Translations under genes and position numbers: made by a program
In this document: positions 1 to 64,000 of the stretch, one piece after another
Numbering within the stretch: the first letter of the stretch is position 1
Layout of the letters: each line of letters opens with the position of its first letter
Source: a virus
Reading direction: 5' to 3' (one strand)
Length of the DNA stretch: 64,000 nt
Virus record (IMG/VR): IMGVR_UViG_3300008085_000023
Span: 77,906-141,905 of that record
The notes under the pieces: model-generated
The model's input: only the letters and a program-made list of their open reading frames with translations
The model's database searches: none
Told to the model about the DNA's origin: nothing

Positions 1-1319
1 TGAAACGCAGCCTTCTTACGCTCAAACTCATTGGCTAACTGGCTAGCTAACTTCTTACTATCCTTGGTGAATACATTCCACCTATTAATGATGTCAGGCT
101 TATTTCCCATTGATAAAATGTGCGAATTATACCAAGAATCCGCATTGCGAGCAGCAATAGCCTTGGCCCACGGCGTAACAACATAGTCTAGAGCTTCGCG
201 AGAAGGCTCAATAAATTCGCAATCAAGCGCAAAGTCAGTCTGACCAATTTCCTGCGACTTTTCAGAGAGAGCCTCGTTAAAAGCCTCTTCAGTTTCAGAA
301 ACGAATTCCTCTTCAGGTTCGTTATCTACGTTAGTGCCATCCCCATCCGGCGCCGCATCCGGATTACTCTTGCCGTTATCATCACCTTGCGTAGACTTGG
401 CATTAGCATCGTCAGGATTGCTGCTTTCATCATTATCAGAATCTTCAGTTTTGGCCGAGTCAGAATCTTCAGTTTCGTCGCCAGACTTCGTGGGAATGTT
501 GTTATCGTTGTCAGAATCTTCAGTTTCGTCGCCAGACTTCGTGGGGATCACATTGTCCTCAGACTTCTCAGGCTCTTCATCGGTTGAGGGTTCATCCTCT
601 TCACCGCCAAAGCCCCCAACGTCTTCGCAATCTGATCGATCAGCTTCAGTATCGCTGATGTCGACCTTAATTTCCGGCATTGCGCTAACTTCAGGTTCGG
701 CTTCCTTAGACATAAAGTTATCGATGATGCGATTAGCGACACGCTCGACGTCCTCCGCAGTTTCTACAGAGAAAGCATCATCTACAAGAGACTTTTCTTC
801 GGGTGTGAAATTGGGGTTAATTATACCCGTACCACACTTGGCAAGGACGTTCAAGCGATCAAGGACGTTCATGCTATCAAGAGCAATCTGATCCTTGACG
901 TTCTTTCCGAAGAAGTCGATATCGAATAGATATTTGTACCCAGCGCGGAAGTCCTTGATGAGGCCCGGGTAAGACCGCATAATTTTCTTCTCAATGCGGA
1001 TATCTTCAAGGATGTTGAAGACGGAATGAAAGCGACGATACTTCGGGTTCGATTTGAGAGCATTAAAATCTTCGATTGAGCTCCATAGCGCATGCCCCAC
1101 TTCGTGACCTATAAAGAGATCGTACACTGCACGAGGAGCATCAAGCATCACTGGCAATCCCACCGTACGTGTCTCCATATTAAAGAAGGCCGTGCGATAT
1201 GTTGCAGAACGATGGATTTTGATGTTTTCCTTGGCGAGTAATCGACCGACAGTATTTTGTACGTCGACGGCGAAGGGCGAATGGACAGCATCATTGGTCT
1301 TTGGTATTGTATCTATCAT
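1..1319 (-). CDS. HEXXH metallopeptidase / CobT-like protein of T4-like phages (runs off window start)
   Basis: Not in ORF track. Manual translation from ATG 1319: MIDTIPK...LLAKENIKIHR...TAFFNMETRTVGLP...YDLFIGHEVGHALW...NILEDIRIEKKI...YPGL, followed by an acidic linker. Confidence 0.8.
   Translation of the reverse strand, partial: MIDTIPKTNDAVHSPFAVDVQNTVGRLLAKENIKIHRSATYRTAFFNMETRTVGLPVMLDAPRAVYDLFIGHEVGHALWSSIEDFNALKSNPKYRRFHSVFNILEDIRIEKKIMRSYPGLIKDFRAGYKYLFDIDFFGKNVKDQIALDSMNVLDRLNVLAKCGTGIINPNFTPEEKSLVDDAFSVETAEDVERVANRIIDNFMSKEAEPEVSAMPEIKVDISDTEADRSDCEDVGGFGGEEDEPSTDEEPEKSEDNVIPTKSGDETEDSDNDNNIPTKSGDETEDSDSAKTEDSDNDESSNPDDANAKSTQGDDNGKSNPDAAPDGDGTNVDNEPEEEFVSETEEAFNEALSEKSQEIGQTDFALDCEFIEPSREALDYVVTPWAKAIAARNADSWYNSHILSMGNKPDIINRWNVFTKDSKKLASQLANEFERKKAAF
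436..545. repeat. Coding direct repeat (35-nt copies at 460-494 and 511-545, partial copy at 436) in the acidic linker
   Basis: tcagaatcttcagtttcgtcgccagacttcgtggg repeated with a 51-nt period. Confidence 0.85.
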
Positions 1320-1325
1320 GATACC

Positions 1326-1356
1326 ATTATACCACAGTTTGGGCCCATTTGTACAC
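1326..1356 (-). promoter_or_regulatory. Early-type promoter GTGTACA-N17-TATAAT with extended -10 TG; ATG follows 6 nt later
   Basis: GTGTACA AATGGGCCCAAACTGTGG TATAAT GGTATC ATG; motif recurs 11 times in the window. Confidence 0.8.
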
Positions 1357-1429
1357 CATTATTTTAGCCAAAATGCGTAAATTGGCCTACAAGAGACCTT
1401 TAAGACTGAAAATAATCTTGACATGCAGC

Positions 1430-3094
1430 CTAAACTAGGGACGCAAGATAGAAATAATGGCTATTTGCGGTTGGCAATTGGGCGGGATCTGTAGCTCCAG
1501 AGACGTCAATACTGTAGTGAGAGAAGAATGATAAAGTATTTCCGTACGTGGCATTTTCTGCAGTATTAAGTAGAGTAGAATCGCCCAATAATGTCATTCT
1601 GATAGTTGTTGCTGTAGAAGTTGGATTATACACATTAGCAGAAGGTTGGATGATTGAAGCTGCAGCATTGATCGCCCCCGCGAAGATGTTTGAGCAATCA
1701 GTAAATGTGAACCCAAGTGCTGAAGGACGGAATGTTACTTGTGAACCTTCCCAGATTTTGAATGCTGAAGTGCAGTTGCTGAAGTTACATGGCGCTATAA
1801 ATGATATGTTAGAATCCTGCTTCAATGTGAATGTGCATGTATCAAAATTTAGATATGCGAATTCAACTGCTGCATGTTTACGACCAGTGAAAGAAAGATC
1901 CATGCCTTGAATCGTCACACCTGTATCGCCAGTAGAAGCGATTGTTTCACCTGTGATAACCACTTTTCCTGGACCACTAGGGAGATAATCAGTGAGATTT
2001 GAATCACCCACCACAAGTGTTGCCATATCATCAACGGGTGTGGCTAATGGTCTATTAAACTGAATTGTAAGTGTGACGTCTGGGCTTATATAATCGAAAG
2101 CGCGAAGAGCGTTTTGTAATTGTTCAATTGAGCTATATGTTGTTTCATCTGGATTAATGACAAACAGCGTATCTTGGTCGCACGAAACTATACGATTATA
2201 TCCACGGAAATATCCAAGCTTAGTACCATAATCATATGACGCTGCCGTTTGATAAAAATCGAGCATTTCATCCATATATACTTCAAACGCGGCGCGCTGG
2301 TCAATTAATTCTAGATACTGTGCTGACAAATTGTCCCACTGCGCTTCATACGTTTCTGACTCAAGGATGGCATCATTAATTTCCTGATCCCTATCATCAA
2401 GTGAGCTCACTACTAATGCGTTTAGAGCAGTATCTAACGCCAAATTATCTGATACGACCTGATCCAAAGCGTCCGATGCTAGCTGAAGCGCCGCAGCATT
2501 GGCAGTTTCTTGGCTAGTAATAATGTTGTTAGTTCGAATGACCGTGGTGTTTAATGCATGGAGAACATCTGCGACATTATCTTCATCAAATGCTGTGTAG
2601 TCATTATCAATCTTAATAGTTGAAGCTAAATGCGAAGTAGTGGCCCCAGTCGCATGATTGACAAGATCAGATTGAAGTCCAACAATTACATTGGCTAATA
2701 CGGTTATTACTGTTTCGAGATTTGTTGCAGTCGTTAATGCGCGTAGAGCAGCATCTGCACCAAGTCTATCAACTCGAATTGAAGGAGCTTCGTGGGACAC
2801 TTCGGCCGTGTTATTGATATGAGCATAAAGAGGAATAAGTGCTTCGGCAACATTATTAACAGTGTTGCTTTCTAGATCAGTAAGGTCAGCTGTTGAAATT
2901 TGATCAGCACGATGGGCACCAACAACGCTGCCTTCTATATGTTGGTTCAATTCATAGATTGCTGCTGCATTTGCCGCGTTCTGTGTCAATATGTCAGCTG
3001 CAATTCCCAACACTGAACGAAGAATGTCTACTTGACCCTGAGTCGGCGCATTAGTGTCAGACCCTATTGTTTTACTTAAATCTATTGTGCTCAT
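1430..3094 (-). CDS. Putative virion/tail-fibre-associated protein, 554 aa
   Basis: Late promoter upstream; repeated H-x-A-x-x-I motifs; coiled coil; C-terminal beta-helix-like region similar to the neighbouring gene. Confidence 0.55.
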   Translation of the reverse strand: MSTIDLSKTIGSDTNAPTQGQVDILRSVLGIAADILTQNAANAAAIYELNQHIEGSVVGAHRADQISTADLTDLESNTVNNVAEALIPLYAHINNTAEVSHEAPSIRVDRLGADAALRALTTATNLETVITVLANVIVGLQSDLVNHATGATTSHLASTIKIDNDYTAFDEDNVADVLHALNTTVIRTNNIITSQETANAAALQLASDALDQVVSDNLALDTALNALVVSSLDDRDQEINDAILESETYEAQWDNLSAQYLELIDQRAAFEVYMDEMLDFYQTAASYDYGTKLGYFRGYNRIVSCDQDTLFVINPDETTYSSIEQLQNALRAFDYISPDVTLTIQFNRPLATPVDDMATLVVGDSNLTDYLPSGPGKVVITGETIASTGDTGVTIQGMDLSFTGRKHAAVEFAYLNFDTCTFTLKQDSNISFIAPCNFSNCTSAFKIWEGSQVTFRPSALGFTFTDCSNIFAGAINAAASIIQPSANVYNPTSTATTIRMTLLGDSTLLNTAENATYGNTLSFFSHYSIDVSGATDPAQLPTANSHYFYLASLV

Positions 3095-3099
3095 ATCTG

Positions 3100-3107
3100 T
3101 ATTTATA
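3100..3107 (-). promoter_or_regulatory. gp55-type late promoter TATAAATA
   Basis: Exact match, 5 nt before ATG 3094. Confidence 0.8.
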
Positions 3108-3111
3108 CGGC

Positions 3112-6100
3112 TTAGTTATAACGTGAAAGCCATGTACCCTTTTCTAATGAAGCTTCGGTTAACGTAATTGCTGTAGAAAGATTATCAACTCCCACGGTAC
3201 TTCGTGTAGTACTTTGATTATACTGCAATTGGCCAGGTGTTGAATATTTATGAGTGTTCCACTGGCCATGAACAAAATCGTTATAGTTCAAAAATAAGCT
3301 ACCGCCTCTAATCTCCACAGAGCGCACTGCTAATGACGATAGGGGATTACTAATGAAATTCTTTTCAGCCATCGAGAAGGAAGCTTGAAGACTTCTGCGA
3401 CCATCTCCTATCGCAATTGGTCCGTATAGATAAAAGCTTGAACGTTCGTCAATAACAATATTCTGATACCAACCATGATATAGATTACTTCCTGCACCGA
3501 TAAAATGCAAAACAGATAGAGGAACAAACGCAGTGTTTTCATATAGTTCAAATGTCGTTAAGCCTTTATCTGTGTTATTTCCGTTATACTGCGAAATAGC
3601 GCGCAGATGACTTCTACCCTTGCAACATATTGCGATAGCTTGTCCAACATTAGTGCTTTCAGTATTGTCTAATAGAGGTCCTTCAAATACAAATGACAAT
3701 GCTTCAGGAACATTAGGCCATGTTAAATTTACAACATGCTTACTTGACTGGAATATATCAACCGTGCTACGATCATCAACGAAGATGCCAAACTTATTCC
3801 ATTTGCCCGATAGCTTCATTGGACATACAAAATCTAGCTTGCTATTATTCGTTACTGATACAGCTGTTGAACCATTGCCTGTAGCATGCAGCTCAATACT
3901 GTTAAGCTCAATATTGCATGCGTCAGGACCAGAAGAATACGTAATACCAGACGATCCAGAAAAACTAAATGTCGTTAGAATATTAGAATAGTTGTATGCG
4001 AGCAATGGACTTTCAGCACTCTCTAGTTCGCGTTCGCCGCGAAGAATAATCTTACCGGCGCCTGGTAGAGCAATGCGATTCAGATCTAAACCTGTACTAA
4101 AGTTATAATATCCTGCTGGGAAGTTTAGTGTTAGGACACCCCCAGTCGCAACGTAATCGTAATTAGACTGAATAGTAGAATATACTTCATTGTTACGAAC
4201 AGTATCAGATACTACAAACTGTTGTGTTATTTCTTCATTATCAGTAAATGCTCTTGCTATGATTTTCAATTCATCGGGAGATGCAATACCATACGTAACT
4301 GAATACCCAAGATTAAACATACTATTTGCATTAGTAACCCTCCAACCCATTTCACTCATCACGTCGCGATACGCAGCCATAGATGAATATGTTCGATTAA
4401 CTTTACTATTCAATAGAGAAAAATCAACGCCTTCAGTCGTTGCAACTTTAAAGCCAGAGATCGTTAACTCAGTAGCGCCAGCTGCTGACATATCGTCGAA
4501 CGCAGTTGCAAGATCAGAGAAATCGCATGCCAGTGACGCTGCGCCAGAAGTGGTTCGGCCAGTTTGTCTTTGCACGATTGGCTTGTATTCCTTAATCGTG
4601 TTGAATTCGTAATATGAAAACGCCGGCTGATAACGACTCCTGTTGGCATACCCATCTAGATATAATTCTTCATATGTCGTCCAGGTCGTCTGGATTTTCA
4701 TTGGCCACTCAGTCCATGGAGTCTTGCCAAAGTAAATCACTTCGCCATCAACCGCTTTAACAGCGGCAATCGTCATAACATAATCATCTGATACGTTAAT
4801 GGTGTACTTGTTTCCAAGATTCACAGTCCTATCAGCAAGATTTTGAATTGCCCATTTAACTTGATCAATACGTCCAATTGAATACTCAATATTCCCATTA
4901 GCATCTAACTTAGGCGCGCGGGGACCATTGTCAAGTGGAGGGAATGCTGTTTCGTTTAGCAACGAAGCCTCGCGATAAAAGCGTCCATCGTTCATTGCTA
5001 TACCACCATTATGGTATCCAAAATAGTCCCAACTATCATTCTCATTGATTTGATTAAAGAAGTATCCAAACACTTCGTTGAATGCATTAGAATCAACTGT
5101 TGAATGAATTTCAAAATCAGAAAACCATAATTGAGGTTGCTCCCATGCTTCGCGCGAAGAGTTAATGCTGCTTGGCAACCACGACGATGGGTACCAATAT
5201 TTATCTTCGCCTACGGGAATCATTCGGTTGAATAGTTGCTTAAGATCAAACGTTAACGAAGCTCTGACTGCACCGGCGTCACCAATAACACTTTCTGCGA
5301 GAGCTGGGTTAAGTGATTCAAGTTTAACTTCAGTTTCAGCTGATGTTGCGGGATCAATATATTTTGCTATAGGAATTGTATTATTTGGCTCGAACGTTAC
5401 TTCGGTCGATTTAACTATAGCAGGAATAACACCAACAACCTGTGACAGAACTTCTTCGCTATTGAGTGTTTGCGACTTAATAAGCAACGTATTATCTTGA
5501 AAGGTTATTAGATAATCTGGACCGTAATCTTTTTCAGTGATAGTTGTTTTTAAATCATCAAGGGTAAAGAATATGCCATTGTTTAAATCAGCATTCAATT
5601 GTGTTAGTGCACTAGGTGAACCAACATTACTTACAAATTTAAATCCCTCTAATGTAACGCCCCAAAAAGCATTAGCTTCACCTACTGGATGAGCTGCAAG
5701 GAACACATTATTAAGTGCAGAAAAATCGCATAATATCGATGAACCTTCTTCGATAAGAACACCTGGTTCTGATTCGTATACTGGAGGCGTTGTTGTGTAC
5801 TCTTCCCACGATTGCTCGCCTTCAACTTCGATTTTACGACGTACATCATACGTAGCGTCCACTGAAATTAATTCAGTATTTGTTGGATCATTAGCAACAA
5901 TACTAAATGTCATTGGATCGCGTGTTACTAATGGATCTACATCGCCATTCTCGTAATCATGATTCCAGCCGTTTTCATTAATCGTAATTGTGTAATTTGG
6001 AATGAGCTCATTTGCAGCGCGAATCTTCGAAATAATATAACGTCTAAATGATCCAGGTGTGCTATAATCGCCAGGAGGTACTACTAATAGATCATTTAAC

Positions 6101-8607
6101 GCCATGTTAAGATGATACAAGGCCGTAGGATCCACAGTCGTTCTGAATACTAAACCTGTAACTTTAACATCAAAATATCCACCATCAACGTAATCTTTTG
6201 CGATTCCCCACACATCATCATAAAGAGGAATCGTATTCATCGTTAACGAAGCGTTGGCACTTACGAAATTAGATTCAAATTGAGTTGAGTTGGCCGCATT
6301 AAGTGATGGTAACGCAACTTGGTGTGATTCAAATTCAGTGATGCGATAATTAGCAACTGGATCGTTGCTGCTATTAAGAACACTTCGTGAAAGCATTCGG
6401 CGTTCAATAACTGGAGTTACAGTTCGATTCAAATAAGAATCACCTAACGTGTGCGTTGTACGCGGATCAGTTGTGGCAAGGTCCGTGTTTTCATCTGGAA
6501 TGCTATATCGATATGTGGCGTCAGCATGGTCAACAGCGACCGCTTCATCAACAGTATCCCAAATATCTCCAGGCAACGCTTCGGCTCGAGGATCCTCTTC
6601 GGTTGGGTACGTATACGGTGGTGATGGAAGTGTTTCCTTAATGTCAACGACGAAATCAGCAAACCAATATGAAGGTGATTCCGCCAATACGTAGAGACGT
6701 TCATTCAATACTAACATTTTTGTTAATTTGGTACCTAACGCTCTGCCATACCACTCGTAAAGTCTCCATGGCTGATGTTGAGCAGGCGTTGTTGTAGCAG
6801 GCGTGCCTTTAATGAAGTCAGCTGCAGGGTTATGCACGAAACTCGCTAGTTTGGCATCAAGATTTGCAAAGCCTGCTATTAGAGCGCTATTAACTGAAGC
6901 TGCAGTAGTAACGCGAGATTCTTCAGCACTGGCTAAAAGGTCTCTAGATATGTCATAAGGCGGTGTGGGAATTCTACCCTCGGTTAGAACAGCAATCCAC
7001 GAAAGTGCGCGTAATGATTGCGCCAAAGATCCATCAGAAATATCACCCGCTGCCGGTGCAGTAGCTGGAGGAAACTCTATTCCATCGTAAGGTTCAGACA
7101 TCCAGTATGCTAACAAATCAAAATCCTGTGTGAGCGATTCGTTGTGCACGGTGTCGATCTGCAACCTAGAAACAGTTAGAATGTTTGCTGCGAGGGTTAC
7201 ACTAAAGCTTGGTATAGTTACGCCTGCTACTGCTGATTCTAATGCAGCCATGGAAGCATATGAAGTGTTAAGCACGTCATTCAGTACACTTAAATCTACA
7301 CCTGTAGTTGACAAAATATTGAACCCGCTGAGAGTCACATTACCAAATAACACTGGATTGTCCATGATCGCTGCGAGATTGCTAAGATCAAATTCAATTG
7401 ACGCGGGCACATCATTTAGAGGATTAGCATCAGGCTTATTACCGACAACCTGTGTTATAGTCACAACAAGAGGATCGTTAGTGTATACCGTATATTCGTT
7501 TTCAACCAACTCAAGCTTGTATGATGCTCTAATTGCGGGATTTGAATCGAGAGTGCTATCTTGAATCGTATCTGCTGTATGAAAATAATCGATTGCGTTT
7601 TTATGCTTTGTAAATTCTGGTTTATACGTCTGAATGCCATCGTACATGCGAATGAATGAAGATAACAGCGTGTCAACATCAGCAAAACCAGAAATAGCAT
7701 TGATCGTTAAAAGCCCTGCTTCTGAGAACGCCACTTGCTCAAGTGTGTGAGCTGCCGTTTGACGAGTGACGTGAGAATAAATTGAATCGATCGCATCTTG
7801 TAAATTACTAAAACCAAGTGTAGTGTAAAATGCTTCAAGACTCGCCCAATCAATATTCTGTGTATTATAAAGAGGATCAAGCCACCAATGGTCGTAATAC
7901 GGCGAAGCGTAATCAAAACTAATATCATCATCAGTTGGAATTACTAGCTCTATATTTGAAGCTAAATGGCGGGGGTCATCATCACCAAGATCCTCTACTT
8001 CTCTATGTATTGAAACATCGGTATTAAACGCATCGCGATTTGCTACTACCCCGGCGATATCAGTTGGCCATTCAATAAGATTGCGAATAGCATCTTTGAT
8101 TTCTTGATTAAGAGCAAGCGTGCCAGAGATTAACGAAATATTGCTATTAACTGTCGTGTTAGGAATGCGGACAACTTCTGATGCATCAGAAGAACCATCC
8201 CAATATGAGTAAAGGCATTGTAAGTAATCAACATACTCTCCGTATTGCATTCCTGACAATTGCTCCATTGGTCCAATTGGAACACCGGCGTCTGCTTCAA
8301 AAATGATAGTATTTCCAGATCTGCTAACACTATACCCAGTTCCAGGTGTTGCGGCAAGGGCATCTAAAAAATCGTCCAATGAATCATGCGCCGTATTATT
8401 GCCAAGATTGTTTATATCACTTAAAATGAAGCCAAGCTTTTGCAACGTTAGGAATTCAATCCACACAGAACCAGTGCCGGCCCAGCCCGGATTATTTGCT
8501 AGAATGTCTAGAAGGCCCTGTTGCGCTGCATCGAATATCGGTTGTAGAAAACTAAAATCGATCGTAAATCTTTGAGTTGCATTTCTGCCTATATCTATAG
8601 TAGCCAT
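3112..8607 (-). CDS. Large putative virion structural / receptor-binding protein, 1831 aa, internally repeated
   Basis: Long ORF with late promoter; acidic and beta-rich; repeated modules; C-terminal beta-helix-like region. Confidence 0.55.
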   Translation of the reverse strand: MATIDIGRNATQRFTIDFSFLQPIFDAAQQGLLDILANNPGWAGTGSVWIEFLTLQKLGFILSDINNLGNNTAHDSLDDFLDALAATPGTGYSVSRSGNTIIFEADAGVPIGPMEQLSGMQYGEYVDYLQCLYSYWDGSSDASEVVRIPNTTVNSNISLISGTLALNQEIKDAIRNLIEWPTDIAGVVANRDAFNTDVSIHREVEDLGDDDPRHLASNIELVIPTDDDISFDYASPYYDHWWLDPLYNTQNIDWASLEAFYTTLGFSNLQDAIDSIYSHVTRQTAAHTLEQVAFSEAGLLTINAISGFADVDTLLSSFIRMYDGIQTYKPEFTKHKNAIDYFHTADTIQDSTLDSNPAIRASYKLELVENEYTVYTNDPLVVTITQVVGNKPDANPLNDVPASIEFDLSNLAAIMDNPVLFGNVTLSGFNILSTTGVDLSVLNDVLNTSYASMAALESAVAGVTIPSFSVTLAANILTVSRLQIDTVHNESLTQDFDLLAYWMSEPYDGIEFPPATAPAAGDISDGSLAQSLRALSWIAVLTEGRIPTPPYDISRDLLASAEESRVTTAASVNSALIAGFANLDAKLASFVHNPAADFIKGTPATTTPAQHQPWRLYEWYGRALGTKLTKMLVLNERLYVLAESPSYWFADFVVDIKETLPSPPYTYPTEEDPRAEALPGDIWDTVDEAVAVDHADATYRYSIPDENTDLATTDPRTTHTLGDSYLNRTVTPVIERRMLSRSVLNSSNDPVANYRITEFESHQVALPSLNAANSTQFESNFVSANASLTMNTIPLYDDVWGIAKDYVDGGYFDVKVTGLVFRTTVDPTALYHLNMALNDLLVVPPGDYSTPGSFRRYIISKIRAANELIPNYTITINENGWNHDYENGDVDPLVTRDPMTFSIVANDPTNTELISVDATYDVRRKIEVEGEQSWEEYTTTPPVYESEPGVLIEEGSSILCDFSALNNVFLAAHPVGEANAFWGVTLEGFKFVSNVGSPSALTQLNADLNNGIFFTLDDLKTTITEKDYGPDYLITFQDNTLLIKSQTLNSEEVLSQVVGVIPAIVKSTEVTFEPNNTIPIAKYIDPATSAETEVKLESLNPALAESVIGDAGAVRASLTFDLKQLFNRMIPVGEDKYWYPSSWLPSSINSSREAWEQPQLWFSDFEIHSTVDSNAFNEVFGYFFNQINENDSWDYFGYHNGGIAMNDGRFYREASLLNETAFPPLDNGPRAPKLDANGNIEYSIGRIDQVKWAIQNLADRTVNLGNKYTINVSDDYVMTIAAVKAVDGEVIYFGKTPWTEWPMKIQTTWTTYEELYLDGYANRSRYQPAFSYYEFNTIKEYKPIVQRQTGRTTSGAASLACDFSDLATAFDDMSAAGATELTISGFKVATTEGVDFSLLNSKVNRTYSSMAAYRDVMSEMGWRVTNANSMFNLGYSVTYGIASPDELKIIARAFTDNEEITQQFVVSDTVRNNEVYSTIQSNYDYVATGGVLTLNFPAGYYNFSTGLDLNRIALPGAGKIILRGERELESAESPLLAYNYSNILTTFSFSGSSGITYSSGPDACNIELNSIELHATGNGSTAVSVTNNSKLDFVCPMKLSGKWNKFGIFVDDRSTVDIFQSSKHVVNLTWPNVPEALSFVFEGPLLDNTESTNVGQAIAICCKGRSHLRAISQYNGNNTDKGLTTFELYENTAFVPLSVLHFIGAGSNLYHGWYQNIVIDERSSFYLYGPIAIGDGRRSLQASFSMAEKNFISNPLSSLAVRSVEIRGGSLFLNYNDFVHGQWNTHKYSTPGQLQYNQSTTRSTVGVDNLSTAITLTEASLEKGTWLSRYN

Positions 8608-8612
8608 GTTAG

Positions 8613-8620
8613 TATTTATA
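8613..8620 (-). promoter_or_regulatory. Late promoter TATAAATA
   Basis: Exact match, 5 nt before ATG 8607. Confidence 0.8.
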
Positions 8621-8879
8621 TCTCCATTTTACTATGGCTACCAGCACTCTTATGAATGCCTCTCAATACCTCGCCCCATCGGGATCCCATTTTACGTTCA
8701 GCACGTTTATGCACTGACACTGTGTCATAAACAAAACTAATGCCAGAATAATCGCGTCTAACCTTACCTTTGGTCGAACACTTCGGGCATTTTTCACCAA
8801 TGGGTACTTCACGATCACTTATTGATAAGTCAACGCAAAACACCTCATTGCAATTTTCACACACATATTGGTATATCAT
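8616..8879 (-). CDS. FmdB-family zinc-ribbon protein
   Basis: YQYVCENC...CPKC motif. Confidence 0.8.
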   Translation of the reverse strand: MIYQYVCENCNEVFCVDLSISDREVPIGEKCPKCSTKGKVRRDYSGISFVYDTVSVHKRAERKMGSRWGEVLRGIHKSAGSHSKMEI

Positions 8880-8885
8880 ATCATC

Positions 8886-9398
8886 CTATAGAATGTTTGG
8901 CCATACTTCTTTAACAATATCTTTGGTAATCTTTGGATAAAGCTCTTCAAGCTTTTTATCTTTAACAACACAGATCAACTGCGCGTCTGCAATATTTACA
9001 GTCTCCAATAAGCTTATAAATGCAGCTTCCTTCTGCAGCTTCGACCCTTTTGCCTGTACAATCAGCTGACCCATTACCGAAATTATACGGTCGGTGACTT
9101 TAACAACTGTCGTGTTTGGCTTAAATGGCGGTTCACCTTCGGGAAATGGGAACTGCACCTTATCATTGAAATTTGCTGCAAGAATTGTCTTAAGGACAAA
9201 CGATTCGTTTTCCTTTAAACGTAAAATAAGCTCTTCACGATCACGCTTTGCGGACGGTCTACCTGCGCGCTTGCGCTTTGACAAATCAACAATGTTGTCG
9301 AAAATTGCTGTAATGGTACCATTTAAAATTGGTGTTTCTTCGTTTAGTACGACACCAGGCGTGGTCTGTGTTGCGCGGTTTTTAGCATCTGCGGCCAT
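8886..9398 (-). CDS. Conserved T4-like phage hypothetical protein
   Basis: FPEGEPPFKPN...FISLLE...KDKKL pattern; position next to rnh; GGAG RBS. Confidence 0.65.
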   Translation of the reverse strand: MAADAKNRATQTTPGVVLNEETPILNGTITAIFDNIVDLSKRKRAGRPSAKRDREELILRLKENESFVLKTILAANFNDKVQFPFPEGEPPFKPNTTVVKVTDRIISVMGQLIVQAKGSKLQKEAAFISLLETVNIADAQLICVVKDKKLEELYPKITKDIVKEVWPNIL

Positions 9399-9428
9399 AA
9401 TTATATCTCCATTGTGTATTAGTATTTA

Positions 9429-10304
9429 TCAGAAAAACTCAGGCAGCTTTTCGATCATTGTATTACAACGCTTCTTGATGAGATAATTCAAGAATGCATT
9501 TTTGTTGACAGGTTTGCCAACCTTACTCTTAGCTTCGAACTCAGTCCGAATAGCTTCTACGATATCACGGGGGAGAAAATTTAAATCGATGACAGTTTGA
9601 TTGCGATCAAAGTTTCTTCGATGAACATCCTTTTCGAAAGCAGTATCTTCATCGTTTAGAAAACTATGGTATAATGCTTCTAACTTTTTCTTAGACACAG
9701 GCGTTTGGCGTTTTCCTTCAGTCACTAGAACATCATCATCAGAAAAGATGTTGGGAACTCCATCACCTGTATCGCCCTTAACAATATGCTCAAACAGATA
9801 ACGTCTCGGATCTTTCTCCACAAGCTTCTTCTTTAGCAGATTCGAATACTGACTGACGTTGGAATATCGCTGTAGTTGGAGAAAATCCTTATCAGCCGAG
9901 ACGATCATCACGGGCTCATGACATCCGAACTCTTGGGTTCCCTTAACCAATACTGCTATGACATCGTCTGCCTCCGCTCTAGGAACATCTACAACCGTAA
10001 ATGGGGAGTATTGATCAATCTCCGATTTAATATTATCCAACCAACCATAAACTTCAACCCAATCAATAGGCGAAAGCTCTCGGCCCTTTTTACGATTGGC
10101 TTTGTAGAACTCAAAAACTTCTTTTCGCCAAGACCCATGATCGCATGCGAGAACTATATCTCCATGTGATTGCTTGAACTTTCGATTATAGAAGCTAATG
10201 CTATTCAAAATCATATGCCGCATCATATTCTCAGACAGTTCTTCTCTACCATGCTGCACAAAAATACTTGCTACGGAAATTCCTGAAAAATCGATAATTG
10301 TCAT
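9429..10304 (-). CDS. rnh: T4-type RNase H (5'-3' exonuclease)
   Basis: IIDFS, EADDVIAVL, SADKDFLQL, GDTGDGVPN motifs. Confidence 0.93.
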   Translation of the reverse strand: MTIIDFSGISVASIFVQHGREELSENMMRHMILNSISFYNRKFKQSHGDIVLACDHGSWRKEVFEFYKANRKKGRELSPIDWVEVYGWLDNIKSEIDQYSPFTVVDVPRAEADDVIAVLVKGTQEFGCHEPVMIVSADKDFLQLQRYSNVSQYSNLLKKKLVEKDPRRYLFEHIVKGDTGDGVPNIFSDDDVLVTEGKRQTPVSKKKLEALYHSFLNDEDTAFEKDVHRRNFDRNQTVIDLNFLPRDIVEAIRTEFEAKSKVGKPVNKNAFLNYLIKKRCNTMIEKLPEFF

Positions 10305-10333
10305 AATATATTCCTATGTTAATTTCTAGATCT

Positions 10334-10363
10334 AATATAACATAAAGGAGCGGTGTTGTACAC
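10334..10363 (-). promoter_or_regulatory. Early-type promoter upstream of rnh
   Basis: GTGTACA-N17-TATATT with TG extension. Confidence 0.75.
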
Positions 10364-10365
10364 TA

Positions 10366-10794
10366 TTATTTTTCTATGGACATATGTTTAACGTGAGTTG
10401 CGTTAATTCTGCAGTTAATTATGCCGTTATAATATTCATCCTGCTTCAGCAAAACGCCGCGCGTAAATTGCTCTTCGCTTTCGCGATACGATAGTTCGCC
10501 TTTAGTGTAGCAGAGATGAAGGATCTCTCGATGAAAGATATCAAGGCCATGCTCTTCAAGCAGCAGCTTAATATTTTCGCTTGATCCACAGTATTTTTTC
10601 CAATCGGACTCTGGGTATGAAACGCGTTTACGCTTATTTCCTTTTAGTGGTGGTCGCGAAACTTTGCGAAAGAACCGCTTTTGTCCGATGTACTTTTTGT
10701 TATTCTGAAGATTAGTGACGCAATATACAAACCCTACAGCATCGCCAATCATCTCACTAGTAAACTCTTTGCCATCATATATCCATTCATTCAT
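10366..10794 (-). CDS. GIY-YIG family nuclease
   Basis: GFVYCVTN...KYIGQK, ESDWKKYCGSS; TATAAATA at 10800-10807. Confidence 0.8.
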   Translation of the reverse strand: MNEWIYDGKEFTSEMIGDAVGFVYCVTNLQNNKKYIGQKRFFRKVSRPPLKGNKRKRVSYPESDWKKYCGSSENIKLLLEEHGLDIFHREILHLCYTKGELSYRESEEQFTRGVLLKQDEYYNGIINCRINATHVKHMSIEK

Positions 10795-10802
10795 ATAGTT
10801 AT

Positions 10803-11132
10803 TTATACCTTGTCGTGATAGCCACGCTTAAGTATCACTATATCTCTTTGACCAAACTGAATACAATTCTTGCGAATATGTGGATTCCAATCTCGCCAAT
10901 ATGAATGATGGCCGAAACGAAAATGGCATTCACGGCAAAGAGTGATAAGATTATCTGGATCGAATCTAAGTTCTGTTACCATTGCCCATGGTTGGATATG
11001 ATGAACTTCTAATTGTTTGATTCGACCACAACATTGACAAAAGGCCTCGGTAAGTAGGTGACTCTTCCTGACCTTACGCCAGTCGCCACCTCTTACCGAG
11101 GCCTTCAATTTATCTTGTATAGTCGTTATCAC
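10803..11132 (-). CDS. Small HNH endonuclease
   Basis: CQCCG...LEVHHI...NLITLCRECH. Confidence 0.85.
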   Translation of the reverse strand: MITTIQDKLKASVRGGDWRKVRKSHLLTEAFCQCCGRIKQLEVHHIQPWAMVTELRFDPDNLITLCRECHFRFGHHSYWRDWNPHIRKNCIQFGQRDIVILKRGYHDKV

Positions 11133-11140
11133 ATGACTAT

Positions 11141-11752
11141 TTATTCATCATCGTCGTCATTAGTCTTCTCCCTAACAAGGAATGAATCCAAGAAGGGTTT
11201 CCACTGAGGCTTCATATCGATATGAGCAGTCATTTGATTCATATGCAAAAACCACGAAGGCTTCTTAGGTTCAAACAACAATCTCATTCCTGCTTCTTCA
11301 GGTGTACGGTCAGCCTTGAAATGATTGCAGGGCTTGCATGCAGAAATTGTATTCTGCCATGACTTTGGTCCACCGAATGATTTCGGATTGATGTGATCAA
11401 CCGTCAATTCCTTTTTGGTGAATGTTTGGCCGCAGTAACCACAACGATATCCATCGCGCACAAATAAGCTTTCACGCGAAAACTTTACTTGGTTCTTTGG
11501 AAGACGATCGAACTGGGTTAGAATTACAACCTGTGGTACAGCTATACGATTATTAACCGTATGGATGATGTGCTGAGTAGGGCTCTGCTCAATCTTAAGA
11601 GAAGCGTCTAGCCAACTTTTGAAGTTATATTGAATATAGTTTTGATCCACTACGTGGCATTTGTCCTGCATCAGCAGCGACATAGTACGCTTCCAATTGA
11701 TAACATGTATAGGCATGAAAACCTTGTTTAAAACTAGTGCGTCTCTTTTCAT
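11141..11752 (-). CDS. HNH endonuclease (McrA-like), start revised to MKRDALVLN
   Basis: RDGYRCGYCG, TVDHINP, N...ACKPCN; the longer start in the track overlaps tRNA-Cys. Confidence 0.88.
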   Translation of the reverse strand: MKRDALVLNKVFMPIHVINWKRTMSLLMQDKCHVVDQNYIQYNFKSWLDASLKIEQSPTQHIIHTVNNRIAVPQVVILTQFDRLPKNQVKFSRESLFVRDGYRCGYCGQTFTKKELTVDHINPKSFGGPKSWQNTISACKPCNHFKADRTPEEAGMRLLFEPKKPSWFLHMNQMTAHIDMKPQWKPFLDSFLVREKTNDDDDE

Positions 11753-11768
11753 AATATTACTTTCAATT

Positions 11769-11844
11769 TGGAGGATGCAGTGAGAATCCAACTCACACAA
11801 TCACGGTTTGCAGCCGTGCGCCTTTAGCATTCAGCCATACACCC
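11769..11844 (-). tRNA. tRNA-Cys(GCA)
   Basis: Cloverleaf, CACGG-CTGCAAA-CCGTG, CCA; T-loop TTGGATT. Confidence 0.85.
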
Positions 11845-11862
11845 ATTAAACTACTTTGATCT

Positions 11863-11892
11863 ATATTAACATATTTAGGTGTAATTGTACAC
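11863..11892 (-). promoter_or_regulatory. Early-type promoter upstream of tRNA-Cys/HNH
   Basis: GTGTACA-N17-TAATAT. Confidence 0.7.
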
Positions 11893-12057
11893 CATTAGTT
11901 TTGCTGCCCAAGGTGAAAGCTCTCACCTTAGGACTTTAAATAGGTCAACCTTTAAGTCGCATTATTGGAATTGCTTCTTCACATATTACATATATCGGAG
12001 ACTCATACGTCCAATTTGACGTCTCCTATTATGCGTATACCGATTGAATGTGTAAAT

Positions 12058-12139
12058 TGGTGCGGATGGTGAGAATCGAACTCACAAATAATTCACCAAG
12101 GTTTGAGCTTGGCCGCTTTGCCAGATTGCGTACATCCGC
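12058..12139 (-). tRNA. tRNA-Leu(CAA)
   Basis: CCAAG-CTCAAAC-CTTGG, variable arm, CCA. Confidence 0.9.
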
Positions 12140-12148
12140 ATTTTGAAA

Positions 12149-12222
12149 TGGTTGCTTCACCGGGATTCGCACCCAGACAAAGAGCTTCAAAGACTCCTGT
12201 GCTGCTATTACACTATGAAGCA
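12149..12222 (-). tRNA. tRNA-Gln(TTG)
   Basis: Loop CTTTGAA, CCA. Confidence 0.85.
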
Positions 12223-12228
12223 ATAAAA

Positions 12229-12310
12229 TGGTACCAGTGGAGGGAATCGAACCCACAAACATATCACCTGCTTCTAAGGCAGGCCGCTTTGCCAGATTGC
12301 GTACACTGGT
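12229..12310 (-). tRNA. tRNA-Leu(TAG)
   Basis: CCTGC-CTTAGAA-GCAGG, CCA. Confidence 0.9.
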
Positions 12311-12474
12311 ATTAAAATGTGTTTAGTAGTGAACTTTACAACGCGAGAATTTATTGCTTCGCTCCACAATCGCTATATCAAGCAATTACTTCTGTTAGCA
12401 TCAACCATCCTCGTAGATGTGATATCATCTATCTTCAACGTATTTCACAGTGTGATACCATGACTAAACATAAA

Positions 12475-12558
12475 TGGTGTGGATAGGGAGACTTGAACTC
12501 CCACGCCTTTCAGCACAACGTTCTCGACGTTGCATGTCTGCCATTTCATCATATCCAC
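12475..12558 (-). tRNA. tRNA-Leu(GAG)
   Basis: CAACG-TCGAGAA-CGTTG (C33), CCA. Confidence 0.85.
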
Positions 12559-12681
12559 ATAAAAGGTTTCGGCCCTTTGGAGATTTGAGCATTATCTATA
12601 TTCTTGCTACTTATGCGCTGGGAATATTGCTTAGACAAGAGGCTTTCCTCATTGGCCTTGACACTCGTCAGTGCCCATTAT

Positions 12682-12763
12682 TGGTGCGGATGGCGAGACT
12701 CGAACTCGCAAATAAATCACCAAGGTTTAAGCTTGGCCGCTTTGCCAGATTGCGTACATCCGC
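12682..12763 (-). tRNA. tRNA-Leu(TAA)
   Basis: CCAAG-CTTAAAC-CTTGG; near-identical to the Leu(CAA) gene. Confidence 0.9.
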
Positions 12764-12769
12764 ATGAAT

Positions 12770-12800
12770 TGACACTAAAAGGATTCGAACCTTCATCTCT
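12770..12800 (-). pseudogene. T-arm remnant of a tRNA-like RNA
   Basis: GAGATGAAGGTTCGAATCCTT identical to the T-arm region of the RNA at 28831-28989; no 5' half. Confidence 0.55.
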
Positions 12801-12814
12801 CTTACTTTAATCGA

Positions 12815-12890
12815 TGGTGCGATAGGCGGGGTACGATCCCGCAACCTCCACGTTGGCAACGTGGTATTCTCCCAGTTGAATTACTATCGC
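12815..12890 (-). tRNA. tRNA-Gly(GCC)
   Basis: CCACG-TTGCCAA-CGTGG, CCA. Confidence 0.88.
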
Positions 12891-12896
12891 ATAAAC

Positions 12897-12970
12897 TGGA
12901 GCCGACAGACAGACTTGAACTGACATCATCTGATTACGAAACAGATATTCTTCCTTTGAACTATATCGGC
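12897..12970 (-). tRNA. tRNA-Thr(CGT)
   Basis: Loop TTCGTAA, CCA. Confidence 0.82.
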
Positions 12971-12975
12971 GAAAT

Positions 12976-13051
12976 TGGTGCACCGGCAGGGACTCGAACC
13001 CTGATCTCACGCATTAAAAGTGCGTTGCTAAGCCAATTTAGCTACCGATGC
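12976..13051 (-). tRNA. tRNA-Lys(TTT)
   Basis: ACGCA-CTTTTAA-TGCGT, CCA. Confidence 0.9.
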
Positions 13052-13060
13052 ATTTTAAAT

Positions 13061-13136
13061 TGGTACCTCTGTTCGGTAACGATCCGAATTCTCCGGGGTA
13101 AAGGCCCGGTCATCATCCATATAATGTTTCAGAGGC
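13061..13136 (-). tRNA. Atypical tRNA-Lys(TTT)
   Basis: CCGGG-CCTTTAC-CCCGG (C33); paralog of Lys(CTT) at 17465; T-loop ATCGTTA. Confidence 0.7.
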
Positions 13137-13145
13137 ATTGTAAAG

Positions 13146-13221
13146 TGGAGCCGACACTGAGACTTAAACTCAGTTCCCATCCGTACCAAGGATGAATTCT
13201 AATCAGTTGAACTATGTCGGC
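13146..13221 (-). tRNA. tRNA-Thr(GGT)
   Basis: CATCC-TTGGTAC-GGATG, CCA. Confidence 0.85.
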
Positions 13222-13232
13222 ATTAAAAAAAA

Positions 13233-13308
13233 TGGTTGGCCTGAGTGGATTTGAACCACTAACCTGCTGAGTCAGAGTCAGCCGCACCGCCAATTGTGCT
13301 ACAGGCCA
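13233..13308 (-). tRNA. tRNA-Gln(CTG)
   Basis: GCTGA-CTCTGAC-TCAGC, CCA. Confidence 0.9.
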
Positions 13309-13314
13309 ATAAGA

Positions 13315-13389
13315 TGGTCCCTAAGGAGAATTTCGAAATCTCGACATTTCGGATATGAACCGAACGCTCTGCCTCTGAGCTACCTAGGG
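13315..13389 (-). tRNA. tRNA-Met(CAT), elongator (Ile2 not excluded)
   Basis: TTCGG-TTCATAT-CCGAA, CCA. Confidence 0.8.
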
Positions 13390-13394
13390 ATGAA

Positions 13395-13485
13395 TGGCGG
13401 AAGTAAGAGGTATCGAACCCCAACCGCTTTTACACGGTCCAACTGTTTAGCAAACAGCGCCCATCACCATCAGGGATTTACTTCC
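13395..13485 (-). tRNA. tRNA-Ser(GCT)
   Basis: Loop TTGCTAA, long variable arm, G73-CCA. Confidence 0.88.
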
Positions 13486-13491
13486 AAAAAT

Positions 13492-13566
13492 TGGCTCGCG
13501 AGGCTGGATTCGAACCAGCGACAACTTGCTTAACAGGCAAACGCTCTACCACTGAACTACACGCGA
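13492..13566 (-). tRNA. tRNA-Asn(GTT)
   Basis: Loop CTGTTAA, CCA. Confidence 0.9.
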
Positions 13567-13573
13567 ATTAAAT

Positions 13574-13649
13574 TGGAGCCGCCACACAGACTCGAACTGT
13601 GATCACTGGAGTACAAAACCAGGGCTCTAAGCCTTTGAGCTATAGCGGC
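13574..13649 (-). tRNA. tRNA-Thr(TGT)
   Basis: Loop TTTGTAC, CCA. Confidence 0.85.
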
Positions 13650-13656
13650 AATAAAT

Positions 13657-13732
13657 TGGTACTCCTACTAGGACTCGAACCTAGACTAAAAGCTTAGAAG
13701 GCTCTTGTGCTATTCCCTTACACCATAAGAGT
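13657..13732 (-). tRNA. tRNA-Arg(TCT)
   Basis: Loop CTTCTAA, CCA. Confidence 0.9.
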
Positions 13733-13740
13733 ATTAAAAT

Positions 13741-13816
13741 TGGTGGCACAGGTGGGGAATGATCCCACGACCGGCAGGGTTTCAATCTGCTACTCTACCA
13801 ACTGAGTTACTGTACC
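13741..13816 (-). tRNA. tRNA-Phe(GAA)
   Basis: Loop TTGAAAC, CCA. Confidence 0.85.
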
Positions 13817-13823
13817 ATGAAAT

Positions 13824-13907
13824 TGGTGGCGAAGGTAGGAATTGCACTTACAAGTCCGAAGAGGGTGATTTACAATCACTTGAGCCCACTACCTGCTCAA
13901 CTCCGCC
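13824..13907 (-). tRNA. tRNA-Tyr(GTA)
   Basis: Loop TTGTAAA, variable arm, CCA. Confidence 0.8.
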
Positions 13908-13916
13908 GTGTTAAAT

Positions 13917-14005
13917 TGGTGGGAAATGGTGGTAACGCACCACTTGTCTACTTCCGTTCTGTTTTTCGACGTTGGTTTTACAGACCAATGAACGGTACAT
14001 CTCCC
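13917..14005 (-). tRNA. Atypical D-armless tRNA-Tyr(GTA)-like gene
   Basis: Acceptor GGGAGAT/ATTTCCC-ACCA, TTGGT-CTGTAAA-ACCAA, T-arm present; D-arm replaced by a 10-nt strand. Confidence 0.65.
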
Positions 14006-14071
14006 AAATAAAAATATGGGCCCTTATTACGGGTTTTCGACCGCGCGAGGGGCTAACGCCATGCTATTTGT

Positions 14072-14238
14072 TTTTGAAAGAGGTTCACCATAAACGCTCA
14101 ACAATTACCTAGGATGTTAAGCTTTCTCTGCTGACGTATCTTGCGATTGGATAGCTAATCCGGTGCGGCGAGAGTCGATTTAAGGACGTTTGCCAGACAA
14201 AACTAGAAACTGACCACAGACTGGTGAATCTTTCAAAA
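14072..14238 (-). ncRNA. Rod-like structured RNA (6S-like candidate)
   Basis: Terminal stem TTTTGAAAGA-TTCACCA / TGGTGAA-CC-TCTTTCAAAA plus inner pairings; ~167 nt. Confidence 0.45.
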
Positions 14239-14315
14239 TGGTAGGACAGTTCAGAATCGAACTGAAATTATTTCTCGGTGTAAACGAGGTGCCATAACCA
14301 TTAGGCGACTGTCCC
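14239..14315 (-). tRNA. tRNA-Val(TAC)
   Basis: Loop TTTACAC, CCA. Confidence 0.85.
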
Positions 14316-14995
14316 TACATAAATTTTCCACGAAGACCATCTCGTTTGCGGCCTTTCGTGTGATGTTGTGTATTTTCGTATCTCTTAATCAATGCTTCTT
14401 TTACATTTTTTACATGCTCAAGTGTTTTTGGTGTGCCCTTAAGCGCGTTTTTTACAATTGCTCTTCGACAATTCTCTGAACAAGACATACGATCCAAGCT
14501 AATTGATTTACCACAGTTTTTACAAAGGCCAGAACCCCTTTTATTCCAAGCGCTTCTGCCTTTCACCCACCCTTTCGGAATAATGGTATCATTAGAAATT
14601 CGGCTATTCTCTTTAAGCTCGATATTAGAAATCCACATTGTTCCAAACGAGCCATTAAATTTACCAACGCGCTTCTTACCATTAGCGCGCCATGTATCTA
14701 AGCACATTTTTCGAACCGCTTCATACATGCGGGAATTGCGAATATGAGGAATACCACGTTCTTCACATCTCATTGCCATCATATGACAAGCATGGGCCAT
14801 CTGTTTATTTTTATATATTCTAAATAAAAGTAGATGAGCAATCCAATGTTCACGACCTGTTAAAATTACTATATTAGTTAAAGAATAATCACCACCCATT
14901 GATTTGGGTAATATGTGATGCCGCTCGGTATAGCCTATGGCCGGGTGCTGAAGACGTGTATTGATTAGTGAATCGTAAATATATTTGTAGTTCAT
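14315..14995 (-). mobile_element. Free-standing HNH homing endonuclease (Mob-like), start revised to MNYKYIY
   Basis: YTERHHILPKSMGG...NIVILTGREHWIAHLLL; TATAAATA at 15001-15008, 5 nt before ATG. Confidence 0.85.
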
Positions 14996-15020
14996 AAGGT
15001 TATTTATATATTTGCGAACT

Positions 15021-15079
15021 TTCAAACCCCCACAATCTGCGTGTAAAACAGAGGTTCTAGACCTTTGAACTAACAGGGC
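15021..15079 (-). pseudogene. 3'-truncated tRNA-Val(TAC)
   Basis: 5' acceptor strand, D-arm, TCTGT-TTTACAC-GCAGA present; breaks off in the T-loop at the HNH promoter. Confidence 0.7.
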
Positions 15080-15087
15080 ATTAAAAT

Positions 15088-15178
15088 TGGCGGATGGAGT
15101 GAGACTCGAACTCACACGTGTTTTACCACTAACTGTTTTCAAGACAGCAGCCCGTAGACCGACTTGGCTTATCCATCC
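15088..15178 (-). tRNA. tRNA-Ser(TGA)
   Basis: Loop CTTGAAA, variable arm, CCA. Confidence 0.88.
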
Positions 15179-15188
15179 ATAAAAAATT

Positions 15189-15258
15189 GTTCGGTGTCCT
15201 ACCGTTAGACGACCACCCCGCAGTGGAGTAAGCAGGACTCGAACCTGCATTTCCGAAC
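15189..15258 (-). ncRNA. Circularly permuted tRNA-like RNA (YrlA-like topology)
   Basis: Order is T-arm, acceptor 3' strand, ACTGC linker, acceptor 5' strand, D-arm; closed by GTTCGG/CCGAAC. Confidence 0.7.
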
Positions 15259-15264
15259 GTTCAT

Positions 15265-15363
15265 TGGTCAGGGATGTGGGATTCGAACCCACGAGGCATA
15301 CACGCTTAGTATACCTATCCGGTTCCAAGCCGGACGAAGATAACCAGACTCTTCCAATCCCTG
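15265..15363 (-). tRNA. tRNA-Pro(TGG) with long variable arm
   Basis: TCCGG-CTTGGAA-CCGGA; 8-bp variable stem; CCA. Confidence 0.82.
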
Positions 15364-15368
15364 TAAAT

Positions 15369-15443
15369 TGGTGCCCTCTGAGAGAATCAAACTCCCATCA
15401 TTCGGTTCGTAGCCGAGTATTCTATTCGTTGAAATAAGAGGGC
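15369..15443 (-). tRNA. tRNA-Arg(ACG)
   Basis: Loop CTACGAA, CCA. Confidence 0.85.
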
Positions 15444-15454
15444 ATCTTATAAAT

Positions 15455-15540
15455 TGGCACCTAGGGTAGGAGTCGAACCTACAGTTGACTTTCGTCGACG
15501 GGTTAACAGCCCGCTGCAATACCATTCTGCTCACCTAGGT
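15455..15540 (-). tRNA. tRNA-Asn(GTT) with variable arm
   Basis: GCGGG-CTGTTAA-CCCGT; GAC-GAAA-GTC variable hairpin; G73-CCA. Confidence 0.8.
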
Positions 15541-15548
15541 ATTAAAAT

Positions 15549-15622
15549 TGGCGCCCCATAGGAGTATCGATCTCCTTCTGCTACCGTGACAGGGTAGTGT
15601 GCTTCCATTACACCAATGGGGC
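15549..15622 (-). tRNA. tRNA-Asp(GTC)
   Basis: CTACC-CTGTCAC-GGTAG, CCA. Confidence 0.88.
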
Positions 15623-15630
15623 TTGTAAAT

Positions 15631-15705
15631 TGGTGCGGCAACTGAGTAACGCTCTCAGAACTAATGGGTGGAAGCCATTCGTGTATCTATTAACACCTCT
15701 GCCGC
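15631..15705 (-). tRNA. tRNA-Gly(TCC)
   Basis: AATGG-CTTCCAC-CCATT, CCA; atypical T-loop. Confidence 0.8.
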
Positions 15706-15846
15706 TCGAAAAATGAGAGAGGATCCTTACCATCACTATTCTAAATTTGTGATGATCATTTAATTTCCGGATAGGAGAAGTCTTTAGAAACCTCTACGTC
15801 CTTGCCCTACTCTGAAACCCCTCGTAACAGAATCAACAGGCAATAT

Positions 15847-15921
15847 TGGGTTGACCAACGGAAATCGAATCCGTATCCCCGCATTCACAGTGCAGTGCTT
15901 TTGCCGTTAAGCTATGGCCAA
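15847..15921 (-). tRNA. tRNA-His(GTG)
   Basis: Loop CTGTGAA, C73-CCA. Confidence 0.87.
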
Positions 15922-15932
15922 ATTGTAAAAAT

Positions 15933-16009
15933 TGGTGCCCCCATCGGGCTTCGAACCCGAATCGCCGGATTGAGAGTCCAGTATTCTATACCGTTTAAAC
16001 TATGGGGAC
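15933..16009 (-). tRNA. tRNA-Glu(CTC)
   Basis: Loop CTCTCAA, CCA. Confidence 0.85.
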
Positions 16010-16016
16010 GATAAAT

Positions 16017-16091
16017 TGGTGCCTCCTGTAAAACTCGAACTTACAACGTCAGGTTCGTAGCCTGATGTGATATCCGTTTCACCAAAGAAGC
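16017..16091 (-). tRNA. tRNA-Arg(ACG), second copy
   Basis: TCAGG-CTACGAA-CCTGA, CCA. Confidence 0.85.
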
Positions 16092-16100
16092 AATACCGTA

Positions 16101-16769
16101 TTAAAACTTTATCTTACGGCCGATAAGCCAGCCCTCAGGCACCAGCATATCTTTTGGAACTCGTTTTGAGACCTTTTCATATGGGTTGTAAATCCACTTG
16201 GTCCCAAATTGGGAATTCCGACTGCCCAATTGACTAATTTTATTAGCCGACCCGATTCTTTTCTTAGCATCTTCTGAATGAGTTTTGCCAAGAAATGCTC
16301 GAGTATTCTTACGCTTTAAGAAATCTGGATCATCTTCAATTTTTAGTTTCAAACCCGTAACCCCTTGAATTGCGAGAATACTTCGCCAATTAGGACCATA
16401 CTTCGCCTTTAATTTTTCATCTGCAGCGATCCGGCCTTTACGGGCAACTTCAACGTTGGAAAATCCATTGAGATTGTTTTTATTGATTAAATCCCAACCT
16501 CCAGAACCACCAACCTTTAGGTTATATGTGTTTTCTTCAGTTAAGAAATCTTCATTAACGATCTCAGCTTCTTTAGCATACATGTCTTCAGGGTTGTCGT
16601 AAACGAACAAAATCTCTTTGGTAAAGTTTTCAATACCATTCTTCTTTTGAGCTCGTTTTAGATACTTACCTGAACCCATATAATTGTCATTCGGATCAAT
16701 GGTCTTATGGCTTCCAATATAGAACTTGCCATTGATCCGATTCGTTATCTTGTATATCGTATAGAACAT
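16101..16769 (-). mobile_element. Free-standing GIY-YIG (Seg-like) homing endonuclease
   Basis: YTIYKITN...FYIGSH...YMGSG, YNL..GG, NUMOD3-like GKTHSEDAKKRI; TATAAATA at 16788-16795. Confidence 0.9.
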
Positions 16770-16825
16770 AGAATTACTCCATGTTCTTATTTATACAAGT
16801 TCGAGTCTTGACTAGACTCTGAAAG

Positions 16826-16898
16826 TAGCGGAGGTTGGAATCGAACCAACGTCACTGGGGTTATGAGCCGCAGCGGGGAACCAGCACCCCACTCTGCA
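16826..16898 (-). tRNA. tRNA-Met(CAT), initiator-like; CCA not encoded
   Basis: Loop CTCATAA, 1:72 mismatch, GC-rich anticodon stem. Confidence 0.7.
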
Positions 16899-16901
16899 AA
16901 T

Positions 16902-16976
16902 TGGTACCCCTGAGCGGTTTCGATCCGCCTCCCTTTGGGTGAAAACCAAAGATCCTAGCCAGTAGACGACAGGGGC
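16902..16976 (-). tRNA. tRNA-Glu(TTC)
   Basis: TTTGG-TTTTCAC-CCAAA, CCA. Confidence 0.87.
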
Positions 16977-16988
16977 ATTAAAAATTGT

Positions 16989-17063
16989 TGGTGGACGATG
17001 CCGAACTCGAATCGGCATCCTCTGAGTGCAGGTCAGAGATTCTAGCCTTTGAACTAATCGCCC
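16989..17063 (-). tRNA. tRNA-Ala(TGC)
   Basis: TCTGA-CCTGCAC-TCAGA (C33), G3:U70, CCA. Confidence 0.85.
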
Positions 17064-17213
17064 TTAAAATGAAAATATAATGATCTATGTTTTAGCTGTT
17101 GATCACGGTCTACAACCATATCAACAAATTTCGAAAATGATAATGTTGATAAGCAAAATTCAGCTTTAAGCTGAGAAATATACTTTGCGAACTTTGAACA
17201 ACTTCTATGCAAT

Positions 17214-17291
17214 TGGTACGAGGAGAGGGCCTTGAACCCCCATATCAACTGGTTATAAGCCAGCCGGCTTCACCGATTTGCCTATCCTCGC
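17214..17291 (-). tRNA. tRNA-Ile(TAT)
   Basis: GCTGG-CTTATAA-CCAGT, CCA. Confidence 0.85.
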
Positions 17292-17298
17292 ATTAAAA

Positions 17299-17373
17299 TG
17301 GTCCGCGATGGTGGTAACGCACCACCTTTCCCTGTGTATCAGACAGGAGTAATAACTTTTATACTAATCGCGG
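17299..17373 (-). tRNA. tRNA-Ile(GAT)
   Basis: CCTGT-CTGATAC-ACAGG, CCA. Confidence 0.83.
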
Positions 17374-17379
17374 ATAAAT

Positions 17380-17454
17380 TGGCAGGTCCACCCAGATTCG
17401 AACTGAGACAATGAGTTTTGGAGACTCTCGTGCTACGCATTACACTATGAACCT
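17380..17454 (-). tRNA. tRNA-Trp(CCA)
   Basis: Loop CTCCAAA, G73-CCA. Confidence 0.88.
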
Positions 17455-17464
17455 AACGTAAAAA

Positions 17465-17540
17465 TGGTACCCCCGTTCGGTAACGATCCGAATTCTTCCG
17501 GTTAAGAGCCGGAACATCATCCATATAATGTTTCGGGGGC
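17465..17540 (-). tRNA. tRNA-Lys(CTT), first gene of the array
   Basis: TCCGG-CTCTTAA-CCGGA, CCA. Confidence 0.83.
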
Positions 17541-17654
17541 AACTTGAAAAAAGGACACTCGCATTTTTGATAACAAGGTTGTAGAGTGTCAGCTCTCTAT
17601 CCTTGGATTTTTTCCAATTTTCAAAACTATATTCAATTGTCAATGATCGATAAC

Positions 17655-17686
17655 AAAAAAGCCTCTTGGCTTTTCAGCTAAGAGGC
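17655..17686 (-). terminator. Intrinsic terminator (attenuator) upstream of the tRNA array
   Basis: GCCTCTTAGC-TGAAAA-GCCAAGAGGC-TTTTTT. Confidence 0.88.
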
Positions 17687-17719
17687 AAACATAAACGAGC
17701 TATGTATGCGTCTTAACCG
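17675..17719 (-). promoter_or_regulatory. Antiterminator hairpin overlapping the leader stop codon and the terminator 5' arm
   Basis: CGGTTAAGA-C-GCA-T-ACATA [GCTCGTT] TATGT-T-TGC-C-TCTTAGCTG: 17 bp, two 1x1 mismatches. Confidence 0.78.
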
Positions 17720-17814
17720 ACACCCTCATCAGGTGTAATTTCGGCATTATGTTTCCATTGTGTGGAACATGTCCCTGCCAGGGGATTACTAAATCTATAT
17801 AACTTCTTTATCAT
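17713..17814 (-). CDS. 33-aa leader peptide containing all 20 amino acids (MIKKLYRFSNPLAGTCSTQWKHNAEITPDEGVG)
   Basis: Manual translation; lies between three promoters and the terminator/antiterminator pair. Confidence 0.75.
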   Translation of the reverse strand: MIKKLYRFSNPLAGTCSTQWKHNAEITPDEGVG

Positions 17815-17822
17815 TCTACTCT

Positions 17823-17830
17823 TATTTATA
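17823..17830 (-). promoter_or_regulatory. Late promoter upstream of the leader ORF
   Basis: TATAAATA, 8 nt before ATG 17814. Confidence 0.75.
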
Positions 17831-17885
17831 CAACTTACTGCCTTCAATCTCAAATTATTTTCAATTATTTTCAAACTCTGGTAAT

Positions 17886-18001
17886 ACTATACCACAATGT
17901 CCGTGGATTGTACACCGTTATTTTTCAATAACCGCTGCTTTCAGGTTGCTATCCCTTTAGCATCTAGATCTAGTATAACACAATGGCCATGGCATGTACA
18001 C
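17886..18001 (-). promoter_or_regulatory. Two tandem early-type promoters (17886-17915 and 17972-18001) driving the leader/tRNA array
   Basis: GTGTACA-N17-TATAGT and GTGTACA-N17-TATACT, both with TG extension and A-rich upstream. Confidence 0.8.
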
Positions 18002-18091
18002 CATTATTTTCAGTTTTCGGTAACTTTTTTGCTAAGTTGGCCATTATCAGGTACTTAGGGCTAAAAATAGTTTCCCGTACCGCGCGCGCGC

Positions 18092-19486
18092 CTATATATT
18101 AAGATCGCACACGCCGCCTGCACATGCCTGAGAGCCCATTTCATCTGCCTTTATTAAAAAGCTCTCTTCCACGAGGTTCACCCAATCTACAGTTTTATAT
18201 GTGCGTGATAGGTCACACCATAGTTTCCAGTTAGAAACATCCTTGAGGCAATACGTCATTTGACGAAGATCGCCATTGAAATAGCGATCAGCAAACTGCC
18301 GGCCCCGGCGGATCCAATCCATTTTTGCCGTGCGGGAATGTATAAAATCGTTTGATGGACAATCATAAGCGTCTATTGGTTCAAATTCTGTGTTTTCGCC
18401 AACACCTAATAATGTATCACACGCACGATATAGATTCTTGAAAGCCGCTAGGCCATCAACAATCATTCCAGATGCAAACACTGAAGCATCTCCATACATT
18501 TTGACTAGTTCTAAAGGTGAGTATACAGCACAGAATGGCGCTTGGTCGTAGTCCTTATCACCTGCGAACGACAATAGGGAAATACCAGCAAAGCTTTTAC
18601 GGTTACGATAAATGTAGCTTTCGACAGCATCCCATTCATTATCCTGAAGTGTGATAGTGTTAGAGACGTTATTCCGTACAAAGTCTCTAACGCATAATTC
18701 CTTTGTTGTGCCTTCTTCGACCCAATTCATTTGAGTCAGTTTAACATGCTCAAGCAAATCAATAGCAGACATCTTATTCTTAACCTTAGCGCCATCTGGC
18801 ACCTCGCACAAGAAGGTGATGACTTCATCGGTATCGTTAGCGCTCCATACACTATCTTCAACAGCATCAATATTTACGGATTTGAAATGTTGTGCAGGAA
18901 ACTCTAGTTTATTAGCTTGAACTCTACGCATATATCGTTTGGCGTGATGAGGATGAATTCCAGAAGCAGTTCCCAATATGCAGCTTGCGCTTCCGCTCGG
19001 TTTGACGCATGTGCAGCGTGCGGCGGGATTGATGCCTATAAGATTTGCTGTAATCCGATTCCACTTCTTGACGACTCTCGCGCCTTTTCGCTGAATACGT
19101 TCATCAAACAATACTTCAGGATTATCCATCATACCTGTAATAGAAACACCAAGCAGAGCTTCGCGGCGGGTGATCTTTTCTGTTATTTCACCAAGATATG
19201 GGAAGTCTGTATATCCTGCCTGAAGTGTACCCAGAATTGCGGCGGCCTTGCACGCATCATAAAACTTTTCTTCATCAGAAGCCTTCTTCCCATTAATCTC
19301 TGTAAGGTTGCAAAACTGAAAGCCTGATTCTTCAGATCCATCATCATTATACCAAATGGGCCACATCCCGATTTCAACGCAGTTGTGTACAAGCATTCCA
19401 TTTGCAAAAAAGTTATGATTACTTTCTACAGTAATATCATATACATCTTCATTGCGTTCAATTGAGAGTCTTTTAACTTTGGACAC
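18092..19486 (-). CDS. nrdJ: Class II ribonucleotide reductase, C-terminal part, with N-terminal split-intein IntC (35 aa)
   Basis: VYDITVESNHNFFANGMLVHN|CVEIG; FCNLTEIN, CVKPSGSAS, C-terminal ACAGGVCD. Confidence 0.9.
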   Translation of the reverse strand: MSKVKRLSIERNEDVYDITVESNHNFFANGMLVHNCVEIGMWPIWYNDDGSEESGFQFCNLTEINGKKASDEEKFYDACKAAAILGTLQAGYTDFPYLGEITEKITRREALLGVSITGMMDNPEVLFDERIQRKGARVVKKWNRITANLIGINPAARCTCVKPSGSASCILGTASGIHPHHAKRYMRRVQANKLEFPAQHFKSVNIDAVEDSVWSANDTDEVITFLCEVPDGAKVKNKMSAIDLLEHVKLTQMNWVEEGTTKELCVRDFVRNNVSNTITLQDNEWDAVESYIYRNRKSFAGISLLSFAGDKDYDQAPFCAVYSPLELVKMYGDASVFASGMIVDGLAAFKNLYRACDTLLGVGENTEFEPIDAYDCPSNDFIHSRTAKMDWIRRGRQFADRYFNGDLRQMTYCLKDVSNWKLWCDLSRTYKTVDWVNLVEESFLIKADEMGSQACAGGVCDLNI

Positions 19487-20237
19487 GTCTTACCTCTTTC
19501 CATTTCTGTAATTCTTTTTCATAAGTTGATCTTTCTTCAATAAATTTACAAATTGACTTTCCTTTAATAATGCAAACTTCAACATCAGTAATTTCACTGA
19601 GGATAATGGCTTTATCTGAGTTATTATCCCAATATCCTTTAATCTCAACAATTTTTAACAAATTCCAGTTATCGTCATATAGAAAAAAATCCGGACGATA
19701 GATTCGGCCATCTGGCATTACGTAATGCGTAACTTCAATTTTCCAATTTTGTTTAGTACGGTTGAGCCACTTCGCAAAGATGAATTCGTATGTTGATCTT
19801 AACCAAACATCATTATTTGTTGTGCTATTATAAAAATACCCCTGAACACCTCGGGCGTTGTACTTTTTAATTTTACGTCTAATATCTGGATTAAACCATC
19901 CACTATGCGTTTTCCATTCACTAATTGCTTTATCAGATCTTCTTTTTCGTAGAGCGTCAGTTACAACGGACTGTCCTTTGCGAAGTGGAATTTGATATAG
20001 ATTCATCACTTGGCGCATTAACATATATGACGTGTTCAATTCCTTAGCAATGACCTTTAGACCTTCTTTGTCTATTAGGTATCTTTTATTTAGCAAATCA
20101 TACAATTCTTGACCTGTGGGTGAAAGCATTCTTTCATATCTGAAGTTTTGGCGCTCGTTCTGAGTAAAATTACACCAAAAGGGATGGCACGAATCATATT
20201 TTCCATATAATCTATAAAATAACATTTGTGAATCCAT
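19473..20237 (-). mobile_element. Free-standing PD-(D/E)xK endonuclease between the split-intein halves
   Basis: RSTYE...YRPDFFL...IVEIKGYW; TATAAATA at 20243-20250, 5 nt before ATG. Confidence 0.78.
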
Positions 20238-20252
20238 GTTATTATTTATAAA

Positions 20253-21560
20253 TCATAGAATTTCAACATCATCGTCTTCTGTCAAATCTTTTGCTTCAAC
20301 ATATCCTCTATTAGTTGTCCATATCTTATGATCGGGCGTGCATTTAAGAAACTGACCATTGCATAATTCAATTTTAACTATTTCCGCGTCAGCACGAGTC
20401 ATCGCAGCATTAGTAATCGTTTTCCATTCACGAACGTTAGTCTCAATATTCATACTTAATGCTTCTAGCGTAACCTTCTTCGATATAAACAAACTAACCA
20501 AAACGTCCATTCGCACAAGCCGTTCTTCGCCATTCACTTTTACGTTGACCAATGTATCAGCAGTCACGCATGGGTTTACACTTACATTTTCATGCTCGGC
20601 CCATACAAACCCCGGCTCGCCGAATTCGCGGGTCTGTTTGAATAGATCTGCAAATTGCTGACGACCCACATCATTTCGAATAAGAAGAGCGCTGTTATTA
20701 CTTCGAGCACGCTGGGGATTAGTCAGGAACCAATCTCCAGTTTTTGCCATGGCCATTTCTGTATCTTCTGGCGAAAACAAATTGATACAAGCGGATCTAC
20801 GGATACCACCTGACAGAACCGAGTCAGAGATGTGCATCAGAATATCATAGCAGTCAATTGGAGGTAACTGGACGGTTCCAGAATCACTTGATTCTATTCG
20901 CCTATTAATCAACCCCTGTATACGCTCCAACGCCCTCTCGAGGCCCTCAGGACCAGGTGCAATTCCACCCCAACTGATCAAAGAACCTCTTGGACGAATC
21001 TTGGAAAAATCAAATTCAATGTGCCAACCGAAGTATTCTGGAAATGGCTGATCTTCAACAAAGAAGGAAGACATAAGAACACCAACAGCATCGGCCCAAC
21101 CTTCGACACTATCTTCAACGACATACTTTTTAGCACCAACGGTTTCGCGATATACTCGTTTTTGAACCTTTGGCAACTTGTTGACATGACAATACTGCGT
21201 CGAAAATCCTACACCAACTCCACACAGCAAAAGGTATAGGGCTTCTTGGAATGCCCGAGGGCGGTCAACATGACCAGATGAGCAATTATAGATTCGTTCG
21301 TTTTTCTTAAGGATAGCTTCTCCTCCAAATTGCAATGCTCGCTGTGAACCAAGGATTGTCTTTGAAGCCAATGCCCGTTCTGCAATAGAAATGAGCTCGC
21401 GAAGTTCTTCCGACTGTGCAAGCTCATTTACATATTTTCTACGGTGCATATCAAAAACCCGATCCACTGTTTCGCGGAATGTTTCACGACGTTTCTTCTC
21501 TGGAAGATGACGCGCATAGCGTGAATAAAAAATGTAATCCTGTAACGCTCGAATGCTCAT
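20253..21560 (-). CDS. nrdJ: Class II ribonucleotide reductase, N-terminal part, with C-terminal split-intein IntN (105 aa, 20256-20570)
   Basis: RRETFRETVDR, YNCS, GGIRRSA, GEPG, NP|CVTADT...CTPDHKIWT..RGYVEAKDL. Confidence 0.9.
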   Translation of the reverse strand: MSIRALQDYIFYSRYARHLPEKKRRETFRETVDRVFDMHRRKYVNELAQSEELRELISIAERALASKTILGSQRALQFGGEAILKKNERIYNCSSGHVDRPRAFQEALYLLLCGVGVGFSTQYCHVNKLPKVQKRVYRETVGAKKYVVEDSVEGWADAVGVLMSSFFVEDQPFPEYFGWHIEFDFSKIRPRGSLISWGGIAPGPEGLERALERIQGLINRRIESSDSGTVQLPPIDCYDILMHISDSVLSGGIRRSACINLFSPEDTEMAMAKTGDWFLTNPQRARSNNSALLIRNDVGRQQFADLFKQTREFGEPGFVWAEHENVSVNPCVTADTLVNVKVNGEERLVRMDVLVSLFISKKVTLEALSMNIETNVREWKTITNAAMTRADAEIVKIELCNGQFLKCTPDHKIWTTNRGYVEAKDLTEDDDVEIL

Positions 21561-21593
21561 GTTAGTTTCCTTTTACTTATTAAATCATGTTCT

Positions 21594-21623
21594 ATCTTAT
21601 CACATAATTCAAGTCTTGTACAC
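21594..21623 (-). promoter_or_regulatory. Early-type promoter upstream of nrdJ
   Basis: GTGTACA-N17-TAAGAT. Confidence 0.7.
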
Positions 21624-21645
21624 TGTTATTATGGGAATGATGTTC

Positions 21646-22512
21646 TTAGAATCCGTTGGCAGCACGTCTACGAATAGATCTTACAGCACCGGTATCTTCA
21701 TCTTGAAGAATTACTGTAGCCTTTGGATACTTCTTTACAAAGCTACGGATTTGTGTTTGTGTGTCATCTGCAAGATCGAGATAGTTATTCCAACGCTCAT
21801 GTTTGTTGCGACCTGTATCAAATCTACGAAATACGTCTGAAGGTACTTTGAAATGCTGATACTTTGCACCAGTATGATGAACTAACGGCTTTGGAATATC
21901 GGGCATGTCTGCAGTAGTCATTACCTCTTCTTTCATCAAGTCTTCTGAAATATCATGGCCACTAACAATAACAGGACAGCCTGTCAGCTTATGTGTAGCC
22001 TCGAATAACTCAGTAGCAAAATGAATGCCCAAGGATTTTTTAATTACTATAGTCGTTCCTGCTGCGGCTTCGACATACTGATTTTGCAAAGTATGTAGTG
22101 GCACAGAATTACCCAACTGATAAAGGCAATTCTCTTTAAGGTCAAAAGGCGTTTGGTTTGATTCGTTCAATTCATCAATATCAATGCCCAGTGCTTCAAC
22201 CAATTGCTCTTCAGTGCATTCAACATGAGCCTTAAGAAGATATAGCGCTGCGGCGTATGATCCAACTTTGCGAAGCATTGAAGGCATCCGCTGCATAACA
22301 CGTTTAATGTTAAACACTAAACGATGGAAATATGTAAAGGCACTCTTCTCATCGCCTGTTTCTGGCTTGCGTATAAGCGCGCCATTATCATCGATCAATC
22401 CCATTTCATACGCCTGAGTCTTGTCCCAATCCTGCGTCAACAAACGTAGGAATCTAAATGCATATGCTGTATCCGATGCTCTCTTTAATAACCCCATCTC
22501 AATACTCTCCAA
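21646..22512 (-). CDS. Conserved T4-like hypothetical protein
   Basis: YAFRFLRLL..W..T.AY..GLID..G, FHRLVFNIKR, SYAAALYLLK. Confidence 0.7.
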   Translation of the reverse strand: MESIEMGLLKRASDTAYAFRFLRLLTQDWDKTQAYEMGLIDDNGALIRKPETGDEKSAFTYFHRLVFNIKRVMQRMPSMLRKVGSYAAALYLLKAHVECTEEQLVEALGIDIDELNESNQTPFDLKENCLYQLGNSVPLHTLQNQYVEAAAGTTIVIKKSLGIHFATELFEATHKLTGCPVIVSGHDISEDLMKEEVMTTADMPDIPKPLVHHTGAKYQHFKVPSDVFRRFDTGRNKHERWNNYLDLADDTQTQIRSFVKKYPKATVILQDEDTGAVRSIRRRAANGF

Positions 22513-22515
22513 ATA

Positions 22516-22866
22516 TTACAGTAACTTCAATCGATTAACGACATTTTGATCAATGGCGCCAGATGACTCTGGAGGAAGATAATTCAAAAATCCCAAAAAC
22601 CCTCGCAAAGCCGGATGCGAACTCTTATCACATCTAAAGAATAACATTTCATTCGCGCAAGCAATATCAAAAACATTATATATTGACACTAAATGATTAA
22701 CCAAAAGTCGCTCTTGTAGATTCTTACTTTTAGTATATCGATTCAATAACCGTTTAACATACTTAATCCTCGCAAAGTCCTCCATAAATTCCTCTACAGA
22801 GAAGCATCGCGGATTAGTATAACTCTTCACAGCGAACTCGAAAAAGTTCTTTTCATTAAGCATCAT
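22516..22866 (-). CDS. Conserved T4-like hypothetical protein
   Basis: LNEKNF..FA...Y.NP.C...EEF.ED..RIKYVKRL, ERLLVNH. Confidence 0.75.
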   Translation of the reverse strand: MMLNEKNFFEFAVKSYTNPRCFSVEEFMEDFARIKYVKRLLNRYTKSKNLQERLLVNHLVSIYNVFDIACANEMLFFRCDKSSHPALRGFLGFLNYLPPESSGAIDQNVVNRLKLL

Positions 22867-22880
22867 ATAGTTATTTATTC

Positions 22881-24734
22881 CTATATCGCGTCATCACGGA
22901 ATGCTACCAATTCGTCTTTTCCAGTGTGACTAAACACATCTGGAATGATGAAGTAAATCAACTTGTGAGCAAACTCACCCGAACCACGCTCTTCTGCACC
23001 AAGACTCTTCAACTGCAGCTCACGATTAGTTTTGAATTTTGGAATGTTCTGGCGCTGAGTTGTAAAAATAAAGCCCAATGTGCCCTTCTTAATCGTATAC
23101 TCTTTACCAATATCAGATAGTCCCTTTGGCACTCTATTCATCAAACTGGCTTCATCAATCTGAGATTCTTCCATATCGTTCATAACAACATCGATTGCAA
23201 TATCAGGATCCATGCCATTCTCAATAAGAGCGTCAATCATTTTGATTTCATCGGCAAATACTTCTTCATCATATGCCGTGAAATATTCGTCTTCGCTGAC
23301 ATCCTCTGTCATACCACTGGCATTCTTCTTCAACCAATTATACGTATCTTCGAGTTCCTTAATGTTTGCCTTCTGAAGCTTATCATCTGGCTTAGCATTA
23401 TGAGGAAGAGCACTCATCTCTGCACCTGTCTTTTTGAACATCTCGGACATTTTATATGAAGGTGATGTAATAAGCAGGCCTTGATAATTCCACCATGTAC
23501 CCCATTTAGAATCTGGCATCCAGAATTCAAGAGTAAATGCCCAGCCATTCATAACAAAATCGATATATGTCATGGCTGACTGCTTAGTCTTTTTAGCCTT
23601 TTCACTCCATGGAAGTTGGCTAATCTTTTTGATCAAATCGTTATATTGTGAATCGTACTGTGTCTTCACTACAGCCTCTTCTATACCAACATTCACATCA
23701 TCTGAAATACCAGACTTAGCACGAGCTTTCTTAATTTGTCGGCTCTTAGCTTTATTGACCTTAAGTGTTCCGGCCTTCAACTTCTTGTTACGCTTTGCTG
23801 CGTACTTCTTAAGTTTCAGTTTGTTCTTTTTACGATAGATTGCCGCATCGCGCTTTGCAGATGCTGACATTTTCTTTTCATCTAATTCTGTTTCTTCAAC
23901 GGATTCATTTTTGTCCAATTGTGCAAAATCCTTCTTTGATACTGAAAAGTTTTTCAATTTAAGACTATTGATAATTTTCAAAATTTCTTCCTGAGACATG
24001 CCACTTGCCTTAAGAATCTTCAGTGTATCCATCGTCCGATATGTGTCCTCTGTCGATTTTGCTTCAGGAAGTATAAGAGTGGGTTCAGTAGCCTCTTCGA
24101 TGAAGAGATCAGTAAAATCGTATGTTGCAACAGGCTTACCCTTAAATGTGTAAACGATTTTGTCTGGATCGCTTTCGTCCCAGCCGTCCCACTTCACCTT
24201 ATACTTCTTCATTGTGGCTTCAACACCACCAGCATCAACGTTTGTGATAGTCTTCTTTTCGGTAATTTCAACTGATTCACTAATACCAACAAGCGACTTA
24301 GCTAACTTAACAGCATCAACAACCTTAGCAGTACGATACCAACCTGTCGCGGATTTCTCAAGCTTACCATTCTTCGAAACGCTGCCATAAATCTCATTGC
24401 CGCTGTTATTAAACATCCAAACCAATTCCCAACCGCCGCCAAGATCTTCAATGCCTGACTTCCCTGACTTCTTAAAATCTCCTTCAAAAATAGTTGAAGA
24501 TTCATCAATATCGGTAGATTCTTTCTTATCTTCTGAATCACCCTTCCAATTCTTATCGATGTAATCGAAAAATGACTTTTTCTTCTCGTCGTCGAGTTCG
24601 CTAGGTGACTTCACTCCATATTTGTCAAGAGCCTTCTGAAAAAACTTTTGATAATCTTCTTTATCGCCTGAAGCTTCACATAATACACTTCTTGCGCTTG
24701 CAATAAGACTTTTACTAATACCATTCGATGCCAT
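22881..24734 (-). CDS. Mosaic Lys/Glu-rich protein, probable internal head protein processed by gp21
   Basis: Segments separated by (I/L/V)xE sites; Y..FF.KAL.KYGV.SP.EL..E.KK.FF module. Confidence 0.5.
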   Translation of the reverse strand: MASNGISKSLIASARSVLCEASGDKEDYQKFFQKALDKYGVKSPSELDDEKKKSFFDYIDKNWKGDSEDKKESTDIDESSTIFEGDFKKSGKSGIEDLGGGWELVWMFNNSGNEIYGSVSKNGKLEKSATGWYRTAKVVDAVKLAKSLVGISESVEITEKKTITNVDAGGVEATMKKYKVKWDGWDESDPDKIVYTFKGKPVATYDFTDLFIEEATEPTLILPEAKSTEDTYRTMDTLKILKASGMSQEEILKIINSLKLKNFSVSKKDFAQLDKNESVEETELDEKKMSASAKRDAAIYRKKNKLKLKKYAAKRNKKLKAGTLKVNKAKSRQIKKARAKSGISDDVNVGIEEAVVKTQYDSQYNDLIKKISQLPWSEKAKKTKQSAMTYIDFVMNGWAFTLEFWMPDSKWGTWWNYQGLLITSPSYKMSEMFKKTGAEMSALPHNAKPDDKLQKANIKELEDTYNWLKKNASGMTEDVSEDEYFTAYDEEVFADEIKMIDALIENGMDPDIAIDVVMNDMEESQIDEASLMNRVPKGLSDIGKEYTIKKGTLGFIFTTQRQNIPKFKTNRELQLKSLGAEERGSGEFAHKLIYFIIPDVFSHTGKDELVAFRDDAI

Positions 24735-24768
24735 TTTATTTCCTCTGTTTCTATTAAATTTAATGTTG

Positions 24769-25014
24769 TTAGCTAAATTGCTTCAATACGTTTACGATGT
24801 CCTTTTTAACATCGCGGCCAGATGTTGGCGAAACCATAATACTATCGTCTTTACTATTCCACATCGTGCCATGGCCAAAAAATGCGAGCTTATTAGTAAC
24901 TTTTGTGATCATCTTTGAATCTTTTGGAAGATCTTCCTTTGGAATAATAACTAGATTCTCTTCGGTTAAAACCGCTGTTGCTGAGGCTATTAGACTTTTT
25001 GTAATGCCTGTCAT
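24769..25014 (-). CDS. Small hypothetical protein sharing its N-terminal motif with the downstream gene
   Basis: GITKSLIASATAVLTE versus GISKSLIASARSVLCE. Confidence 0.6.
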   Translation of the reverse strand: MTGITKSLIASATAVLTEENLVIIPKEDLPKDSKMITKVTNKLAFFGHGTMWNSKDDSIMVSPTSGRDVKKDIVNVLKQFS

Positions 25015-25034
25015 TTTGTTCCTTATAATATTTA

Positions 25035-26813
25035 TTATGCGTAAGTTGCAATCATTCGGGCCAGTTCTGGTCCATTGACATCCACACCGGACTTAAGTGC
25101 ACCGGCCTTCATGTTTAAAGCGCGGGCTAACTTACGTAGGTTAGCTGTTTGTTTTGATCCACCTGTACGAAGCAGAGCTACAACTTCAACACGCTGTTTC
25201 TTATCTAAGAATAAATCACCATCAAGAGGGATCTTATCGCAGATATTTTCCATGAAATCATAAATCTCTGCATCAGTAGGATCAATATCAATAAGGAAGG
25301 CGCGAGTACGAATAGCACCGTCAGGATCAAGCTTATCCATTGGTAGGTTCGAGATAAAAATGATCTTACCTGTGAACTCAAAATAACGTGGAATCTTACC
25401 ATCGTCAATCATCTCGTCATGTGTGCCATCATAATTCTCAGGCTCGATAACGTTCTTACCCATTTTATTCCACACCAACTTACGAATAGGTTTCGTATCA
25501 GTTGCTGCTTTAATCATATTTCGGGCTTCTTGATCCTTGAGAGCATCATCCGAATCGTCGAATAGAATAATACCATCTTGGTATTTGAATAGCAGTGTAT
25601 ACATACCAGCAGCCGATGCTGTACCAGTATTCTTGAAGTAGCCATCTCCGTCCTTCAGACCGGCGGATTCGAGGGTTTTCTCAACGGTGTGGGTTTTACC
25701 TACACCACCTCGACCTGCCACGAATAAGGCATTGGAAGCGCCTGAAATGGTCAACTTAATAAGTTTCTCTAAGTCATCTAACTGCTTCTCAAATGTGATA
25801 CGTTCCTTTTGCGCTTCGAGATCATCCAGTTTCTTATTGTATGTGTAGCTCTCCTTTGAAGCTCCGCCTCCAACACGACCCTTAACAGCTCCAAGCTGAT
25901 GAAGGAATGTATCCTTTTGTTTGCTCATCTCTTTGATGTCATCGTCAGTGCCTTCCCAGGTATAACCACGGCCGGCTTTAACGATAAGTTCAGGATAGGC
26001 CATTTCCAAAGCATCAAAGATCTTAAGACCCATTGACTTCCAAATAGACCATACTTTATTCTTGGTGAAATTTGGTGATGCAAGCAAATTTAAAACTCCA
26101 TCAAAAGCTTCAATTGGATCTATTGCTTCAGCCAAGACCATTTCAACAGTATCAACACTTTCCTTTAATGAAATGTCTGTTGGATAGGTCATGAACCCAC
26201 CCTTCTTAACGCCACTCATAAGCATATCCACAAATTGTGGAAGGACCTGCACCAGAGAAATAGGTTTTTCAAAGACTATATGGTACGTAGGGCCTTGAGT
26301 TTTACCATTCCACATATCGATTGAATTGAGGTTATGATAATCAGCGCTGGATTCTGATTTCCAGTTAAAGCGCCATGATTCAATTTTCTTCCCAGGTGCA
26401 AAGAAACGAATTCCTACACCAGAACTTGTTGAATTCTTATACTCTTCAACACCCAAGCTTGTAAAGATTTTCTTATTTCCGGTCTTACGTCGAATGTACT
26501 TAAGAATAATATTCGCGGCTTTGTCAATAGCGCCTGTAGAAAGTGATTCGTTGAGCATTTCATCGATGTTCAACACAGTGTACTCTTCAAGTGTAGCTGG
26601 GTCATTTAGACCAGCTTGGTGGGGAAGAGCTTTAGTAATAGTAAAGGCGTCAAAGATCGACAATGCTTCAATCTCTTCTTGAATGGCCTGCACCTCTTCG
26701 CGAGACGAGTACCAATTTGAGATTTCCGTATTGCTGCCTTTAACGCCAGCTAGTTGATATTTTGAATGTTTGTCAAGCACACGTCCGGCGATTGACTTTA
26801 TAGGTGAAGTCAT
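25035..26813 (-). CDS. AAA+-type ATPase domain protein
   Basis: Walker A GRGGVGKT, Walker B IILFDDSD, IIFISN, IRTR; TATAAATA at 26846-26853. Confidence 0.8.
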   Translation of the reverse strand: MTSPIKSIAGRVLDKHSKYQLAGVKGSNTEISNWYSSREEVQAIQEEIEALSIFDAFTITKALPHQAGLNDPATLEEYTVLNIDEMLNESLSTGAIDKAANIILKYIRRKTGNKKIFTSLGVEEYKNSTSSGVGIRFFAPGKKIESWRFNWKSESSADYHNLNSIDMWNGKTQGPTYHIVFEKPISLVQVLPQFVDMLMSGVKKGGFMTYPTDISLKESVDTVEMVLAEAIDPIEAFDGVLNLLASPNFTKNKVWSIWKSMGLKIFDALEMAYPELIVKAGRGYTWEGTDDDIKEMSKQKDTFLHQLGAVKGRVGGGASKESYTYNKKLDDLEAQKERITFEKQLDDLEKLIKLTISGASNALFVAGRGGVGKTHTVEKTLESAGLKDGDGYFKNTGTASAAGMYTLLFKYQDGIILFDDSDDALKDQEARNMIKAATDTKPIRKLVWNKMGKNVIEPENYDGTHDEMIDDGKIPRYFEFTGKIIFISNLPMDKLDPDGAIRTRAFLIDIDPTDAEIYDFMENICDKIPLDGDLFLDKKQRVEVVALLRTGGSKQTANLRKLARALNMKAGALKSGVDVNGPELARMIATYA

Positions 26814-26917
26814 AAATAGATCCTTTTCCAGTGTTATTCTATTGTTATTTATAACATCTAGAAGCTTGGATCTATTTATGACTGCTGCATTAGTCCATTT
26901 GATTGCAAAACGTTAGA

Positions 26918-27535
26918 CTATTTGCGAAATGTTTCCTCAACAGCTTCGTCTACCACCACATCCTTAACAATTTTAACGGTGATTGTCTTAGTGAGTTTCT
27001 GATGAGGATATGTATACTTTTCCCAAGTCGTTTCAATCTCATCACCTGCAATAAAAATAGTCTTCTTGTAGGTAATTCGTTTTTGCACGCCTCGATATAT
27101 CTTTTGCACCTTAGGATAATCATCAATATGTTCTTTATTACAACTGATAGCAAACATGTGGCCATCGAATGATCCCATCCTAACATCACCAATAATACAA
27201 GCAGAATTTGTCGCCGCAAAAACATAATCATTGAATTGGCCAACCATGTATGCATATTCAGGCGCGCATATTTGCTTAAGACCGCGGTCATAATTGGATA
27301 TGCATTGAGTCCAACTGTTCGTTACTAGCTCTTCGCTCGCTGTGGTTGGTTCTACCCTCTCGGCCGCGCTATAATTGACGACGTCGACATGTGCAATTAC
27401 ACCCCATACATAGTTTGTCATGGTCGGCAAAGTGATGCGCTCATTCTCCCATATAGCTTTCTTATCCAGCTCTTCAGCTCTGCAGCCAATTGTAATCAGC
27501 ATCAAAGCAATTATCGTACTCGCTTTATTCATCAT
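26918..27535 (-). CDS. Hypothetical exported protein or lipoprotein
   Basis: N-terminal hydrophobic stretch ending ITIGC. Confidence 0.5.
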   Translation of the reverse strand: MMNKASTIIALMLITIGCRAEELDKKAIWENERITLPTMTNYVWGVIAHVDVVNYSAAERVEPTTASEELVTNSWTQCISNYDRGLKQICAPEYAYMVGQFNDYVFAATNSACIIGDVRMGSFDGHMFAISCNKEHIDDYPKVQKIYRGVQKRITYKKTIFIAGDEIETTWEKYTYPHQKLTKTITVKIVKDVVVDEAVEETFRK

Positions 27536-27549
27536 ATATATATTCCTTA

Positions 27550-28170
27550 TTATATTTCAACCGTAATTGGTTGGTTTGTTATATCGTAGTGTTCATCACA
27601 TTGACATGCATTAATATATGTCGTTCCATCAATATCAATACGCCCGTGGGCCTCGTGGATGTGGCCGAAAAGGTGATACTTAGGGGAAACCCTTCTAAGT
27701 TCGATCTGCAGCTCTGATGATCCCACGCTACCATCTCGACATACATCCATGACACCATAAGGCGGGCAGTGCGTGATTAAAAAGTCTGTAGACTCTGGAA
27801 TCTGTCTGTATATCTCTCGAAGTTGAAATACATCACGAACATTAAAAGCCCAATTGCAAAAGAATGGCTGATATGGCGTACCATAAAACTCAATGCCATC
27901 AATTACAACACTGGAGTCCTTTAAGTATATAATGCCTGCAGCACGGATGTCATCTTCGAGATTTAATTGCGTTTCAAGGCATCTATCATGATTTCCTGCA
28001 ACGAAAATCTTATGTGTGCAAGGATAATCCTTGTACCATTCAATAAAGCTCTTTAATTCATTAACGCTTCCATGGCCACACACATCTCCTGCATGCACTA
28101 CAACGTCTGCATGTACCTTATCAACTTGGGCGTGGTAGCGGTGCGTATCTGATATACAAACTATTTTCAT
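27550..28170 (-). CDS. Calcineurin-like metallophosphoesterase
   Basis: ISDTH, HAGD, GNHD, THCPP, FGHIHE. Confidence 0.92.
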   Translation of the reverse strand: MKIVCISDTHRYHAQVDKVHADVVVHAGDVCGHGSVNELKSFIEWYKDYPCTHKIFVAGNHDRCLETQLNLEDDIRAAGIIYLKDSSVVIDGIEFYGTPYQPFFCNWAFNVRDVFQLREIYRQIPESTDFLITHCPPYGVMDVCRDGSVGSSELQIELRRVSPKYHLFGHIHEAHGRIDIDGTTYINACQCDEHYDITNQPITVEI

Positions 28171-28376
28171 GTTCTATTCCTTATTGATTCGTTCCATGTT
28201 CGGCACAGAAGGTGAAACTCATGGGATTGTAAATGATAGCCGCAGCGTTCACACCGTATCAAAAACACACCAACAATACATCTAACTGTTGGCGCACCGT
28301 TTTGACAACACTTATCAAGCAATCCATGCGCATACGCGCGATAACCAATAATTCTTTTAATCTCTTTAGCAGTCAT
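28167..28376 (-). CDS. Small Cys-rich (zinc-binding) hypothetical protein
   Basis: CC...CERCG...WN; ATGA overlap with the next gene. Confidence 0.5.
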   Translation of the reverse strand: MTAKEIKRIIGYRAYAHGLLDKCCQNGAPTVRCIVGVFLIRCERCGYHLQSHEFHLLCRTWNESIRNRT

Positions 28377-28475
28377 TGGTCTTCACAGCAATTCATTAAA
28401 ATGATTAGGTCTTCCGACTCTAACGGCAACGCTACTTTCGTGGGCCGACCTACCAGACCACAACGCTGTCTAATT

Positions 28476-28625
28476 TCACTTAGGGGCTGAAAACACGTGA
28501 CGCGGCTTGCACGTAAAACACTCACTACGCTGTGGCTTGCCGTCAGTGCGAGGCAGGATTGAAAATTCCTTACCACAACCACTATTTGCACATGTAACAT
28601 TGATTCGTTTCTTCATCGTATTCAT
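28476..28625 (-). CDS. 49-aa zinc-ribbon protein (not in ORF track)
   Basis: MNTMKKRINVTCANSGCGKEF...CFTCKPRH; AGGAAGG RBS and promoter upstream. Confidence 0.65.
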   Translation of the reverse strand: MNTMKKRINVTCANSGCGKEFSILPRTDGKPQRSECFTCKPRHVFSAPK

Positions 28626-28653
28626 AATTTATACCTTCCTTAACTAGGGATCT

Positions 28654-28683
28654 ATTCTACCATAGTCTATTATTATTGTACAC
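28654..28683 (-). promoter_or_regulatory. Early-type promoter
   Basis: GTGTACA-N17-TAGAAT. Confidence 0.72.
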
Positions 28684-28707
28684 TGTTTTTTTACAACTAT
28701 AGTTACT

Positions 28708-28745
28708 TATTGTATTGCAATGGCAATATTGTATTGCAATGGCAA
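28708..28745. repeat. Perfect 19-nt tandem duplication
   Basis: tattgtattgcaatggcaa x2. Confidence 0.85.
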
Positions 28746-28751
28746 CACTGC

Positions 28752-28825
28752 TGGTTGGCCTAACAGGATTTGAACCTGTCCCAAGAGTGTCAAAGACTCT
28801 TGTGCTGCCACTACACTATAGGCCA
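28752..28825 (-). tRNA. tRNA-Gln(TTG)
   Basis: AGAGT-CTTTGAC-ACTCT, CCA. Confidence 0.9.
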
Positions 28826-28830
28826 GACAA

Positions 28831-28989
28831 ATATTCAGAAGGATTCGAACCTTCATCTCCCTGAACTATCAGGGGCGTTACACTAGGCTTCGGGAATCTT
28901 TACGCAGTAGAGTGTCTCACCGTGTTCGCATCTGCAACCCTGACTTTATGTGCCCTTTGTGGTATTCATTCCCACTTACGCTATGAATA
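28831..28989 (-). ncRNA. tRNA-like RNA with a large insertion in the D-loop
   Basis: Acceptor TATTCA/TGAATA, D-stem GCGT/ACGC, CCCTGA/TCAGGG arm, canonical T-arm. Confidence 0.6.
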
Positions 28990-29004
28990 AAATTTTAAAT
29001 TATC

Positions 29005-29126
29005 GTCGTAGATAAGGTGCCAACCTAACAGCTGCCTACTCTTTCGAGTCGCTGGGTCTTACGGGGTTACTGGTTTGTTGGCTTTACTATTAACCCTTTT
29101 TCAAAAATCTATTCATAATCTACGAC
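29005..29126 (-). ncRNA. Structured RNA candidate
   Basis: GTCGTAGAT/ATCTACGAC, GCCAAC/GTTGGC, ACTC-GAAA-GAGT. Confidence 0.45.
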
Positions 29127-29174
29127 ATTAACAATTAAACTTATTACACTCAGGTACTTATACACAATTGGAAT

Positions 29175-29405
29175 CTATTCATGAGTTGGGCGTTGGCTAA
29201 TCAAATAGCAATCCTTGCCACCACAGAACTTTTCGCGAAACTCTGCTGCATCAGTAAATAAGTGATGTTCGAAATAATCAGCTGTAGCAACCTTAGTACC
29301 AACATCATGGTGAGCTTCTTCCGACCGATGCCATTTATTTATAGCTATACGTTCTGATAGAAATTCTAGCTGAGCGGCAATCATTTCGTGGCAAGGGCAT
29401 CTCAT
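29175..29405 (-). CDS. Small hypothetical protein (KW..SE...HDVG...A..DY motif, DUF4032-like)
   Basis: ORF with TATAAATA at 29415-29422; family call from recall only. Confidence 0.5.
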   Translation of the reverse strand: MRCPCHEMIAAQLEFLSERIAINKWHRSEEAHHDVGTKVATADYFEHHLFTDAAEFREKFCGGKDCYLISQRPTHE

Positions 29406-29413
29406 GATAATCC

Positions 29414-29767
29414 CTATTTATAAATGTCTCTCCACCACAATATAAGAGCACGTTTAAATTTGCTCATTGACTGTATTTGTTCCAGTGTGTATCCTTTATT
29501 CTTCAAATACATATAATCGCCGCAATACTTCTTTTGCTGTAACTTACGTCTGGTCTTCTCTGCAAGAAATGCGGCAAGATTATTCTCACCTTCATGTGGA
29601 CACTCATATTCATCAGGCCAAATAGTTACCAGAGTACACTCATCGGGATTATCTATAGAATATAGTTTTTCGTCGATGGTATTTTTGCATAGCAAATGCT
29701 GATGATCATCGAGAATTAGTGTACCATCACGATACACCTTATAATACACGACGTTGGCGCTTGTCAT
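29414..29767 (-). CDS. Hypothetical protein, start revised to MTSANVVY
   Basis: GAAAGG RBS; the upstream extension in the track overlaps a structured RNA. Confidence 0.55.
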   Translation of the reverse strand: MTSANVVYYKVYRDGTLILDDHQHLLCKNTIDEKLYSIDNPDECTLVTIWPDEYECPHEGENNLAAFLAEKTRRKLQQKKYCGDYMYLKNKGYTLEQIQSMSKFKRALILWWRDIYK

Positions 29768-29787
29768 AATATACCTTTCACTAAAAA

Positions 29788-29917
29788 TGGAGATCCGGCT
29801 GGGAATGTCTACCCAACGCCAAAAGTGCAACTCCTGAGAAGGATGTTTATCGGTTCTACCAGCACTTAGAGGCTTATATATGCGCAAAGTCTCGGTTACA
29901 TTTGCGCACCACGGATT
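29788..29917 (-). ncRNA. CCA-terminated tRNA-like RNA just downstream of tmRNA
   Basis: ATCCG/CGGAT closing stem then C-T-CCA; GTTGGG/CCCAGC T-like arm; TGCGCAAA/TTTGCGCA; AAGTGC/GCACTT. Confidence 0.5.
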
Positions 29918-29929
29918 ATTCATAAAAAT

Positions 29930-30297
29930 TGGTGGAGGTGGAGGAGAGTCGAACTCCTCGTCCGTAAGTAAATTAAATACAAACTTCTACATGCTTAGTT
30001 AACAATTACTTGGCCGTTAACTAGCCGCAATAGCCACTTTCCAAGGGAACGTAATGCAGGCTATATCCCTATTGCAACTAATCAAGAGCAGTTACCAACT
30101 CTGGTCTCTTTGCGTAGCGTGTCCTACTCCTAGTTACTCCCAAAGAATATCTTCACTAGTTTCGTATCGCTGGGTTTAAGCAGCGAGAGGAAGTGCGTTA
30201 TCAGCTACTTCATGAAAGGCTTTTAGAGAGGCCAACCTTGTCATTCCTCTGCATGCGGTCTGTGTTAGATTCCAAACGTCGAAACCAAAACACCCCC
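29930..30297 (-). ncRNA. ssrA: tmRNA, tag approximately (A)ADNALPLAA
   Basis: 5' GGGGGTG...GGTTTCGAC; 3' T-arm plus CACCTCCACCA; G3:U pair; ORF ending CTC GCT GCT TAA. Confidence 0.92.
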
Positions 30298-30361
30298 GTT
30301 TATTAAATCAATACATCACTATTTCCAAGCATCACCTTCTCTCTAATTTGATTATGGTACT

Positions 30362-30391
30362 AATATACCATAGTCGAGCTAGAATGTACAC
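30362..30391 (-). promoter_or_regulatory. Early-type promoter upstream of tmRNA
   Basis: GTGTACA-N17-TATATT. Confidence 0.75.
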
Positions 30392-30425
30392 TGTTATTTA
30401 TCTACAGTTTATCGCTACTTTATTT

Positions 30426-30680
30426 TTATACTGTCTGCAGAATGAACGAAGCCAAGAAACCATGAATATCTTCGTCTTCAAAACCATCATCACGCATATC
30501 CTCTGCAATCTCGTTGATCGCTGTGCGTAATGCCCGCATAGATGCTGTGCGAACGAGGCCTTCGGCACGTTTATTGTTTGCGCGTTCGCCTACTTTAATG
30601 CTCAATGCTTCGTCAATAGGTTTCTTTTGCTCCGGCTCTTTGCTGACGGCTTCTGCGATACTTTGAATTAAACTACTCAT
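30426..30680 (-). CDS. Hypothetical late protein
   Basis: AAGGA RBS; TATAAATA at 30729-30736. Confidence 0.6.
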   Translation of the reverse strand: MSSLIQSIAEAVSKEPEQKKPIDEALSIKVGERANNKRAEGLVRTASMRALRTAINEIAEDMRDDGFEDEDIHGFLASFILQTV

Positions 30681-30737
30681 GCTACGTATTCCTTATGTAT
30701 TATTAGGTTAGATTATTGACCAAAATATTATTTATAT

Positions 30738-31028
30738 TCATGTCCAATCCCACTGATCTGTATGTTTAAAAAGAGGAATGTTTGTGTACCGTTCGTTAAC
30801 CATTGCATCTCGTACTTTTGCACGTTCGATGCGACGTTTCATTTGTTTGAAAAGGCTTGAGGGTTTATTCCAAGGCTTGCGATCACGATTGCGTGTAGTG
30901 ATCTTCTCAAACCACGCTACTCCTGACCATTTTGGAATATCTTCATGAGACCAATCATCACGCCAGTGATAAATGTTACCTTTAACTTTTACAAAACTGC
31001 TTAGTTGTGTACGATATGTTCTGCTCAT
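30738..31028 (-). CDS. Small basic Trp-rich hypothetical protein (MSRTYR...)
   Basis: AGGAG RBS. Confidence 0.65.
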   Translation of the reverse strand: MSRTYRTQLSSFVKVKGNIYHWRDDWSHEDIPKWSGVAWFEKITTRNRDRKPWNKPSSLFKQMKRRIERAKVRDAMVNERYTNIPLFKHTDQWDWT

Positions 31029-31110
31029 ATTATCTCCTAGTTTGTTATCTAGAAGACCGAGTATAACCTGTTTGTCATTAAACGATTCATATTGAACTTA
31101 TCCTTTTCAT

Positions 31111-31186
31111 TGGAGCCCGCAGTAGGCTTCGAACCAACGACCTGCTCATTACAAGTGAGCTGCTCTACCAACTGAGCTATACGGGC
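31111..31186 (-). tRNA. tRNA-Thr(TGT)
   Basis: Canonical cloverleaf, GCTCA-CTTGTAA-TGAGC, CCA. Confidence 0.92.
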
Positions 31187-31392
31187 AAGACGCTGCTAGG
31201 CCTATCTACGATTTACGCAGAGGAAGGGATCAAACAGCTTAATATTTATTACATTAAACTAATGGATCATAAAATGTACATTATACTGGCTTAATGACTA
31301 CTATATGATACATTAGCTGGCATATACTGCCATAACAGACCATATAATAGCTCTTCTGGCCAGATATAGGTATATCTGAATAATCTGGTAAT

Positions 31393-31433
31393 AGTATATC
31401 ATAATCCAATAGAATTGTACATCATTATTTATA
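31393..31433 (-). promoter_or_regulatory. Early-type promoter (31393-31422) with adjacent late promoter (31426-31433)
   Basis: ATGTACA-N17-TATACT; TATAAATA. Confidence 0.6.
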
Positions 31434-33345
31434 ACATGTCTTTGTATGCGGATTCGACTATATTAAAATAGTTATCCCACGTTCGATCAGCCACCAAACT
31501 TGGAGCTATCTTTTTAAAATCAGCAAGGATCTGACGATCCTGTTCAATATCTTTGAGTTTGTCAACGAACGCTTCTGCTAAATCCCAACATATATTTTTA
31601 GGTGGAAGTATTTCTGACGCGACACCACACTTCGTTGTTAGAACATAGATACCTGCAGCAGTAGCTTCTATTAACGGCAAAGGTGTTCCTTCATATTTCG
31701 AACATATCACTAACACGTCGATCTTTTTAGCAGCGTTTACCGTAAATCTTTTTAGCAGCGGATCATTTATAACAGCAGCGTGTTCAGATATAACCAATTC
31801 AAATTTATTAGGGTCAAGCTTTTTAATAATATCAAAAAATAGATTCTCGCCCTTAACTCCATCAGGATAACTTCGCGTGATGTATCCTACCCGCAATTTG
31901 CGGGTGCGGTTTATTGGCGAAGGTTTAAAGAGTGTAGTGTTAATAGGCGCCAATGGTGTAAGAACCCGGCGGGATGCCGATACATTATCGTAAAACTTTA
32001 GTTGTTCTTGAGACGTGTAAAATACTTTAGCAAAACTACTAATCATAATTCTACGATACCCTGGTTTGTGCCGCTGTTCATCAAATGGACTGTCATGCAT
32101 CATATGAATGCCATGCTTGCAATACTTACTTGAACGTTCTATTGTCTTAAAAAACTTCTTTGAAATTTCACACGTCGGGCGCCAATACTGATATATGTCA
32201 GCATCTGCTAATGGATTACATGTTTCAATGATTTCGTATTTGCCGGCAAATCTCTCTTTATAAAGATTAAGCATTTTCTCAAATACCCAATCTGACTTAC
32301 CGGACATTACCATATTGACCTTCGGCAAATTGGTTATCATTGCCGGACTGGCTGTAGTCATATCACGCTGTAAATATTCGTCGATACAATTTTTTATCTT
32401 TTCTTTAAATGTCGGTATGTTAACATCACAAATTTCTTGCCACCAGTTGTATAGGAAGCGTTTTAATTTAGCGGGGTCAATGACGTCCTTTTTTGCAAGG
32501 GCTGTAGCTATTTGATCAGAAGTGTAATTCTGAAAAGTTCCAAGATAATAATCGGACTGCGCAAAAGTGAACACTGGTTTTAATCGACATAACGCTTCAA
32601 AGCCAACGCCCGAATTCATAACACAAACTGCTATTGCTTTGTCTAATAATAAGCGAACATCAGCTGTTGATACAAAGACGTCAGAATTACTTTTCACAAG
32701 AGCTGCGATTGCAGTTCTCGATACATGCTGCTTATCAGTACCCGGATGTATCTTGATGACAGTTGCTATACCCAACATACGAGCGGCATCTATTGCGCGT
32801 CTTATCATTACAGTCGTCGACATAAATCGGCGCGTCATCACTGTATCGTCTTCAACTTGTAACGCAACAAAAATAAAGTCGTTTGGAATTGCAGCTTCAA
32901 GAGGAGCAGTGTTTTTCTCTTTGTATTTCGTATCACTTAGACATGGTTTAATGTGTTGTTCGTAAAAATCATTATACACTGATTCTCTAAGTATTTTACC
33001 AGACATCAAAGGTTTGTGGCATATATCAGAAAAACAACTATATCCACCCGATCCGAAATAAAACTGGTTTGGATAATAAACAGATTTGTACGTTATCGTC
33101 TTAGGTAATGCTGGCGATGTTAAGTGGTGAGCTAGAAATAACTCAAACGTATGCTGATTAACTAAAATGTGTTGTGTTAAATCGGTTATCCCTTGAGTCG
33201 TTGGCGTTACTTCAAATATTTCGATATCATAGTCGTTCGAATATACATCACAGACGACTTGATACATTGCGTTCCAGTACAACCATGTCTGAGCATCTGC
33301 GGCCCAACGGGGTTTGCTGACAACTATTTTTGGTTTTGAATTCAT
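31429..33345 (-). CDS. KpsS/KpsC-like capsule-synthesis domain fused to a GT4-like glycosyltransferase
   Basis: FVALQVEDD, IKIHP, NSGVGFEAL...KPV; C-terminal SKYEGTPLPLIEA..AG. Confidence 0.75.
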   Translation of the reverse strand: MNSKPKIVVSKPRWAADAQTWLYWNAMYQVVCDVYSNDYDIEIFEVTPTTQGITDLTQHILVNQHTFELFLAHHLTSPALPKTITYKSVYYPNQFYFGSGGYSCFSDICHKPLMSGKILRESVYNDFYEQHIKPCLSDTKYKEKNTAPLEAAIPNDFIFVALQVEDDTVMTRRFMSTTVMIRRAIDAARMLGIATVIKIHPGTDKQHVSRTAIAALVKSNSDVFVSTADVRLLLDKAIAVCVMNSGVGFEALCRLKPVFTFAQSDYYLGTFQNYTSDQIATALAKKDVIDPAKLKRFLYNWWQEICDVNIPTFKEKIKNCIDEYLQRDMTTASPAMITNLPKVNMVMSGKSDWVFEKMLNLYKERFAGKYEIIETCNPLADADIYQYWRPTCEISKKFFKTIERSSKYCKHGIHMMHDSPFDEQRHKPGYRRIMISSFAKVFYTSQEQLKFYDNVSASRRVLTPLAPINTTLFKPSPINRTRKLRVGYITRSYPDGVKGENLFFDIIKKLDPNKFELVISEHAAVINDPLLKRFTVNAAKKIDVLVICSKYEGTPLPLIEATAAGIYVLTTKCGVASEILPPKNICWDLAEAFVDKLKDIEQDRQILADFKKIAPSLVADRTWDNYFNIVESAYKDML

Positions 33346-33592
33346 TATAAACTATTACTCCGTTTCTGTCGCAAAATATAATTTCCGGCTTTAATATGTT
33401 TATCACACTGTGTGACAGTTTCAGCATGATCATCTATGAACGAAAAGAGTCATATCCATATGACATACAAAACTTAGAAACTTCATCAAACGATTGACTT
33501 GATAGTAGCTCAATGAAAATGACAGGCTTGTCCTTCTTTACAAGCATCTCAACTTGGTGATTGGATATCTCTATAGATGTTGTTTCATTCAT
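33346..33592 (-). pseudogene. Probable FkbM-type methyltransferase remnant, frameshifted
   Basis: MNETT...KKDKPVIFIE...YGY, then FIDD...GNYIL in another frame. Confidence 0.4.
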
Positions 33593-34217
33593 TTCTTTTT
33601 GTACCCCAATATCGCAAAGTCATCAGCATAAAACTCGTTGATATGTTTAATTGTATTTGGCGTTAAGTAGTAATCTACGCTTTGGCGGGAAATGGGATTA
33701 TTATTTTCTTTACGTGCTGTAGCATTTATATGCTTCAGTTCATCTTTAGAAGTATTGAATGGAAGCGATAACCATGCTTCGTTCAAATCTTCAAATGGTA
33801 TAATTGCATCGAACATGTTAGGATATATCCAATCGATTTGGGGCTGGGCGTGGATGCAATGGGTTCCAGATTGTCCGAGTTCTGGCAAATGCCTACAGAA
33901 GTTTTCGAATGAAATGTCATTTCCTAAAATAGCTATCATCTTTCCACCCTTGGCCCAACGTTTCAGGGGCGGAACTGGCTCTATTGGTCCGTCAGCTTGT
34001 CCGCGGTGTGTAGTGGCCCACCATACTGACACAATACGGTCATACGGATTTCGAACAATTGTGAATTTGAAAAAGTCTCTGTATTCTTTAGGAATTACTT
34101 TATGATGTTCTTTATACAATTCGCCTGCAAACACATTGCGTAAAGAATTGTATACACTACGTGTTCCCGTTTTTGGAATTGCAACAAAACTACTTTATGT
34201 TTATTTGATATAATCAT
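33589..34217 (-). pseudogene. Sulfotransferase family 2 gene with a 1-nt frameshift near its start
   Basis: MIISNKHKVV in one frame; FVAIPKTGTRS...FTIVRNPYDRIVS...YADDF..LGY in another. Confidence 0.75.
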
Positions 34218-34224
34218 GGTCACC

Positions 34225-34458
34225 TCACAAACTTAAACATTCGCGCATCCATTGAATTTGTTTTACAGGCGAGGATGTTTCTGTTACAACTGGTAATTCA
34301 TTGACATCTGTTAGTGTTACATCAACAAATGCTGCTTCTAGGATGCTTAGTATGTAGCGAGGATGGGAATTATAAAACAGGTGTTGACCTAATGTCTGTA
34401 AACCGACGTCATTCCAGAACTTTGTATACTTTGGAAATCTCGCTGTTAGATTCTTCAT
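34225..34458 (-). CDS. Short hypothetical protein, possibly a gene fragment
   Basis: ORF within the glyco locus. Confidence 0.35.
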   Translation of the reverse strand: MKNLTARFPKYTKFWNDVGLQTLGQHLFYNSHPRYILSILEAAFVDVTLTDVNELPVVTETSSPVKQIQWMRECLSL

Positions 34459-34488
34459 TATAAAATTATCGCATGTAACGCCTTAGCG

Positions 34489-35295
34489 CTATGATATAGG
34501 AATTAGATCGCTGATGAAATATCGTTTTCCGCTATAATCAACAACATAATTTGTTTTCCGCTCTTTAATGACAAAGCGTATGTTCGTCTTAATAGAACAT
34601 ACTGTTTCACCGAGTCTAAAAATCTCATTAGCAACATAAAGTTCACGAACATCTGACTTTTTCGGTAGTTGCACGTGCTCGCGGAAAGACTTTATAACCG
34701 GCATATTCATACCTTTACGAATGTCATTCAAGAGTTTCTCGACATCATTAAAACCCCGAGGCATTCCAGTTGAAAACAATTTCAGATCACCATCTGCTGC
34801 GGCGGCGCGGAGTTTAGAAGCTGACATTGCACTTACTACATCATCTGCATCGGGATCACGAGCTCCGGCCGAGATCAGGTGAATACCATCAGGGAAGTTA
34901 TAGTACTTACCATTTGATTCAACACCATTATATTTAACAAGGAACTCGAACGCTTTCAGGCGGTCTGAACCAACTACTAACTGCGCCTTAGTATATCCCA
35001 TATCATATAGCTTTATAATGGCATCTAGGGGTGTCTTGATGGCTCGATCGATGTCTATGTTCTTGGCGTACTTCGGAAACATCTTCTTGAGATATTTTCC
35101 CTTTAGTTCAAACGGTAATGGATTCTTTTTAGGATCCTCTGATTGTGATGGAAAGATAAAGAAGTCTCCACCTTTAGCGGTTTGCTTTACTTTGTCAAGT
35201 AGCTTTTCGTGACCTACTGTGGGAGGATTAAAACGGCCAAAGGCAAACGTAACTGTCTTTGTGGTTTCTTCTCTAAATTGACTAAATGATTTCAT
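34489..35295 (-). CDS. Cytidylyltransferase-like (HIGH-class) nucleotidyltransferase
   Basis: FGRFNPPTVGHEKL, VVGSDR, SAGARDPD, MSASKLR. Confidence 0.85.
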   Translation of the reverse strand: MKSFSQFREETTKTVTFAFGRFNPPTVGHEKLLDKVKQTAKGGDFFIFPSQSEDPKKNPLPFELKGKYLKKMFPKYAKNIDIDRAIKTPLDAIIKLYDMGYTKAQLVVGSDRLKAFEFLVKYNGVESNGKYYNFPDGIHLISAGARDPDADDVVSAMSASKLRAAAADGDLKLFSTGMPRGFNDVEKLLNDIRKGMNMPVIKSFREHVQLPKKSDVRELYVANEIFRLGETVCSIKTNIRFVIKERKTNYVVDYSGKRYFISDLIPIS

Positions 35296-35714
35296 GATCG
35301 TTTCCCTAAAATATATTTATTTGTTATGGCATTCGAAGTTATGAAGTCAACTCGAAAATTAGTTGGATCGGCCGGACGCAGTTCTGGTAATTTATCACGG
35401 GCAAATGATACTAATACAGCGCCATCTTTATGATCCTTCCAAGCTCTAATTGCAAATCGTCCTGCGAGCTGGATGTCTTCTGTAACGTATGGTGAATCCC
35501 CTCCACGCGTGTTGCCCTGACCCATTGAGGTAATCATCTTCTCATGAATAAGCGCTCTATACTCTTTCATGCACATCCCGCGATACACCTCACGAGGATT
35601 GCTTATCATCTTCGAAATCTTTATTGCTATCTTAAGCTCTTCGCCCTTAGGTTCAAACAACAAGTAATCAAAAACTGTTTTAGCTTCTCGTAAATATGTT
35701 AGAAAGTTTTTCAT
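35292..35714 (-). CDS. Hypothetical protein, possible ADP-ribosyltransferase fold
   Basis: VYRGM...SPYVT.D...A..FA; CTS-like N-terminus. Confidence 0.45.
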   Translation of the reverse strand: MKNFLTYLREAKTVFDYLLFEPKGEELKIAIKISKMISNPREVYRGMCMKEYRALIHEKMITSMGQGNTRGGDSPYVTEDIQLAGRFAIRAWKDHKDGAVLVSFARDKLPELRPADPTNFRVDFITSNAITNKYILGKRS

Positions 35715-35723
35715 TAGTTAAAT

Positions 35724-36959
35724 TCAATTCCAACCTTTTAAAATGTCCGGCGAGAAGTTAAGATATGAAAAGTTTAGTCTATCAACCAACTTAACAGCAT
35801 TACCTTTTTGATCAATAGCAACATATCCTTCGGGCTCAGTCACTTTATATGTACCATCCTGCATTTTAACAAACGTTGATGTCTGTTGAATCTCGTTCAT
35901 CTTGTTGACGATATACATTTTAGCATCGACGATAGCGTTCTGCAATTGAAATAACTTGTCAAGCTCAGCCATGTTTTTCTTAGAGAAGAAAGCCATAAAC
36001 TCGTCGTGTTTAGCCTGCACTGAAATTTTGCCTTTTTCTGATTTACGCTTTTCGATTTCAGCTGCTGCTCGAGCGTTAAACCAATCAATGAGGTTTGAAA
36101 CATGCCGCGATGTATTACCAATTCGCTCTCCCTTTCGAACGAGTGTATTGTTATACTGCTCGATTAGACGGGCGAGTGCTGGATCATTTTCTAGATCCTT
36201 GAGAATGCTGCTAGATAACTTTTGGAATATCTTGCCTGCATTTGAAAGAATCTTTGTTACTGCATCGGAATCCTTCTTTGTAAATGTTGCTGTACCAGAA
36301 AGATCGTGGTACTCGGCATCTTGCATCCACACCGTAGGTTTCTGCATAATACCTGATAGGTTAACTTTATATGAAGCCTTCATGTTATCAAGAGATGGTC
36401 CTGTATAAGTCGTATGGAATACCACACCAATATTAGCCTTCTTGATCTTATTAGCTAGATCTGAGCCTACAGGTACTGCATATACAATCGTATTGGGCTG
36501 GAAGGTGATATACTTCTCTCCACCAATCGTCTCGGTTGTCAGGTCACTCTTGGTGAACATTAAATCCCCTTGGATTATATTCACTATACCCGTATCCTTA
36601 AGTTCATTGAAGGCCGTCTTGAGCTTCTCTGCCAAATCACCCGATGTATCAGCATCAATGTCTTCTACAGATTTATACACCTTTGGATTCTTAGCAAATA
36701 GTCCTTTCTTCGCAATAAAAAATTTGTTATCTGCGGGATCCTCTCCAACAAAAATTGCCGGCGCGCCGTCCCATTTAACCGTGCGGTTAATAGGTGATGT
36801 GGCGTTACCTGCCATTGTATCGCGGATTCCCCGAAGCATGTTAATAGCGTTGCGTACACCACCGACTCCACCATAAAGCACGAGGTCATCAATGTGTGTC
36901 ATATGGGTGTTTTTACCGTCGGCATACGCCTCGGCTAAGTATTCTCTAAATGATTGCAT
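35724..36959 (-). CDS. Conserved T4-like protein (KNTHMTH...TVKWDGAPAI family)
   Basis: TVKWDGAPA, QGDLMF, FQPNTIVY, PEGYV, KLVDR; ATP-grasp/ligase-like KxDG motif. Confidence 0.7.
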   Translation of the reverse strand: MQSFREYLAEAYADGKNTHMTHIDDLVLYGGVGGVRNAINMLRGIRDTMAGNATSPINRTVKWDGAPAIFVGEDPADNKFFIAKKGLFAKNPKVYKSVEDIDADTSGDLAEKLKTAFNELKDTGIVNIIQGDLMFTKSDLTTETIGGEKYITFQPNTIVYAVPVGSDLANKIKKANIGVVFHTTYTGPSLDNMKASYKVNLSGIMQKPTVWMQDAEYHDLSGTATFTKKDSDAVTKILSNAGKIFQKLSSSILKDLENDPALARLIEQYNNTLVRKGERIGNTSRHVSNLIDWFNARAAAEIEKRKSEKGKISVQAKHDEFMAFFSKKNMAELDKLFQLQNAIVDAKMYIVNKMNEIQQTSTFVKMQDGTYKVTEPEGYVAIDQKGNAVKLVDRLNFSYLNFSPDILKGWN

Positions 36960-36968
36960 ATTATTTCC

Positions 36969-38471
36969 TTAATGAAATAGCGCCTTGAGTTCAGGACGCA
37001 TTGTAGCCATGATTGAAGGTGAACTTCTAAAGTTACCTTTATAACGCATAACGATATCTAATAGAGGAGTTCCACCGACCGTCAAAATATATGTTAACGT
37101 TGCCGATGTTGCTCCAGCCTGAAATGCCTGCTTAACCTTGGGGTTTTGCTTCATTTCAATTTTACCTTTGCTAAGTAAGTCGTCAAGAACAGTCGTCATC
37201 GTGTTAACGTCTTTATACTCGCCCTTTTCAATAACCGGGCCACTCTTAAGATATCGACCGATGCCTGTAACTAGAGCAAAATCAAAGTTAACCTCTTTAA
37301 GATCCTTCAGCTCAGATTTGAAGATTAGTTTAATAAGACTTTCGGCAAATGGTTTAGCTTGAGCTTTAAACAATTCATCAATCGTTTTTAACACACTCTT
37401 CTGCGATTTGAGAGCAGCATTAATTAAACGATTATCAAGCGCATTCACGAATGTCTTCCATGGACGCTTAGCGCCTGAACCAATGAGCTCTGTAAGCGCA
37501 GCAGCTTTACCCTTTTTAAGAATTGTTTGTAATTCTTTTTGAATCGCTGGTTGGAATTCATTTACATTATCAATGATCATTCCTGAATAGAACTTGCCAA
37601 TTTGATCATCCAATTTATCCAACGCCATTCGTTGTTCTGCATTAGGGTTGTCATCCATCTCGTTAAGAGCCGCGGCTAATCCAGTGAATCCTTTATTAAT
37701 AAGCGTGGGATCGGCAGCGTTACCAGAGCCCTTCTTTTTTAATGATACACCAAGAAAGTTTTTACCCTTTTTGATAATGTAATCTGAAGAGTTAAAATCC
37801 TTCATTCCATACTTGGAAACTTGGAACTGCTTAACGTCATCGTCCCAAGCTTGGCCGGTAAGATATACTGTATCAGCACCTTGATACATAGAAGGAATCG
37901 TTGCCGCCGCTGATATAGCAGCACAAAGGTTTCCATAATCAGCCGCCATTCCGGAAATCTGACCCGCCGTAGCGCCTTTAACTTTGCCGCTCTTTACAAC
38001 CTTTTGTAATTCAGCGATGATAGTATCTAGTTCTTCAGGCGTTTTTGGATCGGGCACTGACGACAACAGTGCGATGGCTGCTGAGAATAATTCGTTTGGA
38101 TCGCCATCAGACTTGAATCCTGCAGCGGGACGGTTTTGGATGTATACTGACTTCTTAATATCGGGATGAGTGAGCGCAAGGTCTTTACCAATACGATCAG
38201 GCTTGGTGACCTTGCCGAGTTTCCACTTTTCATCCGCCTTTACAATTTCTTCAGCTTTAGATACATAGGAGGTGCGTAAATGTCCTGGTATATACTGATC
38301 AACATAGATTGTTTTACTATTTGTTTTAGAGTTGATTGAACTTTCGGTAACATCTACAGACTGAATTCCAGTATCCAGCTTTTCTAGAAATTGGATTGTG
38401 ATTATCTCTGCATCAGTTTGTGGCGGCCGAACAGCTTCATTTAGATGAAGATAGTCGATAAAATTAAGCAT
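36969..38471 (-). CDS. Hypothetical protein with a PD-(D/E)xK-like motif
   Basis: NSSDYII...GVSLKKK; TATAAATA at 38501-38508. Confidence 0.5.
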   Translation of the reverse strand: MLNFIDYLHLNEAVRPPQTDAEIITIQFLEKLDTGIQSVDVTESSINSKTNSKTIYVDQYIPGHLRTSYVSKAEEIVKADEKWKLGKVTKPDRIGKDLALTHPDIKKSVYIQNRPAAGFKSDGDPNELFSAAIALLSSVPDPKTPEELDTIIAELQKVVKSGKVKGATAGQISGMAADYGNLCAAISAAATIPSMYQGADTVYLTGQAWDDDVKQFQVSKYGMKDFNSSDYIIKKGKNFLGVSLKKKGSGNAADPTLINKGFTGLAAALNEMDDNPNAEQRMALDKLDDQIGKFYSGMIIDNVNEFQPAIQKELQTILKKGKAAALTELIGSGAKRPWKTFVNALDNRLINAALKSQKSVLKTIDELFKAQAKPFAESLIKLIFKSELKDLKEVNFDFALVTGIGRYLKSGPVIEKGEYKDVNTMTTVLDDLLSKGKIEMKQNPKVKQAFQAGATSATLTYILTVGGTPLLDIVMRYKGNFRSSPSIMATMRPELKALFH

Positions 38472-38513
38472 AAAAATCCTTGTGATTAGCTATTCTATAG
38501 TATTTATATAGGT

Positions 38514-40229
38514 TTAGGTCTCTATAGCTGCGTGGGTGAATAAGTCTTTTTTGTAAACCTTAATCAATCGACTAAAATCAGATGACTCTTTAACTTCGCC
38601 ACGATGCGAAATAACCACAATATTACTGTCAGCTTCAAGCGTGTCAAATACTGTCTTTAATGCGTTCAACCCAGGTTCGTCAAGTGATGCGTCCATGATC
38701 TCATCAAGAATAAGCAAGTTGACGTCAGTGCTATGCTTCAATTTAGCAATACGTCTCCATGTAAACATTAACGCTAAATCAATCCGCGCCTTTTCACCTT
38801 CTGAGAAGGATGCGTATGAAAAATCATCGCGGTGGCGTGATCTAATCTTTTCATTGAAATTCTCATCAATGGTAAACGATACGAAAAAGTCAAACAACTG
38901 GAGATATTCATTGATCATACGATTCATTGCAGGAAGGTACTGCTTAATGATCTTGGTTTTAATTCCAGTATCCTTAAGCAATTCATCACACATACTTTGA
39001 TAGCGTATACCTTCGAGATGCTTTGTACGTATATCTCGTTTCTCATTTAACTCGACCAATAGACTAGTAAGATGCTCTTTGGCGTGAATCAGTCTATTTT
39101 CACTATGCGTTTCATTAATTGAATCGAGCTTAGCAAGCTTTTCAGCTTCTTTTGTTTGAATCAAACGCTGAAGATACGAAATATCACCGTGTAGTTTATT
39201 ACGCTCAGTTTGAATATCAATAGCAGTCTGATAATTCTTTTCGATTTCAACAACTTTAGCTTTAAGTGCAGCATAACCATCGCTGACATTACTAATCTTG
39301 TGAGTCAGACTGTCAATCATTTTCTGCTTGGTTTTCATTGTAATAGTCTGAGAACACGAAGGACACACATCATGTTCTTTGAAAAACTCTGCACTTGCCG
39401 AAAGGCGTTTTATCTTCCCGCTAGTACTAGCCTCGTATTGGCGTATTAGGTCGCGCTGCTTGCGAGTTTCCTTAACATTTAACGTTTCAAGCTCACCAAG
39501 CGTATAAGAAATGTCTTCAATTTTAATTCCCAAATCAACAATTTCTTGATCGATGACGTTAATCTCAGTTTCAATACGATCGCGGTTATTATCTGTAATA
39601 GATGTAATATCATTGATGTGCTCTTTTTGTAATTCAATCTTTGATTCAATTACGTCACATTCGCGATCAAGGGTTGCAAGGGTTTCCTTAGTGGCCGCCT
39701 TTTCATCACGCAAGACACTATTCATTTTCGAAAAGATACTAATGTCTAGCAAATCCTCAATAACACCACGACGATGATACGGCGCTAATTGCATAAATGG
39801 AATAAATGATGAAGATCCAAGCACTACAATTTGATGAAACGAACGATGATTCAACTTAAGAATGCTATTCTCTAGAACCTTCTGATAATCACGTGAATGC
39901 GATTGTTGGTTAATCATAACACCATTTTTGAATATTTCAAAAATGTTGGGTTTGATCCCACGACGAACGCAATACTTAGTTGTGCCAATGCTGAATTCAA
40001 TTTCAACAAGCGTGTCTTTACCGTTTACAGAGTTAACTAATTGTGGCTTGTTAATATCACGATGCGGTTTACCAAATAATCCAAATGACAATGCGTCCAG
40101 TAAAATAGATTTACCTTCCCCATTGGCTCCAACAATTAAAGTCGTAGGTGAAGTATTAAGTTCAATTTCAACTGGCTTATCACCAGTGCTTAAAAAGTTA
40201 GAATAAGTAATCTTCTTAAAGACTATCAT
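38514..40229 (-). CDS. gp46: Recombination endonuclease subunit, Rad50-like
   Basis: GANGEGKS, CPSC hook, FSEGEK, LILDE. Confidence 0.95.
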   Translation of the reverse strand: MIVFKKITYSNFLSTGDKPVEIELNTSPTTLIVGANGEGKSILLDALSFGLFGKPHRDINKPQLVNSVNGKDTLVEIEFSIGTTKYCVRRGIKPNIFEIFKNGVMINQQSHSRDYQKVLENSILKLNHRSFHQIVVLGSSSFIPFMQLAPYHRRGVIEDLLDISIFSKMNSVLRDEKAATKETLATLDRECDVIESKIELQKEHINDITSITDNNRDRIETEINVIDQEIVDLGIKIEDISYTLGELETLNVKETRKQRDLIRQYEASTSGKIKRLSASAEFFKEHDVCPSCSQTITMKTKQKMIDSLTHKISNVSDGYAALKAKVVEIEKNYQTAIDIQTERNKLHGDISYLQRLIQTKEAEKLAKLDSINETHSENRLIHAKEHLTSLLVELNEKRDIRTKHLEGIRYQSMCDELLKDTGIKTKIIKQYLPAMNRMINEYLQLFDFFVSFTIDENFNEKIRSRHRDDFSYASFSEGEKARIDLALMFTWRRIAKLKHSTDVNLLILDEIMDASLDEPGLNALKTVFDTLEADSNIVVISHRGEVKESSDFSRLIKVYKKDLFTHAAIET

Positions 40230-41311
40230 ATTACTGTCTCCAACATTGATGCTTCTGCATAAAGGTGCTGCAACATGGTTTTTAGTTTATCCTTATCAAG
40301 AGGAGTCGAAAGTGTATTATCGACGTAATCATCTATAAGCGTCGATGTGTCTTCAATTGCTTCAATGTTTTCTTCAGCTTCAATTGATGAACCAACGTCA
40401 AAGTTTTCAATAACCGAAAGATCAAATGGATTCTTCTGTTGAATCTGATTAATGAACTGATCAAAAATATGATAGTTGTTTTTTTTCTGCACAACAACTC
40501 TAACAAACGTATCAGTAATATTGCTGATATCGGCGTTAGCTAAAATGTCTTCAATCGACTCAGCATCTGTATCATTGTAATAGAAACGATAATACAAATA
40601 ATTAGTGTTCTGCACGGCGTGCACGTCTCGCGATACAGTATCTAGCACGTGGAAGAATTTGCCATCATCAACATCACTCCAATTGAATTCGTACTGAGAT
40701 CCCAAATACATTACATTTTGATGGGTGCCCCGTGTATGATAATGACCAGATAACACTAAATCGTATTGAGAAAATACTGAAAGGTTCTCACCCTGTGATT
40801 TAATATTTGAATTTGCTATGTACTTGAATCCAGCAACTTCAAAGTGGCCGGCAAGTATTGGACATGTAGAATTAGCAATGAAGTGGAGTGAGTCGCTATA
40901 GTTCGTATTATTGATCCATGGAACAAGACCAACATCAACGCCATCATAATCGATAATAGTAGGTTCCATGTGCAGTGTAACACAATCAGAATAATGCTTT
41001 AGCACTTCAACCAATGAACAAAGGTCATTGGTATTACGAAAAAATGTATCGTGATTTCCAGGAATAACATGCATATGCATATTATTTTCTGCAAGTTTTT
41101 CCAAGAATTGTTCACGAACAAAACGTAATGTCTTAATTGATATTTGACGTCTATTATCAAACATGTCACCAAGATGAAGTATTTCTGTGATACCATGTTC
41201 TTTACAATATGGAAAGAAAACGTTTCTATAAAACAAACTTTGATAGTTCATATAATGTGATGAACCGTTTTTATACCCAAAGTGTGTGTCATTAAGGATT
41301 GCTATTTTCAA
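40226..41311 (-). CDS. gp47: Recombination endonuclease subunit, Mre11-like (probable TTG start)
   Basis: NDTHFG, HLGD.FD, GNHD, SGHYH. Confidence 0.93.
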   Translation of the reverse strand: MKIAILNDTHFGYKNGSSHYMNYQSLFYRNVFFPYCKEHGITEILHLGDMFDNRRQISIKTLRFVREQFLEKLAENNMHMHVIPGNHDTFFRNTNDLCSLVEVLKHYSDCVTLHMEPTIIDYDGVDVGLVPWINNTNYSDSLHFIANSTCPILAGHFEVAGFKYIANSNIKSQGENLSVFSQYDLVLSGHYHTRGTHQNVMYLGSQYEFNWSDVDDGKFFHVLDTVSRDVHAVQNTNYLYYRFYYNDTDAESIEDILANADISNITDTFVRVVVQKKNNYHIFDQFINQIQQKNPFDLSVIENFDVGSSIEAEENIEAIEDTSTLIDDYVDNTLSTPLDKDKLKTMLQHLYAEASMLETVI

Positions 41312-41315
41312 AGTA

Positions 41316-41795
41316 TCACCAGTTTTCGTGCCGCGTCCGCATTCTCTCAACTATACCATTGGCTTCGTTGTTATAGCTATCATTCTGCATAAATTGATCA
41401 ATACCAGAATTACTAATGACGCGTTCTTTAATTTCCTGCTGGCGCTTCTCTTTAGCTATACGGCGCAGAAATGCAAAGTAAATGATTTGAGTAAAATATC
41501 CAAAAGCATTTGGTGCACCGCCTCGTGTTTTTGCCTTAGGGTTATAGTTACCAACGGCTTTCACACAATTCTCAACACCATCCATCACCATATCTTGACG
41601 ATACGAATAAGAATAAAAGCATGGTTTGTGGGATAAACCTTCGGCCATCCTCAAAAAACACTCTGCTACATAATCTGGCATAGGCGTGTCTCGGTCCTTG
41701 CGTAAAGTATATTCAACTACAGCCGCAGTAAAATCCTTGTTACTGACGTAGTGCTCTGGAGCTCGTCTAGTTCGTGTTTGTTTCATATTAGCCAA
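41316..41795 (-). CDS. gp55: Late-transcription sigma factor
   Basis: HYVSNKDF, F.SYSYRQDMVMDG.EN, NAFGYFTQI.YFAFLRRI.KEK. Confidence 0.95.
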   Translation of the reverse strand: MANMKQTRTRRAPEHYVSNKDFTAAVVEYTLRKDRDTPMPDYVAECFLRMAEGLSHKPCFYSYSYRQDMVMDGVENCVKAVGNYNPKAKTRGGAPNAFGYFTQIIYFAFLRRIAKEKRQQEIKERVISNSGIDQFMQNDSYNNEANGIVERMRTRHENW

Positions 41796-41815
41796 TCTGT
41801 TTAATTGATAGATCT

Positions 41816-41845
41816 ATACTACCATAATTTAAAGGGTTTGTACAC
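41816..41845 (-). promoter_or_regulatory. Early-type promoter of gp55
   Basis: GTGTACA-N17-TAGTAT. Confidence 0.72.
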
Positions 41846-41881
41846 AACTTTGTGTTGTTAACATATTGTGTAAAAATAAAA

Positions 41882-41911
41882 GTGTACAAGCTTATTCGAG
41901 TATGGTATAAT
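41882..41911 (+). promoter_or_regulatory. Divergent (antisense) early-type promoter
   Basis: GTGTACA AGCTTATTCGAGTATGG TATAAT with upstream A-tract. Confidence 0.72.
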
Positions 41912-41958
41912 CCTATCTAAGTTAATCGAACAAACAAAGCCAGTTGGAGTTTTAATAT

Positions 41959-42417
41959 CTAAATCTCGTCAGGCTTCCATTTGAATCTATTTAACCACTC
42001 TAATCCATCATCGATAGATGATGAGTTCCTAGACCTGTTATTAGTCTTCTTACAGTTATATTTGGGTACGGTTTTACCCATTCGTTCAGCATTGTCTTCT
42101 ATGATGGACTTACCGAATTTAATAAAGATTGATAGTGAAGGCTTATATGCAGTTAAGATATCATCTCCAGTAATAGGTACTAAAGGAAGATCTGCGCCTA
42201 CAGCCCATTGAGTCATGAATGTGTGTAAGGTATCGTCGGCAACAACCTGATGCAGAACGTATGGATATTGCAGAATATAGAAATCTTCGTGCTCACCTTC
42301 ATTCAATATAGCGATTATAGTTTCCCCAGTTGTTAACTTAAGAATTTGAGTTCTTTGATAGAACTCTGACTTTTTGATATCGGGATCACTACTAGTATCT
42401 TCTTGTATATAATACAT
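41959..42417 (-). CDS. Sm-like-fold hypothetical protein found between uvsW and gp55
   Basis: ILKLTTGETIIA...P...W; synteny. Confidence 0.6.
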   Translation of the reverse strand: MYYIQEDTSSDPDIKKSEFYQRTQILKLTTGETIIAILNEGEHEDFYILQYPYVLHQVVADDTLHTFMTQWAVGADLPLVPITGDDILTAYKPSLSIFIKFGKSIIEDNAERMGKTVPKYNCKKTNNRSRNSSSIDDGLEWLNRFKWKPDEI

Positions 42418-42439
42418 AATTCACTGTCTCTTATACTAT

Positions 42440-43921
42440 TTATAACTTAAATGAGAACATGGCGTGATCAAACTTCTCTCGCATATATAACTTCATTCGT
42501 TCAAGACCATGTTTCAAAGCAAAGTTCTTCTTTGACTTGCCATCTGTAATATCATCAATAATGTCATATACCCGCAGAATTGAATTCTCTCCATGTTTCC
42601 TGAGGCCTCGGCCGATGGATTGTAAAACTCTAATAACGGATTTTGTTGGACTTGCTAAAATGATGTTGTGTAGATTCTTAATGTTCACACCTGTTGAGAA
42701 CGTACCCATTGAAGCTACCAGTATTGCATTACTCTCCGTTTCCATTATTTTACGGATATATTCGCGGCTAGCAGTATCAATAGCCCCCGATATAAAGAAC
42801 GTGGTACGGCCTGAGTCACCCAATAGTTGTTTTAACTTCTCAAATAATGGTATACCATGGGTGTCCACATAGTTGTACAGGATGAGGGTATTTTTCTTCT
42901 GTGCTATAGCTAACCTGCATATAAATTCATTACGCCTATCATTTGAAACAAGGTATGCCATTTCGTCCGGATAACTAGATACCTCACGTCTAAAATCCTT
43001 AGCATCTTGGGATGAGTATTCTAAACGGAGCAAATTTATCTTAGTCTTTGACAAGGTATCAGCATCAATTAGCTTCTTCGTCGTAGTAGCTTTAAACACA
43101 TCACCAAATAATCCCTGTAACACTAGCTTATGCGTTTCACTATTATCTAATGTTCCTGTTGTACCAATACGATGTGTTGCGTTTACACATTTATCCATGA
43201 CGCTTGTAATCGACTTGGCCTTGGCTAGATGTGCTTCATCACAAATAACAGTGCCAAATGGTTCAAACCACCCACGACCAAGACGGAATATCGATTGCCA
43301 TGTAGTAATAACAATAGGTTTGTCACTAAGCTTTTCATGCCCTGAATAAATTTTATGTACATAGTCATCAGTTGACCAACCATTATTAATTGAATAATCA
43401 GCAAAATCGGAAGTCATTTGCTCAACTAATGATGTTGTAGGCACAATGATAAGAGTCTTCTGTTCAAGCACGGTTTGACTATATAACGCAGTAAGGTAAA
43501 TAACTAATGATTTGCCAGAACCTGTAGGCGATACAATAACATGTCTTTGATTCTGTATAATCTTGCGGAATGTCTCGAGTTGGTAATCCCTCAACACAAA
43601 AGGAATATCTATACACTCAAGAAATTTCTTGCACTGCTCGATGTCAACCGACGTAGGTTTTACAGACTCTTCTAAAGTAATATCGTAGTTGCTTTGTTTT
43701 GCAAACTTCAATAAATCTGTTACGAGTCCGTGCGGTAATACTTGATTACGCGTGTCAAGCAGACGGAGTTTTCCGTCCCAAAGACCATTGCGGTACTTTG
43801 GCATGAAACGATAGTTTGGAACGAAGAACGTATATCTATCGTTTATCTCGTGTAGAATCCCTCGATCGCATTGGATCCTTACATGGGATTCATTCATTTT
43901 TTCAACGTGTATGTCACTCAC
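42440..43921 (-). CDS. uvsW: RNA-DNA/DNA-DNA helicase
   Basis: SPTGSGKS, TTWQS, DEAH, TGT, QSIGRGLR. Confidence 0.95.
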   Translation of the reverse strand: MSDIHVEKMNESHVRIQCDRGILHEINDRYTFFVPNYRFMPKYRNGLWDGKLRLLDTRNQVLPHGLVTDLLKFAKQSNYDITLEESVKPTSVDIEQCKKFLECIDIPFVLRDYQLETFRKIIQNQRHVIVSPTGSGKSLVIYLTALYSQTVLEQKTLIIVPTTSLVEQMTSDFADYSINNGWSTDDYVHKIYSGHEKLSDKPIVITTWQSIFRLGRGWFEPFGTVICDEAHLAKAKSITSVMDKCVNATHRIGTTGTLDNSETHKLVLQGLFGDVFKATTTKKLIDADTLSKTKINLLRLEYSSQDAKDFRREVSSYPDEMAYLVSNDRRNEFICRLAIAQKKNTLILYNYVDTHGIPLFEKLKQLLGDSGRTTFFISGAIDTASREYIRKIMETESNAILVASMGTFSTGVNIKNLHNIILASPTKSVIRVLQSIGRGLRKHGENSILRVYDIIDDITDGKSKKNFALKHGLERMKLYMREKFDHAMFSFKL

Positions 43922-44370
43922 TAGATACCAGATTGAAACTTTCTAAACTCAATAATATTTTTGATCGCGCTGTGTCTCCAACGCAAAACACCGAGTATTT
44001 CTTCGATTGCTTCTGTCGTAATCTTTGAATACTCAATTTTCAGTTGAAGCGCTTGTACGTCTGAATCTGAATCGATGTAAATACTAAGTTCAGATTTCAT
44101 TGGCTTAGAGCATCCATTGAAAGGATCGTATGGCCAACCATAAGCATCCATTTCGTCTTGAGTCATCTTGCCAGTGTAGTACCGCCATTTATCCTTTTTC
44201 ATTTGCGAAAGCTTTAACTCACGCCTTTTTAACAGCATCCTTGATGCGTCAAATAATGATAGATATTTTGCGTGTAGTTTCGACGTATCAATAGACGCTG
44301 AATCGAGCTCGACTTTGTCAATGATAGCGTCATTTTCCCACATTTTGTGAATCGTATCTAAGTCAATCAT
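43921..44370 (-). CDS. uvsY: Recombination mediator
   Basis: LHAKYL, W.YY.GK, IKN.IE.RKF.SG. Confidence 0.9.
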   Translation of the reverse strand: MIDLDTIHKMWENDAIIDKVELDSASIDTSKLHAKYLSLFDASRMLLKRRELKLSQMKKDKWRYYTGKMTQDEMDAYGWPYDPFNGCSKPMKSELSIYIDSDSDVQALQLKIEYSKITTEAIEEILGVLRWRHSAIKNIIEFRKFQSGI

Positions 44371-44388
44371 AATGTAATTACCTCACTG

Positions 44389-44853
44389 TTATACTATTTC
44401 AAAGCTTTGATATGCGAACTCAACACTGCATGTCAGATATTCTAGATCTGTAATTTGTGTATTGAATTCTAAACCAGTCAAACTGGAAGGAATGACATTA
44501 TGAAAAAGCACCTGTTTATTCGTAGTATTTCTATTTGTAAGAATACTTAATGTCATGTCACGCCATATCAATTCGTTTGAGTGCGCGTTGTTGTATATCC
44601 AATTGAAGAGCTCGATATAGTTACGAAGTTTGTCGTCAACTAGAAACGTCACCGGCAAAGGCTGATAAGAAATTGTATCACCTGGAATAGGCGTTCTTCC
44701 ATTTCTAAAAGAGGCCTCGATTGATTCTAGAGTTATAGAAGGCAATTCAGCTGCTATACAAAAATACTCAAGTCCCTTAAACTCTTCCGAATTGATAGTC
44801 AAACGAAAACCAGTCGGGGATAACATCGCACTGCTATTAATTTCTTCTGCCAT
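44389..44853 (-). CDS. gp3: Tail completion / sheath stabiliser
   Basis: LSPTGF, LP.I.L, PGD, F.VD..L.NY; TATAAATA at 44859-44866. Confidence 0.88.
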   Translation of the reverse strand: MAEEINSSAMLSPTGFRLTINSEEFKGLEYFCIAAELPSITLESIEASFRNGRTPIPGDTISYQPLPVTFLVDDKLRNYIELFNWIYNNAHSNELIWRDMTLSILTNRNTTNKQVLFHNVIPSSLTGLEFNTQITDLEYLTCSVEFAYQSFEIV

Positions 44854-44867
44854 ATAGTTATTTATAC

Positions 44868-44905
44868 AAAAAAAGAAGAGCAGAGAATTTCTTCTCTGCT
44901 CTTCT
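44868..44905 (-). terminator. Intrinsic terminator after gp23
   Basis: 14-bp perfect stem plus T-run. Confidence 0.9.
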
Positions 44906-44925
44906 AGGGGAGGTTAAACTATCGC

Positions 44926-46158
44926 TTAGATAGAAGAAACCGTGAAGCGGCGGAAGTACACGTTAGACGCGGCCGTTCCGAACTCATCAGTTCCTGCACC
45001 AACCACAAATGGGTTAGCGGTCATACCATAGCGAGTCTTGAATCCGATACGAGGTTGGAAATCATCTTCACCAATCGCGCGCATCATTGTCAAAGGAACG
45101 TATGGGCAGTAGAACACACCGGCATCGTAGGCATTTGAGCCACGATAAACAACTGTGATATACTCAGCAGCAGCAAACGGGTCAACAAAGACCTTCATGC
45201 GGCCGTTCAACGTACCAGCAAACAAGTTACCGGTAACATCGACCTGCAGATCAGCTGCAAGCTGTGGGTTATGCTCAAGCATACCAGATGCACCCAAGGC
45301 AGATGCAATGTTTGCAGAGCAGATTACCACATTACCCTTACCACGGCGAGTCGTAAGTGCGATAGCGTTAGCCTGGCGCTCGATCTCTTGGATAAGGTTC
45401 TTGTACTTCTCAACAGCCCAACGGCCATCGTTAACTGCCATGTCATAGTCGCCCGATACCATCAATGTTCCGCGGTCAGCAGGAACAACAGCGGCAATGT
45501 TAACACCATCGATCATTTCACGATTGATTTCGTTAATGATTTCGCTTGAAAGGATGGATGCCAGTTCAGACTCTGCATCGAGACCATGAACAGCCTTCAA
45601 ATCCTGAGCAAGCTCAGTGGTATAACGAGCACGAAGAGCGCGGGACTTAACACCCACGGTCTGCTTCTCGATTGAGAATCCCATCTCACCAAAACCGCCT
45701 GGGTTCCGGACAGCATCGCGGGTACCTTCAAGTGCTTCAGCCTGAGTAGTTGTCAAACGACCTGAGAAGGCAGTATCAACATAATCATGCAGAGCTTCAC
45801 GTGAAGTTTCAACAGCATCGGTGGTCGTGTTGTATTCAGACTTCATTGCGAAGATAAGACCAGTAGGTCCTGTCATTGGCTGAACACCAGCAACATCATA
45901 AGCGATGATGTTAGGCATTGCACGGCGAACAAGGCTAATCAGAACTGGATCGTATGTAGCAACCTTACCAGCAGCAACATTCATCTCAGCTTCCGAAAGG
46001 AATCCGCTCATTGATGTGGTCTGTTCGCGATTCGCGATTTCCTGATTCTCGAGCAAGCGAGCCGTAACTGACTTACGCAGAGGATCGGTGATTGGAGCGC
46101 AGTCTTCGTGTTCTAGAACTGCTTGCCATTTCTTAACTAGTTGGTCGGTATTAAACAT
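44926..46158 (-). CDS. gp23: Major capsid protein
   Basis: GVQPMTGPTGLIFAM, ELAQDLKAVHGLDAE.EL, FYCPYVPL, IGFKTRYG; TATAAATA at 46189-46196. Confidence 0.98.
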   Translation of the reverse strand: MFNTDQLVKKWQAVLEHEDCAPITDPLRKSVTARLLENQEIANREQTTSMSGFLSEAEMNVAAGKVATYDPVLISLVRRAMPNIIAYDVAGVQPMTGPTGLIFAMKSEYNTTTDAVETSREALHDYVDTAFSGRLTTTQAEALEGTRDAVRNPGGFGEMGFSIEKQTVGVKSRALRARYTTELAQDLKAVHGLDAESELASILSSEIINEINREMIDGVNIAAVVPADRGTLMVSGDYDMAVNDGRWAVEKYKNLIQEIERQANAIALTTRRGKGNVVICSANIASALGASGMLEHNPQLAADLQVDVTGNLFAGTLNGRMKVFVDPFAAAEYITVVYRGSNAYDAGVFYCPYVPLTMMRAIGEDDFQPRIGFKTRYGMTANPFVVGAGTDEFGTAASNVYFRRFTVSSI

Positions 46159-46198
46159 TTTTTGTTTCCTAATTTGTGATTACGTAATTATTTATAAA

Positions 46199-47710
46199 TT
46201 ACGCTGTTTTCGAGTGTCGGCTAATCGCCTTTACATATCTTCCCATAACAGAATTTTCGTCACTATCGTCTGGCGTCTCTTCTTCTACAATAGTAGAACG
46301 AATAGTCACCTCTTTTGAAGGAGCCTTATCAGCATCTTCAGTAATTTCACTTTGCCCATTATTAAAGTAAGTTTCTTTGATGATGCCGACCTGCTCTGCA
46401 AAGCTAGTCTCATCTTCAAAATCAAATTTTGATGTCAACTTCGTTAGTCGCTCAATTTCAGTCTGGCACAAACCATCGGAAGCTTCAGCAATAACGGCAT
46501 TGCGCTTTGCTTGCTTCAATTCAGTAGTGGCTTCAATCAAAGCAGTTTGAGCTTCTTCGAGCTTCGTATTCACTGCTGCCGTTTGATTTAGCAAATCATT
46601 ATACATATCCAATTTGCCTTCAGGAATTTCAGCATAGTGATCTTCAAACACTGTCTTGAGCTGTGTCATGAAAGATTCTGCAACTTCAGTCTTAAGCTGA
46701 GCTTCAATTGAATCGCTATGGGTTTCAGCATACTGCTCAAGAGCATATGTAAGGTAGCCATCAAGCTTCTTAGCGATGCGGTTAATTTCCTCTTCAATCT
46801 TGTCAGCGATAATCAATTGTACCTCTTCGCGAAGAGTAGCAACTTCATCAATCATGCGAGCGCTTACAGCAGCTTCAAAAATAGTAGCAGCCTTAGACTT
46901 AAATTCTTCAGACAATGAATCATCACTTGCAACGAGCTCGTCAATTGATTCACCCGACTCAGATATTTTCACAGAATTAAGATGTGTATCAGCAGCAGCT
47001 TTGACCTTAGCAATAGCAGCTTCTTCCATGTCCTTCTTATCAGAATCTTCCTCGTCGTCCTTCTTATCAGAATCTTCCTCGTCGTCCTTCTTATCAGGAT
47101 CTTCCTCTTCAGATTTAGACTTCTTGGATTCTTCCATGTCCTCGTCGTCCTTCTTATCAGGATCTTCCTCGTCGTCCTTCTTATCAGGATCTTCCTCTTC
47201 AGATTTAGACTTAGACTTCTTGGCTTCTTCCATGTCCTTCTTATCAGGATCTTCCTCGTCGTCCTTTTTCGGAGCCTTTTCTTCAGCTTCCTTTTTAGCT
47301 TTCTTCACAGCTTCAGTTACAGCAATTTCCTCTTCAGTTTCCGCGGTATTTGTCTTCTTAAGATCTTTCATATCCTTTTCCTTATTGTCTGATTTCTCAA
47401 TGACCAGATAAACCTCGCCATTTGTATCTTCAACGCCTTCGATAGCATAAAAGAATACATCAATATCATCATATGCGTATACTGATGTTTCGCCATCATC
47501 GTTAAATTTAATTGCAACAGCATTATCATTTGCCTTCATGTCGCCGTTAGCCATGGCTTCCCTTGCTGCGCCAGAACTATCATACCGCATCAGCTGCGAT
47601 ACCTTTCCAGTATCAATAACGGTTGCTTCTGGTTTATGCTTAGCAGCATCAAGCACCTTATCGCCTGCTTTGATTTTTGCAAAGGCTTTTATTTTTTCTT
47701 GTAAATTCAT
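46199..47710 (-). CDS. gp22: Prohead core scaffold protein with long N-terminal extension
   Basis: LSEEFKSKAATIFEAAV, D.YL.Y, ESFM..LK.VF.DHY; TATAAATA at 47735-47742. Confidence 0.9.
   Translation of the reverse strand: MNLQEKIKAFAKIKAGDKVLDAAKHKPEATVIDTGKVSQLMRYDSSGAAREAMANGDMKANDNAVAIKFNDDGETSVYAYDDIDVFFYAIEGVEDTNGEVYLVIEKSDNKEKDMKDLKKTNTAETEEEIAVTEAVKKAKKEAEEKAPKKDDEEDPDKKDMEEAKKSKSKSEEEDPDKKDDEEDPDKKDDEDMEESKKSKSEEEDPDKKDDEEDSDKKDDEEDSDKKDMEEAAIAKVKAAADTHLNSVKISESGESIDELVASDDSLSEEFKSKAATIFEAAVSARMIDEVATLREEVQLIIADKIEEEINRIAKKLDGYLTYALEQYAETHSDSIEAQLKTEVAESFMTQLKTVFEDHYAEIPEGKLDMYNDLLNQTAAVNTKLEEAQTALIEATTELKQAKRNAVIAEASDGLCQTEIERLTKLTSKFDFEDETSFAEQVGIIKETYFNNGQSEITEDADKAPSKEVTIRSTIVEEETPDDSDENSVMGRYVKAISRHSKTA
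47020..47270. repeat. Coding tandem repeats (P/S)DKKD(D/M)EE(D) in gp22
   Basis: gtccttcttatcag(g/a)atcttcctc recurs six times. Confidence 0.85.
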
Positions 47711-47745
47711 TGAGACTTTCTGTTAAGCTATTCTTATTTATACTT

Positions 47746-48399
47746 TTATTTAGTTTGAAGCATGCGCATAAATCGATTCCACGATTCAACTTGAGCTTCA
47801 GCTAGTTGTGCAGATGGTGTTTTGTGAATGCGCTTTCTAACGTCGTCAGCAAATTGTTCAAATGTGCCATCATCGTTCTTTACCCACTCAACACCTTCCA
47901 TGATACCATTCACAAAAGCCTGAGGAGCAGATGGATTCTGAACAATATCAACAGTGCTTAGAATATATCCTTCGCTAACGTATGAAACACCGCTCTTTTC
48001 CTTAACCGATCCCATACCACGACTAGATACGGCTAATTGCACTCCTCCGTCTAATAAACCTTTAACAATTTGGCCCATAGGAGTATTCAATACTTCGGCG
48101 CGCCCAACAACATTATTGCCTTCAAAGACGAGTGACGTGATTTTGTGAGATACCTTGTCTAGATTGACTGAGGGACCCTCTGGATGATTTAGTTCTCCGA
48201 CAGCACGGTTTGTATTAACCTGTTCCCGTACGTACACTTCTACAGCCGATTCAAGAACATTCTTAGGGTATACACGCCGATTACGGTTAACCTCTTCAGC
48301 CTGCATAAAAACACCTTGAAGTACCGAAGCCTTTGAACCATCCTTCTTTGCTTCACTCAGATATTCTAGATCGTCAACATATTCGGTAATTAACTTCAT
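47746..48399 (-). CDS. gp21: Prohead protease
   Basis: GVFMQAE..NRN.R.YP, GELNHP, VSSRGMGS, DIV..PSAP.AFV.GIME. Confidence 0.96.
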   Translation of the reverse strand: MKLITEYVDDLEYLSEAKKDGSKASVLQGVFMQAEEVNRNRRVYPKNVLESAVEVYVREQVNTNRAVGELNHPEGPSVNLDKVSHKITSLVFEGNNVVGRAEVLNTPMGQIVKGLLDGGVQLAVSSRGMGSVKEKSGVSYVSEGYILSTVDIVQNPSAPQAFVNGIMEGVEWVKNDDGTFEQFADDVRKRIHKTPSAQLAEAQVESWNRFMRMLQTK

Positions 48400-48566
48400 T
48401 ACTTTACAGCCTCTTCTTGGTTTAGCATTTTCCGCGCGACAGCTACTCGACGATTGTCTTTAATAGCTGTCATGCGTTGATCCGCCATCTTATGGAATAT
48501 CACATTTGCGTGTTGGGTATTATCTTTGAGTACGAAATCAATCATACCTCTCATTGGTGTTGTCAT
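48399..48566 (-). CDS. Small prohead core protein (gp67-like; not in ORF track)
   Basis: 55-aa ORF MTTPMRGMIDFVLKD... filling the gp20-gp21 gap. Confidence 0.65.
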   Translation of the reverse strand: MTTPMRGMIDFVLKDNTQHANVIFHKMADQRMTAIKDNRRVAVARKMLNQEEAVK

Positions 48567-48568
48567 AA

Positions 48569-50146
48569 TTACCATCCTTTATCTCCGGCATCATCGCCGT
48601 CTGTTGGTGCTGCCGCAGCTTCTTTTTTCATTTGAGCTTTACGCTCTTTAATTTCGTCATCAGTTAGGAATAGCACATTCTTAAAAACCCACTCCTCTGA
48701 GAAGTATTTGCCAACGTAGTCCTGTATATCTCTAAGGATTGTAAGCTTATCCTGAAGAACTTCAAACTCTTTAGCCTGATAGAAATGATTGTCCTGAATA
48801 AAATCTATAATCAGATGTTGCTCAAATTTCTTCCATTCAGTCTCTGTCATTATCGATTTCAATCGAACTTGCTGCTTGAGCATATTAATAAAGAGGAATG
48901 CGAATTTGCTACGTAGACGATTAATAAACTTTTGGAATTTCACTTCATCGCGGGTAATCTCAGTTGCTCTACCAGATCCACCATTAAATCCAGCATCAGG
49001 ATCCAGACGTGTTTGAGGAACATTTAGTGAACGATATAAATTATTCTTAAAGTAAATAATATCGTCAATGGAACCGAGGTTATCTCCACCCGGAAGTGTA
49101 CTAATCTCTGTACTATTACTACCTTCACGACGAGGAATCCAGAAATCCTCAAGCATACTCATATGACGACGGCTGTCTTTAATTTCACCAGTCTGAACAT
49201 CATACGTAATTTTATTACGATACTTCGACATAATCTGCCGGAAGTATTCTTCTGCTTTACCACGAGGTAGGTTGCCTGTATCAACATAAAAAATTCTGCG
49301 TTCAGGTGCACGTGCGATTCTATAGATAACTAGTGAATCTTCCATTGTACGCAATTGGTTAACAACCTTCAATGCCTTATGCAAATGCGAAAGACGTAAT
49401 CGGCGTTTAGAATCAAGTATACCACTATTGACTTCAATGATTGCGTCCTTCGCAATCTTAACGCCAGTGGCTGTAACAGCTGTTGTATTGATAAGATCTG
49501 TGTTTTGATACATGAAAAACTCTTCAACGGTCTCAGATATCTTTACACCGGTTCGCTTATCAAATGATTCTTTTACTTCCTTAACACGCTTTAATCGTGT
49601 AGGATCAATAAGTCGTGCTTCAAAAATGCCATCGCCCGGTTTGTCGCGATCAACAACGATATGATAATATAGTCTTCCATCGATATACCACCTACGGAAA
49701 ATATCATATCCAGATTTTGCAAAATCTAAAAGTGAAAGGACTTTATCGAATTCATCGTATACCTTCTCAATGATGGCCGCGCTGAATCCACTTTCGGCTG
49801 TTGCAATAATAAGCTTAACAGGTGGGCCCATTTCGGGAGATGCGATAGCTTCGTTTACAATATCAGAAATAGCAGCATCCACTTCAGCATGTTGCGCTGC
49901 GCCTCGATACTTGTAAATAAGATCAACTTCTGACTGAGCTGTACTATCAATTCCGCCTATATCATAGTAATGTCCAATATGACCTCCGGCGCCAACCGTA
50001 GTCACATCGCTTTCCTCCTCATCCTTTGGGACAGGAGAAATCAATTCGCGTTCTGGTTCCTTGTTCGCATCTTTTTGCTTTGAGAACCATTGGGCAATTT
50101 CACTGCCAAACGCCATAAATCCGGATTTTTCTTTTTCTGTTGCCAT
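48569..50146 (-). CDS. gp20: Portal protein
   Basis: FRRWYIDGR, NQLR.MEDSLVIYRIARAPERRIFYVD.GNLP, EDFW.PRREG; TATAAATA at 50152-50159. Confidence 0.98.
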   Translation of the reverse strand: MATEKEKSGFMAFGSEIAQWFSKQKDANKEPERELISPVPKDEEESDVTTVGAGGHIGHYYDIGGIDSTAQSEVDLIYKYRGAAQHAEVDAAISDIVNEAIASPEMGPPVKLIIATAESGFSAAIIEKVYDEFDKVLSLLDFAKSGYDIFRRWYIDGRLYYHIVVDRDKPGDGIFEARLIDPTRLKRVKEVKESFDKRTGVKISETVEEFFMYQNTDLINTTAVTATGVKIAKDAIIEVNSGILDSKRRLRLSHLHKALKVVNQLRTMEDSLVIYRIARAPERRIFYVDTGNLPRGKAEEYFRQIMSKYRNKITYDVQTGEIKDSRRHMSMLEDFWIPRREGSNSTEISTLPGGDNLGSIDDIIYFKNNLYRSLNVPQTRLDPDAGFNGGSGRATEITRDEVKFQKFINRLRSKFAFLFINMLKQQVRLKSIMTETEWKKFEQHLIIDFIQDNHFYQAKEFEVLQDKLTILRDIQDYVGKYFSEEWVFKNVLFLTDDEIKERKAQMKKEAAAAPTDGDDAGDKGW

Positions 50147-50166
50147 ATTGTTATTTATATCGAAGA

Positions 50167-50200
50167 AAAGAAAGCCCTAGAGTGTTCTAGGGCTTTCTTT
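50167..50200 (-). terminator. Terminator after gp19
   Basis: 15-bp stem aaagaaagccctaga/tctagggctttcttt. Confidence 0.85.
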
Positions 50201-50213
50201 AATAATCGTGTTA

Positions 50214-50741
50214 TTAGCTAGTTGTATCGGATGTCCAATACTGATACGCGAACTCAACAGTGAATTCTTCAATCGTATCATTATTGTCATACGCCACATC
50301 AACACCAGAAATATTAATTGGGAAAGCCCCTTCAATAGTATAGGTCTTGATGATCGCGTTCGTACGATCAAGCTGGTTAACAATGATCTGTGCCTGATAA
50401 GCAGTAGGACTTAGATCCGACTGCAAACCTGAAGCATGCGCGTTGATAGCGTTTAGCCAAGTCTCAAATCCATTACGGATCTGGAACTCTTGGTCGTTAT
50501 ACAACGTTGCTGTCCAGTTTTCGAATGTACGATCGCCCGCCACGCGCAGTTGACGTCCACGGAAAGGTACATCAATCTGTCCAATCACTGAAGATGGAAG
50601 CGATGCAGCTTTGCACATGAATGTCGTCAATTCGCTAGGAATCGACGCCACAGATGGTGAGTTAATGATGCAGGAATACAGGTTGCCCCGTACTCCGCCA
50701 CCAGTTAGTTTGGCCTTGAAATCGTCTATTGCTAAAGACAT
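50214..50741 (-). CDS. gp19: Tail tube protein
   Basis: FRGRQL.VAGDRTFE.W, IEEFTVEF.YQYW. Confidence 0.95.
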   Translation of the reverse strand: MSLAIDDFKAKLTGGGVRGNLYSCIINSPSVASIPSELTTFMCKAASLPSSVIGQIDVPFRGRQLRVAGDRTFENWTATLYNDQEFQIRNGFETWLNAINAHASGLQSDLSPTAYQAQIIVNQLDRTNAIIKTYTIEGAFPINISGVDVAYDNNDTIEEFTVEFAYQYWTSDTTS

Positions 50742-50760
50742 TTTCTATTTCTCCTTTTGG

Positions 50761-52812
50761 TTAAAACTTACCAATAACTTCGCTGAACTCTACACCAGTA
50801 CGTGTTGCCACGAAGTTCAAGGTGATGAAGTTAATAGCGCGAGCTGGCTTGATATAGATATCCGCGATGAAGCGGTTCGAGTCAATTACTTCGCCAGTAT
50901 TGTTTGATCCGTCGCAAACAACAATGAAGTCAGTAATACCACGGCGGCCTTGAATATCACGAAGATAGGGGGCTACCATATTAACGAACTGAGCACGTGT
51001 GAATTCATCGTTGAACTCAAAGAGCTGATACTTCGCTGCAGTGGCAATTGCTTTTTCCAAAGTGATGAACAAACGGCGTACGTTGATTCGATCAAATGCA
51101 GATGGTTTAGCCTGTGCGGTCTTATCACCGTAAAGCATGATACCTTCACCTGGGAACGAAACAATTGGGTTGATGCGTGCTTTGTAAAGAGCATCGCGGT
51201 GAGCTTGCTGAGGATTGTAAGCAATCTTCGCAACACCCAACAACTGGCCGCGGTCGTAACCAGCCGGTGACCACCAGGGATCACGAACATCGTCTGTCCG
51301 AGCGCAGAGGCCTGCCATTGATCCACTACCAGGAACCCAGTAGTACTTGTCTTGGTACTTACTGTAAATATATAGAGGTGTTGAATCAAACACTACATAG
51401 TTACTTGAAGCCAAGCGATCAAACTTGCTAATGATATCATCCAACATCGCGTCATCATTTGAAAGTGATGCCACTTTGAGATCAGGTGAGATAAACACAA
51501 CACAATCTTTCCGACCTTCTGCAAGGCGGATCAAACGGTTGGCAATCGTGATCTGGTCAGCATCATCGTTCTCAGCGAACAACAGATTGACATCCAATGT
51601 TTCAGCATCTGCGAAAAGTTCCAGTGCATCATAAACGTTACCGGCATCGTTGGTGCCGTTATTACCCAATGTGAGCGAGCCGATCCAGATTGATCCTATT
51701 AGATCAGTACCAGCCGAAATCGTCAAACCAGATAGATCAGCATTATCTGCACCAGTAACAATCTCACCAGCAACTGAATTGGCGATGATGTAGTTCGATC
51801 CGTTATTGATAACGTCGCGATAATACATGCTTCCACCTTCAGAATAGGTCGCACCAGGAATTACTGAGAGATTTTCCCAGCGTTCAAGGATTGTCCCAGG
51901 CGTTCCAGAGAATGAACCATCTTCGTCAATAACCAAAACGTGGATTTCGTCGTTAGCCACACCACGAAGTTCAGCCCATGCTGAAGTTCCTGGAGAACGT
52001 TCAAATGTGCTTTCAAAGTTCGCAGCTTGAGGCGGAACATATCCGAAACCATTATTAACCGTTGGGCAAAGAACCTCATCAGTCAAAGCGACCGTAAAGT
52101 TAGCGGCAGGATTGTAAGGTACACTATCCACTTCATCATTAGCACCCTCAGATGTTTCTGGGATAGATGGTGAGCTGAGTAGAAGATACTGACCTGGAGT
52201 TGCTGTTGCTTCAATATAGAATGAAGCAGCGCTATTTAGGATTTCGTTAACCCAGTCCAAAGATGAACGCACTTGACGTATAGCGATCTCAGAGTTATCT
52301 GCGATTGCATCACCTTCAATATCAAGAAGAACGGTTTCATCGCCTTCTGTCCCACCAATATAAATCTTGGTGATGTTATGGCGCGTATCAGATGTTGCAG
52401 AAAGAACCTGAACCTGAAGACTATTACCATATACACCAGGATAGCGAGCATAGAAATGATCGTTTAAATTAGCTGGTAGAAAATCCTTTTCAAAGTTTTC
52501 GATATTCTTAAAAAGATGTTCGTCGGTACCGTCGGTTGCGTTAACCGCATCTACACCAATCGCACGAGATACCAATAAGGTATTACCGTAACGTAGGAAT
52601 GTGGATGCTGTCAAGAACGAGACGATGTTTTCTACTGATGGTGTGCCAAAGTAGTTAGCCATTTGTCCTTCATCTGAAAGATTGACTAAATCGCCAACCG
52701 GACCCCAATCGAAATGACCGGCGTAACCACCAATTGACGTTGATACGGCTGGAACGATACCAGTCAAATCAATTTCGTTTACTTCAACACCAGGCGATAC
52801 TAAAAATGCCAT
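50761..52812 (-). CDS. gp18: Tail sheath protein
   Basis: SPGV.V.E.DLT, PWWSPAG..RG, SAFDRINVRRLF, IKPAR.INFI.LNF. Confidence 0.97.
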   Translation of the reverse strand: MAFLVSPGVEVNEIDLTGIVPAVSTSIGGYAGHFDWGPVGDLVNLSDEGQMANYFGTPSVENIVSFLTASTFLRYGNTLLVSRAIGVDAVNATDGTDEHLFKNIENFEKDFLPANLNDHFYARYPGVYGNSLQVQVLSATSDTRHNITKIYIGGTEGDETVLLDIEGDAIADNSEIAIRQVRSSLDWVNEILNSAASFYIEATATPGQYLLLSSPSIPETSEGANDEVDSVPYNPAANFTVALTDEVLCPTVNNGFGYVPPQAANFESTFERSPGTSAWAELRGVANDEIHVLVIDEDGSFSGTPGTILERWENLSVIPGATYSEGGSMYYRDVINNGSNYIIANSVAGEIVTGADNADLSGLTISAGTDLIGSIWIGSLTLGNNGTNDAGNVYDALELFADAETLDVNLLFAENDDADQITIANRLIRLAEGRKDCVVFISPDLKVASLSNDDAMLDDIISKFDRLASSNYVVFDSTPLYIYSKYQDKYYWVPGSGSMAGLCARTDDVRDPWWSPAGYDRGQLLGVAKIAYNPQQAHRDALYKARINPIVSFPGEGIMLYGDKTAQAKPSAFDRINVRRLFITLEKAIATAAKYQLFEFNDEFTRAQFVNMVAPYLRDIQGRRGITDFIVVCDGSNNTGEVIDSNRFIADIYIKPARAINFITLNFVATRTGVEFSEVIGKF

Positions 52813-52898
52813 TGTGTTTTCCTTTTGCTATGTTGTTAATTATAAGTTTCATGATAAGTAAATCGCTTTTTTATTCAATACAAATCTATTTATTAAAG

Positions 52899-54011
52899 TT
52901 AGATCTTTGACCACTCTTCCATCTCATCCCGAAGCTGTGTATATTCCTCTGGCAACGCATCCGAAATCAGATTTGTTTCGAATCCAAAATCCATGAGTTC
53001 GTCTTCCATTTCCTTCAAACGACCTGCAAATAGAAGCTGTTGAATATCTGTGGCATCATAATTTTCGTACTGTGTCGTCGACAGAAACCATGCGAACATT
53101 ACTAATGACATTACCAAATCATCAAGCTTACCATCACGAGCTTCATAGGATGCGCCCCGTTCTTCAAAGTAACTCAATTCCATAATAGTTTTGGCATCTT
53201 GCAAATGCAGTTTTTCTTCTTCAACCAAATCCTTCAGTGTTGATACACCAATACGCTTTGTTCGTTTTGTCTGCGTAACACCAATACCACCCACTTTAAT
53301 CGATGATTCAATGTAGGTATTTCCATATTCATAATCATAGTATACCGAATTGCATACAACTTGGCCGGGTCCATTGTTTTCAATTAGGACTAACGCTTCG
53401 TTATATTGCGTACATACTTTAACGATTACGTCTGGTAGAATGAGAGGCGATATTGTATTACTACTGTATGCAACAACTTGTTTAAATGGTCTCGCCGTTA
53501 CATCGAAAATATTGAATGCAGAATCGTCTCTTCCGCGCCCTTGCGATACATCAACCGTTGCAATATAAACATGTCCTGGGACGGGCCGTTCATAGATACG
53601 TAAGGCATTATCGTATATTGTCTTTAGAGGTTCTGATGCTTTTAACATTAGCAAAGTACCTGCATCGATTAATGTTGATCCAGTACCAATAAACGAGTTA
53701 TGAGATATAGCTCCATTGTCATGACAATACAGAGAATCAACGCCGACATTTATCGGATCATACATGGCATGAGTTTCATTTAGAAACTTTATGTCTTCAA
53801 CTTGATGACAACCGATCATATCGCCAATGGCAAGATCTTTTGCAAACTTCACCTGCCCATCAACAATATAGCGATGCTTTAAAGCTGACTTTCGCGCAAG
53901 GCCTTTGCTAGTGGTGATCTGAACGCATTCATCGTGTGTATAACGTTTAATACCTTTAAACGGTTGAAATCCAGTAGGTGTTAAGATTGATAAATTGCTG
54001 GAAGAGGACAT
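52899..54011 (-). CDS. gp17: Terminase large subunit part 3: IntC2 (105 aa) plus nuclease domain (265 aa)
   Basis: ILTPTGF...KH...YDPINV...ISHN|SFIG; DVSQGRGRD.S, IENN, DDLVM. Confidence 0.9.
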   Translation of the reverse strand: MSSSSNLSILTPTGFQPFKGIKRYTHDECVQITTSKGLARKSALKHRYIVDGQVKFAKDLAIGDMIGCHQVEDIKFLNETHAMYDPINVGVDSLYCHDNGAISHNSFIGTGSTLIDAGTLLMLKASEPLKTIYDNALRIYERPVPGHVYIATVDVSQGRGRDDSAFNIFDVTARPFKQVVAYSSNTISPLILPDVIVKVCTQYNEALVLIENNGPGQVVCNSVYYDYEYGNTYIESSIKVGGIGVTQTKRTKRIGVSTLKDLVEEEKLHLQDAKTIMELSYFEERGASYEARDGKLDDLVMSLVMFAWFLSTTQYENYDATDIQQLLFAGRLKEMEDELMDFGFETNLISDALPEEYTQLRDEMEEWSKI

Positions 54012-54697
54012 GCGCGTGATTTTCCTTTTAATATGTTCATAATAGTTGTTTTACTGACATTCCACATTTGAGCTGTTTGCTTAGCATAAAGACTAATGGC
54101 TGTCGGCATCCGCCACCTGTATTTGCGATACTGTTCAATTAAACCCTCAAGCGTAGTTTCTAATGCGAGTCTATTTATTTCAAAATCGCGCTTTATTTCT
54201 TCAACCTGCTCATCTGATAATTTTGGTTTGCGGAGTCTTTTTCCTTTACGAATATTAGACATATGCTGTTTATACTCTTCTCCGCCCCGCGACCAACCGA
54301 GTTTAGATCTTTTGCTTCTTAGCTCAAATCCCTCTCTTATAGCTCTAGCTTTAGCAGAGTGTTTCATCTTTCTTTTCGACTCGTCTGAATATGTATATCC
54401 TTTTCTGCCTAGTGTTTTGTTTAAACCATCGTTGTAAGTATTGAACTTCTCAACGCACACTGCTTTATGAATTTCAGCTTCTGCTCTAGACAAAAACGAA
54501 TTAAGAATAAAAATTGAAAATCCACCTTTAAACCGCAGAGATCTTGAATGATCATACATTCGTTTATAAAAGCGCTTCTGCAGAGTAATTCCGACGTACT
54601 GCTGTGAGTCGGATGTCCTCGTTAAGAGATAAACCACATGTTCCTTTTCTTTGGAGACAATTGTGCAAATCACCGATTTTGATTGTGTAAACTTCAT
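53981..54697 (-). mobile_element. GIY-YIG homing endonuclease between the halves of intein 2 (start uncertain)
   Basis: VYLL...YVGIT...R...H; C-terminal HTH-like segment; TATAAATA at 54704-54711. Confidence 0.8.
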
Positions 54698-55328
54698 TAG
54701 CATTATTTATAAGAATGTCAATTTCGGAATTACTTTCTAGGCAATTACCATATTCTTGTTCAAACTGCAACTTGCTCGTATTAGCAATAGTTTGTTTCTT
54801 CCACTTCTCACTGCGGCCCGGCACATCCCACCAATCAACTCTGAATGGCTTAAAATCGTTAGAACCCTGAACAGCGCCTTCCCATATTTTGTAAAACGGA
54901 TTACCGATACCATTAGCAGTTGATGTTACAATAACCTTTGTTGTCTTACCAGATGAAATTACAGGATACGTGGATGTATAGAACTCCTCGGCACGTTGCA
55001 CGAATGCAAATTCATCAAGGAATACGATATTACAATTATGCGACGTGACTCCGTTTGTAAGATAGTGATTGCCATTTTCAACATCAAGTAAATCGTACAC
55101 TACTTCATTTGCGATTTCAGATATATCAGTAATTTCCCTATGATCAATAAAATCTCCCACTTCTAAAAAGATAGCAGCAACGAATTCGTCTTCTACTAGT
55201 AATAAATGATCATGCGTGCATTTAAACGTAGTATCATCGTCAAATACAATCTCGAGTAAACATCTAGATAATCCTTGATCTTTAATTGAGTCGAAGTTCT
55301 GAAACCCGTTTTTTGTTAAGACTTGCAT
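54564..55328 (-). CDS. gp17: Terminase large subunit part 2: IntC1 (98 aa), Walker-B extein (97 aa), IntN2
   Basis: GGAG RBS before MQVLTKNGF; CTHDH; VYDL...SHN|CNIVFLDEFAF...STANG...EQEYGN|CLESNS. Confidence 0.9.
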   Translation of the reverse strand: MQVLTKNGFQNFDSIKDQGLSRCLLEIVFDDDTTFKCTHDHLLLVEDEFVAAIFLEVGDFIDHREITDISEIANEVVYDLLDVENGNHYLTNGVTSHNCNIVFLDEFAFVQRAEEFYTSTYPVISSGKTTKVIVTSTANGIGNPFYKIWEGAVQGSNDFKPFRVDWWDVPGRSEKWKKQTIANTSKLQFEQEYGNCLESNSEIDILINNANEVYTIKIGDLHNCLQRKGTCGLSLNEDIRLTAVRRNYSAEALL

Positions 55329-56815
55329 TTTGCTACTCCATTTACCCACTGCTTTGGCGCGTTGGCTTCTATGTAATAACCTGACTCAGCTGGATTGACT
55401 GGATTGTAGTAATGCTTTTTACCTTTGTTGCGTGCAGGTTTCCCCTTTTTTTGTTCCGGCATTTTCCGTTTCGATTCTTCAGAACGTGTCTGCCCTCGCA
55501 ATTTTGCGGCTGTTTTCTTTATCTTATCGGGATTATTATTGATCTTCATAACATGCTCTATGCTCTTCTGTTTACCCGTCAATCCCTTTGATATTGCTAT
55601 GCGGTGCTCAGCTGAAAGTGGTTTGCCTTTTCTAGATGAAACAGGGCGTTTAGATGATACACGGTTTAAAAACATTTTTTCTGCCGCTTCTTGCAGCAGT
55701 GGATCTTCAAAATAACAATCATTATTTGGATCTCCTGCCATAAACGGAAATACTACTCTTGGACTCTTGAGGTGTAGAGTCTTAGCAATATCTGCCCAGC
55801 CCGACACACGCAACCCGTCTATAACAGCTGCCGTTCTTTGAGCAGATATTCGCCCCCGGTTCGCCGCTCTTATTTTTTCCATTATATGCTTAGGATGCTT
55901 TTTGCCATAAAACGGATTCTTATCTCCCTTGAGTATGCAAATATTCCCACCTAGTGTAAGATTGTATGTATCGTCTCTATCTACAAAATCATCATCTACT
56001 ATGCTTCTTTCATAAGCTTCTGCTTCAACAATATTATCGAAACGAGCTAAGATCGTCCGTTTGAAGTTTTCTGGCCCATATTTTTCAATCGCCCGCTTAA
56101 TCAATTTTCCCGAACCCATATAGCCATCATTTTCGTTGTGAGTCCCATGAAAGCCGACATATATCTTACCATTGATCTCATTTTTAATTTGATAAACCAA
56201 ATATGTCTTCATATCGTTATTTACATCTAGAGAAGTTTGCACTAATCTTTTTATTGGAGCATGGAAAATGTTTTCATGATCATCAACTACAGTAATGTAT
56301 GTATCGGCCGCCACACAACTCGTTCCTCGTATGGAACTAGATGATGTTGATGCAGCAAAGATTTTAGAATTGTTTGAAAACTCGATCGATAATTTATTCA
56401 GAGCTTTACACCCAGGCTGCAAGAAGAATGGAATATTTTCAAGAGCTAGTGTGATACGCGATAGCATCTCTTTAGCAATAGCAGCTTTATTAGCAAGGAT
56501 ACCAATCGTTTGTTCAGATTGAAATAACGCTGTCCAGAGCAAAAATACAACAGATGTAATCGATTTTCCACTCTGACGACATGCAAGAATAACAGAAAAT
56601 CGATTATTCTTGAGATGGCGTAGCATCTTACGCTGATATGTATACGGTTCAAAGGGTACTAAGCCTCGATCCAAATGAATGACCTTAACGTACTTCTCAG
56701 CAAAGTAAACAGGATTCTTCGCGCACTTCATGTATTCGTCGACTTCTTCTTTTGTGAAGTCATGACTTACACCATCGCGCTTAATATTTGCATTACCTAA
56801 ATATGAATCATTCAT
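55316..56815 (-). CDS. gp17: Terminase large subunit part 1: ATPase N-extein (166 aa), short IntN1 (~35 aa), in-frame GIY-YIG endonuclease (298 aa)
   Basis: YLGN.N.K, RQSGKS, LANK, SIRGTS|CVAADT; LVYQIKN..NGKIYVG...YMGSG; NUMOD3-like repeats. Confidence 0.9.
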   Translation of the reverse strand: MNDSYLGNANIKRDGVSHDFTKEEVDEYMKCAKNPVYFAEKYVKVIHLDRGLVPFEPYTYQRKMLRHLKNNRFSVILACRQSGKSITSVVFLLWTALFQSEQTIGILANKAAIAKEMLSRITLALENIPFFLQPGCKALNKLSIEFSNNSKIFAASTSSSSIRGTSCVAADTYITVVDDHENIFHAPIKRLVQTSLDVNNDMKTYLVYQIKNEINGKIYVGFHGTHNENDGYMGSGKLIKRAIEKYGPENFKRTILARFDNIVEAEAYERSIVDDDFVDRDDTYNLTLGGNICILKGDKNPFYGKKHPKHIMEKIRAANRGRISAQRTAAVIDGLRVSGWADIAKTLHLKSPRVVFPFMAGDPNNDCYFEDPLLQEAAEKMFLNRVSSKRPVSSRKGKPLSAEHRIAISKGLTGKQKSIEHVMKINNNPDKIKKTAAKLRGQTRSEESKRKMPEQKKGKPARNKGKKHYYNPVNPAESGYYIEANAPKQWVNGVAKCKS

Positions 56816-57258
56816 TAATCGTCCTCAAGTTCCACGTTAATAACCCTACCAACCTGCTGTTGGATTGCCTTCTGCAGTTCTGGAGTCGATCCTACAAAGA
56901 TGGCAGTATTATTCGTCGCGCGTCCATTACCTATAGCCTTATGAGGATTATTCAACTCATCGAGCTTATGTCTCCTCTTCTGCAAGTCGAGGAGTTGGTT
57001 AGCTAAATCACCTGTAGTCTTAAGGAGTCCTGAGAGAACCTCAAACATTCTGGGGTGTTCCGAATCCTGAGCCAAAAGCATCAGAGATTCTAACGCATGC
57101 TGTGATTGTTTAATAAGACTGGTCAGTGTTTCTCTAGCAATCTGATAATCTTCTTCGCCATCTACTGTCAACGCAATGGTCTCGGCCTTACGTTTTGTAT
57201 TGGCCAGCTCTGTCTTATACGTCGAAAGCAGAGCGTTTTTCGGGTCCTTCTTCATCAT
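56815..57258 (-). CDS. gp16: Terminase small subunit
   Basis: DY..AR, A..SEHPR.FEV, NN.AIFVGST.ELQK. Confidence 0.92.
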   Translation of the reverse strand: MMKKDPKNALLSTYKTELANTKRKAETIALTVDGEEDYQIARETLTSLIKQSQHALESLMLLAQDSEHPRMFEVLSGLLKTTGDLANQLLDLQKRRHKLDELNNPHKAIGNGRATNNTAIFVGSTPELQKAIQQQVGRVINVELEDD

Positions 57259-57266
57259 GCCACTTC

Positions 57267-58226
57267 CTAATCTTGTAATGTAATTGATATAGGCATAAAG
57301 CTCTGGTCGCTCTTATCCCCAAACAATTGCTCATTAGCATTATATAAATTTTCTAACTTAGTGATAACCACTCCCGTTTCAGTCGTACTTTCAACCAAAC
57401 CGGCGTGGCCACTATCAATTCCAATAAGGTTTTCACCCTCAACGTATTGCACTGGCACACCAAACTCAACCAAATAATGCTGATCTGGATTTACATTTGA
57501 AATATATGATGTGCTATTTCCTTCGTCGTCTGGTACAGCAACCGTCTTCTCACCAGCAAACTCCTGATCATCTGGATCGCGCATGTTCGCTGTTGCTCGC
57601 AAGATGACTCCTTCGCGTGTTATTGCTCCAAGGTATTTTGCTTTGGCTGTAAATGACAAAGTGTAGATGATAGGTCGAAGAGCAACGAATTCACCTTCAT
57701 AGTCATCAGTTAATGCCACATCATCCAAAATGAAAGGCACCATTGTTGTGCTGTCAGGACCTTCCATTCCTTTAACCGCCATGGTGTATTCAGGCGTAAA
57801 GATAGGAATGATTTGTTCTAAAATCTGCAATGCCTCATCCATGTTACGTCCATATATGTCTAAGGTGAATGTAATATCATATGGAACTGCAGGATATGCT
57901 GCATCTGCTGCTTCATTGGTTCCAGCAATGTGGTATTGCCTACGGTTCATTGCATTCAGTTTACTTGCTGAATCATGAGCGATGCCGGTGATTTCAAAAC
58001 TCATTCGCGGCAGTTTAATCGCTAGTTCTGGTCCTTTATCCTCAACTATACGAGATAAGAACTTGTCACGGGGCCCATATGATAATGGTACCCGCATCAC
58101 GTTAGCGAGTGTGCCGTCTGAGAGCTGCCTTGCTACACTAATATTGTTAAATAACATACCAAATACGGTCACTATCTTTTTTGTAGTTCCGTAGTAAAAA
58201 TAATCTGAATTGCTAGCAGCACCCAT
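57267..58226 (-). CDS. gp15: Tail sheath stabiliser / terminator
   Basis: FG.LFNNI, VPL.YGP..KFL.R, LPRMSFE, QI.EQI.P.F.P. Confidence 0.93.
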   Translation of the reverse strand: MGAASNSDYFYYGTTKKIVTVFGMLFNNISVARQLSDGTLANVMRVPLSYGPRDKFLSRIVEDKGPELAIKLPRMSFEITGIAHDSASKLNAMNRRQYHIAGTNEAADAAYPAVPYDITFTLDIYGRNMDEALQILEQIIPIFTPEYTMAVKGMEGPDSTTMVPFILDDVALTDDYEGEFVALRPIIYTLSFTAKAKYLGAITREGVILRATANMRDPDDQEFAGEKTVAVPDDEGNSTSYISNVNPDQHYLVEFGVPVQYVEGENLIGIDSGHAGLVESTTETGVVITKLENLYNANEQLFGDKSDQSFMPISITLQD

Positions 58227-59134
58227 TATAAACCTCCGAAAGGATTGTTTTCAGTAAAGTCCAGAATAACATCCTTTTCCTTTTCGTATATGTCAGCTTT
58301 ATCTACGGCGTCGTTGTCAATATTTGGGAATCTAGCATCTGCAAGATCAATGATTTCATTAATGATAGCATTAGCTCCAGATTCATCGCCAGAGACACCT
58401 GTACCAGCACTCAGGCGTACCAAAGTTCCGGCTGGATAAGATATATTCGTAAGGCTAAAGAGTGTCTCCAGACCACTCTCGTCAACTGCTACGAGTTCCG
58501 CAGTAATAACATCACCCTGAGAATTAGTCATGGTCAATTTTTCAGTAGGTATGAATTCACCATTTGTCACAGCAACTGCAGCTGCAAGAACGGCAGCATA
58601 CTTTCTTTCAATATCATCGATATCGTCAATTCCTGTATCAATATCCTGAGACTCATATGTGAAGATCTCGCAACGCAGAGAATATGTTGGGACATGATTC
58701 AACTTGAAAAACGGCGCCTGATCTTCAACGAAACGAATTTCAAACATAGCTTTAGCAAAAGGCACCCAAATCAAATCACCTTCGTAGGGGCGTTCTTGGG
58801 TAATATCATTCATACTACTTTTAACTAATTCATTCCAACGCTTAACAGATACAACTAACGTGCATTGGTCGGCAACATGTAAACCAAACTTGCCCAAGAA
58901 GTCTTCACCTTCAAAGCCATCCAATTCAGATAGATACATCTCGACGGTATATACTTCATTAAAACGAGAAAGCTTTTCCTCGTTTAATATTTCATCAATT
59001 TCAACAACATCCCGTGGCAGATAATTTACGTCAAAGCCGTACATCTTTATTGATTCAATAATCAAATCTTCATAAAGACTTTGCTCACTCGTAATACCAT
59101 TGTTGAAAGAATTAACATATTGATTAGTAGGCAT
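58226..59134 (-). CDS. gp14: Neck protein
   Basis: EQ.LYEDLI.ESI..YG, RP.EGDLI, DF.E.NPFG. Confidence 0.93.
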   Translation of the reverse strand: MPTNQYVNSFNNGITSEQSLYEDLIIESIKMYGFDVNYLPRDVVEIDEILNEEKLSRFNEVYTVEMYLSELDGFEGEDFLGKFGLHVADQCTLVVSVKRWNELVKSSMNDITQERPYEGDLIWVPFAKAMFEIRFVEDQAPFFKLNHVPTYSLRCEIFTYESQDIDTGIDDIDDIERKYAAVLAAAVAVTNGEFIPTEKLTMTNSQGDVITAELVAVDESGLETLFSLTNISYPAGTLVRLSAGTGVSGDESGANAIINEIIDLADARFPNIDNDAVDKADIYEKEKDVILDFTENNPFGGL

Positions 59135-59137
59135 ATC

Positions 59138-59890
59138 TTATCCAATTGCCATCATCGGCGGGTACTCATATTTCGATTGCATGGTCTCTTCAATTTGGTC
59201 GATGTCAGCTTTAGCCTCATCGTAAATTGCTTGGCCATTGATCTCAACACTTCCTGGTAGTTGCATACCAGTGAATTTCTTCATATTAGTGCCCCACTGC
59301 ATTTTAATTAGAGCGGTCAAGTAGCGTTTCAGAAACATATCATTATATACATCAACATATTCAGCAGGATTAATTGTCGAATACCCAACGATAATGATCC
59401 ACTCGCCAACTTTGAAGTTACCACCAACGCTACCGTCAATACGCAAACGATTAAGGTGACGATTGAAACGAATCTTTTGTTGATGGCCATTATCGAAAAT
59501 CATATTCAATAGACCCATGTATTCCTGAGTCATAACGTAGTCAATCATTGAACTTGGTGCGCGAAGGTCATATACATCGTTCAGATGCATCTGATATTCA
59601 ACTGAAAACATGTTTGTTGAACTGCCATTATTACTAGTTGGAAGAACATGTGTAACGAAAATAAGATTTTCAGGGATAAGAATATAATCATTATCAATAT
59701 CATCTTCGGTTATCTGATATTTACGCATATGCTCAAACGTCGCATCTGAATGATATTCTTGATACAACTGAATTGCTTCGTCGACACGATCTTCTAACTG
59801 AACCGGCGCTACATTGATTTCGACTACAGGTGAGCCTAATGCTCTTAAGCAATAATCGATCAATTCTTGTCTACTAGTTGGTTTAGCCAT
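59138..59890 (-). CDS. gp13: Neck protein, start revised to MAKPTSR
   Basis: LIDYCLR.LG.PV.EINV, Y.TALIK.QWG.N..KF...LPG. Confidence 0.93.
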   Translation of the reverse strand: MAKPTSRQELIDYCLRALGSPVVEINVAPVQLEDRVDEAIQLYQEYHSDATFEHMRKYQITEDDIDNDYILIPENLIFVTHVLPTSNNGSSTNMFSVEYQMHLNDVYDLRAPSSMIDYVMTQEYMGLLNMIFDNGHQQKIRFNRHLNRLRIDGSVGGNFKVGEWIIIVGYSTINPAEYVDVYNDMFLKRYLTALIKMQWGTNMKKFTGMQLPGSVEINGQAIYDEAKADIDQIEETMQSKYEYPPMMAIG

Positions 59891-59907
59891 AATATTACTT
59901 ATATCCG

Positions 59908-60384
59908 TTAATGGGTTTGCTCGATTTGTGGGTGATCTCTCAATAGCCAACCCATAAATTCATGGCGGAATCTAGCATTTGAAAAGAACAACGTACTGAA
60001 TATTGTTAAGAATATTAATATGCCATACGTGAAAACTTTCCAATTAGCTTTCACCGCCCGCCAAAGAAGTGATGGCCAAGAGTTAGGTTCAGCATTCTTT
60101 ATCTCCTTTAGCATCAACTCATGCATATGACTAGCATATGTCTTTTCAATAGCGTCAACGCGAACAAGTAAATTTTCAAGAGAATTGTTGAGTGAAACAA
60201 CCTCTTGAGATAAAGTAGTAATTACCTGGTTGATTGCTAGGACTTTATACGCAATAGAATCTTCAACACTGCCATTTCCAAGCAATACTTTCGAAAGCTT
60301 TCGTGAAGTTTCATCGCTTGTTTTTAAAAGCGCTCGTAAAGTTGCTAACGCTTCTCGTACTTCTGCTTCGTTAAATTCGCTCAT
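59908..60384 (-). CDS. Coiled-coil protein with C-terminal transmembrane helix
   Basis: VFTYGILIFLTIFSTLFF. Confidence 0.55.
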   Translation of the reverse strand: MSEFNEAEVREALATLRALLKTSDETSRKLSKVLLGNGSVEDSIAYKVLAINQVITTLSQEVVSLNNSLENLLVRVDAIEKTYASHMHELMLKEIKNAEPNSWPSLLWRAVKANWKVFTYGILIFLTIFSTLFFSNARFRHEFMGWLLRDHPQIEQTH

Positions 60385-60874
60385 CAGATTCCTCCAGATC
60401 TAAAATTAGTGGATCTGGAGGAATGATAATGATTCGTATGGATGAATCTTCCAGAAAACACACGCTATGCTCAATATTGCCTTTAATCATAAAGGTCTCA
60501 CCTGCTGATAACACGTGTTCAATTGGATCAGTAGATTCACTACTAGCCAAAATTATTATTTTTCCAGATATAACATTAAAGATTTCATCACACCCTATAT
60601 GATTATGCGGCGCCATTTTAAATCCTGCATTCGCGCTTGCGTTCATTACATGCAGATGTTTATCTTGGTATAAATGCAGGATGTCGATTGTACCGGTTTC
60701 GCCTGTTAAGAAAGTATCTGACTTGATCATATGCTCTAATGTGGGATGGGGATTTATCAGTTCCATTGACATCTTCTCGATGATCATATCTAATTTGGAT
60801 AGATCTAAAGGACCTGGCTTATTATCTTTATGAAACCATGGATGTTGTTTAGCTATTTGTGGATCTAACGTCAT
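60371..60874 (-). CDS. Cupin-domain protein
   Basis: PHNH...E.F.V.SG; L.AGE...I..NIEHSV. Confidence 0.8.
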   Translation of the reverse strand: MTLDPQIAKQHPWFHKDNKPGPLDLSKLDMIIEKMSMELINPHPTLEHMIKSDTFLTGETGTIDILHLYQDKHLHVMNASANAGFKMAPHNHIGCDEIFNVISGKIIILASSESTDPIEHVLSAGETFMIKGNIEHSVCFLEDSSIRIIIIPPDPLILDLEESDERI

Positions 60875-61020
60875 GATATAACCTATGGACCTTCACTAAC
60901 AGGTTGATCAACCTGTTCAACTATAACATCGTCAGAGTGAGTCATCTTTGGGATCCAGATCTTTGTTAGTTTTAATTATCAACAAAACTGGCCGGATGAA
61001 TTCACCCAGCCAGTAAGTAT

Positions 61021-61482
61021 TTACTGAGCAGGTCTGCTGTTATCAATGGTGACAGTGTTGCCATCACCAGTAACATTAATCACAGTGGTTTCTTGATCAG
61101 AATCTCCGCCCACAGTCTGTGTAGGACTATTCGCACCCGGAACAGCCGGTGCCGGCTTTTCGTCGGTAGCAGTTTCTTTGCTATTAGATTTCGAATCTTC
61201 TTCGTACCACAGCAATTCATGCTCTTTAAGCACAAGCTGATCAACGGCAACAGCTGTAATCACTCCGCCTATAATTTTCCATTTGTGCTTACTAACTCCG
61301 GCAAGCACAGCCTTACTCCAAGATTGTTCGCGCTTTCCTTCAGCGTTTGTGCCTGCTAGTAGGTCTACACCAACTGTTGCGGCCGAACCATCCGGTGCTA
61401 CATCAAGCACAACAGGTGCTGGATCCTGAGCCAGAGCAAAACCAGTCATCAACATCGCCATCAGAATATACATATTTTTCAT
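61021..61482 (-). CDS. Hypothetical exported/membrane protein
   Basis: Signal peptide ending ALA; GAGGG RBS; TATAAATA at 61513-61520; stem-loop at 60987-61014. Confidence 0.6.
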   Translation of the reverse strand: MKNMYILMAMLMTGFALAQDPAPVVLDVAPDGSAATVGVDLLAGTNAEGKREQSWSKAVLAGVSKHKWKIIGGVITAVAVDQLVLKEHELLWYEEDSKSNSKETATDEKPAPAVPGANSPTQTVGGDSDQETTVINVTGDGNTVTIDNSRPAQ

Positions 61483-61697
61483 ACAATCCCTCTCGTCTCT
61501 TTTAATTATTGTTATTTATATAATTAGAATACTTAGTAATCTAATCGTTTATAATGGCTCTCCATGTGATACTGCCTGCCGCGCGCGTTTGATGACCGCC
61601 AAACTAGTGAAACATAACACCAATGTATCGCTCTCCCCGCTAAATTTGAACCAATCGTTTCCACGGCTGGCCACCGCCACGTCTGCATGCCTAACGC

Positions 61698-61907
61698 CTA
61701 TGCAAGTAGCCGAACAGAGTGCGACAAGCCAGTTACCAGTGCGAGATCTAAATCACTATCATTCAAGCTGTCATCGAAGATCGACGGTGCATTAGGCAGC
61801 GTTTTTGGGCGTGCCCGTATTGTTGAAGATATTCGCGGAACATACTTGACCGAGTCAGGATATCGTTCTCTCAGGTCTCCATCCTCGCCAATTTCGTACT
61901 TTGCCAT
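61698..61907 (-). CDS. Hypothetical protein in the GC-rich insert
   Basis: AAGG/GGGA upstream of ATG. Confidence 0.35.
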   Translation of the reverse strand: MAKYEIGEDGDLRERYPDSVKYVPRISSTIRARPKTLPNAPSIFDDSLNDSDLDLALVTGLSHSVRLLA

Positions 61908-62186
61908 TTTCCCAACCTTTCCGTTGTCTCGCCCCTGCTAGTGTCTTGCTGCCAACAAAGTTGTTGAGTCGACCACTTGCGTATCCATCTGCCCGAGAAA
62001 CACCCCAGTAACCTAGTCAAGTGACCTTCATAGTTGCAATATGCCTACAGAATGTCAACAGCGGGCACATTATCAGGTATCCAGTGCGTGATGACCTGTG
62101 CGTAAGGCTCTTCCAGCCGCCACAGGTCCGGCGTATTGTGCTGCTGCGGTGCCCAGTTCAAATTGCCTATGAATCGCGGCGTCATA

Positions 62187-62828
62187 TCAGCTTTGCCTCT
62201 TTCCCGGCTGCGGAATCACCCACGGACGCCGCGCCCCGTTATCATACAAAATCACCACATACACCGGCCCGGGCTCGAACGCGCTGCCGGGCTGGTCGAT
62301 TCGCACAATAGGTGTGTGCCCTTCGTAAGGCGCCACGCGGCGACAAGTAGCGAGCACATTGACGCCTGCGGGATCGGTAGCGATTACGACCGCTTTCCAT
62401 GTTGCGCGGCCCGGTTCCCCGAGATCCTCACCAAGGTAGACTTTGGGAAACAGAATCGCTGTGCCGTTTCCGCTGTGATTGACAGGCTTCCAAATGAACC
62501 CGCCCTTTGGTTGTGCAGTCGGGAAGAACGGCGGGAGCTGGGTGGCATCCCACGACTCACGCGGAGGAAGCTTGGCTATGCGCTCGGCTTCTCTGGCCTC
62601 CTCTGCCCTGTCGGCCTCTTCTTGCGCTTCCCTTGCGGCTTCCTCGGCGGCCAGCTTGTCGGCGGCTGCTTTCTCTGCCTCGGCCTTTTCAAGTGCCTTT
62701 TGCGCGTCCTTGTTCTGTTCGTAGGTCTGGCGTTCGTCATAGGCTCTGAGAGCCAGTTCCTTGATGGATGATGTGCTGCATCCAGACAACACCAGTACCG
62801 CCAATAATGCAACCGCTACATATCTCAT
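62187..62828 (-). CDS. Putative lipoprotein, start revised to MRYVAVALL
   Basis: GGAGG RBS; lipobox LSG-C; Ala/Glu coiled-coil linker. Confidence 0.72.
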   Translation of the reverse strand: MRYVAVALLAVLVLSGCSTSSIKELALRAYDERQTYEQNKDAQKALEKAEAEKAAADKLAAEEAAREAQEEADRAEEAREAERIAKLPPRESWDATQLPPFFPTAQPKGGFIWKPVNHSGNGTAILFPKVYLGEDLGEPGRATWKAVVIATDPAGVNVLATCRRVAPYEGHTPIVRIDQPGSAFEPGPVYVVILYDNGARRPWVIPQPGKRQS

Positions 62829-63028
62829 TTCACACCTCCATGTTTCTTCATTTCCCGACACGCCTTACGCCATAATTTCAACGGATCAACAACACGATAC
62901 CGGCGCGGCTCGCAGTCGCACGGCATTCCGCCCTCTGGAGTCACTTTACCACACTTTCGGCACTCGTATAGCGTCCGCGCGTATGTGACCGCTCGCTCGA
63001 TGATGTATAGCTGCCGAGGTGTCATCAT
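62825..63028 (-). CDS. Small Cys-rich hypothetical protein
   Basis: CRKCG...PCDC; ATGA overlap with the next gene. Confidence 0.5.
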   Translation of the reverse strand: MMTPRQLYIIERAVTYARTLYECRKCGKVTPEGGMPCDCEPRRYRVVDPLKLWRKACREMKKHGGVK

Positions 63029-63136
63029 GTGCCCCCCCAGTCGGAATCAAGTTACCCACCACCTCGAAAAACGTCCATGTCGTTCCGTCGCCAGCAATCG
63101 CGGAAAGTTCCTCGAACTCATTTTTGCTTCTCCTTG

Positions 63137-63631
63137 TTAATGCCTAATTGCATCATCCCACCACTTATCCCCGCCTTCCCGCTTGCCTTCTGCATCAATA
63201 GCCAATAGTTTCAATGCAAAATCAATTGCTTGCATAGGATTTTGTGACTGTATCGCCGATATACGAACTCTAATCTCGTTAAACCCTCGCTTATTAAAAT
63301 CACCAAATAGAGCAAAACATAAATCATAAAAGTTATTCTCAACAGATTTCAATGAATCAGGCTTTTCATTTTGCCGAATCTGTTCTTTTAAAATCCTCAT
63401 AGCTTCAACTTCGTGCATCGGTTTCCCAACAATTACCCCATCTACAACTTTAAGCAAAGAAACATCCAATCCACTAGGCGCGTCAACTCTAATAATTGCA
63501 TTCGTAGGATATGGCGTATCTTTTTTATGTCTTGTTACATTACCCGCATCATCAACGGTATAATACACCCCCGCAAATATTGTGTTGCAAACCACTAAAG
63601 ACATTATTAACAACTTAAATAACTTAATCAT
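63137..63631 (-). CDS. Hypothetical protein (tail-fibre-assembly-like position)
   Basis: GGAGG RBS; follows the repeat-containing gene. Confidence 0.5.
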   Translation of the reverse strand: MIKLFKLLIMSLVVCNTIFAGVYYTVDDAGNVTRHKKDTPYPTNAIIRVDAPSGLDVSLLKVVDGVIVGKPMHEVEAMRILKEQIRQNEKPDSLKSVENNFYDLCFALFGDFNKRGFNEIRVRISAIQSQNPMQAIDFALKLLAIDAEGKREGGDKWWDDAIRH

Positions 63632-64000
63632 TATTGCACCTCCTTGAATATTGTAATGACATCATAATCACTTGTTTCTGACACGGTTCTTAGTTTTAGT
63701 GTGGTATTGGTTGAGCCAATCCATCCATTTATTTCTGGAACTCGCCACATTGTTGCACCTGAGATATAGTCATATTTTAATGGTGTTGTAAGCGTTGCCA
63801 ATCCTGTCGATACATGCCTTAATACATCACCATCTCCTGTTCCAAGGCCTTGACCGGCATAGAGTTTGCCATCATATACACAAAGAGAGAAGATGACCTC
63901 TTGTGCTCCATCATAAGAGATTGTCCACGTTGTTCCATCATAGACTAGGACATCACCATCTCCTGTTCCAGAGCCTTGACCGGCATAGAGTTTGCCATCA
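63631..64000 (-). CDS. C-terminus of a beta-propeller-like repeat protein (enters from beyond the window)
   Basis: DGKLYAGQG(S/L)GTGDGDVL twice with a 42-aa period (63824-63874 and 63950-64000). Confidence 0.7.
   Translation of the reverse strand, partial: DGKLYAGQGSGTGDGDVLVYDGTTWTISYDGAQEVIFSLCVYDGKLYAGQGLGTGDGDVLRHVSTGLATLTTPLKYDYISGATMWRVPEINGWIGSTNTTLKLRTVSETSDYDVITIFKEVQ

Follow-up and report, generated by a model that had tools for sequence, protein, structure and literature searches.

The regulatory leaders that come mechanistically closest to the one described here are the transcription attenuators of ilvGMEDA, ilvBN and thr, enterobacterial amino-acid operons for which trp and his are the prototypes. 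Leaders of this type combine a short promoter-proximal ORF with three overlapping hairpins and place a terminator before the first structural gene; the antiterminator is shut out when a ribosome stands at the stop codon and can form when the ribosome stalls further upstream. The ilvGMEDA and thr leaders are multivalent, each sensing more than a single amino acid. Other kinds of leader offer partial likenesses. The E. coli rrn leader, ordered P1-P2-boxB-boxA-boxC, sets tandem strong promoters before a long untranslated stable-RNA operon, and T-box riboswitches bind uncharged tRNA via a specifier codon, with no ribosome involved, and control synthetase and amino-acid genes. The timing and mode of tRNA gene expression in phages are poorly understood, and so is the question of whether these genes serve codon supply or the repair of defence damage. 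In the literature, we found no paper on leader-peptide control of tRNA genes in either phages or bacteria.

Here we analyse the leader of a large tRNA array in an uncultivated phage, labelled G000. The window, by which we mean the whole stretch of DNA that was analysed, corresponds to the right-hand 64 kb of an IMG/VR phage record that is 141.9 kb long and has terminal repeats. With the ilv/thr-type attenuators, the leader of G000 has in common a short promoter-proximal ORF, three overlapping hairpins (called P, A and T below), a terminator (T) before the first structural gene and, as far as can be predicted from folds, a choice of structure that depends on whether the ribosome has reached the stop codon or has stalled before it. 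It differs from them in that its target is a set of tRNA genes and not of biosynthetic enzymes, that the ORF has no runs of regulatory codons, that the untranslated default would be read-through with no superattenuation, that its SD is weak, with a start that may be near-leaderless, and that the cassette is not conserved in relatives. Tandem strong promoters before a long untranslated stable-RNA operon are shared with the rrn leader, but in G000 the boxA-like element comes after terminator T, and its binding of NusB/S10 is putative. With T-boxes, the locus shares a proposed leader termination switch governed by how the tRNA pool stands; compared with Rfam, the leader matched no family, T-box included. 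We propose tentatively, at somewhat less than an even chance, that the leader segment 17830-17655 of the tRNA operon works as a ribosome-dependent transcription attenuator.

The tRNA array and the leader in front of it

Nearly all genes of the window are encoded on the minus strand. Near-identical DNA is present in aquifer, cold-spring and hot-spring metagenomes, and the sequencing runs listed as carrying the locus include no RNA run. The cultured-phage proteins closest to those of G000 have less than 50% identity, and blastn with the leader against cultured phages gave no match. The tRNA array (11769-17540, minus strand) serves all 20 amino acids and is interrupted by homing endonuclease genes. 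The original prediction of 37 tRNA genes for all 20 amino acids was right in its coverage but not in its count, ARAGORN finding 34 tRNAs in the array, while the window has 36 and the whole genome 39. Two isolated tRNAs of G000, at 28825 and 31186, have no similar cassette in their upstream regions.

Two members of one promoter family head the unit. P1 (17972-18011, minus strand) has the form GAAAATAATGG-TGTACA-17 nt-TATACT with a TG-extended -10, and P2 (17886-17926, minus strand) is a tandem copy 86 nt downstream of P1 with TATAGT as its -10; both were retrieved in the consensus scan. The family, with the consensus AAAATAAyGGTGTACA-N13-TGgTATAAT, has about 28 copies, all on the minus strand and almost all preceding genes, and it is sharply conserved, unlike generic sigma-70 look-alikes. 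Downstream of P2, a T4-type late promoter motif, TATAAATA, stands at 17823-17830 (minus strand), 8 nt upstream of the ATG of the mini-ORF. This motif is found 32 times on the minus strand and once on the plus strand, with 6-7 copies expected, and an ORF of at least 50 aa follows 28 of the 32. Family membership and strand bias bear out the two early-type promoters and the one late promoter that had been predicted before the ORF. The internal late promoters that were expected to bypass the control are likewise present: copies of TATAAATA at 16795-16788 and 15008-15001 drive the homing endonuclease genes within the array, and these promoters bypass the switch for most of the array.

Past P2 (17914), the next copies of the promoter family lie at 11891 and 10362, and none falls in 17540-12058. 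Judged by this arrangement, terminator T sits inside the tRNA transcription unit; the first tRNAs would have to be transcribed through T, since no family promoter follows P2 until 11891 and since a boxA-like element lies 3' of T. Transcripts from P1, from P2 or from the late promoter would all pass T before reaching the boxA-like element and the tRNAs. It is highly improbable that T instead ends an upstream unit and that the array has a separate, weak sigma-70-type promoter past T, composed of TTGACA at 17643-17638 and GAAAAT or AAAATT 15-16 nt later. Such a promoter would be unlike the phage's own highly conserved family, and its candidate -10s are poor, badly spaced and below the threshold of the consensus scan. 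Furthermore, the TTGACA belongs to the boxA-like element. In 13 related leaders this element acts at the RNA level, and it would not be transcribed if TTGACA were used as a -35. What speaks for a separate promoter is that this TTGACA is perfect and lies 10 nt past T's U-tract, and that the relative G007 has a terminator, then 9 nt, then a family promoter box and then the array.

The boxA-like leader element, TCATTGACAATTGAATATAG (17627-17646, minus strand), stands just after T's U-tract. It is near-identical to TCTTTGATAATTGAATAG, located 15 nt after a promoter in L299. The closest relative was recovered from the sample that also yielded L299, and L299 may carry the beginning of that relative's array. 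The element of G000 is a 2-mismatch form of the relatives' motif and lies 240 nt after P2. Among relatives, TCTTTAAmAATT occurs 15-44 nt after the -10 in 13 promoter-proximal leaders, and 13 of its 44 occurrences are at most 80 nt downstream of a family promoter, with 0.9% expected. The relatives' form, TCTTTAACAATT, contains what we take to be the core of E. coli rrn boxA, GCUCUUUAACAA; the copy in G000 has diverged. Lying after T in G000, the element cannot account for read-through of the terminator. Between this element and the first tRNA lies a further leader hairpin (17574-17605, minus strand; -11.1 kcal/mol), which was found as a plus-strand hairpin.

The relatives compared with G000 are labelled L023, L299, G003, G004, G006 and G007, and the promoter family as such is present in more than 98 IMG/VR stretches, many of which carry tRNA arrays. 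Array leaders of relatives are short and uniform, running from the promoter to the boxA-like element and on to the first tRNA. The search for similar leaders in related phages, which had been suggested together with the original prediction, went against it: the cassette is absent from every related array leader examined, about 13 leaders that share the promoter family and have no mini-ORF and no terminator. L023, the best nrdJ relative (69% identity), has the same promoter family right before its exonuclease gene. Relatives of the nrdJ C-extein, from IMG/VR and metagenome contigs, have no tRNA array beside the gene in the 33 IMG/VR loci scanned, exonuclease relatives are also without an adjacent array, and blastn and tblastn of the leader against these nrdJ- and exonuclease-relative loci matched promoter-like stretches alone. 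In the distant relatives G003 and G004, the tRNA arrays come after ordinary genes and have no cassette, and a terminator scan of the G006 and G007 arrays found no attenuator-like cassette. An ArfA-like identity was considered for an ORF of G007 that runs into tRNA-Lys, and was rejected, Pfam giving no support. In IMG/VR, the back-translated peptide pattern and the pattern of terminator T each gave 0 matches.

In the cold-spring, hot-spring and aquifer contigs, the ORF, A and T are free of substitutions, a 1-nt deletion at 17858 being the sole difference. These near-identical copies thus offer no covariation, and neither IMG/VR nor the protein collection searched contains a homologue of the peptide or of T. 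The module of mini-ORF, A and T appears to be a lineage-specific addition between the promoters and the boxA-like element conserved in relatives, since the leaders of relatives are without it.

Competing hairpins and the position of the ribosome

Terminator T (17655-17686, minus strand) is an intrinsic terminator made of a 10-bp interrupted GC-rich hairpin (17686-17661, -14.4 kcal/mol) and a U6 tract (17660-17655). Hairpin A, the candidate antiterminator (17675-17719, minus strand), has a stability of -17.9 kcal/mol, and the mini-ORF ends within its 5' arm, which takes in the last sense codon together with the stop codon. A and T share 12 nt, A's 3' arm being T's 5' arm, and are mutually exclusive; the original prediction was right on this point, whereas the hairpin that it described as 17 bp has 18 bp. 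It had also named a competing hairpin that takes the bottom 4 bp of A. This hairpin, P (17716-17745, minus strand), exists within codons 24-33 with the core ACACCU/GGGUGU (17736-17720), and its extended form (-10.5 kcal/mol) takes the bottom 4 nt of A. P is possibly a pause hairpin or a '1:2' analogue.

When the whole leader is folded, the MFE structure contains A and not a single pair of T; the gap between A and the best T-containing fold is only 2.7 kcal/mol. When the upstream 70 nt were replaced by dinucleotide shuffles with T held fixed, T was lost from the MFE in 10.9% of cases, and in 1.8% the preference for a competitor was at least as large as the native one of 2.7 kcal/mol. The genome, 142 kb in length, has about five clear canonical terminators on its coding strand. 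Among these, T alone loses its pairs, keeping none, in the MFE fold of its native upstream context, and the other four keep all of theirs. The significance of the competition between A and T is modest.

The same numbers bear on another explanation, namely that the leader is an untranslated and constitutive partial terminator, in which A and T fix the level of tRNA read-through and either insulate against transcription arriving from the nrdJ region and P1/P2 or set its dosage, with no sensing and with a coincidental ORF. A strong terminator would be pointless in such a device, since T would rarely form unless A were removed, A being transcribed ahead of T's 3' arm and more stable than T. Set against this, a gap of 2.7 kcal/mol would give a mixed outcome without a ribosome, and T is also masked in 11% of the shuffled upstream sequences. 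Taking the properties of the mini-ORF into account as well (see below), we judge a purely constitutive role quite unlikely.

For the preferred reading, in which a ribosome decides between A and T, the late transcript was refolded with a ribosome footprint masked that reached 15 nt to the 5' side of the first base in the A site and either 12 or 14 nt to its 3' side. With the A site at codons 2-26 or 28, all 18 pairs of A formed (17 of 18 for codon 28 at the 14-nt reach) and none of the 10 pairs of T. At codon 27 the outcome depended on the reach, with T in full at 12 nt (A 0/18, T 10/10) and A in full at 14 nt (A 18/18, T 0). At codon 29, A kept 16/18 pairs and T had none at the 12-nt reach, and the 14-nt reach gave 9/18 for A and 8/10 for T, values that were also found at codons 30-31. 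At codons 32 and 33 and at the stop codon, A had 0/18 pairs and T 10/10. The changeover from A to T falls at codons 29-32.

Comparison of folds with and without ribosome-masked segments, a check put forward with the original prediction, thus had T replacing A towards the end of the ORF. In these folds the position of the ribosome selects A or T as first proposed, and the predicted untranslated default is read-through. A ribosome at the stop codon would lead to the terminator, as expected, the masking at codon 32 to the stop being a statement of thermodynamic geometry. The further claim that a stall at almost any codon frees the antiterminator holds in these folds for codons 2-26 and 28 but not for Asp (codon 29), Val (codon 32) and Met, which is present only as the start. 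The accompanying caveat, that stalls at the last four or so codons may still cover the antiterminator, agrees with the mixed folds at codons 29-31 and the full formation of T from codon 32 to the stop. The distance from the stop codon to the stem of T is 26 nt, and a terminating ribosome would leave T uncovered.

Composition and possible translation of the mini-ORF

The mini-ORF is a candidate leader peptide gene (17713-17814, minus strand; TAA stop at 17715-17713), and no other minus-strand ORF in the leader reaches 20 aa. The 33 codons of the mini-ORF include 28 distinct sense codons and encode all 20 amino acids; position, length and both counts in the original prediction were confirmed on re-check. 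The probability that 33 random codons contain all 20 amino acids is 0.0014 with genome 3-mer frequencies and 0.005 under uniform usage, and at 0.14% and 0.5% the chance is smaller than the 2% or less that had been estimated. Among the ATG-ORFs of 20-40 codons in the genome, 1 of 727 has all 20, the mini-ORF alone. The all-20 statistic was picked post hoc, out of a scan covering very many windows, and a six-frame translation of the genome has about 10 independent stop-free 33-residue windows with all 20 amino acids by chance. The property is rare, yet it has precedent in the six-frame windows of the same genome.

Each amino acid occurs one to three times in the mini-ORF. The sensing zone, defined as A-site codons 2-28, comprises 17 amino acids and not 20, because Asp (solely at codon 29) and Val (solely at codon 32) occur only in the non-sensing tail and Met solely as the initiator. 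Finding at least 17 kinds in 26 random codons has a probability of 0.036, and 2.7% of windows from real proteins reach the 17 kinds of the sensing zone. At the amino-acid level, the 20 residues of the leader peptide match an array that serves all 20. A match between leader codons and phage anticodons was also considered and dropped: the phage tRNAs read 27 of the 33 leader codons, which is no better than the 84% in average genes and amounts to no enrichment.

SD pairing at the mini-ORF amounts to -2.4 kcal/mol and does not surpass the pairing at 42% of random positions, and the RBS is as weak as the original prediction had warned. This caveat is softened by the position of the ATG 8 nt after the late promoter motif. 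Nine long ORFs, of up to 1831 aa, begin exactly 5 nt past TATAAATA, and further ORFs start 6, 8 (521 aa) and 9 nt past it. The 5' ends were placed here by the position of the start site at T4 late promoters. Given a T4-like start site, this spacing points to leaderless or nearly leaderless mRNAs for the genes concerned. We infer that the mini-ORF may be translated in the same manner, most plausibly via near-leaderless late transcripts. Since its ATG is at a leaderless-type distance from the late promoter, the weak SD is no strong argument against translation, at least from late transcripts. Both this distance and the presence of all 20 amino acids in the sole ORF of the leader (P = 0.0014) argue against an untranslated partial terminator, for which the weak SD and a codon choice unrelated to the phage tRNA set can be cited.

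A Pfam and hydrophobicity check of the 33-aa peptide found no family and no hydrophobic segment, and a search of a protein collection with a 53-aa in-frame extension of the mini-ORF found nothing. These results are relevant to the possibility that late promoter, ORF and T constitute an independent, lineage-specific late unit, either a moron-like mini-gene for a tiny protein or a small RNA of ~160 nt ended by T, with its point of insertion downstream of the tRNA promoters and upstream of the boxA-like element; A would then merely weaken T, and the amino-acid diversity would be due to chance. A promoter, a small ORF and a terminator are the classic layout of a moron, and the cassette is missing from all related arrays, in which the boxA-like element directly follows the promoter. 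In addition, the 28 of 32 TATAAATA motifs noted above drive ordinary ORFs, and chance alone supplies the roughly 10 six-frame windows with all 20 amino acids. However, a peptide with no hydrophobic segment, family or homologue is unlikely as a stand-alone protein, and a terminator that separates 34 tRNA genes from their strong tandem promoters would carry a cost if its bypass were not controlled. The stop codon, moreover, lies exactly within the arm that decides between A and T. On balance, we hold an independent late unit to be rather unlikely.

A proposed ribosome-read switch for tRNA synthesis

The case for a ribosome-dependent attenuator lies in the layout: a hairpin masks a strong terminator inside the transcription unit, and the stop codon of the sole leader ORF sits in the 5' arm of that hairpin. 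With no ribosome near the end of the mini-ORF, A would fold first and hold T's 5' arm, and RNA polymerase would read through. A ribosome stalled with its A site at codons 2 to about 28 would permit read-through just as the ribosome-free leader does. A ribosome that smoothly reaches codons 30-33 or the stop would cover A's 5' arm, upon which T would fold and transcription would end. From this choice between A and T it would follow that smooth translation lowers tRNA synthesis and that slow decoding or poor ribosome loading raises it. Transcription and translation are presumably coupled in time at the leader, and the high amino-acid diversity may have been selected so that many decoding problems are sensed.

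In a broader version, the leader would be a general sensor of translation capacity and of the tRNA pool. A near-leaderless test ORF would sample 17-20 amino acids, and any slow decoding, whether by starvation, a mismatch of codon demand or host anticodon nucleases, would turn on the 34-gene tRNA operon. We regard this version as unlikely, and a universal tRNA or anti-defence sensor is a weaker reading than a ribosome-dependent attenuator. The link to anticodon nucleases, and with it the anti-defence role, is pure conjecture.

For the annotation of a large group of uncultivated phages, the analysis yields as by-products a widespread promoter family, boxA-like tRNA-array leaders and late genes at leaderless distance from TATAAATA. 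If the attenuator is real, its ribosome-read switch would amount to feedback control of tRNA supply by decoding speed, which we have not found described for any tRNA operon, and it would provide a compact reporter for tRNA depletion. If the sensor reading is also true, the leader of G000 would exemplify a broader and so far unpublished group of leader-peptide attenuators in control of phage tRNA arrays.

Family promoters and the P2 leader

The tandem promoters preceding the 34-tRNA array belong to a sharply conserved family with the consensus AAAATAAyGGTGTACA-N13-TGgTATAAT(-AGATC), which has about 28 copies in the phage genome and is matched by more than 98 IMG/VR stretches. In the window, its members lie at 18011-17972 (P1, - strand), 17926-17886 (P2, - strand), 11891 and 10362, with about 24 more elsewhere in the genome, and in related phages they occur at IMG/VR loci L131-L301. 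The normal -35 is absent and a GGTGTACA box takes its place, an arrangement reminiscent of activator-dependent middle promoters. The P2 leader also carries, at 17857-17886 (- strand), two tandem copies of the upstream element of the family (TGAAAATAAT) without a core promoter; these may be remnants of an additional promoter copy.

tRNA-array leaders in related phages

The tRNA-array leaders of related phages contain a boxA-like TCTTTAAmAATT located 15-44 nt past the promoter -10, as at L237:114-125 and 3244-3255, L233:707, L133:1744 and L299:14295, and also at L149, L223, L242, L254 and L283. Among the 44 matches to this motif, 13 were promoter-proximal (at most 80 nt downstream of a family promoter), versus 0.9% expected. 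This placement suggests that phage tRNA operons are under rrn-style antitermination. Downstream of tandem promoters in one relative, G007, an ORF with clear translation-start signals, AAGGAGG and ATG (L237:12266-12380), has no stop codon before tRNA-Lys and reads directly into it, and 5'-end cleavage of this tRNA would yield a non-stop mRNA; a Pfam search with the ORF found no matching family.

Late promoters, possible leaderless starts and homing endonucleases

Across the whole genome, the T4-type late-promoter motif TATAAATA has 32 copies on the - strand versus one on the + strand. Nine long ORFs, the largest of 1831 aa, start after a gap of exactly 5 nt, and further ORFs start 0, 6, 8 or 9 nt past the motif (window examples, all - strand: 3107, 8620, 10807, 15008, 20250, 44866 and 50159). 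This pattern suggests that many of the phage's late transcripts lack a leader. The motif is also at leaderless distance from three of four homing-endonuclease-type genes within or adjoining the tRNA array (16101-16769, 14315-14995, 11141-11800 and 10366-10794, - strand), which were recognized by PHROG homing-endonuclease or HNH matches; Pfam HNH matches of 14315-14995 were weak.

The reductase locus and apparent movement of tRNA arrays

The class II ribonucleotide reductase gene (18092-21560, - strand) is split, and its two ORFs (20253-21560 and 18092-19486) flank a distinct 254-aa ORF whose start lies 5 nt past TATAAATA. We compared window 18092-9429 with L023:7942-8950, from the closest nrdJ relative, where the order is reductase, 137-aa gene, GIY-YIG gene, family promoter and exonuclease. 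The 5.8-kb tRNA array and its leader are missing from this reductase-exonuclease locus, and the same phage probably has its tRNA array elsewhere (L299, L238). On this comparison, tRNA arrays appear to move in blocks between promoter copies.
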